Below, one piece after another: positions 1 to 64,000 of a DNA stretch of 64,000 nt. The notes under the pieces are model-generated. The model saw nothing but the letters and a program-made list of their open reading frames with translations, did no database searches and was not told the origin of the DNA. Position 1 is the first letter of the stretch. Each line of letters starts with the position of its first letter. The stretch lies in NCBI GenBank assembly GCA_030390025.1, contig JASTWF010000034.1:3844001-3908000 (forward strand). The letters run 5' to 3'. The position numbers and the translations under genes were made by a program. Source of the DNA: Squalus acanthias (lineage: Eukaryota).

Positions 1-461
1 CTTCTAAACTCCAGTGGATACAAGCCTAGCCTGCCCAACCTTTCCTCATAAGACAACCCGCCCATTCCAGGTATTAGTCTAGTAAACCTTCTCTGAACTG
101 CTTCCAACGCATTTACATCCTTCCTTAGATAAGGAGACCAATACTGTACTCAGTACTCCAGATGTGGTCTCACCAATGCCCTCTATAACTGAAGCATAAA
201 CTCCCTACTTTTGTATTCAATTCCCCTCGCAATAAACGTTAACATTCTATTAGCTGTCCTAATTACTCGCAGTACCTGCATACTAACCTTTTGTGATTCA
301 TGCACTAGGACACCCAGAACCCTCTGCATCTCAAAGCTCTGCAATCTCTCACTATTTAGATAATATGCTTCTTTTTTATTTTTCCTGCCAAAATGCACAA
401 TTGCACATTTTCACAAATTATACTCTATTTGCCAGATCTTTGCCCAGTCACTTAACCTATT
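1..461 (-). mobile_element. CR1 LINE, ORF2 C-terminal part (continues from 1055-3445 across an insertion)
   Basis: ORF 183..398 (HFGRKNK...LGVLVHESQKVS...ARGIEYKS) is typical CR1 post-RT sequence; runs off the window start. Confidence 0.9.
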
Positions 462-1054
462 CAGATACATAGATACATAGATACATAGAAGATAGGAGCA
501 GGAGTAGGCCATCCGGCCCTTCGAGCCTGCTCCGCCATTTAATGAGATCATGGCTGATCCTCCAATTCAGTATCCCGTCCCCGCCTTCTCTCCGTAACCC
601 TTAACCCCTTTTGCCTGTAGAAATACATCTAATTCCCTCTTAAATATATTTAATGAGCTGGCGTACACTGCCCTCTGTGGCAATGAGTTCCACAGGTTCA
701 CCACCCTCTGAGTGAAGAAATTCCCCCTCATTTCTGTCCTAAATGGTTTAGCCCTTATCCTTAAATTATGTCCTCTAGTTCTGTTCTCACCCGCCAAGGG
801 AAACATTCCTTCTGCATCTAGTCTGTCTAGACCTGTCAGAATTTTATACACTTCTATGAGGTCCCCTCTCAATCTTCTAAACTCCAGTGTGTACATCCCT
901 AAACTACATAGTCTCTCCTCATAGGTCAATCCCGCCATTCCTGGTATCAGCCTGGTGAATCGCCGCTGCACCCCCTCCATGGCAAGAACATCTTTCCTCA
1001 GATGAGGCGACCAAAACTGTACACAGTACTCGAGGTGTGGTCTCACCAGTGCCC
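462..1054 (-). mobile_element. Young 5'-truncated CR1 inserted into an older CR1
   Basis: Uninterrupted ORF2 C-terminus (LVRPHLEYCVQFWSP...FFTQRVVNLWNSLP), 3'UTR stem-loop and (ATGTATCT)n tail; CAGATAC at 462-468 and 1054-1060 may be a target duplication. Confidence 0.9.
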
Positions 1055-3445
1055 AGATACCTTTGTAGCCACCATATGTCCTCTTCACAATTTACTTTCC
1101 TACCTATCTTTTTGTCATAAGCAAATTTAGCAACCATACCTTCGATCCCTTCATCCAAGACATTTATATAAATTGTAAAAAGTTGAGGCCCCAGCATTAT
1201 CCCTGTGGCACACTACACATTACATTTGCTAAGCAGAAAATGACCCATTTATGCCTACACTCTGTTTCCGGTTAGCTAGCCAATCTTCTATCCATGCCAA
1301 TATGTTACCCCCTACACCATGAGCTTTTATTTTCCGAAATAACCTTTGATGTGGCACCTTATCAAATGCCTTCTGGAATTCTAAGTACAGTACATCCACC
1401 GGTTCCCCTTTATCCACAGCACATGTTACTTCCTCAAAGAACTCCAATAAATTGGTTAAACATGATTTCCCTTTCACAAAACCATGCTGACTCTGCCTGA
1501 TTACCTTGAACTTTTACAAGTGCCCTGCTATAACGTCTTTAATAATAGTTTCTAGCATCTTCCCTAAGACAGGTGTTAAGCTAACTGGCCTGTAGTTTCC
1601 TGCTTTCTGTCTCCCTCCCTTTTTGAATGAAGGAGTTACAATCGCTATTTTCTAATCTAATGGAACCTTCCCCGAATCTAGGGAATTTTGGAAAATTAAA
1701 ACCAACGCATCAACTATCTCACTAGCTACTTCTTTTAAGACCCTAGGATGAAGTCCATCAGGACTCGGGGACTTGTCAGCCCGCATCTCCAACAATTTCC
1801 TCATTACTACTTCCCTGGTGATTGTAATTTTCCTGACTTCCTCCCTCCCTTCCATTTCCTGATCTACAGCTGTTTCTGGAATGTTACTTGTATCCTCTAT
1901 AGTGAAGACCGATGCAAAATACCTGTTCAATTCAACTGCCATCTCCTTATTTTCCATTATTAATTCCCCAGACTCACTTTTTATAGCACCAACGCTCCCT
2001 TTGTGAACTCTTTTCTTTTTAGAATATCGATAGAAACTCTTACTATCTGTTTTTATATTTCTAGCTAGCTTTCTCTCGTACTCTAATTTTTCTCTCCTTA
2101 TTAATCTTTTAGTAATTCGTTGCTGTTTGTTTATATTCTGTCCAATCTTCTGACCTGCCACCCATCTTTGCACAATTATATGCTTTATCTTTAAGTTTGA
2201 TACTATCTTTAACTTTTTTAGGTAACCACGGATGGTGGGTCCTCCCCTTGGTATTTTCCTTTCTCGTTGGAATGGATCTATTCTGTGTATTCTGAAATAT
2301 CCCATTAAATGTCTGCCACTGCAGCTCTATTGACCTATCGCTTACTCTAGTTTGCCAGTTCACTTTAGCTAGCTCTGCTATCATGCCCTCATAATTGCCC
2401 TTATTTAAGTTAAAAAAACTAGTCTTGGACCAACTCTTCTCTCCCTCAAACTGAATGTAACATTCAATCATATTATGATCGCTGCGACCTAGGGGCACCT
2501 TCACTATGTGGTCATTAATTAATCTTATCTTGTTTCACAATACCAGGTCTACTATAGCCTGCTCTCTGGTTGGCTGCAGAACGTGTTCTAAGAAACTGTC
2601 CCAAAAACATTCTATGAACTCATCTAGGCTACCTTTGCCCATCTGATTTTTCATTCTATATGTAGATTAAAATCCCCCATGATTATTGCCGTACCTTTCT
2701 GACAAGCTCCCATTATTTCTTCCTTGATACTCCATCCTAACGTGTGGTTACTGTTAGGGGGCCTGTACACCACTTCCACAAGTGACTTCTTGCCTTCATC
2801 ATTTCTCATCTCTACCCAAACCGCTTCTGCATCCTGGTTTCCTGAACTTTAGTCATCCCTCTATTGCGCTAATACCATTATTAATTTACAGAGCCACCCC
2901 TCCACTTTTTCCTAAATATCATGTACCCTTCAATATTCAGGTCCCAATGTTTGTCATCCTGCAGCCATGTCTCTGTAATAGCTATCAGATTGTACTTATT
3001 TAATTCTATTTACGCCATCAGTTCATCTGTTTTGTTTCGAATGCTTCGTGCATTCAGATACAGAGCCTTTAGTTTTGTCCTTTTGTTATTTTTGTAACCT
3101 TTAGCCTTATCTATTGATTTACTCTTAGATTTGTACTCTCTATCCCTTCCCGTCTCGGTCTGCTTATCATTTCCCATATTAATACCTTTCTCTCTTGTCT
3201 TGTTTCTACTCTTTGATTTACCACATCTTCCCAGATTTGATCCCTGGCCCCCAATATTTAGTTGAAAGCCCTCTCTACCGCCCTAGTTATATGACTCGCC
3301 AGAACACTGGTCCCAGCACGGTTCAGGTGAAGACCAACCCAACGGTACAGTTCCCACTTTCCCCAGTACTGGTGCTAGTGCCCCAGGAAGCGAAACCAAT
3401 TTCTCCCATACCAGTCTTTGAGCTACGCATTCATCTCTCTAATTT
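1055..3445 (-). mobile_element. Decayed CR1 LINE: end of ORF1 esterase, AP endonuclease and RT
   Basis: Frameshifted ORFs with LGRSDHNMI (endonuclease), KSPSPDGLHPRVLKE, SCLTNLLEFFE, FQKAFDKVPH, LGPQLFTIYIN. Confidence 0.92.
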
Positions 3446-6400
3446 GATGGAACAGGGTAGAGGGAGCTATACTTTGTATCTAAACCGTGCTGTATCTGCC
3501 CTGGGAGTGTTCGACAGGTCTTTGTAGAGGGAGCTTTACTCTGTACCTAACCCGTGCACTACCTGCTCTGCGAGTATTTAATGCTACAGTAATGAGGGAG
3601 CTTACTCTTTCAAAACAGTGCTGTACCTGCCCTGGGAGTGTTTGATGGGACGGTGTAGAGGGAGCTTTACTCTGTATCTAACCCTGTGCTGTACCTGCCA
3701 TGGTACTGTTTGATGGGACAGTGCAGAGGGAGTTTTACGCTGTATCTAACCCGTGCTGTACCTGCCCTCGGAATATTTGAAGGATCTTTGTAGAGGAAGC
3801 TTTACTCTGTATGTAACCCGTGCTGTATCTTCCTGGGAATATTTGAAGGGACAGTGCAGAGGAAGCTTTACTTTGCATCAATCCCTGTGCTGTACCTGCC
3901 CTGAGAGTGTTCGATAAGTCTTTGTAGAGGGAGCTTTACTCTGTACCTAACCCGTGCACTACCTGCCCTGCGAGTATGTAATGCTACAGTGATGAGGGAT
4001 TTTTACTCTTTCAAAACAGTGCTGTACCTGCCCTGGGAGTGTTTGATCGGACAGTGTAGATGCAGCTTTACTCTGTATCTAACCCGTGCTGTACCTGCCC
4101 TGGGAGTGTTTGATGTGACAGTGTAGAGGGAGCTTTACTCTGTATCTAACCCCGTGCTGTACCAGCCATGGGGCTTTTTGATGGGACAGTGTAGAGGGAG
4201 CTTTACTCTGTGTCTAACCGGTGCTGTACCTGCCCTGGCAGTTTTTGATACGACAGTGTAAAGGGAGCTTTACTCTGTACCTAATCCATGCATTACTTGC
4301 CCTGAGAGTGTTTGAGGGGACAGTGTAGAGGGAGCTTTATTCGGTATCTAACACGGGCTGTACCTGCCTGAGAAAGTTTGATGCGACAGTTTAGAGGAAG
4401 CTTTACTCTGTATCTAACCCGTGCTGTACCTGCCCTGGGAGTGTTTGATGGGACAGTGTAGAGGGAGCTTTACTCTGTATCTAACCCGTGCTGCACCTGC
4501 CCTGGGAGTGTTTGATAGGACAGTGTAGAGGGAGCTTTACTCTGTATCTAACCCCGTGCACGACCTGCCCTGCGAGTGCTTGATGAGGCAGTGTAGAGGG
4601 AGCTTTACTCTGTACCTAACCCGTGCACGACGTGCCCTGCGACTGTTTGATGGGGCAGTGTAGAGGGAGCTATATTCTGCATTTTACCTGTTCTGTACCT
4701 GCCCTGGGAGCGTTTGATGGGACAGTGCAGAGGGATCTTTACTCTGTAACTAACCTATGCACTAACTTCCCAGCGAGTGTTTGATGGGACAGTTTAGATG
4801 GTGCTTTATTCTATATCTAACCATTGCAGTACCTGCCCTGGGAGTGTATGATGGGATTCTGCAGAGGGATCTTTACTCTGCATCTTACCTGTGCTGTACC
4901 AGTCCTGGGAGTGTTTGATGGGACAGTGTATAGGTAGATTTACTCTGCATCTTACCTGTGCTGTACCTAAACTCTGAGTGTTTGATGGGAAAGTATAGAG
5001 GGAACTTTACTCTGTAACTAACCTGTGCTGCACCTGCCCCGGGACTGTTTGTTGGGACAGTGTAGAGGGAGCTCTAATCTGTATCTAACCATTGTTGTGT
5101 CTGCCCTTGGTGTGTTTGATAGCACAATGTATAGTGAGCTATACTCTGTATCTAACCCGTGCTGTTCCAGACCTGGGAGTGTTTGATGTGATAGTATATA
5201 TGGAGCATTACTCAGTATCTAACCCGTGCTGTACCTGCCCTGGGAGTGTTTCATGCGGCAGTCTAGAGGGAGCTTTACTCTGTATTTAATCCATGCTGTA
5301 CCTGACCTGGGAGTGTTTGATGCAAAAGTGTAGAGGCAGCTTTACTCTGCATCTTACCGTGCAGTACCTGGCCTGGCAGTGTTTGATTTGATACTATACA
5401 GGGAGCTATAGTCAGTATCTAACACGGGCTGTACATGCCTGGGAATATTTGATGGGACAGTGTAGAGCAATATTTACTCTGCATCCAACCCAGTGCTGTA
5501 CTTGCCCTGGGAGTGTTTGATGGGACAGTGTAGCGGGAGCTTTACTCTGTACCTAACCCATGCACTAACTGTCCTGCGAGTGTTTGATGGGACAGTGTAG
5601 AGGGAGCTTGACTCTATATCTAACCCCGTGCTGTACCTGCCATGGGGCTGTTTGATGGGAGAGTGTAGAGGGAGCTTTACTCTGTATCTAACCCGTGCTG
5701 TACCTGCCCTGGGAGTGTTTGATGGGGCAGTTTAGAGGGAGCCTTACTCTGTATCTAACCATTGCTGTACCTGCCCTGGGAGTGTTTGATGGGATTCTGT
5801 AGAGGTATTTTTACTCTGCATCTAACCATTGCTGTACCTGCCCTGGGAGTGTTTGATGGGATTCTGTAGAGAGATCTTGACTCTGCATCTAACCGGTGCT
5901 GTAACTGGTCTGAGAGTGTTTGATGCAACATGTATAGGCAACCTTACTCTGTATCTTACCTGTGCTGTACCTGAAATGGGAGTGTTTGATGGGCCAGTGT
6001 CGAGGGAGCTTTACTCTGTATCTAACCCGTGCTGTACCTGCCCTGGGAGTGTTTGATGGGACAGTGTAGAGGGAGCTTTATTCGGTATCTAACGTGGGCT
6101 GTTCCTGCCTGAGAAAGTTTGATGGGTCAGTGTAGAGGAAGATTTACTCTGTATCTTACCTGAGCTGTAGCTGACCTGGGAGTGTTTCGTGGGAAAGTGT
6201 AGAGGAAGCTTTACTCTGTACCTAACCCGTGCTGTACCTGTCCTGCGAGTGTACGATGGGGCAGTGTAGAGGGAGCTTTACTCTGCATCTAACCTGTGCT
6301 GTAACTGCCCTGCGAGTGTTTGATGGGTCAGTGTAGAGGGAGCTTTATTCGATATCTAACAATTGCAGCACCTGCCCTGGGAGTGTATGATTGGAGTCTG

Positions 6401-8834
6401 TAGAGGGATCCTTACTCTGCATCTTACCTGTGCTGTACCTGTCCTGGTAGTGTTTGATGGGACAGTGTAGAGGGAGCTTTACTCTGCATCTTACCTGTGC
6501 TGTACCTGCTTTGGGAGTGTTTGATGGGACGGTGTAGAGGGAGCTTTACTCTGCATGTAACCCCGTGCTGTACCTGCCATGGTGCTGTTTGATGGGACAG
6601 TGTAGAGGGAGCTTTACTCTGTATCCAACCCTTGCTGTACCTGCCCTGGGAGTGTTTGATGTGACAGTGTAGAGGGAGCTTTACTCTGTATCTTACCTAA
6701 GCAGTAGCTGACCTGGGAGTGTTTGATGGGACAGTGTAGAGGGAGCTTTATTCGGTATCTAACGCGGGCTGTACCTGCCCTGGGAGTGTTTGATGGGACA
6801 GTGTTGAGGGAGCTTTACTCTGTATCCAACCCCGTGTATTACCTGCCCTGCGAGTGTTTGATGGGACAGAGTAGAGGGTGCTTTATTCTATATCTAACCA
6901 TTGCAGTATCTGCCCTGGGATTCTGTAGAGGGATCTTTACTCTGCATCTTACCTGTGCTGTACCTGTCCTGGGAGTGTTTGATGGGACAGTGTAGAGGGA
7001 ACTTTACTCTGTGACTAACCTGTGCTGTCCCTGCCCTGGGAGTGTTTGATGCAACAGTGTAGTGGGAGCTTCATTCCATTTCTAATCCATGCTGCACCTG
7101 CCCCGGGATTGTTTGTTGGGACAGTGTAGAGGGAGCTCTACTCTATATCTAACCATTGTTGTGTCCGCCCTTAGTGTGTTTGATGGCACAATATATAGTG
7201 AGCTATACTCTGTATCTAACCCGTGCAGTACCTGGCCTGGGAGTGTTTGTTGGAACTGGATAGAGGGGTCTTTACTCTGTATCTAACCCGTGCTGTTCCA
7301 GACCTGGGAGTGTTTAATGTGATAGTATACAGGGAGCTTAACGCAGTATCTAACCCGTGCTGTACCTGCCGTGGGAGTGTTTGATGGGGCAGTGTAGAGG
7401 GAGCTTTACTCTGTATCGATTCCGTGCAGTACCTGGCCTGGGAGTGTTCGAAATGACAGTATACAGGGAGCTATAGTCAGTATCTAACACGGGCTGTACA
7501 CGCCTGGGAATATTTGATGGGACAGTGTAGAGGAAGCGTTACTCTGCATCCAACCTAGTGCTGTACCTGCGCTGCGAGTGTTTGATGGGAAAGTGTAGCG
7601 GGAGCTTTACTCTGTAGCTAACCCATGCACTAACTGCCCTGCGAGTGTTTGATGGGCAACACGGTGGCATAGTGGTTAGCACTGGTGTCTCACAGCGCCA
7701 GGGACCCGGGTTCGAATCTGACCTCGGGTAACTGTCTGTGTGGAGTTTGCACATTCTCCCCGTGTCTGCGTGGGTTTCCTCCGGGTGCTCCGGTTTCCTC
7801 CCACAGTCCAAAAATGTGTGGGTTAGGTTGATTTGGCTATGATAAATTGACCCTTAGTGTTCGGGGGGGGTTAAATATGTGGGGTTATGGGGATAGGATG
7901 GGATATGTCAGGGGGAATTAAATACGTGGGGTTATGGGGGTAGGGTGGGATATGTGTACTGTGGGGATTAAAGCAGGGACAGGGTACTGGATTTGGATGA
8001 TCAGCCATGATCGTATTGAATGGTGGAGCAGGCTCGACGGGCCGAATGGCCTACTCCTGCTCCTAGATTCTATGTTTCTATGGGTCAGTGCAGTGGGAGC
8101 TTTACTCTATCTCTAACCATTGCTGTACCTGCCCTGGGAGTGTGTGTTGGGACAGTGTAGCGAAGCTGTACTCTGTATCTAACCCGTGCTGTACCTGCCC
8201 TGGAAATGTTTGATGCGACAGTGCAGAGGGAGCTTTATTCTACATCTAACTAGTGCTGTAGCTGTCTGGGAATCGTTGTTGGCGCAGTGCAGAGAGAGCT
8301 TTACTCTGTATCTAAACCGTGCTGTACCTGCCCTGGGAGTGTTTGATGGGACAGTGTAGAGGAAGCTTTACTCTGTATCTAAACCGTGCTGTACCTGCCC
8401 TCGGAGTGTTTGATGGGACAGTGTAGAGGGAGCTTTACTCTGTATCTAAACTTTGCTGTACCTGCCCTGGAAGTGTCTTTTGGGACAGTGTAGAGGCAGC
8501 TTTACTCTGTATCTAACCCTTGCTGTACCTGCCCTGGGAGTGTTTGATGGGATTGTGTATATGGCTCTTTACTCTGTATCTAAACCTTGCTGTACCTGCC
8601 CTGGGAGTGTTTGATGGGATTGTGCAGAGGGCTCTTTACTATGTATCTAATCCTTGCAGTACCTGCCCTGGGAGTGCTTGACGGCCAGTGTATTGTGCGC
8701 TTTACTCTATATCTAACCCATGCTGTACCTCACCTGCGAGTGTTTGATGGGACCGTGCAGAGGGATCTTTACTAAGTATCTAACAAATGCTGTACCTGCA
8801 CTGGGACTGTTTGATGGGACAGTGTAGTGGGAGC
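3445..8834 (+). repeat. 67-bp satellite array, interrupted by a SINE
   Basis: Unit GGGAGTGTTTGATGGGACAGTGTAGAGGGAGCTTTACTCTGTATCTAACCCGTGCTGTACCTGCCCT; period 67 (e.g. 4437 to 4504). Confidence 0.95.
7654..8082 (+). mobile_element. tRNA-derived SINE (HE1/V-SINE type) with CR1 3' tail
   Basis: A box TGGCATAGTGG, B box GGTTCGAATC, central V-like domain (GTGGAGTTTGCACATTCTCCCCGTGTCTGCGTGGGTTTCCTCCGGGTGCTCCGGTTTCC), CR1-like tail ending TTCTATG repeats. Confidence 0.9.
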
Positions 8835-9162
8835 CTTATAACTCTTTATAACGTTAGAATCCTTAATAAACATTTACAAAAGGTGTATAACGGGTTATTA
8901 AGGATTATAATGATTTATAAAGGGTCATGTCCCTTTATAATATTTTGCATCACTTTGTACCCCATTCAAATCCCTTTATAATCCTTTGTCAATCATTATA
9001 ACACTTTATAAGCCTTTCTCGATCATTACCACCCTTTATATTCCTTAACAATTCATCATAACACTTTATATTCTAAAATCAACATTTATATATCATTATA
9101 ATACTTTATATTCATTTATAGTAATTTATAACCCAGCATAATCCTTTATAACCCTTTATAAA
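8835..9162. repeat. AT-rich degenerate CTTTATAA-motif repeat with inverted repeats
   Basis: Recurrent CCTTTATAA/TTATAAAGG motifs; perfect inverted repeats at 8857-8868/8895-8906 and 8915-8924/8931-8940. Confidence 0.6.
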
Positions 9163-9164
9163 GC

Positions 9165-10228
9165 GTCAGGATACAGCGTAGGGATAATGGGTAGGTACTC
9201 AAATTGGCAGGATGTGACTCGTGGTGTCCGGCAGGGCTGTGTTTTGGGGCCTCAGCTATTCACAATAATTATTAATGACTTAAGTGATCTCATAGAAAGA
9301 CATATACCCAAATTTGCCGATGACATAAAGATAGGCAGCATTGTAAGCAGTGTAGGTGAAACCATAAAATTACAAAGGGATATTGACAGATTAAGGGAAT
9401 GGGCAAAACTATGGCAAATGGATTTCAATGTAAGCAAATGTGAGGTCATCCACTTTGGACCCTAAAAGGATAGAACAGGTTACTTCCTAAATGGTGAAAA
9501 GCTAAAAAGAGTGGATGTCCAAAGAGACTTGGGGGGTCCAGGTACATAGATCATTAAAATGTCATGGACAGGTACAGAAAATAATCAAAAAGGCTCATGG
9601 AAAGCTTGTCTTTATATCTAGAGGACTAGATTACAAGGGGTAGAAGTTATTCTGCAGCTATACAAAACCTTGGTTAGACCACACCTGGAGTACTCTGAGC
9701 AGTTCTGGGCACCACACCTTAGGAAGGATATATTGGCCTTGGAGGGAGTGCAGCGCAGGTTTACCAGAATGATACCCAGACTTCAAGGGTTAAGTTACGA
9801 GGAGAGATTACACAAATTAGGGTACTATTCCCTAGAATTTAGAATGTTAAGGGGTGATCTGAGCGAAGTGTTCAGGATATTAAGGGGAACAGATAGAGTT
9901 GATAGCGAGAAACTATTTCCATTGGTGGGGTTACTAAGACTGGAGGCACAGTCTAAGAATTGGAGGCAGTCCTTTCAGGAGTGAAATTAGGAAACACTTC
10001 GACACACAAAGTGGGAGAAATTTGGAACACTCTTCCACAAACGGAAGTGGACGCTAGATAAATTGTTAATTTTAAATGGGAGATTTATTGCTTTTTGTTA
10101 ACCAAAGGTATGAAGGGATATGGGCCAAACGTGGGTTTATGGAGTTACATCGCAGATCAGTCAATGATCGCATTGAATGGGGCAACAGGCTCGAGGGGCT
10201 GAATGGCCTACTCCTCTTCCTACGTTCC
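9165..10228 (+). mobile_element. CR1 LINE 3' fragment (RT C-terminus and 3'UTR)
   Basis: ORFs 9187..9465 (GVRQGCVLGPQLF, KFADD) and 9670..9984; tail GAATGGCCTACTCCT. Confidence 0.9.
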
Positions 10229-10319
10229 TCAGTGTAGGATCCGTTGACTTGTTAGCCCTCCCCAAATGCATTACCTCACAAGCCTCCGGATTGAATTCCA
10301 TTTGCCACAAGCTCCCTGC

Positions 10320-10970
10320 ATGTAGCATGAGTTATACACAGAGTAAAGCTCCCTTTACACTGCCCAATCAAATAATCCAAGGGCAGGTACAACACGGGTT
10401 AGATCGAGAGATACAGAGTAAAGCTCCCTTTACACTGCCCAATCAAACAGTCCAAGGGCAGGTACCCCACGGGTTAGATAGAGAGATACAGAGTAAAGCT
10501 CCCTTTACACTGCCCAATCAAACAGTCCAAGGGCAGGTATAGCACGGGTTAGATCTCGAGATACAGAGTAAAGCTCCCTTTACACTGCCCAATCAAACAG
10601 TCCAAGGGCAGGTGCAGCACGGGTTGGATAGAGAGATACAGAGTAAAGCTCCCTTTACAATGCCCAATCAAACAGTCCAAGGGCACGAACAGCACGGGTT
10701 AGATAGAGAGATACAGACTAAACCTTCCTCTGCCCTGTCCACTCAAACACTCGCAGGGCAGGTACAGCGCGGGTGACATGCAAAGCTCCCTCTAATACAG
10801 CATGTGCAGCGTACAGCTCCCTTGACACTACCCAATGAAGCACAACCAGCTCGGGTACAGCATGGGATGAATACAGAATAAAGATCACACTACATGCAAG
10901 TGTCAAACACTCCCGGGTGAGGTACGGGCAAGGTTTATCTCCGAGTTAAGCTCCGCTCAACTTGCCACAT
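10320..10970 (-). repeat. Inverted array of the 67-bp satellite family, including a 75-bp variant
   Basis: GAGTAAAGCTCCC recurs at 10341, 10416, 10491 (period 75); becomes degenerate after about 10730. Confidence 0.85.
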
Positions 10971-11075
10971 CAAAGGCCGAGCCTGACGGCAGATGTTGAA
11001 CAGCTCCCAGTATCTGGTTAGACTCTCACCTCAGCAAAATCCTGGACTGATGGGATTCTCAGTAAAGTTCCTCAC

Positions 11076-11520
11076 CTTTCCAATCATTGTTGAAGCTTCC
11101 CGTTTTATCCCGTCTCCGACACTGGGGGTCTCGATCCCACCAGATCTGCTCGGTGAAGGCAGCGACATTTCTCCAGTCCCAGTCAGTGAGGCGATGATTC
11201 GACTTCTCTCTCTCAACCTTCCTGAGATATTGCTCACTCCCAGAGACTGTCAATAGAAAAACGATTCATATTAATCCCAGAATACAGGGGGAGCATTTTT
11301 GTGACCATAAATATATTCAATTTGATTATTTTTGCAATTAATCAGGGTGTTTGAATTACTTACTTTAATATTGAATAGTTCTTTTCTGTCCATTGCCCTG
11401 TTTATTGGGACTAAACTCACCCCCAGTGTCAGCTGTCACTCCAGCTCCTCCCACACCGACATCCCACTGATGGGCCGTAACCAGGGGCGGGGCCCTGTCT
11501 CCAGGTGACATCACACAGCA
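11076..11520 (-). other. Putative promoter, non-coding exon 1 and first coding exon of an unidentified gene (copy 1)
   Basis: GC box 11484-11493, TGACATCA 11506-11513, donor GG|GTGAGT at 11420, acceptor TTTTCTATTGACAG at 11247, ATG 11168 (MSLPSPSRSGGIETPSVGDGIKREASTMIGK), donor AAG|GTGAGG at 11075; paralogous copy near 34.5-35.06 kb. Confidence 0.45.
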
Positions 11521-11899
11521 GCTTGGAACGATGTCACAAAGCGGCCGGAACCCCTCCCACTCGAGGTGTCACAGGTTCACATTGACCATGCTCTGCTCCT
11601 GGTGTGCAGTCTCACTGGGCATGAACACAGGGTGTACAATCAGCCCCGTCTCCGGGAATGAACTGGATCCTGCCCTACATCTCTCCCGAGTTTTATTTCC
11701 ATCGGTGTACAATGGGTGGCTGATTCACAATTACCCGGTTTGTACTTTAGCACCTACTAAACGACAAACTCTACCCCAGTATTTCTTTCCTTCTCTACGT
11801 ATCTGCTCCCTCACTGTCTCTGCCTCTCTCTCTCTCTCTGCAGTGAGGGATACGTCTGGGGCTGGGATCATACTGTGCGGAAAGGATCAGAATACCAGT

Positions 11900-12980
11900 T
11901 AGCCTCTCTTCCCTCTCCCACATCGTTACCTCTGTTGTCCCCCAAGGATCTCTCCTTGGCCCCCTCCTATTTCTCATCTACACGTTGCCACTTGGTGAAA
12001 TCATCCAGAAACACAGTCAGTTCCCACATGTACGCTGACGACACCCAGCTCTACCTCACTACCTCTTCTCTCGACCCCTCCACGGTGTCTAAATTGTCAG
12101 ACTGCTTGACCGACATGAGCAAAAGTTTCTCCAAGTAAATATTGGGAAGACCGAAGCCATTGTTTTCGGTCCCTGCCAACAAAAACCGTTCCCTTGCCAC
12201 AGACTCAATCCCTCTCTCTAACATCTGTCTGAGGCTGAACCACACTGTTCGCAACATTGGTGTCATATTTGACCCTGAATTGAGCTTCCGACCACATATC
12301 CGCAGCATAACAAAGGCCGCCTACTTCCACCTCCGTAACATCACCCGTCTCCGCCCTTGCTCATCTCATCCGCTGCTGAAACCCTCATCCATGCCTTTGT
12401 TACTTCCAGACTTGACTATTCCAACGCACTCCTGGCTGGCCTCCCACATTCCACCCTATGTAAACTTGAGGTCATCCAAAACTCGGCTGCCCGTGTCCTA
12501 ACTCGCACCAAGTCCCGTTCACCCATCTCCCCTGTGCTCGCTGACCTACACTGGCTCCCGGTTAAGCAGCACCTCGATTTCAAAATTCTCATCCTTGTTT
12601 TCAAATCCCTCCATGGCCTCGCCCCTTCCTATCTCTAATCTCCTTCAGCCCCACAAACCCCCCGAGATATCTGCGCTCCTCTAATTCTGCCCTCTTGAGC
12701 ATCCCTGATTATAATCGCTCAACATTTGGTGGCCGTGCCTTCTGTTGCCTAGGCCCTAAGTTCTGGAATTCCCAGCCTAAACCTCTCCGCCTCGCTACCT
12801 CTCTTTCCTCCTTGAAGACGCTCATTAAAACCTTCCACTTTGACCAAGCTTTTAGTCACCTGTCCGAATTTATCCTGATGTGGCTCAATGTCAAAATTGT
12901 TTGTCTTAAAATACTCCTGTGAAGCGACTTGGGACGTTTTACTACGTTAAAGGTGCTATTTAAATACAAGTTATTGTTGT
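11900..12980 (+). mobile_element. L2-clade LINE 3' fragment
   Basis: HMYADDTQLY, HAFVTSRLDYSNALLAGLP, PVLADLHWLPV, GGRAF...WNS; 3'UTR TGTGAAGCG...ATACAAGTTATTGTTG. Confidence 0.9.
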
Positions 12981-12994
12981 ACATCTCTGGCTCT

Positions 12995-13100
12995 ATAGAA
13001 TCATAGAATGGTTACAGCACAGAAGGAGGCCTTACGGCCCATCGAGGCCGTGCCGGCTCTCTGCAAGAGCACTTCAGCAAGTCCCACTTATCCAATCCCC
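12995..13100 (-). mobile_element. CR1-type 3' tail fragment
   Basis: ATAGAATCATAGAATGGTTACAGCACAGAAGGAGGCC is the reverse complement of a CR1 3' end with (ATTCTATG)n. Confidence 0.7.
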
Positions 13101-13102
13101 TT

Positions 13103-16100
13103 TTGATATACTCCACACCCCTCACTGTAACACTGATATACCCCACACCCCTCACTGTAACACTGATATACCCCACACCCCTCACTGTAACACTGATATA
13201 CCTCACACCCCTCACTGTAACACTGATATACCCCACACCCCTCACTGTAACACTGATATACCCCACACCCCTCACTGTAACACTGATATACCCCACACCC
13301 CTCACTGTAACACTGATATACTCCACACCCCTCACTGTAACACTGATATACCCCACACCCCTCACTGTAACACTGATATACCCCACACCCCTCACTGTAA
13401 CACTGATATACCCCACACCCCTCACTGTAACACTGATATACCCCACACCCCTAACTGTAACACGGATATACCCCACACCCCTCACTGTAACACGGATATA
13501 CCCCACACCCCTCACTGTAACACTGATATACCCCACACCCCTCACTGTAACACACTGATATACCGCACACCCCTCACTGTAACACTGATATACCCCACAC
13601 CCCTCACTGTAACACGGATATACCCCACACCCCTCACTGTAACACTGATATACCCCACACCCCTCACTGTAACACACTGATATACCCCACACCCCTCACT
13701 GTAACACTGATATACTCCACACCCCTCATTGTAACACTGATATACCCCACACCCCTCACTGTAACACTGATATACCCCACACCCCTCACTGTTACACTGA
13801 TATACCCCACACCCCTCACTGTAACACTGATATACCCCACACCCCTCACTGTAACACTGATATACTCCACACCCCTCACTGTTACACTGATATACCCCAC
13901 ACCCCTCACTGTAACACTGATATACCCCACACCCCTCACTGTAACACTGATATACACTACACCCCTCACTGTAACACTGATATACTCCACACCCCTCACA
14001 GTAACACTGATATAAACCACACCCCTCACTGTAACACTGATATACCCCACACCCCTCACTGCAACACTGATATACCCCACACCCCTCACTGTAACACTGA
14101 TATACCCTACACCCCTCACTGTAACACTGATATACTCCACACCCCTCACAGTAACACTGATATACCCCACACCCCTCACTGTAACACTGATATACCCCAC
14201 ACCCCTCACTGACACACTGATATACTCCACACCCCTCACTGTAACACTGATATACCCCACACCCCTCACTGCAACACTGATATACTCCACACCCCTCACT
14301 GTAACACTGATATACCCCACACCCCTCACTGTAACACTGATATACCTCACACCCCTCACTGTAACACTGATATACATCACACCCCTCACTGTAACACTGA
14401 TATACCCCACACCCCTCACTGTAACACACTGATATACCCCACACCCCTCACTGTAACACTGATATACCCCACACCCCTCACTGTAACACTGATATACCCC
14501 ACACCCCTCACTGTAACACTGATATACCCCACACCCCTCACTGTAACACTGATATACCCCACACCCCTCACTGTAACACTGATATACCCCACACCCCTCA
14601 CTGTAACACTGATATACTCCACACCCCTCACTGTAACACTCTGATATACCCCACACCCCTCACTGTAACACTGATATACCCCACACCCCTCACTGTAACA
14701 CTGATATACCCCACACCCCTCACTGTAACACTGATATATCCCACACCCCTCACTGTAACACTGATATACTCCACACCCCTAACTGTAACACTGATATACC
14801 CCACACCCCTCACTGTAACACTGATATACCCCACACCCCTCACTGTAACACTGATATACTCCACACCCCTCACTGTAACACTGATATACCCCACACCCCA
14901 CACTGTAACATTGATATACCACTCACCCCTCACTGTAACACTGAAATACCCCACACCCCTCACTGTAACACTGATATAACCCACACCCCTCACAGTAACA
15001 CTGATATACCCCACACCCCTCACTGTAACACTGATATACTCCACACCCCTCACTGTAACACTGAAATACCCCACACCCCTCACTGTAACACTGATATACC
15101 CCACACCCCTCACTAACACTGATATACCCCACACCCCTCATTGTAAAACTGATATACCCCACACCCCTCACTATGGGCAGCACGGTGGCATAGTGGTTAG
15201 CACTGGTGCCTCACAGCGCCAGGGACCCGGGTTCGAATCTGGCCTCGGGTGACTGTCTGTGTGGAGTTTGCACATTGTCTGCGTGGGTTTCCTCCGGGTG
15301 CTCCGGTTTCCTCCCACAGTCCAAACATGTGCGGGTTAGGTTGATTTGGCTATGATAAATTGACCCTTAGTGTTAGGGGGGGATTAAATATGTGGGGTTA
15401 CGGGGATAGGGTAGGAAGGGATATGTTAGGGGGAATTAAATACGTGGGGTTACGGGGATAGGGTGGGATATGTGTCGGTGCAGGCTCGATGGGGATTCTG
15501 TGTGAGAAAGCATGGATAGGGTACTGGATTTGGATGATCAGCCATGATCGTATTGAATGGTGCAGCAGGCTCGACGGGCCGAATGGCCTACTCCTGCTCC
15601 TAATTTCTATGTTTCTATGTAACACGGATGCACCCCACACCCCTCACTGTAACACTGATATACCCCACACCCCTCACTGTAACACTGATATACCCCACAC
15701 CCCTCACTGTAAAACTGATATACCTCACACCCCTCACTGTAACACTGATATAACACACACACCTCACTGTAAAATTGATATACCCCACACCCCTCACTGT
15801 GACACTGATATAACACACACACCACACTGTAACATTGATGTACCCCACACCCCTCACTGTGACACTGATATAACACACACACCTCACTGTAAAACTGATA
15901 TACCTCACACCCCTCACTGTAAAACTGATATAACACACACACCTCACTGTAAAATTGATATACCCCACACCCCTCACTGTAACACTGATATACCCCACAC
16001 CACTCATTCTAACACTGATATACCCCACTCGTAACACTGATATACCCCACACCCCTCACTGTAACACTGATATACCTCACACCTCTCACTGTAACACTGA

Positions 16101-17343
16101 TATAACCCTCACCCCTCACTGTAACACTGAAATACCCCACACCCCTCACTGTAACACTGATATACCCCACACCCCTCACTGTAACACTAATACACCCCAC
16201 ACCCGTCACTGTAACACTAATATACCCCACACCCCTCACTGTAACACTAATATACCCCACACCCCTCACTGTAACACTGATATACCCCACACACCTCACT
16301 GTGAAACTGATATACCCCATACCCTTCACTGTAACAATGATATACCCCACACCCCTCACTGTAACACTGATATACCTCACACCCCTCAATGTAACACTGA
16401 TATACAGCACACCCCTCACTGTAACACTGATATACCCCACACCCCTCACTGAAACACTGATATACCCCACACCCCTCACTTTAACACTGATGTACCCCAC
16501 ACCCCTCACTGTAACTTGACATACCCCACACCCCTCAATGTAACACTGATATACCCACACCCCTCACTGTAACACTGATATACCCCACACCCCTCACTGT
16601 AACACTGATATAACCCACACCCCTGACTGTAACACTGATATACCCCACACCCCTCACTGTAACACTGATATACCCCACACCCCTCAATGTAACACGCTGA
16701 TATACCCCACACCCCTCACTGTAACGCTGATATACCCCACACCCCTCACTGAAATACTGATATACCCGACACCCCTCACTGTAATACTGATATACCCCAC
16801 ACCCCTCAATGTAACACGCTGATATACCCCACACCCCTCACTGTAACACTGATATACCCCACACCTCTCACCAACACTGATATACCCCACACCCCTCACT
16901 GTAACACTGATATACCCCACACCCCTCACTGCAGCACTGAAATACCCCACACCCATCACTGTAACACTGTTATACACCACACCCCTCACTGTAGCATTGA
17001 TATACCCCACACCCCTCACTAACACTGATATACCCCAAACCCCTAACTGTAACACTGATATACCCCTCAGTGTAACATTGATATACCCCACTGCCCTCAC
17101 TGTAACACTGATATACCCCTCACTGTAACATTGATATACCCCACACCCCTTACTGTAACACTGATATACCCCACACCCCTCACTGTAACACTAAAATACC
17201 CCACACCCCTCACTGTAACACTGAAAGACCCCACACCCCTCACTGTAACACTGATATACCTCACACTCCTCACTGTAACACTTTTATTCCATACACCCCT
17301 CACTAACGCTGATATACCCTACTCCCCTCACTTTAACACTCTG
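13103..17343. repeat. 30-bp minisatellite, interrupted by a SINE
   Basis: Unit CCCCACACCCCTCACTGTAACACTGATATA; near-perfect in the left half, more degenerate in the right half. Confidence 0.97.
15175..15619 (+). mobile_element. tRNA-derived SINE (HE1/V-SINE type)
   Basis: Same head, central domain and tail as 7654-8082, with a small deletion in the central domain. Confidence 0.9.
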
Positions 17344-17354
17344 ATTCGCTGGAA

Positions 17355-17653
17355 AGGCGAGCTGCTGGTTGTGTGGGCCAGTGAGCTGCTGGTTGAGTAC
17401 GCCAGTGAGCTGCTGGTTTTGTGGGCCAGTGAGCTGCTGGTTTAGTGGGGAGGTGAGCTGCTGGTTTAGTGGAGAGGTGAGCTGCTGGTTTAGTGGGGCG
17501 GTGACCTGCTGGTTAAGTGGGGAGGTGAGCTGCTGCTTTAGTGGGGAGGTGAGCTGCTGGTTAAGTGGGGAGGTGAGCTGCTGGTTTAGTGGGGAGGTGA
17601 CCTGCTGGTTTAGTGGGGAGGTGAGCTGCTGGTTTAGTGGGGAGGTGAGCTGT
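17355..17653. repeat. 24-bp minisatellite
   Basis: Unit GTGGGGAGGTGAGCTGCTGGTTTA. Confidence 0.9.
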
Positions 17654-17962
17654 TATCATTCCTTGTGCTTGCCCATTGATCTCTATTAGTTTGTTCTTTA
17701 CTCTGCCACACAGGAGTGTTAATTACCTGCTTCTGTAACCTTCAAACCCTCACAGCTTCCAATGTCCTTTACAAAAGGGACTGATTCTCTGGCCACACTC
17801 CCCAGCAGTCCTCCAGACTCGCTGCTGACATTAAATTCAATCTTCACACTCTCCCATGCTCGGCAGCAGATGTGCGTCTTTCTGGACTGTGTTTTAACTT
17901 AACTTAATCACTAGTTACTCTAGCTTAATATTGATATAATTCTATATCTCAACCAGTGGACT

Positions 17963-18627
17963 CTATTTAATAATCTGTACATACCAATCCTTACAAGAAC
18001 TTTTAAAAGCTCTGCTGTCAGAGTGAATTCGCTGATGTTTCAGCAGATTGGATGACCTTGTGAATCTCTTCACACACACGGAGCAGGTGAACAGATTCTC
18101 TCCAGTGTGAACTCGCTGGTGTTTCAGCAGGGAGGGTGACCGACTGAAGCCCTTCCCACGCACGGAGCGGGTCAACAGTCTCTCCCCAGTGTAACTGCGC
18201 CGATGAATTTGCATCTCAGACGGATAATTGAATCCTTCTCACAGTCCCCACATTCCCGCGGTTTCTCCATGGTCCATCTGTCTCTCCAGGTTGGACGATC
18301 GGTTGAAGCCTCGTCCACACACAGAACACGTGTACGGTTTCTCCCCGCTGTGAATGGTGTGAAGTTTTTTCAGGCTGTGTAGCTGGTTACAGCTCTCTCC
18401 ACAGTCAGTGCACTGGAACACTCTCGCTCAAGTGTGAATGGGTCTCAGTGCTTTCCAAGACACAATGTTTGAAATCCTTTCCCACACACAAGAACCCGAG
18501 AAAGATTTCTCCTTCCGCATTCAAAGGCCGATGATATTCAGGTCATGATGAATCGAGTGACTCTGTCAGATCTTGGCGTGATGTTTGGTTTGTGTTTCTT
18601 GTCTGCAAATCCTCCCCTTCTAATACC
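17963..18627 (-). pseudogene. Decayed Kruppel-type C2H2 zinc-finger gene, main exon
   Basis: FQCTDCGES...HSGEKPYTCSVCGRGFNRSSNL and HQRVHTGENLFTCSVCVKRFTRSSNLLKHQRIHS; frameshifts, stops and lost Cys/His residues; acceptor CTTTTACAG at 18628. Confidence 0.88.
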
Positions 18628-18865
18628 CTGTAAAAGGAGATTGCAAAAGTCAACACTAAGTACAGGACAGAAATTCAGAACAGACAATTCTAGTTTCTAT
18701 GGAACAATCTTTCCTCTCGTGCTTCCCCCAAAAGCTGTAAGTTCCTGTCCCACACACTCTCCCTCTCCTGAAATCCTTACCCATTGCACCATATCTTTTC
18801 CCCTCTCCCACTCTCTCCCTCCCTCTGCTCTCCAGTTCTGCAGCACCTGTGTGCGAGGAGTGAGG

Positions 18866-19351
18866 TGGAATACACTCCACTTGCCTTGATGCATACAGCT
18901 CCAACAACACTCAAGAAGCTCGACACCATCCAGGACAAAGCAGCCCGCTTGATTGACAACCCATCCACATACCTTACACATTCGCTCCCTCCACCACCGG
19001 TGCACCATGGCTGCAGTGTGTACCATCTACAAGATGCACTGCAGCAACTCGCCAAGGCTTCTTCGGCAGCACTACCCAAACCCGCAATCTCTTCCACCTA
19101 GAAGGACAAGCGCAGCAGACGCATGGGAACCCCACAACCTCCAGGTTCCCCTCCAAGTCACACACCATCCTGACTTGGAAGTATATCGCCGATCCTTCAT
19201 CGTTGCTGGTTGAAAATCCTAGAACTCCCTACCTACGGACTACAGCGGTTCAAGAAGGCAGCTCACCACTACCTTCTCAAGGGCAGGTAAGGATGGGCAA
19301 TAAATGCTGACCTTGCCAGCGACTCTCACATCCCATAAACGAATTTAAAAA
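18866..19351 (+). mobile_element. Non-LTR retrotransposon 3' fragment (CR1-group, distinct family) in the ZNF intron
   Basis: TLKKLDTIQDKAARLI, SLHHRCTMAAVCTIYKMH, YRRSFIVAG; 3'UTR containing AATAAA. Confidence 0.75.
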
Positions 19352-19374
19352 GTGCTTCTGCTGCAGTTGCACTG

Positions 19375-19915
19375 AGGGCCGCGCATGCGCCCTGACACTG
19401 CCCTGTCCAAGATGGCGGCGCGGGGAAAAGTCCCGCCTTCCTTCACCAAGATGGCGGCCGGTTGCCGGGGTAACCCGGGCCTATCGGCGGGGAGAAAGCA
19501 TTCAGCAAGTTGGCGGACAGTCGCCCCGCTCACCCGGGCCTGGCGCTGCGGCGCAAACACGACGACCCGCGGGGTCTTATTCGGTGCCTGAGGCCTAGGC
19601 CGGGTGTTTGTGAAGCTTCCCAGACCCCGCGCGGCGCCTGTTCCTCCCCGGCCCCCAGAATCGCCTGCCGCCTCTTGAATCGTTTTTAAGGCCATTAGTA
19701 CAACAGGAAATGCTCTGACGAAGTTATAGACGAGAAACGTTGGGAGCGATATCTCTCCCCCGTTGGTCCTGCTGCCGCCATTGCCTCGTCTGCACGACTC
19801 GTACTGCGCATGCTCGGAGCACTCCACGGCCCCGCGCCTGCGCACTGGGCTCCTGTAGTCATTGATTGGGCACTTTCTGCCGCGCGGGGGATCGTGGGTA
19901 AACACACCGCCATTG
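19375..19915 (-). promoter_or_regulatory. CpG-island promoter and exon 1 of the zinc-finger gene
   Basis: CpG-dense; NRF1-type GCGCATGCGC at 19381 and TGCGCATGCT near 19806; two YY1-type CAAGATGGCGGC; minus-strand CCAAT near 19865-19869; donor CGG|GTGAGC at 19533. Confidence 0.75.
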
Positions 19916-19919
19916 AATG

Positions 19920-20965
19920 CCACAAAACAGAGAGCAGCTTTTCAGACTGGCAAAAGGTGGAAAGTGGTGTTCCACAGGGATCGGTGCTGGGACCACTGCT
20001 GTTCAAAATTTACATAACCAATTTCGGCTCGAGAATTTGAAGTACAATTTCAAAATTTGTCAATGATACCAAATTGGGAGGTACAGTTACTATTGATGAA
20101 GACTGTGACATAATGCAAGAAGACATTAATAAACTTGCAGAATGGAAGTGTAATTGGTGAATGAATTTCAATATAGATAAGTGTGAGGTGGCGCCTTTTG
20201 GTAGGAAGAATAAGGAGGCCAGATACTGCTTTGAAAATAAGAGTATAAATGGGGTAGAGGAGCAATGCGATTTCGGGGTACAGATACACAGAACACTAAA
20301 AGTAGCAATGGAGGTTAATAGGGCCATACAAAACAAACAAAGCACTGGGGTTCATTTCCAGAGGGATAGAATTGCAAAGCAGGGAGGTTATGTTAAACTT
20401 GTACTGACCCTGGGTTAGATCATACTTGGAGTACTGTGAAAAGCTCTGGTCTCCATATTATTACGAGGGGCCCAATGGCCTACTCCTGCTCTTATTTCTT
20501 ATGTTCTTAATATAGAGGCACTGGAGAAGGAGATTTGTAAGGATGATCCTAGAACTGAGAGGATATACTTATCAGGAAAGGCTGAACAGGCAAGGTCTTT
20601 TTTCTCTTGAAGAAAGAGAATGCTGATGGAAGACCGGATAGAGGTCTTTAAGATTATGAGAAGGTTATAAAGGGTGGTCGTGGATAAAATGTTTCCACTT
20701 GTTGGAGTTTCAAAACTGGAGATCATCAATATAAGATAGTCACTAATAAATGCAATGGAGAATTCAGGAGACATTCTTCACCCAAAGAGAGGTGAGAATG
20801 TGGAACTCGCTACCACAGGGAGTAGTGGAGGCGGATAGTACAGATGCATTTAATGAGAAGCTAGATAAACACATGAGGGAGAAAGGAATATAAGGTTATG
20901 CTAATAGAATTAGATGAAGAGGGGTGAGAGGAGGCTTGTGTGGGGAATAAACACAGGCGCAAACC
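19920..20965 (+). mobile_element. Old CR1 3' fragment
   Basis: SGVPQGSVLGPLLF, FNIDKCEV, many indels; a short second CR1 tail lies at about 20465-20508. Confidence 0.85.
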
Positions 20966-20984
20966 AATTGGGCAGAATAGGTCA

Positions 20985-22610
20985 GAGGCAGAGTAAATCT
21001 ACCGCAACACTGCCACATCAAACTCTCCCAGGACAGGCACAACACGACTTAGACACAGTGTATATCTCCCTCAGCACTGTCCCATCAAACACTCCCAGGG
21101 CAGTTTCAGCAAAGGTTAGATACAGAGTAAAGGTCCCTCAACACTGGCCCAACAAACTCTCTCAGGGCAGGTACAGTACAGGTTAGATACAGAGTAAAGG
21201 TCCCTCTACACTGGCCCAACAAACTCTCTCAGGGCAGGTACAGCACAGGTTAGATACAGAGTAAAGCTCATATCTGCACGGTCCCATCAAACACTCCCAT
21301 GGCAAGTTCAGACCATGTTTGATACAGGGTCGAGCTCCCCCTACACTGTCCCTTCAAACCCGTCCAGGACAGGCAGACCACGAGTTAGACACAGAATAAA
21401 GCTGCATCAACACTGTCCCCAAAAAAACTCCCAGGGCAGGTACAGTACTGGTTAGATAGAGAGTAAAGCGCTCTCTGCACTGTCCCATCAAACTCTCCCA
21501 GGACAGGTACAGCATGGGTAAGATACAGAGTAAAGCTCCCTCTACACTATCCCATCAAACACTCGTAGGGCAAGTACAGCAAGGATTAGAAACAGAATAA
21601 AGCTCCCTCAACCATGTCCCATCAAACACACCCAGGGCAGTTTCAGCACAGGTTAGATACAAAGTAATTCTCACTCTACACTGTCCATCAAACACTCCCG
21701 GGGCATGTCCAGAACATGTTTGACAGATAGTAAAGTTCCCTCTAAACTGTCCCGGCAAACACTCCCAGGGCAGGTGCAGCACTGGTTAGATACAGAGTAA
21801 ATCTCCCTCTACATTGTCCCATCCAACACTCCCAGGGCAGGTTCAAACAATCATTGGTAAAGAGTAAAGCTCTCACTAAACTGTCCCATCAAACACTCCC
21901 GGGGCAGGTACAGCATGGGTTAGATACAGAGTAAAGCTCCCTCTACAATGTCCCATCAAACATTTAAAGGGCATGTACAGCAGGGGTTAGAAACAGAGTA
22001 AAGCTTCCTTTACACTGTCCCATCAAACCCGTCCAGGACAGGCAGAACACGAGTTAGATAGAGAGAGTAAAGCTGCATCAACAGTGTCCAATTTAACACT
22101 GCCAGGGCAGGTACAGCATGGGTTTGATACAGAGTAAAGCTTCCTCTACACTGTCCCATCAAACACCCCCAGGGCATGTACAGCATGGGTTAGATATAGA
22201 GTAAAGCTGCCTCTACACTGTCCCATCAAACACTCCCAGAGCAGGTAGAGCATGTGTTAGATACAGACTAAAGCTGCCTCTACAGTGTCCCATCAAACCC
22301 TTCCAAGACAGGCACAACACGAGTTAGACACAAAGTAAAGTTGCAACAACACTGGCCCATCAAACACTCCCAAAGCAGGTACAGCATGGATTAGATACAG
22401 ATTAAAGCTCCGTTTACACTGTCCCATCAAACTCTCCCAGGGCAGGTAAAGCACAGGGTAGATACAGAGTGAACCTCCATCTACAATGTAACATCAAACA
22501 CTCTCAGGGCAGGTACAGCACGGGTTATTTGCAGAGAAAAACTCTCTACACTCTCCCATCAAAAAATCCCAGAGCAGGTTCAGACAATGTTTGGTACAGA
22601 GTAAAGCTCT
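20985..22610 (-). repeat. 67-bp satellite array (reverse orientation)
   Basis: Repeated GTCCCATCAAACACTCCCAGGGCAGGTACAGCA...GTTAGATACAGAGTAAAGCTCCCTCTACA. Confidence 0.93.
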
Positions 22611-22611
22611 G

Positions 22612-24150
22612 AAATGAATATTTTGCATCTGTGTTCACTATGGAGAAGGACGATGGAGGCATAGAAATCAGGCTGGGGTATTGTGATATACTTGAACAAA
22701 TTAGTATTGAGAGGGAGGAGGTACTAGCGGTTTTAGCGGGCTTAAAAGTGGATAAATCCCCAGGCCCTGACGGGATGTATCCCAGGCTGCTGTGTGAGGC
22801 AAGGGAGGAGACTGCAGGGGCTCGGACACAAATTTTCAGAACCTCTCTGACCACAGGGGAGGTGCCAGAGGACCGGAGAACAGCTAACGTAGTACCATTG
22901 TTCAAGAAGGGTAGTCGGGATAAACCAGGGAATTACAGGCCAGTGAGCCTAACATCAGTGATAGGGAAATTAGTGGAAAAAATTCTGAGGGACAGAATTA
23001 GTCTCCACTTGGAGAGGCAAGGATTAATCAGGGATAGTCAGCATGGCTTTGTCAGGGGAAGATCATATCTAACCAATTTGATTGAATTTTTTGAGGGGGT
23101 GACTAGGTGTGTGGATGAGGATAGTGCAGTTGATGTCCTCTACATGGTCTTCAGTAAGGCTTTTGATAAAGTCCCACATGGGAGACTGGTCAAGAAGGTA
23201 AGAGGCCATGGGATGCAGGGCAATTTGGCACATTAGATTCAAAATTGGCTTAGTGGCAGGAGGCAGATGGTGATGGTCGAAGGTTGTTTTTGTGACTGGA
23301 AGCCTGTGTCCAGTGGTGTACCGCAGGGATCGGTGCTGGGTCCTTTGCTGTTTGTAGTGTACATTAATGATTTAGATATGAATGTAAGTTCGCAGATGAC
23401 ACGAAAATTGGTGGAGTGGTAAATAGCGAGGAGGGAAGCCTCAGGCTACAGGACGATATAGACGGGATGGTTAGATGGGCAGAACAGTGGCAAATGGAAT
23501 TTAACCCTGAAAAGTGTGAGTGATGCATTTTGGGAGGACAAACAAGGCAAGGGAATACACAATGAATGGTAGGACCCTAGGAAGGACAGAGGATCAGAGG
23601 GCCCTTGGCGTGCATGTACATAGATCCCTGAAGACAGCAGGACAGGTAGATAAGGTGGTTAAAAAGGTATATTGGATACTTGCCTTCATTAGCCGAGGCA
23701 TAGAATATAAGAGCAGGGACGTTATGATGGAGCTGTACAAAACGTTGGTTAGGCCACAGCTGGAATACTGTGTGCAGTTCTGGTCACCACACTATAGGAG
23801 GGATGTGATTGCATTGGAGAGGGTGCAGAGGAGATTCACCAGGATGTTACCTGGGCTGGAGCGTTTCAGCAGTGAAGAGAGACTGGACAGGATGGGGTTG
23901 TTTTCCTTATATCAGATAAGGCTGAGGGGGGACCTGATTCAGGTGTATAAAATTATGAGGGGCATAGCTAGGGTGGTAAAAAGGAAATTCTTCCCTTCGT
24001 AGAGGGGTCAATAACCAGGGGGCAAAGTTTCAAGGTAAGGGGCAGGAGGTTTAGAGGGGAATTGAGGCAAAACTTTTTCACCCAGAGGGTGGTTGAAATC
24101 TGGAGCTCACTCCCTTAAAGGCTGGTAGAGGCAGGAATGCTCACAACATT
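22612..24150 (+). mobile_element. CR1 ORF2 (RT) fragment truncated at both ends
   Basis: ORFs 22631..23236 (KSPGPDG, NYRPVSLTS, SKAFDKVPH) and 23520..24002; no 3' tail. Confidence 0.92.
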
Positions 24151-24151
24151 C

Positions 24152-24572
24152 AAAGCACTCCCAGGACAGGTACAGCACGGGTTAGATACAGAGTAAAGCT
24201 CCCTCTACAATGTCCCATCAAACAATCACAGGGCAGGTACAACACGCCTAAGATAGAGTGAAGCTCTCTCGACACGGTCGCATCAAACACTTCCACTGCA
24301 AGTACAGCACAGTTTAGACACAGAGCAAAGCTCCCTGTACAATGTCCCATCAAATGCTCCCAGGGCAAGTACAGCTTCTATTAGATGCAGAGTAAAGCTG
24401 CCTCTACACTGTCCAATCAAACACTCCCAGGGCAGGTTCAGACCACGTTTGATACAGTGTAAAGCTGCTTCTACACTGTCCCATCAAACACTCCCAGGGC
24501 AGGTAAAGCACGGGTTAGATAAAGAGTAAAGCTCCCTCTACAATGTCCCATCAAACATTCCTAGGGCAGGTA
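24152..24572 (-). repeat. 67-bp satellite block
   Basis: Same unit as 20985-22610. Confidence 0.9.
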
Positions 24573-25280
24573 GATCAGTAGTTGGGAAAATGCTGGAATC
24601 GATTATAAAGGATGCAATAACTGGGCACTTAGAAACTAATAGTAAGATTGGGCCAAGTCAACATGGATTTATGAAAGGGAAATCCTGTTTGACAAACATA
24701 TTGGAGTTCTTTGAGGATGTAACTAGTGGAGTAGACAAAGGGGAACCGGTAGATGTGGTGTATCTGGATTTTCATAAGACCTTCGATAAGGTCCCACACA
24801 AGAGGTTGGTGAACAAAATGAGGGCACATTGAATTGGGGTAATATACTAGCATGGTTTGAGAATTGGTTAACAGACAGAAAACAAAGAGTAGGGAGAAAC
24901 GGATCTTTTTCAGGATGGCAGGCTGCGACTAGTGGTGTACCGCAAGGATCGGTGCTTGGGCCCCAGCTATTCACAATCTATACCAAGGATTTGGATGAGG
25001 GGACTAAATGTAACATTTCCAAATTTGCTGATGATACAAAGCTAGGTGGCAGTGTTAGTTGTGAAGAAGATGTGAAGAGACTTCAAGGGGATCTCAAAGG
25101 GCTCAGTGAGGGGCGTGAACATGGCAGATGGAATATAATGTCGATAAATGTGAAGTTATCCAGTTTGGTAGACAAAACAGAAAGGCAGAGTATTTCCTAA
25201 ATGGTGAAAGATTGGGGAACGCAGATGCACAAAGGGACCTGGGTGTCCTTGTACATGAGTCATTGAAAGTGAATGTGCAG
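24573..25280 (+). mobile_element. CR1 RT internal fragment
   Basis: SQHGFMKGKSCLTN, GVPQGSVLGPQLF, KFADDTKLGG; truncated at both ends. Confidence 0.92.
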
Positions 25281-26188
25281 AGTACAGCTTCCTCGAAACT
25301 GTCCCATCAAACACTCCCAGGGCAGGTTCAGACGAGGTTTGATACAGTAATGCTCCCTCTACACTGTCCCATCAAACATTCCCAGGGCAGGTACGGCGGG
25401 AGTTAGAAACAGAGCAAAGCTCCGTCTACACTATCCCATCAAACACTTCCAGGACACATTCAGACCATGTGTGATACAGAGTAAAGCTCCCTTTACACTG
25501 TCCCATCAAACCCGTCCAGGACAGGGAGCACACGAGTTAGACAGAGTAAAGCTCCCTCTATACTGTCCAATCAAACACTCCCAGGGCAGGTGCAGCACAG
25601 ATTAGATACAGAGTAAAGCTCCCTCTACTCTGTCCCATCAAACGCTCCCAGGGCAGGTGCAGCACGGATTAGATACAGATGACAGCTGCCTCTACACTGT
25701 CCCATCAAATCACTCCCAGGACACGTATAATACGGGTTAAATGCAGAGTAAAGCTGCCTGCATACTGTCCCATCAAACCCTTCAAGGTCAGGCACAACAA
25801 GAGTTAAACATAGAAACATAGAAACATAGAATCTAGGAGCAGGAGTAGGCCATTCGGCCCGTCGAGCCTGCTCCACCATTCAATACGATCATGGCTGATC
25901 ATCCAAATCCAGTACCCTGTCCCTGCTTTAATCCCCACAGTACACATATCCCACCCTACCCCCGTAACCCCACATATTTAATTCCCCCTAACATATCCCA
26001 TCCTATCCCCATAACCCCACATATTTAATCCCCCCCTAACACTAAGGGTCAATTTATCATAGCCAAATCAACCTAACCCGCACATTTTTTGGACACAGTT
26101 AGATACAGACTTAAGCTCCCTCTACAGTGTCCCATCAACACTCGCAGGGCAGGTACAGTACACGTTAGATACAGCATAAAGCTCCCTC
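25281..26188 (-). repeat. 67-bp satellite block containing a truncated SINE
   Basis: Same unit as 20985-22610. Confidence 0.88.
25809..26094 (-). mobile_element. 5'-truncated SINE, same subfamily as 7654-8082
   Basis: Reverse complement of the SINE 3' half with (CATAGAAA)n tail; lacks the tRNA head. Confidence 0.88.
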
Positions 26189-26189
26189 A

Positions 26190-29007
26190 CGAGAAGGAAA
26201 CACACCGCGGGCCACACTCACAGGAAGGAGACACACCGCGGGACACACTCACTGGAAATAGTCACACCACGGGACACACTCACTGGAAATAGACACCGCG
26301 GGACACACTCACTGGAAGGAGACACCGTGGGACACACTCACTGGAAGGAGGCACACCGCGGGACACACTCACTGGAAGGAGACAAACCGCGGGACACACA
26401 CACTGGAAGGAGACACCGTGGGACACACTCACTGGAAGGAGGCACACCGCGGGACACACTCACTGGAAGGAGACACACCGCGGGACACACTCACTGGAAG
26501 GAGACACACCGCGAGACACACTCACTGGAAGGAGGCACACCGCGGGACACACTCACTGGAAGGAGACACACCTTGGGACAGACTCACTGGAAGGAGACAC
26601 ACAGCGGGACAGACTCACTGGAAGGAGACACACCGCGGGACACACACACTGGAAGGAGACGCCGCGGGACACACTCACTGGAAGTAGGCACACCGCGGGA
26701 CACACTCACTGGAAGGAGACACACCGCGGGACACACTCACTGGAAGTAGACACACCGCGGGCCACACTCACTGGAAGGAGACACACCGCGGGACACACTC
26801 ACTGAAAGGAGACACACCGCGGGACACACTCACTGGAAGGACACACACCGTGGGACACACTCACTGGATGGACACACACCGCGGGACACACTCACTAGAA
26901 GGACACACACCGCGGGACATACTCACTGGAAGGAGACACACCGCGCGACACACTCAATGGAAGGAGACACACCGCGGGAAACACACACTGGAAGGAGACG
27001 CCGCGGGACACACTCACTGGAAGTAGGCACACCGCGGGACACACTCACTGGAAGGAGACACACCGCGAGACACACTCACTGGAAGGAGACACACCGCGGG
27101 ACACACTCACTGAAAGGAGACGCACCGCGGGACACACTCACTGAAAGGAGACACACCACGGGACACACTCAATGGAAGGAGGCACATCGCGGGACACACT
27201 CACTGAAAGGAGACACACCACGGGACACACTCACTGGAAGGAGACACACCGCGGGACACACTCACTGGAAGTAGGCACACCGCGGGACACACTCACTGAA
27301 AGGAGACACACCACGGGACACACTCACTGGAAGGAGACACACCGCGGGACACACGCACTGGAAGGAGACACACCGCGGGACACACTCACTGGAAGGAGAC
27401 ACACCGCGGGACACACTCACTGGAAGGAGACACACCGCGGGACACACTCACTGGAAGGAGGCACCGCGGGACACACTCACTGGAAGGAGGCACACCGCGG
27501 GACACACTCACTGGAAGGAGGCACCGCGGGACACACTCACTGAAAGGAGACACACCACGGGACACACTCACTGGAAGGAGGCACCGCGGGACACACTCAC
27601 TGGAAGGAGGCACCGCGGGACACACTCACTGGAAGGAGACACACCGCGGGAAACTCACTGGAAGGAGACACACCGCGGGACACACTCACTGAAAGGAGAC
27701 ACACCGCGGGACACACTCACTGGAAGGAGACACACCGCGGGACACACTCACTGGAAGGTGACACACCGCGGGCCACACTCACTGGAAGGAGACACACCGC
27801 GGGACACACTCTCTTGAAGGAGACTCCAGGGGACACACTCACTGGAAGGAGGCACCCCGGGACACACTCACTGGACGTAGACAAACCGCGAGCCACACTT
27901 ACTGGAAGGATACACCGCGGGACACACTCACTGGAAGGAGACACACCGCGGGACACACTCACTGGAAGGAGACACACCGCGGGACACACTCACTGGAAGG
28001 AGACACCGTGGGACACACTCACTGGAAGGAGACAAACCGCGGGACACTCACTGGAAGGAGACACACCGCGGGACACACTCACTGGAAGGAGACACACCGC
28101 GGGACACACTCACTGGAAGGAGACACACCGCGGGACACACTCACTGGAAGGTGACACACCGCGGGCCACACTCACTGGAAGGAGACACACCGCGGGACAC
28201 ACTCACTGGAAGGAGACACCACGGGACACACTCACTGGAAGGAGGCACCCCGGGACACACTCACTGGACGTAGACACACCGCGAGCCACACTTACTGGAA
28301 GGAGACACCGCGGGACACACTCACTGGAAGGAGACACACCGCGGGACACACTCACTGGAAGGAGACACCACGGGACACACTCACTGGAAGGAGACAAACC
28401 GCGGGACAATCACTGGAAGGAGACACACCGCGGGACACACTCACTGGAAGGAGACACACCACGGAACACACTCACTGGAGGGAGACACCGCGGGACACAC
28501 TCACTGGAAGGAGACACACCGTGGGACACACTCACTGGAAGGAGGCACCCCGGGACACAGTCACTGGAAGGAGACACACCGCGGGACACACTCACTGGAA
28601 GGAGACACACCACGGAACACACTCACTGGAAGGAGGCACCCCGGGACACAGTCACTGGAAGGAGACGAACCGCGGGACACTCACTGGAAGGAGACACACC
28701 GCGGGAGACACTCACTGGAAGGAGACACCCCGCGGGACACACTCACTGGAAGGAGACACACCGCGGGACACACTCACTGGAAGGAGACACACCACGGAAC
28801 ACACTCACTGGAAGGAGACACACCGCGGGACACACTCACTGGAAGGAGACACACCGCGGGACACACTCACTGGAAGGAGACACACCACGGGACACACTCA
28901 CTGGAAGGAGAGTCCGTGGGACACACTCACTGGAAGGAGACACACCGCGGGCCACACTCACTGGAAGGAGACATACCGCGGGACACACTCACTGGAAGGA
29001 GACACAC
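26190..29007. repeat. 31-bp (and 29-bp variant) CpG-rich minisatellite
   Basis: Unit CACACCGCGGGACACACTCACTGGAAGGAGA. Confidence 0.97.
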
Positions 29008-29169
29008 GATGAGAAGGGCGGGGCCCGGGGGCGAGGGAGGGGCCCGGGGGAGAGGTCGATGCCCAGGAGTGGCGCAGCGGGGTCGGGAGGACCACACTGC
29101 AGCTTATGAATCCCAGGCAGAGAGGACCTGCGGGAAGAGGGAGGAGGACAGTAGGAGTGGGTTTGTGTG

Positions 29170-32100
29170 TGTGTGCTCGGCCGATGTAGCAGAGCCTGGT
29201 CTCCAATCGTCTTGGATCCCCTTGCCATTGGACCAAGACCTTGCTCTGTCAAGCCTGTGTGGTAGCTGGTGTGCAACGGCCACCCCACGTTAAAAGAATT
29301 CACGCACAGGCATCTTCCACCCTTTAAAATGAAGTTCGGGTTCTGGAACATCAGGACCCTCATGGACAATCCCAACAGCGACAGACTGGAACTCCATTGT
29401 GCTATCGTTGCCCGGGAGCTCAGACGTTTCGACATAGACATCACCGCCCTAAGCGAGACCCAGTGGCCAGAGGAAGGCCAGCTCAAGGAGCAAGGCTGTG
29501 GTTACTCCTTCTTCTGGAAAGGCAAACCTGAAGAAGAACGCCGCCTGCATGGGGTCGGTGTCGCCATAAAAAATGAGCTAATTAAACGTCTCAGAGACTC
29601 CCCTTGTGGAATAAACGAACGCCTCATCACTCATGGCTCAACCTAGCCCGGAACCAGTGCGCTATGGTCATCAGTGCATACGTCCCAACACTGGAAGACA
29701 CAGACAAGATCAAAGAGGAATTCTACTCCAGCCTCGAACAATCCCTGTCCCGAGTCCCAATGGGCGACAAGCTGATCCCCCTTGGCGACTTCAACACCAG
29801 AGGTGGAAAGGACACTGACCTCTGGGGAGGTGTGATCGGCAGAGAGGGGGTAGGGAAAGCCAACTCCAATGGTACCCTCCTCCTGACGAAATGCTAAGAA
29901 CATGGCCTTGTCATAACCAACACCTTGTTCCATCAGAGAGACAAGGACAAGTATTCATGGCAACACCCTCGCTCCAAGCACTGGTATCTGTTGGACTACG
30001 TCATCGCCCGAGCGAGGGACCGCAAGGACGTCGGCATCACCTGTGCCATGACAGGAGCTGACGACTGCTGGACAGCCCACTGCCTAATCAGCTCTGTCAA
30101 CTCCATCAACGTAGCCCCAAAACAGCGGCGGCAACAGATGCAATGCCGCAGGAAAATCAACGCTGGAGCACTCAAAGACCCTGCTAAGAAAGCCCTATTC
30201 AGCCTGCGCCTCACAACCACCCTGACGACTCCCAGCGATTCAGAGACACAGAGTGTCCACGGCGCCTGGTCTGCACTCAAGGCCTCCATAATCAGCACCT
30301 GCGAAGAGACGCTCGGTCACTCGACCAGGAAAAATCAAGACTGGTTCAACAAGAACGACCAGGAGATCCAGGAACTAATAAGCCGCAAGGGCAAGGCATT
30401 GCTGATCTGGAAACAGTAACAGAACTCGAGAGCCAGAAAGCAGCTCTACAGACATTGAAGACCGAGGTCCAACAAAAAACTCGCGACCTAAGAACAGATG
30501 GTGGGTGGAGAAAGCGCAGGAGATCCAGCAGCTGGCCAACAACCACGACGTTCATGGATTCTTCAGCGCATTCAAGACCACCTACTGCCCAAGCACCCAT
30601 GGTCCTACCCCACTGCGGGCTAAGAATGGAGAGGTACTCATCAAGGACAGAGAGGCACACAGTGCCCGCTGGAAGGAGCACTTCGAAGATCGCCTTAACC
30701 GAAACGCTGTCTTCGATGTGAGTGTCCTCAACTCCATCCCGCAGCATGCTACCTGCAACCACCTCCGCACAACCTCAGTCCGGCATGAGGTTGAAAAGGC
30801 CATCCGACAACTGAAGAACAAAAAGGCCTCAGGAGCAGATGGAATCCCCGCCGAGGCGCTAAAACATGGTGAAGAAGTACTATTATTGCGAATACATGAA
30901 CTCATTTCTCTTATTTGGAAGGAGGAGAGCATGCCAGGGGATCTCAGAGACATCGTAATCGTGACCATCTTCAAGAATGGTGACAAGTCTGATTGTGGTA
31001 ATTACAGAGCAGTCTCCATGCTGTCTGCCACAGGGAAAGTCATCGCAAGAATCCTCCTCAATCGCCTTCTCCCAGTGGCTGAAGAGCTCCTCTAGAGTCG
31101 CAATGCGGATTACGCCCACTAAGGGGCACAATGAACATGATCTTCACCGCGCGTCAACTACAAGAGAAATGCAGGGAACAGCACCAACCGCTATACATGG
31201 TCTTCTTTGACCTCATAAAAGCCTTCGATACCATCAACCGTGAGGGATTATGGAGTATCCTCCTCAAATTCAGCTGCCCTCAAAAGTTTGTGACCATCCT
31301 CCGCCTGCTTCACGACAACATTCAAGCTGTAATCCTGACAAACAGATCCACCAGAGACCCAATTCATGTACGGACCGGGGTCAAGCAAGGCTGTGTCATC
31401 GCAACAACGCTCTTCTCGTTCTTCCTGGCTGCAATGCTCCATCCCACCCTCAGTAAGCTCCCCGCCGGAGTGGAGCTAATCTACAGAACAAATGGGAAAC
31501 TGTTCAAACTCCATCGCCTCCAGTCCAGATCCAAGATCGTTCCCTCATCTGTCATCGAATTACAGTATGCAGACGGCGCTTGCATCTGTTCTCACTCAGC
31601 AGTCGAACTCTAAACCATCGTCAACATCTTCACCGAAGCGTACGAGAGCATGGGCCTTACACTAAACATCCGTAAGACAAAGGTCCTCCACCAACCCGCC
31701 ACAAGTACTGCTCCCCCATTATCAAAATCCATGACGAGGCCTTGGACAACGTGGACCACTTTCAATATCTCGGGAGCCTACCGTCAACAAGGGGAGACGT
31801 CGATGACAAAGTCCAACACCACCTTCAGTTTGCCAGTGCAGCCTTCGGTCGCCTGAGGAAGAGAATGTTTAAAGACCAGGACCTCAAACCCAGCCCCAAG
31901 CTCATGTTCTACGGAGCAGTAGTGATACCCAACCTCCTATATGCTTCAGAGGCATGGACCATGTACAGCAGGTACCTCAAAGCACTGGAGAGGTACCACC
32001 AATGCTGCCTCCGCAAGATCCTGCAAATCCATTGGCAGGATAGGCGCACCAACTTCAGCGTTGTCACTCAGGCCAACATCCCCAGCATCGAAGCTTTGAC

Positions 32101-32560
32101 CACGCTCGATCAGCTCCGATGGCCGGGCCACATCGTCCACATGCCCGATAAGAGACTTCAAAAATTAGCGCTCTACTCGGAGTTCCGGCACGGCAAGAGA
32201 GCCCCAGGTGGGCAGAGGAAACGCTTCAAGGACACTCTCAATGCCTTCTTGAAAAATTGCAACATCCCCAGCGACACCTGGGAATCCCCGGCCCAAGACC
32301 GCACAAAGTGCAGGAAAAGCATCCGAGAAGGCGCCGAACACCTGGAGTCTCTTCGCCGGGAGCAAGTGGAAGCCAAGCGCAAACAGCGTAAGGAGCGCAC
32401 GTCAACCCAAGCACCCCACACACTCGCCCCTTCAACCACCGTCTGCCCCACCTGTGACAGTGACTGTAGGTCCCGCATTGGACTCATCAGTCACCTGAGA
32501 ACTAAATTTTAGTGTGGAAGCAAGTCATCCTCATTTCCGAGGGACTGCTTAAGAAGGAGA
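29170..32560 (+). mobile_element. Near-full-length decayed RTE-clade (BovB-like) LINE
   Basis: Single APE-RT frame from ATG 29329 (MKFGFWNIRTLMD...DIDITALSET) to TAG 32512; FFDLIKAFDT, GVKQGCVIA, YADG in place of YADD; C-terminal CxxC...SHLR finger; short 3'UTR hairpin and AAG-type tail; several stops and frameshifts; 5' boundary uncertain. Confidence 0.92.
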
Positions 32561-34140
32561 CTCTGTGAATCCATCTGTGCAGTCCCTAAGTATAGGCCCA
32601 CTCTGTGACGCCCTCTGTGGAGTCCTTAAGTATAGACCCACTCTGTGACACCCTCTGTGGAGTCACTACGTATAGACCCACTCTGTGACACCCTCTGTGG
32701 AGTCCCTAAGTATAGACCACTCTGTGACACCCTCTGTGGAGTCCCTAAGTATAGACCCACTCTGTGACTCCCTCTGTGGAGTCCCTAAGTATTGACCCAC
32801 TCTGTGACACCCTCTGTGGAGTCCCTAAGTAAAGACCCACTCTGTGACTCCATCTGTGGAGTCCCTAAGTATAGACGCACTCTGTGACACCATCTGTGGA
32901 GTCCCTAAGTATAGACCCACTCTGTGAATCCATCTGTGGAGTCCCTAAGTATAGACCCACTCTGTGACTCCATCTGTGGAGTTCCTAAGTATAGACCCAC
33001 TCTGTGACACCCTCTGTGGAGTCCCTAAGTATAGACCCACGCTGTGACACCCTCTGTGTGAGTCCCTAAGTATAGAGCCACTCTGTGACTCCATCTGTTG
33101 AGTCCCAAAGTATAGACCCAATCTGTGACACCATCTGTGGAGTCCCTAAGTATTGAACCACTCCGAGACTCCCTCTGTGGAGTCCCTAAGTATAGACCCA
33201 CTCTGTGACACCCTCTGTGGAGTCCCTAAGTATAGACCCACTCTGTGACTCCATCTGTGGAGTCCCTAAATATAGACCCACTCTGTGACACCCTCTGTGG
33301 AGTCCCTAAGTAGAGACCCACTCTGTTACACCCTCTGTGGAGTCCCTAAGTATAGACTCACTCTGTGACTCCATCTGTGGAGTCCCTATGTATAGACCCA
33401 CTCTGTGACTCCCTCTGTGGAGTCCCTAAGTATACACCCACTCTGTGACTCCAGCTGTGGAGTCCCTAAGTATAGACCCAATCTGTGACTCCATCTGTGG
33501 AGTTCCTAAGTATAGACCCACTCTGTGACACCCACTGTGGAGTCCCTAAGTATAGACCCACTCTGTGACACCTTCTGTGTGAGTCCCTAAGTATAGAGCC
33601 ACTCTGTGACTCCATCTGTGGAGTCCCTAAGTATAGACCCACTCTGTGACACCATCTGTGGAGTCCCTAAGTATAGACCCACTCCGAGACTCCCTCTGTG
33701 GAGTCCCTAGGTATAGACCCACTCTGTGACACCCTCTCTGGAGTCCCTAAGTATAGACCCACTCTGTGACTCCATCTGTGGTGTCCCTAAATATAGACAC
33801 ACTCTGTGACACCCTCTGTGGAGTCCCTAAGTATAGACCCACTCTGGTACACCCTCTGTGGAGTCCCTAAGTATAGACCCACTCTGTGACGCCCTCTGTG
33901 GAGTCCCTAAGTATAGACCCACTCTGTGACACCATCTGTGGAGTCCCTAAGTATAGACCCACTCTGTGACACCCCCTGTGGAGTCCCTAAGTATAGACCC
34001 ACTCTGTGACACCCTCTGTGGAGTCCCTAAGTATGGACCCACTCTGTGACACCCTCTGTGGAGTCCCTAAGTATAGACTCACTCTGTGACTCCATCTGTG
34101 GAGTCCCTAAGAATAGACCCACTCTGTGACACCCTCTGTG
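32561..34140. repeat. 40-bp minisatellite
   Basis: Unit CTCTGTGACACCCTCTGTGGAGTCCCTAAGTATAGACCCA. Confidence 0.97.
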
Positions 34141-34539
34141 TCAGTGTGCGATTCATTCTGTTTCTGTCATTCTCTGGTGCGATGTATGAGTGTGCGATTG
34201 ATTCTGTATCTGACAATCTCTGATACTGTGGGATCCCTTGCCTTGTCAGCCCTTCCGAAACGCATAACCTCACAATTCACCAGATTGAATTCCATTTGCC
34301 CCTTTTCTGCACAACTGACCAGTCCAGTGATTTATTCCTGCATATATCATGCGTTATACACAGACTAAAGCTCCCATTAGACTGCCCAATCAGACAGTCA
34401 AAGGGCAGGTAAAGTACGGGTAAGATAGAGAGATGCAAAGTAAATCTTCCTCTACAATGGACACCCAAAACACTCTCTGGGCAGGCACGGAATGGGTGGC
34501 GTACAGACTAAAGCTCCCACTAATTTGGTTCAGCCGAGC

Positions 34540-35062
34540 TTGATGCGAGATGATGAACAGCTCCCAGTATCTGGTTAGACTCTCACATTGGAAAAATCCT
34601 GAACTGATGGGATTCTTAGTAAAGTTCCTCACCTTTCCAATCATTGTTGAAGCTTCCTGTTTTATCCCTTTTCCGAAAATGGGGATCTCGGTCACGCCGG
34701 ATCTGCTCTGTGAACCCAGCGACATTTCTTCAGTCCCAGTCAGTGAGGCGATGATTCGACTTCTCTCTCTCCACCTTCCTGAAATATTGCTCACCCCCAG
34801 ATATAGTCAATAGAAAAATGATTCATATTAATCCCAGAATCTGTAACTGGAATACAGTGGGACTGTTTTTGTGACTGATTATATTTAATTTGACTAAACT
34901 CATAACCCAGTGTCAGCTGTCACTCCAGCTCCTCCCACACCGACATCCCACTGATGGGCCGTAACCAGGGGCGAAAACCTGACTCCAGGTGACATCACAA
35001 AGGAACCGGGAGCCAATCACACAGCAGCCGGGAATAATGACACAAAGCGGCCAAGCCCCTCC
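34540..35062 (-). pseudogene. Decayed paralogue of the 11.0-11.55 kb promoter/exon module
   Basis: Colinear with 10985-11560; same frame MSLGSQSRSGVTEIPIFGKGIKQEASTMIGK; acceptor, exon-1 donor and GC box are all mutated. Confidence 0.5.
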
Positions 35063-36337
35063 AAAGTCAACATGGATTTACAAAAGGTAAATCGTGCTTG
35101 ACTAATCCACTGGAATTTTTTGAGGATGTAACTGGTAAAATAGATAAGGGAGAACCAGTGGATGTGGTGTATTTGGACTTTCAAAAGGCTTTTGATAAGG
35201 TCCCGCATAAGAGATTATCGTGTAAAGTTAAGGCACATGGGATTGGGGGGCAAGGTATTGACTTGGATAGAGAACTGGTTGGCAGACAGAAATCAAAGTG
35301 TTGGAATAAACGTGTCTTTTTCCGAGTGGCAGGCAGTGACTAGTTGGGTACCGCAGGGATCGGTCCTTGGACCCCAGCTATTCACAATATATATTGAATG
35401 ATCTAGACAAGGGTACTAGATGTAATATCTCCAAGTTTGCAGACGACACAAAGCTGGGTGGGCGTGTGTGCTGTGAGGAGGATGCCGAGAAACTTCAGGA
35501 CGATTTGGATAGGTTGGGTGATTGGGCAGATGCATGGCAGATGCAATATAACGTGGATAAATGCGAGGTTATCCACTTTGGTGTCAAAAACAGGAAGGCA
35601 GATTATTATCTGAATGGCAATGGATTGGGAGAAGGGGAAGTGCAACGAGAACGTGGTTTCCTCGTGCACCAGTCGCTGCAGGTAAGCATGCAGGTGCAGC
35701 AGGCGGTTAAGAAGGCAAATGGATGTTGGCCTTCGGAGCGAGAGGGTTTGAGTGCAGGAACAAGGATGTCTTGCTGCACTTGTACAGGGCCTTGGTGAGA
35801 CCACATCTTGAGTATTGTGTGCAGTTTTGGTCGCCTTATCTGAGGAAGGAGGTTCTTGCCATGGAAGGATTTCAGCGAAGATTCACCACGCGGATACCTG
35901 GGATGGCAGGAATGACGTATGAGGAGAGATTGAGTTTATAAGAATGAGAGGGGATCTCATTGAAACTTATAAAATTCTGACAGGACTGGACAGACAAGAT
36001 GCAGGAAGGACGTTCCCGATGGTCGGGGATTCCAGAACCAGGGGTCATAGTCTAAGGATAAGGGGTAAGACATTTAGGACAGAAATGAGGAGGAATTTCT
36101 TCACCCAGAGAGTGGTGAACCTGTGGAATTCTCTACCACAGAAGGCAGTAGAGGCCAATTCATTAAATATATTCAAGAAGGAGTTGGATGTATTTCTTAA
36201 GGCTAAAGGGATCAAGCGATATGGGGAGAAGGCAGGGACAGGGTTCTGAATTTGGATGATCAGCCATGATCGCGTTAAATGGCGGAGCAGGTTCGACGGG
36301 CCGAATGGCCTACTCCTGCTCCTATCTTCCATGTTTC
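35063..36337 (+). mobile_element. CR1 3' half with 3'UTR
   Basis: YLDFQKAFDKVPH, KFADDTKLGG, VRPHLEYCVQFW, RVVNLWNSLP; 3'UTR matches the SINE tails. Confidence 0.93.
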
Positions 36338-36339
36338 TC

Positions 36340-36636
36340 CCACTCTACAATACAGAGCTCCCTCTACATTACTCCGAAAGTGTACCCCCACTTTATACCC
36401 AGTGTCAGCATCGAATGCTCCCAGGGCAGATACAATACAGAGCTCCCTCTACATTACCCTGACAGTGTACCCCCACTTTATACCCAGTGTCAGCATCGTG
36501 CACTCCCAGGGCAGGTACAATACAGAGCTCCCTCTACATTACCCTGAGAGTGTACCCCCACTTTATACCCAGTGTTAGCATCCAGCATTCCCAGGGCAGG
36601 TACAATACAGACCTCGCTCTACATTTCCCTGACATT
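36340..36636. repeat. About 85-bp tandem repeat derived partly from the 67-bp satellite
   Basis: TACAATACAGA recurs about every 85 bp; shares AGCTCCCTCTACA and CCCAGGGCAGGTACA with the 67-mer. Confidence 0.8.
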
Positions 36637-36857
36637 ACCACTGTCTCTCCCTCCCGCTCCATACCATTTATGTTCCTGATGCTGGTCCAGCTCGGGTTCC
36701 CCAGCCACAGTTACTCTGCCGTTTGTTCCACGTATTCCAGGGTCCACTTTGCTGGACAGGTCACAGCGGGGTCTAAGGGTAGAGGAAGATTCATAAGTCA
36801 AACACCATTTAAAGTCAAACAGTCAGAGCGGCCGTAATCACCCTCAGGACCGTAACC

Positions 36858-37356
36858 GCAATGCCCAGGGTCAGTGGCCCTGTACCCACAATGCCCAGTA
36901 TCAGTGACCTGTACCCACAACGCCCAGTGTCAGTGGCCCTGTACCCACAATGCCCAGTGTCAGTGACCCTGTACCCACAATGCCCAGGGTCAGTGGCCCT
37001 GTACCCACAATGCCCAAGGTCAGTGATCCCGCGTCCATAATGCACGGGGTCAGTGGCCCTGTACCCACAATGCCCAGGGTCAGTGGCCCTGTACCCACAA
37101 TGCCCACGGTCAGTGGCCCTGTACCCACAATGCCCAGGGTTAGTGGCCCTGTACCCACAATGCCCAAGGTCAGTGTCCCTGTACCCACAATGCCCAGTGT
37201 CAGTGGCCCTGTACCCACAATGCCCAGGGTCAGTGGCCCTGTACCCACAATGCCCAGGGTCAATGGCCCTGTACCCACAATGCCCATGGGTCAGTGGCCC
37301 TGTACCCACAATGCCCAGTGTCAGTGACCCTGTACCCACAATGCCCAGGGTCAGTC
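36858..37356. repeat. 30-bp minisatellite (second family)
   Basis: Unit CAGTGGCCCTGTACCCACAATGCCCAGGGT. Confidence 0.95.
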
Positions 37357-37357
37357 A

Positions 37358-38995
37358 CTGTGGGGCAAACCCGGGTTTCCGTGGTAAACCTTTAACCATT
37401 ACCTTAGTCCCGGCTGGAGGGATATAGGGGAACGCGGTCAATTCTAAATCCTTGTCCTTTTCTTCCTGTCTGTCTCGCGTTTGCTGCCTCATTTCCTTTA
37501 ATTGACTGCTTCATTCGAGGACATACCTTCGGAGCTTATCCTTTAGAGGACCCACATCCTCTCCTCCAGTTATTATGCCATGGGGGATTTGCCCTCTCCG
37601 TCATTAGCTCATATGATGATAAGGCCGTTGTTCGGTTTGGGGTGGCTCTTAGTTTCATTAAGACTGCCGGTAACACATCTGCCCACTGTTGATGTTTTTC
37701 CCCTAAAGCCTTGGCTAAGGCTGTTTTCAAGGTTCGGTTCATTCATTCCACCATTCCAGAACTTTGGGGATGGTACGGAATGTGGAATTTCTGCTTTATG
37801 CCATTCCACTTGCATACATTCTTCACTACTGCTCCCGTAAAGTGAGTTCCCTGATCTGAGTCAATTTGGATCGGTATTCTCCATCTGGGAATTATTTCCT
37901 CTGCTATTATTGGTGCCACGGTGGTGGCAATACAGTTCCGGTTTGGGAATGCCTCGACCCACCTAGTAAACTGGTCTCTTATTACCAGGCAATACTTCTT
38001 ACCCCTTGATGTGGGGAGGGTTCCGGTGAAGTCTATTTGTATATTTTCCCATGGGCCCCTTGGCCGTGGTTGGTGGGCCATCCGTATCTTAACGGGTCGT
38101 CCTGGGTTGTGCTGGGCACACGCGATACACCGCTGGCACTGTTTTGCCACATCTCTTCCTAACCCAGGCCACCACCATTCTTTACTAATCAGGTCAATCA
38201 TCGGCCCCCTTCCTGTATGGGCGTCTCCATGGTGTAGTTCTAAGAGCATTTGTCTGATACATGTGGGGTGTATCATCCGCCCGTTGTTACGCCATATAGC
38301 ATCCTTGTCTGGTCTACCTCCTGTGCGGTACCATTCCTGTTTCTCCCCTTCTTGGGGCTCTTTGTGTAATTTTCTAATATCTATTTCTTCCACCTGTGCA
38401 CTGGCTACGTTTTCTTCAACCATTTCTTTTTCAAGAGCTTACTCTGCTGCTAAATCAGCGGCATGGTTCCCTTTTTGTGCCTGATTTTGTATTTTCTGGT
38501 GCGACTTTATTTTTATTACTGCTGCTAGTGTTGGAGCCTTTGCAGCTTCCAAGAGGGCCGCTGCTGCTGTTTCATACGATCCCCTCCTGTTGCTACAACC
38601 CCCTTCTTCCCCAGGCAGTCATATAATCGTGTATGACTCCAAACGCTTACTTCTATCCATGTAGATATTTGCCGTTTTTCCCTTCGCTTATTCTAGCGCC
38701 TTCGTCAGCGCCACTAGCTCAGCCACTTGAGCTGATAGTCCTCCGTCCAGCCTTCCTGATAATTCAGTCTCTAACTGACTATTTACTACCGCCCATCCGG
38801 TTTGTGAGGATCCCTCTACATGTTTCCTAGATCCGTCCACGTAGAGAGTAATCTGGGGCTCGGGGAGGGGCTCATCTTGAAAAAATCCAGCCTCATCTTC
38901 CCCTTGTAGCTCGCAACATCTGTGGGGATCTCCCTGTCCTCGCAATCCTTCTGCTGGGTTTCCCCAATGTCGCATACTATTTTGACTGACTGATC
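37358..38995 (-). pseudogene. pol: Endogenous retrovirus pol remnant: connection/RNase H and integrase
   Basis: NPA...PHRC, LYVDGS...GWAVV...SAQVAELVAL (RNase H); HHCC zinc finger, IQIDFTG, DSDQGTHF, YHPQSSGMVE*MNRTLK (DDE integrase); stops and frameshifts. Confidence 0.93.
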
Positions 38996-39686
38996 AACGG
39001 GGATGGAGATCGTGGATATCCCACATCTCCTCGAGATTTCTCCAAAATGCTCCATGTGCGCTACGGGACTGCAATGTTCCCAAATCTTTCAATATTGTTT
39101 GTTTTCCTAAGGCGCTAAAAGCTTGCTACTTCGCTGTGGGATTTTGTACCGTTCCCCCTCTTTTTAAAGGGGCTGCTTTGACTACGTTTGGTTTCTCCTG
39201 CCCTTTTTCTAGGTTTTCGTCGTCACTATCCTCCGTTGGGCGGACTGATGCCTCTGGGGCGTAAGGAGGTGGTATTTCGTCCTCACTTTCGGAGCCCTGT
39301 ACTTTTACCGGGGCGCACAAATGTGCCTGCCTTTCGTTCCACAGTTCCGTTTTGTCCAGCCGGTACCCATCAAGGACCGTCTGGCCTCCTTTGTATAACA
39401 ATAACTCTTGTTCTAATTCCAGAATTATTTCATTTTTACTTGCAAGTCTAGTGTGGACTCGCTGCACCTTGTTAGTTAATGCGACTAATTGGTTTACTAG
39501 TATCACCCCCGCCTTTTTTGTCTTTTTCTGTTTTTGACCCTCCCACTACTCTCTTTGAGCTTTCGGATTCTTAAGCGAGTCCCACCCCGTCTTCGTCATC
39601 TTATCAACTAAAATCTTCCGGTCGTCTGCATAGAACCTAATAAGGGACCCCGTTGATCCCCATTCTATTTCTTTCCCCGATGCCAT
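38996..39686 (-). pseudogene. gag: Endogenous retrovirus gag N-terminal remnant
   Basis: ATG 39686 (MASGKEIEWG) downstream of PBS and leader; coiled-coil-like stretch, PPPY late-domain motif, then probable start of capsid. Confidence 0.7.
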
Positions 39687-40160
39687 TTTGTAGTCCAACT
39701 TACAATCTTACCAAATGCTGAGTTCCTCTACTCAGGTTTGTTCTTGATACCTTCAAGACCTTCTAGCGGAAATTAGTCACAACATACATATATATATATT
39801 TCTTGACTTCACGATCCCAGGGTGCTTTGGAGCCTCTACACCTACTTGATCCTGGCCATCACGTGGGACTACGTCCTCTTAATTCAGGCTCAGGCTACGT
39901 GTTTCAGACATGCACAATCCTTGTCTTTGTCGTTTCATCACTCACTCATTCATTCGCGACATTTATCGCTACACAGTGTTCCCTTTAGTACTTGCGATCC
40001 ACACTCTCACAACTGTGTTCTCCTACCTCTCACAGACTTTGCTTGATTCTTGTATCTACGGCACTGTCACTCCGCCTTTCCAGGTGACTCAATTTCTGTA
40101 CGGGCAAAATTGACTTCTCTTCTGGATTCACTGGTGCGGGCGGTCTTTCAGTTCCGGAGC

Positions 40161-40178
40161 ATCCTGTTGACTATGCCA
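40161..40178 (-). promoter_or_regulatory. Primer-binding site, tRNA-Ser type
   Basis: TGGCATAGTCAACAGGAT, 15/18 to the tRNA-Ser complement TGGCGTAGTCGGCAGGAT; 2 nt after the LTR-terminal CA. Confidence 0.8.
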
Positions 40179-40180
40179 AT

Positions 40181-40766
40181 TGTTGATGAAAAATAAATTC
40201 ACTGGAGTCTGTCTCGAGGCAGAAGCTCACAGTTTATTATACAGGGCGATCTGGGAGAAGAGCCATAGACACCGCGGTATAGTGTTCAACTTCTCGTCGT
40301 TACAGTGGTATCGGAACTTCTTTTATACATTATAGGGCCGGTAACGCAATTCGCTACAGACAAATGTCTCCACCAAATCACATTCCCCTAGCAACAAGCC
40401 CCATACCCAATCATGTATCTCCACCACTGACTTGATTATAACCTGCACTTTGAGCTAAATTTCCTTGTTACTTCCCTTCTGAAACTATAAACATATAGAG
40501 TGTTGCGCCACATCTGCATTTCCGGTCTGACTGGTCATGCGGTGATTGGTTCTCAGGTGCAACCGTTGTGCTATTATCGTAGTCGTTTGTTCCTCCTTGG
40601 TGGGCTTCAAGTTGTCTCGCACGTACGCATGTTGATGTTAGACATTACTTATCGCACTGTAGCAGCGAAGCCATTCTGTCTTGTCTCATTTACGAGTCCA
40701 CCTTTTCCAGCACATTCTTTAACTCTTTACGTTGCTGCTTTAAGACCCATAATTTTCACCCTAACA
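40181..40766 (-). mobile_element. 5' LTR of the tRNA-Ser-primed ERV (about 586 bp)
   Basis: TGTT...AACA termini; TATAAAA 40327-40321 and AATAAA 40238-40233 in U3-R-U5 order; followed by the PBS. Confidence 0.75.
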
Positions 40767-40898
40767 TACGTTAAAGAGCCACTATCTGTTAGAAAACCTA
40801 AAATTCCACCAGGATCTTCGTTGATCAGACGAAAATCCAACCGAAAATCCAAAGGCCTGCTTTATGCACAATAGACCTGATTTCAGTTAATAGTCACA

Positions 40899-40916
40899 GC
40901 CTCTCGTTGGGCGCCA
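40899..40916 (-). promoter_or_regulatory. Primer-binding site, tRNA-Lys(1,2) type
   Basis: TGGCGCCCAACGAGAGGC, 16/18 to TGGCGCCCAACGTGGGGC; 3 nt after the LTR-terminal CA. Confidence 0.85.
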
Positions 40917-40919
40917 AAT

Positions 40920-41683
40920 TGTAGCTTCCAAAAGCTCTTATAATAATTTGTCCGTGACTCCAGAAACCACTCTGCGTACAGGTATATTGTGTATCAGTAA
41001 AATAGGTTTATTAAGCATGAAACATCCAGTAAAAAGAAGGAATACTTAACAAGGAGATAGTCACAGTCTTGTTCATTGAACCCCGGCGTTCCTTCCGAGC
41101 GACTGTGGCGCGGTCTCTTTCTTCTCTTGCTGTTTTCTCTTGACTGAAGCTCCTTCACCTCTGGTTCGCGCTGCCTTCAGTGTTCAAAATCCGTATCTTT
41201 ATATACCTTTTTTCCCCTCTCCCTACGTGAATGCAAACAGCTATCCGACACAATAAATGTTTTATGACCTTGTTGATCCCACTCGGACTCGCTTTGTGCA
41301 TATCAAAGGGCCCTTTGAACTTTAGATATTCTCTTTCTAAAAACCATTTCCCAAGATGTTGTCTAAACATTTTGTCCATTTTATAGTAGTTATCACTGTG
41401 GGGTACTTCTCTTATCTCTCTCTCTTCTCCAACTCTTATCTCTTTTCTATCACATTACTGAATACCACGTCCCTGATAGTCTCCATAAACTTAGCATTCC
41501 ATTCCATTACTTCAGTAATTGCAAACAGAGCGAGTTTCAGTCAGGTTAGCACAATTTCCCATCCTGCTTCTCTCTCAGCCATTCGCCATTTTATACAGGC
41601 TTTAAGGCTTTTAACAGAAAATTTCACATATTATAGATAGACAAAAATGTTTACTAAATCATACAAATGCACCCTATCCTACA
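40920..41683 (-). mobile_element. 5' LTR of a second, tRNA-Lys-primed LTR element (about 764 bp)
   Basis: TGTAG...CTACA termini; TATATAAA 41205-41198; AATAAA 41012-41007; followed by the PBS. Confidence 0.8.
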
Positions 41684-41905
41684 GGTGCGGGTTATATCAG
41701 TGTGTTACAGTAAGGGGTGTGGGTTATGTCAGAGTGTTACATTGAGGGGTGTCGAGTATATCAGAGTATTAAGGTGAGGTGCGCGGGGTAGTTCAGTCTG
41801 TTACAGAGAGAGTTTTGGGATATGTAAGAGAGGATTAAACTGAGGGGTATATCACGGTGTTAAAGTGAATGGTGTGGTGTATATCAGAGTGTTAAAGTGA
41901 GGTGA
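41684..41905. repeat. Degenerate reverse-strand relative of the 30-bp minisatellite at 13103-17343
   Basis: Repeated TATATCAG(TG)TGTTACAGTGAGGGGTG-like units. Confidence 0.7.
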
Positions 41906-41944
41906 GTAGTCCATTACTCTGTATCTAATCCATGGGTACCTGCC

Positions 41945-42080
41945 TATTCCAATGAAAGGTCATCGACCTGAAACGTTAACTGTGTTCCTCTCTCCACAGA
42001 TGCTGCCTGACCTGCTGAGTATTTCCAGCATTTTCTGTTTTTACTTCAGATTTCCAGCATCCGCAGTATTTTGCTTTTGT
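41945..42080 (+). mobile_element. Penelope-like element terminal fragment with degenerate hammerhead motif
   Basis: CCAATGAAAGGTCATCGACCTGAAACGTTAACT followed by CTCTCTCCACAGATGCTGCCTGACCTGCTGAG; second copy on the minus strand at about 46003-46160. Confidence 0.7.
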
Positions 42081-42127
42081 GCGCCTGCCTGGAATTGTTT
42101 GATGGGACAGTACTGAGGTATCGTTAG

Positions 42128-42885
42128 CAACATAAGAACATAATAAATAGGAGCAGGAGTAGGTCATTTGGTCCTTAGAGCCTGCTCCGCCATTCAATAT
42201 GATCATGGCTAATCATCTACGTCATCTCCACTTTCCTGCACTATCCCCATATCCCTTGATTCCCTCAATATTCAAAAATCTATCGATCTCTGTCTTGAAT
42301 ATACTCAACGACTTATTCTCCACAGCCCTCTGAGCTAGAGAATTCCAAAGATTCACAAGCCTCTGAGTGAACAAATTTCTCCTCATCTCAGTCCGAAATG
42401 GCCGACCCCTTATTCTGAGACTGTGACCCTTGGTTATAGACTCCCAATGAGATCCCCTCTCATTCTTCTGAACTCTAGAGAATATAGGCCTAGTCTACTC
42501 AATCTATCCTCATAGGACAATCCCCCCATCCCAGGATCCAGTCTGTTGAACCTTCGTTGCACTCCCTCTTTGACAATTATATATTTCCTTAGGTGAGGAG
42601 ATCAAAACTGTACTCAATACTCCAGGCGTGGCCCTATATAATCGCAATAAGATGTCTTAACTTTTATACTCAAATCCTGTTGTAATGAAGGCCATTTGCT
42701 TTCCTAATTGCTTGCTGTACCTGCAGGTTCCCGTTCAGTGATTTTTGTACAAGGACACCCAGGTCCCTCTGACCAACAACATTTCCCAACCTCGGACCAT
42801 TAAAAAAGTATTCTGCTTTACTATTCTTCCTACCAAAGTGGTTAACTTCACATTTCTCCGCGTTATTTTGCATCCACATATTACG
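42128..42885 (-). mobile_element. CR1 3' fragment with internal deletions
   Basis: MQNNAEKCEVNHFGRKN; 3'UTR and (TTCTTATG)n tail. Confidence 0.88.
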
Positions 42886-44829
42886 TCCACGTAAGTTATT
42901 AGAATATTAATCACAATGCAACCAGACAATCAACAAATACAAAGTTTTGTGGTTCTTTAATTCGCAGTCTTAAAAAGAACTGAACAAAACGGGTATCCGT
43001 ATTTTCAACTTCAATCATTTCCATTAATAAACGTGGTCCTCTTGAACCAGAACACCACCCATGTAACAGGTCAGAAATGCAGCACTTATTCACAAGTGTA
43101 CAAAAACACATACACAAATTGCCTCAAAGAAATAGAAACAAAACGGAGGAAAAGCTGTGATTTAACAGAAAGAAACATTTGTCTTTCTTTCTGGACAGGA
43201 GAACCAGTCAGGCTGACTTGGAAATGTTTACTCATATGTTGACGTAAAGATTTATAATTTACCAATTTCGTTTCTAATGTTTTTCTCTCAAACATTCTCC
43301 ACAATATTAATCCCTGCTCTTATCACGAAAAGTGTTGAATTATTTTAGGTAGTTCGCAATTAAAAGCAGGAAACAAACTTTATTGTACTGTCAATGTTTA
43401 ATCTTCTATTTCAAACATTCAAACCAAATCGAATTGTAATTTATCAGTTTAATCAAAGTATTTTCTGTGTCTTTCGAAAAAAACAAAGAGTGGTTTCTTC
43501 TAAAGTAGCTTCCTGAAATTGTATACATCATTACATAACTCTTGTTTTTATTAACACGCCAAAAAATATTTCAGAGGAAATCTACATTTACATTATTCCT
43601 GCGATTTGTTCGGACTATAGAACGACAGACAAAATAAAATGGTTTGTGTTTGTTCCCTTTTTTGGATCTCTTCCTAAATGCCTTAATGGTATATTTTAAA
43701 ACGTCATTAAAAAGTAATATTTAACTCCTACAAATCCTTCCCTTCCCTCCCCCTCCTCAACACCATGGTTGCATGTTTGTGTAAAGGTACTCACTTCATC
43801 GATCACTCAAAATCAGATATTGAGAAATTTCAAATTTAAAATTTTTTAAGCATTTCAGAGCCTCTTTAAAAGCGTTTGGACTTCAAGACCTGTTTGAAAC
43901 TTCTTTAGATGAGGGGGAAATTGGCTTTTGCTTCAGTCTCTTCCGAAATCATATTCGAAACTTAGGGGGGAAAAGTGTTTTTAAAGTCATTTTGTGTGAA
44001 AAGTTCATTAAAAATATTTAAATTCTTTCAAGTCTCTTTGCAGCTTTGACAGAAGAAGTGGCTGCAAGTTTCTCTTTCCCCCTTCAATGCTGTCGTTAAG
44101 CACTCGACAAAATATAATAAAATAAAGTCTAGTTCCAAATGGAGCTCAAATCAGAAAGTGAATATAGCGGTTAAACTTCATAAGAAGGCGGTGAGATTAT
44201 CTCTCCCCAGCCTTGGCGATGAGTTGGGATCAGTTTCTGGAGATGTTATTTCCTGTTTTCCTGCTGCCGTTCCCTCCGTCTCTCAGACTCTGAGGTACAA
44301 ACGGGGGCACAAACTTTTTCACCCCTCTCGCAACATGATTTAAATAACCCTGATAAACTATTTCAAAAAGGGGACGAGCCCTGGCAAAATTGAACTGGAA
44401 CCTACCACGAAACGTTCATTATCACTTTCCCATATCTATTTCCGGCTTTAAGCAATTATCTGAATTAACAAAAAAACAAATTCTCATATCTTTGTTTCAC
44501 CGTGGGGCTAAAAAATGTTTGTTTTCGCCTCCTTCCAGCGGCCCTTGTACCATTGTATACGCGCTGCACCTCCACCTGTGTTGTTCCAAAGTGCGGTCGC
44601 CGCTCAGTCACCCGGAACGGACTACACGCGTCTCCATGGAAAAGGGACTGAATGATTCTCGAGACAGCGCTCGCCGGGTGCCTGGGCTCTGCATCTCAGC
44701 AAATGTTGTTCCAATTCGGATCGGCTCTGTGAGTTCACAAACGGCTCTGTGAAGATTCGCGGGTCATTGGGTATTGTCCCCTCCGCCCGCTCCAGCTCAC
44801 TGTGCCGCCTGTGAATTTCAGTGCACGGG

Positions 44830-45955
44830 ACATAAGAACATAAGAACATAAGAAATAGGAGCAGGAGTAGGCCAATCGGCCCCTCGAGCCTGCTCCGCCA
44901 TTCAATAAGATCATGGCTGATCTGATCCTAACCTCAAATCTAAAGAACACAAGAAGTAGGAGCAGGACCCTGCCACTCAGCCCCTTGGCCCGCTCCGCCA
45001 CCCACAGGGCCCTGACCGATCCGAACTCAGCCTCATGTCCAATTTCCTGCCCGCTCCCCGTAACCCCTAATTCCCTTTGCTTCTAGGAAACTGTCTATTT
45101 CTGTTTTAAATGTATTTAATGATGTAGCTTCCACAGCTTCCTGGGGCAGCAGACCTACTACCCTCTGAATGAAGAAGTTTCTCCTCATCTTAGTTTTGAA
45201 AGAGCAGCCCCTTATTCGAAGATTATGCCCCCTAGTTCTTGTTTCACCCATCATTGGGAACATCCTCACCGCGTCCACCCGATCAAGACCCTTCACAATC
45301 TTACATGTTTCAATAAGATCGCCTCTCATTCTTCTGAACTCCAATGAGTAGAGTCCCAATCTACCCAACCTCTCCTCATATGTCCACCCCCTCATCCCCG
45401 GGATTAACCGAGTGAACCTTCTTTGTACTGCCTCGAGAGCAAGTATGTCTTTTCTTAAGTATGGACACCAAAACTGTATGCAGTATTCCAGGTGTGGTCT
45501 CACCAATACCTTATATAACTGCAGCAATACCTCCCTGTTTTTATAATCTATCCCCCTAGCAATAAAAGCCAACATTCCGTTGTCCTTCTTGATCACCTGC
45601 TGCACCTGCATACTAACTTTTTGATTTTCCTGCACTAGGACCCCCAGATCCCTTTGTACTGCAGTACTTTCCAGTTTCTCGCCATTAACATAATAACTTG
45701 CTCTCTGATTTTTCCTGCCAAAGTGCATAACCTCACATTTTCCAATATTGTATTCCATCTGCCAAATCTCCGCCCACTCACCCAGCCTGTCTATATCCCC
45801 TTGTAGGTTTTTTATGTCCTCCTCACTTTCTACTTTCCCGCGCATCTTTGTATCATCTGCAAACTTTGATATGTTATACGCGGTCCCCTCCTCCAAATCG
45901 TTAATATAGATTGTAAAGAGTTGGGAACCCAGCACCGACCCCTTCGGAACACGAC
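44830..45955 (-). mobile_element. Young 5'-truncated CR1 with open ORF2 C-terminus and doubled 3'UTR
   Basis: 300-aa ORF 45033..45935 (KFADDTK, VRPHLEYCIQFW); two successive 3'UTR/tail modules. Confidence 0.93.
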
Positions 45956-46002
45956 TGGGACCTTACAGATCTCCACGCACCCACACACCTTCCAGGGAAC
46001 AT

Positions 46003-46160
46003 TGCTCAGCAGGTCAGGCAGCATCTGTGGAGAGAGAAACAGAGTTAATGTTTCAGGTCGATGATCTTTCATCAGAACTGGAAAATGTTACAGCTGTAAC
46101 AGATTTTAAGCAAGTACAGAGGCAGGGAAACGGGGGAATCGAGGAAAGAACAAAAGGGCA
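46003..46160 (-). mobile_element. Penelope-like element terminal fragment with hammerhead core
   Basis: Minus strand AGTT-CTGATGA-A-AGATCATCGACCT-GAAA-CATT-AACT followed by CTCTCTCCACAGATGCTGCCTGACCTGCTGAG. Confidence 0.72.
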
Positions 46161-46619
46161 GTTCAATTCTGTACCTGCCCTGGGTGTATTTGGTGGGATT
46201 GCGTAGCGGGAGCTTTACTCGTGCTGTACTTGCCATGGGACAATTTGATGGCACAGTGTAGAGGGAGATTTACCCTATGACTAACAGGTGCTGCAAAATG
46301 AGAGATTACAAAATGCTGAAGTACAGAGGGATCTGAGGGTCCTTGTACATGAATCACAAAAAGTTAGCATGCAGGAACACTCCCAGCGCAAGTACAGCAT
46401 GGGTTAGATACAGATTAAAGCTCCCTCTGCACTGCCCGTCAAACACTCCAAGCGCAGATATAGCACCGTTTAGATACAGCGTAAAGCTCCATCTACAATG
46501 TCCCCTGAAACATTCCCAGGGCAGGTAAAGCACAAATTGTGTTCAAGTTCCCTCACGCAGGGACATTGGTTACAGAGTTCGATTCCACACCAGCAGAGAC
46601 ACACGCTGTACACAGGGAC

Positions 46620-47557
46620 ACAAGTTTGCTGACGAAACGAAACTAGGTGGGATTGTGAGTTGTGAGGAGGATGCAAATAGGCTTCAAGACGATTTAGACA
46701 AGTTGGGTGAGTGGGCAAATACATAGCAGATGCAGTACAACGTGGATCAATGTGAAGTTATCCACTTCGGTCGGAAAAACAGAAAGGCAGAGTATTATTG
46801 AAAGGGTGATACATTGGGAAATGTTGATGTACAAAGGGGCCTGCGTGTCCTTGTACACCAGTCACTGAAAGCAAACATGCAGGTGCAGCAAGCAGTTAGG
46901 AAGGCAAATGGTATGTTTGCCTTCATTGCAAGAGGATTTGAATACAGGAGCAAGGATGTCTTATTACTTTTATACAGGGCCTTGGTGAGACCACACCTGG
47001 AGTACTGTGTGCAGTTTTGATTTCCTTACCTAAGAAAGGATATACTTTCCAGAGAGGGAGTTCAGCGGAGGTAAACCAGACTGATTCCTGGGATGGCAGG
47101 GCTGTCGTGTGAGGAGAAATTGGGTCAACTGGGCCTGTATTCACTAGAGTTTAGAAGAATGAGAAGGGATCTCATTAAAACGTATTAATTTCTGACAGGG
47201 CTAGACAGAATGGATGCAGGGAGGATGTTTCCCCTGGCTGGGGAGGGGGTTCTAGAACGAGGGGTCACAGTCTCAGGAGATGGGGTAGGACATTTAGGAC
47301 TGAAATTATGAGAAATTTCTTCAGTCAGAGGCTGGTGAACCTCTGGAATTCTCTACCACAGAAGGCTGTGGAGGCCCAATCGCTGAATATATTTAAGGAG
47401 GAGATAGATTGATTTATAGAGACAAAAGGCATCAAGGGTAATGGGGAGAGAACAGGAATATGGTATTGAGATAGAGGATCAGCCATGATCATATTGAATG
47501 GCGGGGCAGGCTCGAAGGGACGAATGGCCTACTCCTGCTCCTATTTTTCTATGTTTC
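46620..47557 (+). mobile_element. CR1 3' fragment
   Basis: LVHQSLKANMQVQQAV...VRPHLEYCVQF; 3'UTR and TTTCTATG tail. Confidence 0.9.
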
Positions 47558-47559
47558 TA

Positions 47560-47985
47560 CTTGTTACAGAGTCCGACTCCACACTGGGAGAGACACACAC
47601 TGAACACAGGCATACTTGTTGCAGAGTCCGTCTCCACACTGCGAGAGACACACACTGGTCACAGGGTCATTTGTTACAGAGTCCGACTCCACACCAGCAG
47701 AGACACAGATTGTACACAGGGACACGTTTTACAGAGTCCGACTCAACATCAGCAGGGACACACATTGTACACAGGCACACTTGTTACAGAGTCCGACTCC
47801 ACACCAGCAGAGACACACACTGAACACAGGGACACTTGTTACAGATTCCGACTCTACACTGGGAGAGACACACACTGAACGCAGGCATACTTGTTACAGA
47901 GTCCGACTCCACACCAGCAGAGACGCAGACTGTACACAGGATCATTGTTACAGAGTCCTACTCCACAGCAGCAGAGACACATTTA
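47560..47985. repeat. 55-bp tandem repeat
   Basis: CTTGTTACAGAGTCCGACTCCACACCAGCAGAGACACACACTGAACACAGGGACA; one further unit at about 46555-46622 on the other side of the CR1. Confidence 0.88.
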
Positions 47986-48107
47986 CTTGTATCTCAGAAT
48001 GCTGTACCGACCCACTGAGTATTTGATGGGACAGTGTAGAGAGAGCTTTAATCTGTATCTAACTCGTGCCATACCTGCCAGCGAGTGTTTGATGTGAAAT
48101 TGCACAG

Positions 48108-48345
48108 TGACCTGCTGAAACCCTCATCCGTGCCTTTTTTTACCCTAACTCGTACCACGTCCCTTTCACCGATCATCCCTCTGCTCGCTGACATCCATTG
48201 ACTCCCGGCCTGGCAACGCTTCAATTTTAATAATCGCCTTGCCCTTCCCTATCGCTGTAACCTCCTCTGTCCCCACAACACTTTGAGATCACTGCACTCC
48301 TCCGATTCTGGGCTCTTGCGCATCCTGGATTTTAATCGCTCCGTA
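48108..48345 (+). mobile_element. Old L2 fragment
   Basis: Similar to 12370-12720 (GCTGAAACCCTCATCC, TGCTCGCTGAC, TAATCGCTC). Confidence 0.65.
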
Positions 48346-48830
48346 TTTTTATCTTTAGTTCTCCATCTTTCTCTGTACCTTTTCTCCATCTCTCCTTTAA
48401 TCTCTTTCTGCACCTTAATCTTTCCATATATCTTTCTACTTCTTTTCTTGATCTCTGTCTTTGTATTTCTCACTATCTGCTTTCTGGTCCTCAGTTTCTC
48501 TCAGTTGTTCTCTGGGAATTTGGGAGTGATGAAATAAGAGAATGAAATATGTTTTACTTAGATTTGGAGAGACAGGCTGTGAGGGTCCCTGGGTTACATT
48601 CTGAGACCAGTGGGGCACACACGCAGGTTGTATAAAGACTGGTGTCCTGTATCTCGAATGCTTTTCCTTATATCTCTGTGTTTCTACAGTTTTCTTTATA
48701 TCTCTGTACATCTCTCTCTATGTGCCTCTCTGTATATTGATCTCGCTTTATATTTCTGTATCTCTCTGTACCTTTCCTTTATTACTTGATAATTTTGTAT
48801 TTCTTGAAATCTCTACACCTTTCGCTTTGA
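48346..48830. repeat. CT-rich low-complexity region
   Basis: Degenerate TCTCTGTA/TTTC runs. Confidence 0.6.
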
Positions 48831-50654
48831 AACTCTCAGAATGTCTGTTCGTAATTTCTGTCAGGATCTCTCTCAGGCCAATTATTTGAGAGAGTCATTT
48901 TAAAGTTAAACTGAACCTGTTCCAAAGACACAAGAGATGCAGAACTAGAATGTGTGCCAACACCTGCTGCCTCATCTGGTCTGCGAACCTTGGGTTTTAT
49001 ATATTCCACCATCTCCTGCGCTGAAGTCTCTGGCGTTGGCCAGACATTGTTTAACCATTTCATTGTCTTGGGGTGATTATTATGAGCACCTTAACCTGTT
49101 TCTGATCTACACAGGATGCAGCAGATCAGGAAAAGCATGGCCCTGGCCCGGGAGCTGATCTGGGCAAAAACTGTACCTCCAATCAACAATGCCATTTACT
49201 GCCTCTGCAAATATATCATACTGTTCCACAATGCAGTAATGTCAGAAACAGCCTTTGATCCCATATCCTAGATCAACTTTAAACACTCAAATCTTTCAGG
49301 TAATGAAACTAGATTTACCAGCCAGATTCCGAGCCACAAATTCAATAGTTTAAGACATAAAAATTGTCACAGAAATGTGATTTATTGTTGTTAATTTACT
49401 ATTGACAAATATACACAGAATTTGCGTCAATTAATTATAAACAGAAAGCAGGAAAAGCTATGACTTAACAAAAATAAATATGTGTCTTTCTTCCCGGCCA
49501 GCAGAACCAGTCAGACTGACTTGGACATGTTTATTCATATCTTGAATTAAAGATTTATAATTTACCTATTTCGCTTCTAATGTTTTTTCTCTCAAACATT
49601 CTCCAAAATATTAATCCCGCTCTTATCATGAAAAGTGTTGAATTATTTTAGGTTCTTCCCCACTAAAAGCGGGAAACAAACAAACAAGCTTCATTGTTCT
49701 CTAAATTTTTAATCTCCTATTTCAAACATTCAATCCAAATTAAATTGTACGTTATCAGTTTAATCAACGTATTTTCTGTGACTTTCTCAATTAACAAAGA
49801 GTGGTTTCTTCTAAAGTAGGTTCCTGCAATTCTTATACTTCATTACATAAATCCTGTTTCTATAAACAACCCCGATTTTAAACGCTCTTTATTTTTATCT
49901 TTAGATCTCCAACTTAAAATATATCCAAAATCCATCTCCAACATACACACACACACACAAACACCAAAATATACACACTTTAATCTGTATCTTTGTACAG
50001 TACACACAGCGGGTAAAAGGCAACAATTCACTCCAGCCTTGTTCTGTCCGGCACACTCGGCTGCACAGGACCAGGCGGGAGGGAGTCATCCTGTTTTGGA
50101 AGTTTTTTATTTCAGATTTATTTTATTTCAAAAGAACAGAATTCAAATTGACAACAGCCCAGGGAGGGATTTGAACTCGTGTTTTCTGTATTGTTTGCCC
50201 AGGCCTCCAGAATGACATCACCCCGAAACTATCAGCCTGGAGAATGGTTAATCTGTGAACAAACCTTCCTTCGGCCCTTGTCTGGGGTCTCAGGTTTGTG
50301 TATTGCCCCCATCTCTAGTTCCTTCATGTGTTTGAAGAGTTTGAAGTTAGTCAGACACGATCTGATTCTCACCTTATACAAACAAACAAAATCCGCATCT
50401 CCTTTCAACAATCCTATTTCCTGCTAATGCAAAGATCTCACATCGTTCCACAAGGCAGGAATGTCTGAAACATTCTCTGTATCAATATCCCAGTCAATTT
50501 TAAACACTGAAATATTTCAGATCGTGAAACTAGATATAACCAACAGAATCCGAGCATTATGCTTAAGATATAAAAATGTCACAGAAATGTGATTTATTGT
50601 TGTTATTTTAAAAAGTCAGGCTGAAATATTTCAGGGTACATTTCAATCAAGAAA

Positions 50655-50920
50655 AAATCAGAGAGGGAACAGAGAGAGAGGGAGAGAGTAAAAAAGAGAG
50701 GTGCAGAGGGAGAAGGAGAAAATTCGGGATAGAGGTAGCGTGTTGGCAGAATAGACGAAGAGAGAGCGAGAGATGGGAGATGGACGGCAGCAGAGAGGGG
50801 AAGGAGCGAAAGAGAGAGAGAGAGAAATAGAGATTGAGAGAGAGAAAGACAGAGGGAGAGAGAGGGAGAGAGAGAGAGAGGGAGCGACATGGAGAGAGAG
50901 AGGGAGTGAGGGAGTGAGAC
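50655..50920. repeat. (GA)n-rich microsatellite/low-complexity tract
   Basis: Purine-rich GAGA runs. Confidence 0.85.
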
Positions 50921-50921
50921 A

Positions 50922-51125
50922 CACAAACACTCCCAGGGCAAGTACAGCAAGGGTTAGATAGAGAGTAAAGCTCCCTCTACACTGTCCCATCAAACACTCT
51001 CAGGGCAGGTACAGCACGGGTTAGATACAGTGTAAAGATTCCTCTACACTGTTCCATCAAACACTCTCAGGGCAGGTACAGCAAGGGTTAGATACAGAGT
51101 AAAGCTCCCTCTGCACTGTCCCATG
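50922..51125 (-). repeat. 67-bp satellite, about 3 units
   Basis: Same unit as the other blocks. Confidence 0.9.
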
Positions 51126-51394
51126 CATGTTTTTGTCAAAAGGAATCATAAAACTCTACAAATAGTGTAATGATGCATTGTAAAAGAACAAAAACCTGAA
51201 AGAGGAAATGACAGACACCTGAAATGTTTAGATCCCAATATCGGAATTATCAGCAATTGTAAACACAGACTGCACTACGAAGGGCACAGGTTTATGCAGT
51301 TGAGTGTCGGTGAGATGTGGATAATGGTCGAGAGATTTATTGAAAGGGCTACAAGGAATATAGGAAGGGTCGAGGAGTTCGGAAGCTTGGAGAG

Positions 51395-52535
51395 GTTTAG
51401 GGCTCATGGGACTGGGGGTAATATATTAGCATGGATTGAGGATTGGCTATCGGACAGAAAACAGAGAGTCATAATAAAAGAGTCATATTCGGGTTTGCAG
51501 GCTGTAACTAATGGGGTACCGCAAGGATCAGTGCTTGGGCCTCAGCTATTCAGAATTTATATCAATGATTTGGATGAGGGAACCAAATGTAATGTATCCA
51601 AGTTTGCTGATGATAAATGCTGGGTGGGAATGTAAGATGGGAGAGGTTGCAAGGAGGCTTCAAGGGGATATAGACAGGCGATGTGAGTGGGCAAGGACAG
51701 GGCAAATTGATTATAACGTGGAGAATTATGAAGTTATCCACTGTCGTCGGAAAATAGAAAAACAGAGTATTTTTTAACTGGTGAGAGATTGGAAAATGTT
51801 GTTGTTCAGAGGGATTTGGGTGTTCTTGTACACGGATCACTGAAAGTTAACCTGCAGGTACAACAAGCATTTAGGAAAACAAATGGTATGTTGGCCGTTA
51901 TTACAAGAGTATTTGAGTATAAGAGTAAAGACGTCTTACTGCAATTATATAGGGCCTTGGTGAGACCACACCTGGAGTATTGTGTACAGTTTTGGTCTCC
52001 TTACCTAAAGAAGGATATACTTGCCATACAGGGAGTGCAACGAAGGTTCAGCAGACTTGTTACTGGGATGGGGGGATTGTCCTTTGTGGAGAGATTTAGT
52101 AGACTAGGCCTATATTTTATAGAGTTTAGCAGAATGAGAGGTGATCTCATTGAAAAAAAGAAAATTCTTACAGGGCTTGACAGGGTAGATGCAGGGAGGA
52201 TGTTTCCTCTGGCTGGGGAGTCTAGAACCAGGGGTCAGAGACTCAGAATAAGTGGTCGGCCAATTAGGACTGAGAAGAGGAGAAATTTCTTCACTCAGAC
52301 GATGGTGAATCTTTGGAATTCGCTACCACAGAGGGCTGTGGAGGCTCAGTCGTTGAGTTTATTCAAGACAGAGTCGATAGATTTTTGAATAATAAGGTAT
52401 CAAGGGATATGGGGATAGTGCAGGGAAGTGGAGATGAGGTAGAAGATCAGCCATGATCTTATTGAATGGCGGAGCAAGCTCTAAGGGGCAAATGGCCTAC
52501 TCATGCTCCTATTTCATATATTCTTACGTTCTTAT
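51395..52535 (+). mobile_element. CR1 3' fragment
   Basis: GVPQGSVLGPQLF, KFADD, ORF 51789..52388, 3'UTR and tail. Confidence 0.92.
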
Positions 52536-52588
52536 GACAGAGCTAGAAGCAGAGGAGTTCGAAATTGCATCAGGTTCACCAATACACA

Positions 52589-52657
52589 GCAGTACTGCGC
52601 AGCAGCCAGCAGAGGGAGCTGGTGGTGCAATACTGCACAACGGCCAGAGGAGGGAGC
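52589..52657 (+). promoter_or_regulatory. Two tandem CTCF-like sites, each with an upstream motif
   Basis: GCAGTAC...CCAGCAGAGGGAGC and TGCAATAC...CCAGAGGAGGGAGC, identical spacing, period 38. Confidence 0.55.
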
Positions 52658-53811
52658 AGCAGCACCAGACACACTCCGATCCTGTAGAACAAGGAGGGTG
52701 TTACTTGCTGGAGTTAAAATCGACACATCGGACATATCAGCTTAGAATGGAGGCATCTGTGACATGGTATTACACAGATCAACAAGTTAGTAACTTGTGT
52801 GGAATACTAATTCAAATTACATTGTGGGCGAAGGAACAAGTTGGAAGAAGCTCACATTTACAGGTGAACTATTTAGGACTGATATCAGGAGAATGATCAA
52901 CACTTCCAATGGACTCCAGGCCCAGCGATGGTGGTGAAAGCCCCGGAATGATTTAGGAAACAACTGGATTGAGCAATGGGGTGAAGACTATAGTTGTTCT
53001 GGAGGGATAAATTAAAATGGGCTGAATGGCCCAGAGCAGGAGATTTAATACAATGTTGAAAACCGGCAGCGTGTGGGAGGAAGGGGAGAAAGAGGCAAAA
53101 GAGCCACAGCTAAGATCACCTTGGAAACAACTGGCCCCGAATCTGTGTTAAATCCACCCACTGTACTTAAACACATTTAGTGTCACATTCATACATTGAT
53201 GCATTTGAGAAATATATGTGATTTAACGCTGTCTCTGGTCTAAAATAACTGCTTTATATATTTGATCCCACCCGCTGTGTTTAGGCTCTGTCCTGAATCT
53301 TTAGCTCTAACTTAGAATCAGTTTATCATCTGGAGACAAGGTTTCAGCAGCCGGCGGGCAGGAAGCAGAGCCTGAGGCTGATCTGTGTCATGTGGCAGCA
53401 GAACACAATATTCCTGCTGTTTATTTTCATTAGCCTGCAGAATATTGGATACTGTTCTCAACATGTTATACTCCTCTTCAATATCGGAGGGTTTAGTTTA
53501 TTGTAATGATCTCTACGACTCCTTTCAATTTACTGAATTTGCAGCAAATTGAATATCACGAAACCAGCGAAATGGTCATTGCCGAGATTAAACACTCAGT
53601 GCAGGATCCGCGTTTTGTGAATTTCAGCTGACCGCTGCACTTAAACAGCTGCGATATCCGAATGGTAAAGGCGTTGGAGTCGAAATTTCAGAACTTTGCC
53701 TGGGAACGTTCGAACACTGTTGCAAAACTTGTTGTATTTTAACGTTAATAAATCTAATTTGTTAGAAAAGTTTGAAGCCTTGATTGATCTGAGCTCCGAT
53801 CACCCTAAGAG

Positions 53812-56800
53812 AAACATAAGAAATAGAAGCAGGAATAGGCCACTTGGCCCCTCGAGCCTGCTCCGCCATTCAATAAGATCATGGCTGATCCTGGGCTCAA
53901 AGCCACTTCCCAGCCCGCTCCCCATAACCCTTCACTCCCTTATCTTGCAATAATGTGTCTGTCTTCACTTTAAATGTATTTAGTGACCCAGCCTCCACAG
54001 CTCTCTTGGGCAGAGAATTGCACAGATTTACGAGCCTCTGAGAGAAGAAATTCCTCCTCATCTCAGTTCTAAATGGGCGACCTTTTATTCTGAGACTGTG
54101 CCCCCGAGTTCCAGGTTTCCCCATGAGGGGAAACATCCTCTCTGCATCTAACCTGTCGAGCCCCTCAGTATAATATATGTTTCGATAAGATCACATCTCA
54201 TTCTTCTAAATTCCAATCAGTATAGGGCCAGCCTGCTCAACCTTTCCTCATAAGTCAACCCCCTCATCTCTGGAATTAACCTGGTGAATCGTCTCTGAAC
54301 TGCCTCCAATGCAAGTATACCCTTCCTTGCATAAGGAGACCAAAACTGTACGCAGTACTCAAGGTGTGGTCTCACCAATACCTTGTACAGTTGTAGCAGG
54401 ACTTCCCTGCTTTTATACTCCAACCCCCTTGAAATAAAGGCCAACATTCCATTTGCCTTTTTGATTACTTGCTCTAGCTGCATGCTAACTTTTTGTGTTT
54501 CATGCACAAGCACCCCCAGGTCCCTCTGAACTGTAGCATTTTGTAAACTCTCTCCATTTAAATAATAGTTTGTTTTTTTATTTTTCCTGCCAAAGTGTAT
54601 AACCTCGCACTTTCCCACATTATACTCCATCTGCCAAATGTTTGCCCACTCACCTAGCCTGTCTATATCCCTTTGCAGATTCATTGAGTCCTCTGCACAA
54701 CTTGTTTTTCCACTCATCTTTGTATCATCCGCAAACTTGGCTACATTACACTCGATCCCTTCATCCAAGACATTAATGTAGATTATAAATAGTTGGGGCC
54801 CCAGCACCGATCCTTGTGGCACCCCACTAGTTACCGTTTGTCAACCAGAAAATTACATATTTATCCCGAATCTCTGCTTTTTGTTAGTTAGCCAATTATC
54901 TATCCATGCTAATATATTACCCCCAATTCCGTGAGCTCTTATCTTTTGCAGTAACCTTTTATGTGGCACCTTATGGAATGCCTTCTGGAAATCCAAATAC
55001 TGGTTTACCCTTGTCCACCCTGCTTGTTACATCCTCAAAGAACTCTAGCAACTTTGACTGCAGTATATTTTTCTAAATGCCCTGCTACTGCTTCCTTAAT
55101 GAAGAACTCCAGCATTTTACCAACGACAGATGTTAGGCTAACTGGTCTATAGATTCCTGCTTTCTTTCTCCCTACTTTCTTAAATAGCGGTGTTACATTA
55201 ACGGTTATCCAATCCGCTGGTACCTCTCCAGAATCAAGGGAATTTTGGGATATTGCAACCAATGCATGCAGTATCTCTGCAGCCACTTCTTTTAAGACCC
55301 TGAGATACATGCCATCTGTTCCAGGGGACTTGTCGTCTTTTAGTCCCATTATTTTACCGAGTACTGTTTCCTTAGTAATAGTGATTGTCCTTAGTTCCCC
55401 ACTCCATTTGGCCCCTTGATTATCTATTATTGGGATGTTGTGAGTGTCTTCTAAAGTGAAGAGCGATGCAAAATATTTGTTCAGAGTCTCTGCCATTTCC
55501 CCGTTCCCCATTATTAATTCCCAAGTCTCATCCTCTAAGGGAACAACGTTTACTTTAGCTACCCTCTTCCTTTTTATATACCTGTAGAAGCTCTTACTAT
55601 CTGTTTTAATGTTTCATGCCAGCTTACTCTCATAATTCATCTTCTCTCCATTTATTACTTTTTTAGTCATCCTTTGTTGGTTTTTAAAATTTTCCCAATC
55701 CTCTGGTCTCCCACCAATCTTGGCAAAATTTTATGCCTTCGTTTTCAATTTGATGCCATCCTTTACTTCCTTAGTTTGCCACGAATGGTGCTCCCTTCTC
55801 TTAAAATCTTTCTTTATCAGTGGAATATATTTTGTTGAGAGTTATGAAATATCTCCTTAAATGTCCGCCACTGCATTTCAACCTTCTTACCCTTTAATTT
55901 GTTTGTCCAGTCCACTTTAGCCAGTTCTGCCCTCATGCCATTATAATTGCCTTTGTTTAAGATCAGGACACTGGTTTGGTATCCAACTTTCTCACCCTCC
56001 AACTGAATTTGAAATTCAACCATGCTATGATCACTCTTTCCTAGAGGATCCTTTACTATGAGATCATTTATTAATTCTGTCTAATTACATAGTACCAGAT
56101 CCAAGATAGCCAGCTCCCTGGTTGGTTCCATTACATACTGTTCTCGGAAAACATCCCGGATACACTCTATGAACTCCTCCTCCAGGCTTCCATGGCCAAT
56201 TTGATTTGTCCAATCAAAATGGAGATTAAAATCACCAATGATTATTACCGGACCATTTTTACAGGCCTCCATTATTTGTAGATTTATACTCTGTCCAACA
56301 GCATTGCTACTGTTTGGGGGCCTGTAGACTACGCCCACCAGAGACATTTTCCCCTTAATGTTTTTATCTTCACCCAAACCGATTCTACATCTTGATCTTC
56401 TGAGCCAATATCACTTCTCACCACTGCACTAATCCCATCGTTTACCAACAAAGCCACCCCACCTCCCTTTCCTTTCTTTCTATCCTTCCGAATTATCATA
56501 TACCCTGGAATATTCAGTTCCCAGCCCTGGTCGCCTTGCAACCAAGTCTCTGCAATGGCGATCAGATCATACCCATTTGTATCTATTTGTGCCGTCAACT
56601 CATTTAACTTGTTACGAATGCTGCGTGCATTCAGATATAGAGCTTTTAACTTTGTCTTTTCACCATTTTTCCTTGTTTTTACCTTTTTTCTGTTACACTC
56701 TTATTTTTAAGCATTCTGTCCCTTCCTGTCACACTCTGGTTATTATTTCCCCCATCTCTAGCCTGCTCTGTTGCTTTCTCATTTCTCATTGACTTTTAAT

Positions 56801-58292
56801 TTTCCCACTCACCTGGATCCTCCCACCGACTATTTAGTTTAAAGCCCTCTCTACAGCCCTAGTTATTCGATTTGCCAGGACTCTAGCCCCAGCATGGTTC
56901 AAGAGAAGCCCGTCCAAACGGAACAGCTCCTTCTTATCCCAGTACTGATGCCAGTGCCCCACAAATGGAAACCCATTTCTCCCACACCAGTCTTTGAGCC
57001 ACTCGTTCATTTCTCTGATCTTATTTACCATGTGCAAATTCGCTCGTGGCTCAGGTAGTAATCCAGAGATTATTACCTTTGTGGTTCAGCTTTATAATTT
57101 AGCCCCTAGCAGCTCATACTCTCTCAGCTGAACCTCTTTCTTTGTCCTACCTATATCATTGGTACCTACGTGGACCATGACAACTGGATCTTCCCCCTCC
57201 CACTCCAAGTTTCTCTCCAGCCCAGAGGAGATGTCCTTAACCCTGGCACCGGGCAGGCAACACAGCCTTCGGGGCTCACGCTCATGGCTGCAGAGAACAG
57301 TATCTATACCCCTCACTATACTGTCCCCAATCACTACAATATTTCTTTTTGCTCCCCCCACTTGAATGGCTCCCTGTACCACGGTGTTGTGGCCAGTTTG
57401 CGCATCCTCCCTGCCATCCCTGGCCTCATCCACACAGGGAGCAATAATCTTGTACCTGTTGGACAAGGCCTAGGGCTAAGGCTCCTCCACCACTTCCTCC
57501 TGGAACCCAATACCTGCCTCGCTTGTAGTCACACCCTCCTGTCCCTGACCATGGGCCAAATTGGAAGTAATTATTCTAGTGGGTGTGACTGCCTCCTGGA
57601 ACTTAATGTCCAGGTAATGCTCCCCCTCCCTAATGTGTCGCAGTGTCTGAAGCTCAGACTCCAGCTCATCAACTCTGAGCCGAAGTTCATCGAGCAGCCA
57701 ACATTTGCTGCAGATGTGGTCGCCCTGGAACTCAATGGTGTCCACGTGCAACAACAACAACACAATTCCTGGTCTCCCAACTCAATTAATTAATTACTTT
57801 TAAAATTTGGAACGCTTATATCTTTTAATCTACACCAAGGCACTTAAATTTAGACGCTCAAGTTTGGGGAAAAAGCGAGAAATAGAGAAATACTCACCAA
57901 CCAATCACTTACCTGCTTTCTGGTGACGTCACACGTCGATTACTTTTTACTTGTTTACACTCACCGGTCCGTTGTATCTCAGCGGCTCCCGGGTTTTGAA
58001 CTCCTCCAGGTTTTGGCGCTCTCGCTCTGCCCCTGCTGCTTTTGAACTCTCCCGGGTTTTGAACTCTCCCGGGTTTTGACGCTCTCCCTCTGCCCCCGCT
58101 GCTTTTGAACTCTCCCGGGTTTTGAACTTTCCCGGGTTTTGACGCTCTCCCTCTGCCCCCGCTGCTTTTGAACTCTCCCGGGTTTGAACTCTCCCGGGTT
58201 TTGACGCTCTCCCTCTGTGCACGCTGCTTTTGAACTCTCCCGGGTTTTGAACCCTCCTGGGTTTTGGCGCTCTCGCTCTGCCCCCGCTGCTT
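53812..58292 (-). mobile_element. Near-full-length CR1 LINE (5'UTR, ORF1, ORF2, 3'UTR), inactivated
   Basis: ORF1: CxxC plus leucine zipper (57476..57763) and SGNH esterase (GDSIVRG, HVGTND). ORF2: endonuclease (IAETWL, GDFN) and RT (FADD). 3' tail present. Stops, frameshifts and a deletion near 55050. Inclusion of 57985-58292 as 5'UTR is inferred. Confidence 0.92.
57985..58292. repeat. About 63-bp composite tandem repeat at the CR1 5' end
   Basis: Repeated GGGTTTTGACGCTCTCCCTCTGCCCCCGCTGCTTTTGAACTCTCCCGGGTTTTGAACTCTCCC. Confidence 0.85.
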
Positions 58293-59840
58293 TTAGTATA
58301 CACGGGGGTATAATATGCAGGGGATTGTCACAGTGGTATAGTATACAGGGGAGTGTCACGGGTATAGTATACAGGGGTGGTGTCACGGGTATAGTATTAA
58401 GGGGAGTTACAGGGTTATAGTGTACAGGGGTGTCACAGGGGTGTAGCATACAGGGGGGTGTCACGGGGGTATAATATACAGGGGAGTGTCATAAGTTTAT
58501 ATTATACAGGGGTGTGTCACGGGTTTTGTATACAGGGGATGTCATGGGTATACTATACAGGGGAGTGTCAGGGGTATAGTATACAGGGGATGTGACGGGT
58601 ATTGTATAAAGGGGTGTGTCACGGGTATTGTATACAGGGTTTGTCACGGGTATAGTATACAGCTGTGCGTCACGGATATAGTATACAGGGGGTGTCACAG
58701 GGGTATAGTATACAGGGGGTGTCACAGGGGTATAGTATACAGGGGAGTGATACGGGTATAGTATACAGGGGTGGTGTCACGGGGGTTTTTACAGGGGTAC
58801 AGTGTACGAGGGGGTGTCACAGGGGTATAGTAATAAGGGGGAGTCTCACAGGGTTATAGTGTACAGGGGATGTCACAGGGGTATAGTATACAGGGGGTGT
58901 CACAGGGGTATAGTATACAGGGGAGTGTCACGGGTATAGTATACAGGGGTGGTGTCACGTGGGGTTTTACAGGGGTACAGTGTACGGGGGGGTGTCACAG
59001 GGGTATAGTAATAAGGGGGAGTCTCACAGGGTTATAATTTACAGGGGATGTCACAGGGTTGTAGTGTACAGGGGGTGTCACAGTCGTGTATTATACGGGG
59101 GCTGTCACAGGGGTATAGTATACAGGGGAGTGTCACGGGGTATAATATATGTGGGTGGTGTCACGGCTATAGTATACTGGGGAGTGTCACGGGTATAGTA
59201 TAAGTGGGTGGTGTCACAGCGCTATAGTATACTGGGGTGTGTCACGGGTATAGTATACAGGGGTGTCAGGGGTATAGTATACAGGGGTGTCGGGTTAGTA
59301 TACAGGGGGTGTCACGGGTATAGCATATAGTGGTGGAGTCACAGGGGTATAGTATACAGTGTGGTGTCACGGGAATAGTATACAGTGGGGTGTCACGGGG
59401 TATAGTGTACAGGGGGTGTCACGGATATAGCATACAGTGGTGGAGTCACGGGTATAGTTTACAGGGGGGTGTCACGGGTACATTATACAGTGGTGGTGTC
59501 ACAGGGGTATAGTGCACAGGGGGTGTCGCGGGTATAGTGTACAGGGGGTGTCACGGGAATAGTATACAGGGGGTGTCACGGGTATAGTGTACAGGGGGTG
59601 TCACGGGTATAGCATACATTGGTGGAGTCACGGGTATAGTTTACAGGGGGGTGTCACGGGTATAGTATACAGTGGTGGTGTCACAGGGGTATAGTGTACA
59701 GGGGATGTCACGGGTATAGTGTACAGGGGGTGTCACGGGTATAGCATACAGTGGTGGAGTCACAGGGGTATAGTATACAGTGGGGTGTCACGGGTATAGT
59801 GTACAGTGTGTTGTCACGGGAATAGTGTACAGTGGGGTGT

Positions 59841-60294
59841 CATAGAAACATAGAAACTAGGAGCAGGAGTAGGCCATTCGGCCCATCGAGCCTGCTCCAC
59901 CATTCAATACGATCATGGCTGATCATCCAAATCCAGTACCCTGTCCCTGCTTTCTCACACAGAATCCCCATCGAGCCTGCACCGACACATATCCCACCCT
60001 ATCCCCGTAACCCCACGTATTTAATTCCCCCTAACATATCCCGTCCTATCCTATCCCCGTAACCCCACATATTTAATCCCCCCCCTAACACTAAGGGTCA
60101 ATTTATCATAGCCAAATCAACCTAACCCGCACATTTTTGGACTGTGGGAGGAAACCGGAGCACCCGGAGAAAACCCACGCAGACACGGGGAGAATGTGCA
60201 AACTCCACACAGACAGTCACCCGAGGCCAGATTCGAACCCGGGTCCCTGGCACTGTGAGGCACCAGTGCTAACCACTATGCCACCGTGTTGCCC
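59841..60294 (-). mobile_element. Full-length tRNA-derived SINE (HE1/V-SINE type)
   Basis: A and B boxes, central domain, CR1 tail; flanked by TACAG(T)GGGGTGTCA on both sides. Confidence 0.92.
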
Positions 60295-62306
60295 AATACA
60301 GGGGGTGTCACGGGTATAGTGTACAGGGGGGTTTCACGGGAATAGTGTACAGTGGGGTGTCACGTGAATAGTATACAGTGGGGTGTCACGGTTATAGTGT
60401 ACAGGGTGTGTCATGGGTATAGTATACAGTGGGGTGTCACGGGTATAGTATACAGGGGGTGTCACGGGTACAGTGTACAGGGGGTGTCACGGGAATAGTA
60501 TACAAGGGGTGTCACGGGTATAGTGTACAGGGGGTGTCACGGGTATAGTATACAGTGGTGGTGTCACGGGTATAATGTACAGGTGGTGTCACGGGTATAG
60601 TGTACAGGGGGTGTCACGGGAATAGTATACAGGGGGTGTCACGGGGTATAGTGTACAGGGGGTGTCACGGGTATAGCATACAGTGGTGGAGTCACGGGTA
60701 TAGTTTACAGGGGGGTGTCACGGGTACATTATACAGTGGTGGTGTCACAGGGGTATAGTGTACAGGGGGTGTCACGGGTATAGTGTACAGGGGGTGTCAC
60801 GGGAATAGTATACAGGGGTGTCACGGGTATAGTGTACAGGGGGTGTCACGGGTATAGCATACATTGGTGGAGTCACGGGTATAGTTTACAGGGGGGTGTC
60901 ACGGGTATAGTATACAGTGGTGGTGTCACAGGGGTATAGTGTACAGGGGGTGTCACGGGTATAGTGTACAGGGGGTGTCACGGGTATAGCATACAGTGGT
61001 GGAGTCACAGGGGTATAGTATACAGTGTGGTGTCACGGGAATAGTATACAGTGGGGTGTCACGGGTATAGTGTACAGTGTGTTGTCACGGGAATAGTGTA
61101 CAGTGGGGTGTCACGGGTATAGTGTACAGGGGGGTGTCACGGGAATATTGTACAGTGGGGTGTCACGGGAATAGTATACAGTGGGGTGTCACGGTTATAG
61201 TGTACAGGGTGTGTCATGGGTATAGTATACAGTGGGGTGTCACGGGTATAGTATACAGTGATGGTGTCACGGGTATAATGTACAGGTGGTGTCACGGGTA
61301 TAGTGTACAGGGGGTGTCATGGGAATAGTATACAGGGGTTGTCACGGGTATAGTGTACAGGGGGTGTCACGGGTATAGTGTACCATGGTGGTGTCATGGG
61401 TATAGTGTACAGGGGGTGTCACGGGTATAGTGTACCATGGTGGTGTCATGGGTATAGTGTACAGGGGGTGTCACGGGTATAGTATACCATGGTGGTGTCA
61501 CGGGTATAGTGTACAGGTGGTGTCACGGGAATAGTATACAGGGGGTGTCACGGGTATAGTGTACAGGGGTTGTCACGGGTATAGTATACAGTGGGGTGTC
61601 ACGGGTATAGTGTACAGGAGGTGTCACGGGTATAGTATACAGTGGGTGTCACGGGTATAGTGTACCATGGTGGTGTCATGGGTATAGTGTACAGGGGGTG
61701 TCACGGGTATAGTATACCATGGTGGTGTCACGGGTATAGTGTACAGGTGGTGTCACGGGAATAGTATACAGGGGGTGTCACGGGTATAGTGTACAGGGGT
61801 TGTCACGGGTATAGTATACAGTGGGGTGTCACGGGTATAGTGTACAGGGGGGTGTCACGGGTATAGTATATAGTGGGGTGTCACGGGTATAGTGTACAGG
61901 GGGTATCACGGGTATAGTGTACAGTGGTGGTGTCACATGGGTATAGTATACAGTGTGATGTCACGGGAATGGTATACAGGGGGGTGTCACGGGTATAGTG
62001 TACAGGGGGTGTCACGGGAATAGTATACAGGGGGTGTCACGGGTATAGTGTACAGGGGGTGTCACGGGTATAGTATACAGTGGGGTGTCACGGGTATAGT
62101 GTACAGGGGGTGTCACGGGTATAGTGTACAGTGGTGGTGTCACAGGGGTATAGTATACAGTGTGATGTCACGGGAATAGTATACAGGGGGGTGTCACGGG
62201 GTATAGTGTACAGGGGGGTGTCACGGGAATAGTATACAGGGGGGTGTCACGGGGTATAGTGTACAGGGGCTGTCACGGGAATAGTATACAGGGGGGTGTC
62301 ACGGGT

Positions 62307-62690
62307 ATAGAATAGTAGTACAGCACAGAAGGAGGCCATTCGGCCCATCGAGTCTGCACCGGCTCTTTCAAGAGCAATCCAGTTAGTCACACTCCCCCCG
62401 CTCTTTCCCCATATCCCTGCAATTTTATTTCCTTCAAGTATTTATCCAATTCCCTTTTGAAGGCTACTACTGACTCTGTATTGACCACCCTATCGGGCAG
62501 TGCATTCCAAATCCTAACCAATCATTGCGTAAAAAAGTTTTTGCTCATATCGCCTCTGGTTCTTTAGCCAATCACCTTAAATCTGTGGCCCCTGGTTATC
62601 GACCCTTCAGCCATTGGAAACAGTTTCTCTTTATTTACTCTATCTAAACCATTCATGATTTTAAACACCTTCAACAAATCTCTTCTTAGG
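62307..62690 (-). mobile_element. CR1 3' fragment
   Basis: LRRDLLKVFKIMNGLDRVNKEKLFP...RGHRFKVIG; 3'UTR. Confidence 0.85.
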
Positions 62691-63114
62691 TATAGTGTAC
62701 AGGGGGGTGTCACAGAGGTATAGTATACGGGGGGCATCACAGGGTTATAGTATACAGGTCGCGTCACACGGGTGTAGTGTACAGGGGTTTTCACGGGTAT
62801 AGCATAAAGGGGGGTGTCACGGGGTATAGTGTACAGGGGGTGTCACAAGGGTATAGTTTACAGGGGATGTCACGGGTATAGTATACAGAGGTGGTGTCAC
62901 AGGGGTATAGTATACAGGGCGTTGTATACGGGGATATTTTACAGGGATGATGGAGATACACGAGGGCAGATTCGACAGCGGAGGGGAGGAATTAACAGGG
63001 GGGATAAAAACGGGCAGTTCATGTAGATTGGGGAGTTAGAAATACAGATGGGGGGATAAACGGCAGGGCGGGTGACAGCCGGGGGGTCTAAAAATCGCTG
63101 GTGGTGTGGGTTAC

Positions 63115-63870
63115 ACTCACAGGCAGGTACAATATGGGTTAGATGCAGAGTACAGCTCCCTCTACACTGTCCCATCAAACACTCCCAGGGCAGGTAAAGC
63201 ACGGGTTAGATACAGAGTAAAGCTCCCTCTACACTGTCCTATCAAACACTCACAGGGCAGGTACAGCACGGGTGAGATACAAAGTAAAGCTCCCTCTACA
63301 CTGTCCCATCAAACACTCCCAGGCCAGGTACAGCACGGGTTAGATACATAGTACAGCTCTCACTACACTGTCCCATCAAACACTCCCAGGCCAGGTACAG
63401 CACGGGTTAGATACATAGTACAGCTCCCTCTACACTGTCCCATCAAACACTCCCAGGGCAGGTACAGCCCGGGTTGCATACAGGGTAAAGCTCCCTCTAC
63501 ACTGTCCCATCAAACACTCCCAGGGCAGGTACAACACGGGGTTAGATACAGAATAAAGCTCCCTCTACACTCTCCCATCAAACACTCCCAGGGCAGGTAC
63601 AGCACGGGTTAGATTCAGAGTAAAGCTCCCTCTACACTGTCCCATCAAACACTCCCAGGGCAGGTACAGCACGGGTTAGATACAGAGTAAAGCTCCCTCT
63701 ACACTGTCCCATCAAACACTCCCAGGGCAGGTACAGCCCGGGTTGCATACAGGGTAAAGCTCCCTCTACACTGTCCCATCAAACACTCCCAGGGCAGGAA
63801 CAGCACGGGTTTGATACAGAGTAAAGCTCCCTCTACATTGTCCCATCAAACACTCCCAGGGCAGGTACAG
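63115..63870 (-). repeat. 67-bp satellite array, homogeneous
   Basis: Near-perfect units. Confidence 0.95.
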
Positions 63871-63879
63871 GGCTTTGAT

Positions 63880-64000
63880 GATTTAATGGCCATCAATATA
63901 AGATAGTCACTAATAAATCCAACAAAGAATTCAGGAGAAACATCTTTACCCAGCGAGTGGTGAGAATGTGGAACTCGCTGCCACATGGAGTAGTTGAGGC
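63880..64000 (+). mobile_element. CR1 fragment running off the window end
   Basis: FRRNIFTQRVVRMWNSLP motif. Confidence 0.8.

Follow-up and report, generated by a model that had tools for sequence, protein, structure and literature searches.

The window analysed here, a 64-kb stretch of the Squalus acanthias genome, carries on its minus strand two unrelated retroviral start modules in series (Table 1). Read along that strand, a minisatellite flank is followed by an LTR (LTR-A), a primer-binding site (PBS), a 132-bp leader, a second LTR (LTR-B), a second PBS, a 474-bp leader and gag. The ends and motifs of both LTRs, the two primer types and the first leader of about 130 bp were all found where the initial annotation had placed them, and the arrangement is confirmed as a real structure. 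Each LTR has short inverted ends, with TATAAA and AATAAA in the expected order. No second copy of LTR-A or LTR-B was found within the 64-kb window, and neither 3′ LTR lies in it. The remainder of the window is made up of satellites and LINE remains.

Table 1. Features of the two retroviral start modules, the coding remains and the flanks (positions in the window)
Feature	Positions	Strand	Remarks
Host flank, 30-32-bp minisatellite family	41684..41900	.	Target of provirus A; TRF 41684-41771
LTR-A, 764 bp, 5′ LTR of provirus A	40920..41683	-	TGTAG...CTACA; TATAAA 41203; AATAAA 41012
PBS of A, tRNA-Lys1,2 type, 16/18	40899..40916	-	Against the PBS of reference retroviruses L121 and L128; 3-nt spacer after LTR-A
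A leader, first 132 bp	40767..40898	-	A-family sequence abuts LTR-B without intervening host DNA
LTR-B, 586 bp, 5′ LTR of provirus B	40181..40766	-	TGTT...AACA; TATAAA 40327; AATAAA 40238
PBS of B, tRNA-Ser type, 15/18	40161..40178	-	Against the complement of the human tRNA-Ser 3′ end; 2-nt spacer after LTR-B
B leader, 474 bp	39687..40160	-	Two splice-donor-like sites just 5′ of gag (39711, 39703)
Broken gag of B	38997..39686	-	First 230 codons, interrupted by two in-frame stops and ended by the internal deletion
Internal deletion joint, gag to start of RNase H	38960..39023	-	gag homology ends at ~38997-39001, pol starts at ~38960-39023
Broken RNase H and integrase of B	37360..38960	-	Interrupted by stops and frame changes; lacks the integrase C-terminus
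30-bp tandem array, 16.8 copies	36852..37355	.	Proviral sequence ends here; 3′ parts of A and B absent beyond

The TGTAG that opens LTR-A at 41683 lies at the exact point where the flanking minisatellite ends, and minisatellite contigs diverged from the window at 41684-41693 in four of four runs. This flanking minisatellite is 75-77% like an array at about 12950-17700, 25 kb away and in the opposite orientation. By the spacing of its motifs, element A has an R-like region of roughly 180 nt. The Lys PBS was the only site with at least 14 matches when both strands of the window were scanned, while 0.003 sites of 16 or more matches would be expected by chance. No canonical splice donor (GT[AG]AG) was found between the start of A and LTR-B, and the R-U5-leader of A folded no better than shuffled sequences (z -0.43). 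A pattern scan for the LTR-A end followed by a Lys PBS returned 2 viral and 51 metagenome loci, none of the 53 related to the element. Two contigs filed in a Brevinema metagenome-assembled genome (L058 and L059) are retroviral, L058 with gag, pol and env-like frames, and are host DNA contaminating a bacterial bin.

The 5′ end of LTR-B is weak by motif alone and is backed by X3 record 22, a contig in which homology ends at 40766; another contig of the same set, X3 record 19, spans LTR-B into the PBS. For the Ser PBS, too, no other site in the window, on either strand, reached 14 matches; the reference was the 3′ end of a human tRNA (sequence from an excerpt of PMC3299991). Scans for the LTR-B end joined to a Ser PBS and for the tRNA-Ser motif each returned no locus, and ARAGORN found no tRNA in the 64-kb window.

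The single gag-pol that had been annotated downstream of LTR-B proved to be broken. There is no intact reading frame for it; an N-terminal part of Gag is fused to RNase H-integrase, which is cut off at 37355. Compared with relatives, the deletion joint has cost roughly 240 codons of Gag and 570 of Pol, and most of the capsid, the nucleocapsid, the protease and the reverse transcriptase (RT) are absent from B. Other copies run on past this joint, among them an X1 sequence with a loose end at 39001 and X11 record 9, which ends at 38965. The pol remains matched the Pfam families RNase_H (E 3.7e-7), Integrase_H2C2 (E 8.5e-13) and rve (E 7.1e-16). Gag of B had 10 relatives at E up to 0.001, including a Heterodontus protein, and was 32% identical to one relative, P0046, over 217 columns; it matched no Pfam family and, in a word-indexed search, none of the longer proteins. 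The named protein relatives came from sawshark, horn shark and catshark, in keeping with a cartilaginous fish host. A related-loci search with the integrase of the window gave no confirmed viral locus, and profile scans returned distant references and host contaminants only. The integrase frame runs straight into the 30-bp array, which occurs nowhere else in the window and marks the 3′ loss of both proviruses. Within 38600-39650, several gag bins had summed depths of 3,000-5,200 in X1, against 450-580 for RNase H bins. Depth is a poor measure of copies, and this difference only hints that family B may have many internally deleted members.

The two LTRs are unrelated, as had been annotated, their best local match being 15 nt (E 0.66). 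The 20 bases upstream of LTR-B contain 10 purines and do not form a polypurine tract. LTR-B was accordingly rejected as the 3′ LTR of A, on the absence of both a polypurine tract and any A-B similarity, in agreement with the initial annotation. That annotation had also allowed that 40181-41683 might be one long LTR of a single family. This was rejected, since homology breaks at 40766/40767 from both sides and a PBS matching at 16 of 18 positions lies inside. A TRIM-like tandem or three-LTR complex (TA-TRIM, shared-LTR) was rejected as well; the internal LTR is not homologous to the terminal one, and no polypurine tract precedes it.

When 39700-41700 was searched against runs, 23 runs were listed, the best of which held 0.38-0.42 of the sampled words. 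None of the runs listed as holding the sequence is RNA with certainty. Four of the 23 were compared with 38600-41740 at 80% likeness, yielding 2,634, 2,466, 664 and 1,939 records. The individual records described below are among the 32 of 7,752 pieces listed; 24 of 780 loose ends were listed as well, as were 40 of 470 differing places. Cover was found in 30 of 30 bins in each of the four runs, and LTR-A, the spacer, LTR-B and the interior of B are therefore all repeated families. The possibility, raised in the initial annotation, that one of the LTRs lacks other genomic copies thus does not apply. Summed contig depth, which is not copy number, was in the thousands for LTR-A in X1 and X3. Within LTR-A, a stretch of 53 bp close to the 3′ end (40950-41002) reached about 288,000 in X11, against about 1,300-6,000 in neighbouring bins, and was also raised in X3 (about 38,000) and X1 (about 11,000). 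With joints in X11 that go back 53, this stretch resembles a tandem satellite derived from a portion of the LTR-A family.

Several contigs bear on the boundary between the two modules. X11 record 13 fits 40767-40959 and then shows 148 unlike letters that start exactly at the LTR-B boundary, and X11 record 14 fits 40771-40947, followed by 56 unlike letters. By these two records, sequence of the A family extends to the very base that precedes LTR-B, and in other places it continues without LTR-B. From the opposite side, X3 record 22 fits 40600-40766 and is followed by 27 unlike letters, so the B family starts at its own TG and elsewhere has another flank. Judged by these alignments, X11 records 13 and 14 are the presumptive equivalent, in another organism, of an empty site for B, although the unlike letters of record 13 could be yet another LTR and not the leader of A itself. 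In X11 the A leader bin had a depth of 1,333, against 34-190 for the body of LTR-B, which indicates that most A leaders there have no such LTR-B behind them. Among the 32 of 7,752 pieces listed there was no empty-site record for organism A, and none of the 24 of 780 loose ends listed fell at 40766/40767.

The junction itself is bridged by at least one contig, X1 record 5, the only one of its kind among the 32 of 7,752 pieces listed. This contig (279 nt, depth 40.8) spans 40607-40886; over 280 positions it has 9 differing letters and 1 gap, a difference of 3.6% from the window (95% interval 1.7-6.5%). Its depth is low, within that of other low-depth X1 records (18.6-65.6), the sum for the junction bin is 1,141, and its flank is unseen. 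Because it bridges the same joint, the junction is not an assembly artefact; it is present in another genome in non-identical form and is not unique to the assembly of the window. All 16 listed records of X1 and X3 differ from the window, the smallest number of differences being 3 in 142. Four of the eight listed X1 records (1, 3, 5 and 6; depth 26-44) have 25 substitutions in 737 letters, or 2-4% along the element, a tally that leaves out four listed X1 records differing by 11-18%. Such a pattern is compatible with a single orthologous locus of a related species and equally with nearest paralogues; X1 record 5 can likewise be read as an orthologue or as a second copy.

We consider it probable that the locus arose by nested insertion, with a Lys-primed provirus, A, lying in the minisatellite and an unrelated Ser-primed provirus, B, later inserted 132 bp into the leader of A in the same orientation. 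The inner element starts exactly at its own LTR terminus inside the outer one (A-family homology ends at 40767, B-family homology at 40766), and the outer family apparently occurs without the insert in X11 records 13 and 14, which belong to another organism. The mass of satellites and LINE remains in the window is also a setting in which nesting is expected, and nested LTR elements and secondary LTR integrations are described as common (excerpts of PMC1950507 and PMC4724089). As the sharp flank boundary suggests, A would have integrated into the minisatellite first. The integrase of B would then have joined the U3 end of B into the leader of A, as the precise end at the LTR-B terminus and the records resembling an empty site suggest; the same orientation of the two elements would have been a one-in-two chance. 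Subsequently B would have suffered its internal deletion, and everything 3′ of the integrase, including the 3′ LTR of B and the rest of A, would have been lost, presumably by a later deletion or rearrangement that ended at the 30-bp array. The tandem layout would on this account be a fossil rather than a design, each PBS having served its own element only. The locus is most likely an ordinary nested pair of endogenous retroviruses (ERVs), both now dead, with an ordinary cause.

The initial annotation had offered two readings, an ERV integrated into the leader of another or a composite element mobilised as a unit. The breaks at 40767 and 40766 favour the first, as a nesting in the same orientation. 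The second has in its favour one low-depth contig with a copy of the junction that differs by 3.6% from the window, and it runs against the way in which LTR elements are copied. In its non-autonomous form the composite would be a deleted element, formed after B had landed in an A provirus, that is bounded by two A LTRs, carries the parts of B (LTR-B, the Ser PBS and the coding remains) as cargo and is copied by a helper from the Lys PBS, in the manner of Harlequin. We regard this as unlikely. The internal deletion would shorten the element to a packageable size, and Harlequin provides a precedent for an internal foreign LTR, with 68 well-fitting chains (excerpts of PMC5753468 and PMC4724089). 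The difference of X1 record 5 at the junction is also near the ∼2.8% that separates the window from the nearest sequence in X1 (word share 0.42), but X1 records 1, 3, 5 and 6 fit a single orthologous locus in a related species equally well, the bridging contig has low depth, and no contig bridging the gag/RNase H deletion was found among the 32 of 7,752 pieces listed.

By general retrovirology, moreover, an RNA started in LTR-A reads through the whole U3-R of B and meets an intact AATAAA at 40238, where it is expected to end, and there is no canonical donor upstream by which this signal could be skipped. An RNA ending at the poly(A) site of B has unlike R ends and no polypurine tract, and one started in LTR-B begins in the R of B and leaves A behind. 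Copying as a unit would need read-through to a 3′ LTR of A, none of which is seen in the window. A family of the Harlequin type would show the same LTR at both ends and a polypurine tract before the 3′ one; no second LTR-A or LTR-B was found in the 64 kb, which may reflect later loss. We therefore hold spread as a two-promoter, two-primer unit to be mechanistically unlikely, though not impossible. It is doubtful that cartilaginous fishes harbour a Harlequin-like family in which Lys and Ser promoter/primer modules in series were retrotransposed as a unit by read-through of the inner poly(A) signal.

Passive multiplication of a single nested insertion, by segmental duplication or rearrangement of the satellite region, would predict a few junction copies with shared flanks. 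A second, different junction haplotype does exist, and the region is dense in tandem arrays, with the flanking minisatellite recurring in the window. That haplotype may nevertheless be the orthologue of another species, and with no second copy in 64 kb we consider such multiplication very unlikely. That two independent neighbouring proviruses were joined by deletion or recombination instead of integration is extremely unlikely even at a locus where two or more further large deletions have occurred, since a random deletion rarely stops exactly at the terminal TG of B without leaving host DNA, and X11 record 13 aligns the A-family leader to the last base before LTR-B.

As a one-off nest, the locus orders two ERV families in time, with A before B at this site. 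Should the second junction be an orthologue, the nest would serve as a marker that predates a species split. Were the junction instead present at many loci, each with its own flanks, it would represent a natural retroviral genome with two promoters and two tRNA primer sites, and would offer a test of how the poly(A) signal of an internal LTR is bypassed. In a literature search run without most subscription journals and supplements, neither this junction nor a fish ERV with two LTRs and two PBSs was found described.

With regard to classification, the names given to the reference viruses are presumptive and follow from their lengths; L122, from its length and layout, is presumably snakehead retrovirus. 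Element A stays unclassified, with no A coding sequence in the window and a Lys PBS that is common to foamy and non-foamy records. Its Lys1,2 PBS is that of foamy-like elements and is not diagnostic, L128 having the same 18 bases. In the integrase tree, which has long-branch joins (L121 with L122), B falls together with a sawshark protein and with P0004, P0005 and P0053 at 100/94. RT is absent from the window, and P0053, the nearest full-length relative of B, served as a proxy. The RT of P0053 is 44% identical to L122, whereas its identity to the epsilon, gamma and foamy-type references is 36-40%. In the RT tree P0053 falls outside the epsilon and gamma clade (100/100), at an open fork that includes L122; by this proxy only, B does not fall within class I (epsilon/gamma). 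A Gag relative, P0048, matched the Gag of L122 (E 1.4e-7). With the integrase of B itself closer to an epsilon record than to L122, the signal is mixed, and B appears to lean only tentatively towards snakehead retrovirus. All three full-length Gag relatives that were scanned matched zf-CCHC, two of them above the Pfam cut-off; the copy of B itself lacks that part. Since its Gag relatives carry Cys-His boxes and the fish foamy-like Gags, as described in excerpts of PMC5210030, are without them, B is probably not foamy. Prototype foamy virus was the best PDB match of the integrase (E 1.7e-35); it was rejected as a classifier, as the trees disagree and few retroviral genera are in the set.

Sharks are known to carry snakehead-like, epsilon-like and foamy-like ERVs (excerpts of PMC4422223, PMC5512871 and PMC6001957), and no cartilaginous fish appears among the lokiretrovirus hosts listed in the available sections of PMC7947760. 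Like the foamy-like ERVs of fishes and sharks, as far as the available text of PMC5512871 and PMC5210030 goes, A has its Lys1,2 PBS after CA and a short AT spacer, as in L121, and the R-like region of roughly 180 nt is a further point of likeness; this PBS is, however, also found in L128 and L129, which are non-foamy by their RT. B resembles ERVs related to snakehead retrovirus, such as clade Huo (PMC6001957, in part) and lineage I of the elephant shark CmiERVs (PMC4422223, in part), in that its proxy RT is nearest to L122 among the reference viruses and in the L122 match of the Gag relative P0048. It differs in that the RT tree leaves P0053 and L122 at an open fork and in its own integrase, which is 33% identical to L122 against 41% to an epsilon record. 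The Ser PBS of B is shared with the class III ERVs HERV-S and XtERV-S (excerpts of PMC5210030 and PMC8278194). The two Lys sites in Drosophila gypsy that PMC1635307 deals with are a different arrangement. Human HARLEQUIN, given as LTR2-HERVE-MER57I-LTR8-MER4I-HERVI-HERVE-LTR2 in the available parts of PMC5753468 and PMC4724089, is a mosaic ERV in which, as here, further internal sequence lies behind an internal unrelated LTR. Its terminal LTRs match and it exists in dozens of copies, whereas the present locus shows no 3′ LTR in the window and at most one other copy of its junction among the 32 of 7,752 pieces listed. The nested LTR elements and secondary ERV integrations on record (PMC1950507 and PMC4724089, in part) likewise show a foreign LTR in the sense direction inside a provirus. 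In contrast to those nests, the inner element here keeps its PBS and coding remains while the 3′ halves of both proviruses are lost, leaving two start modules in a row.
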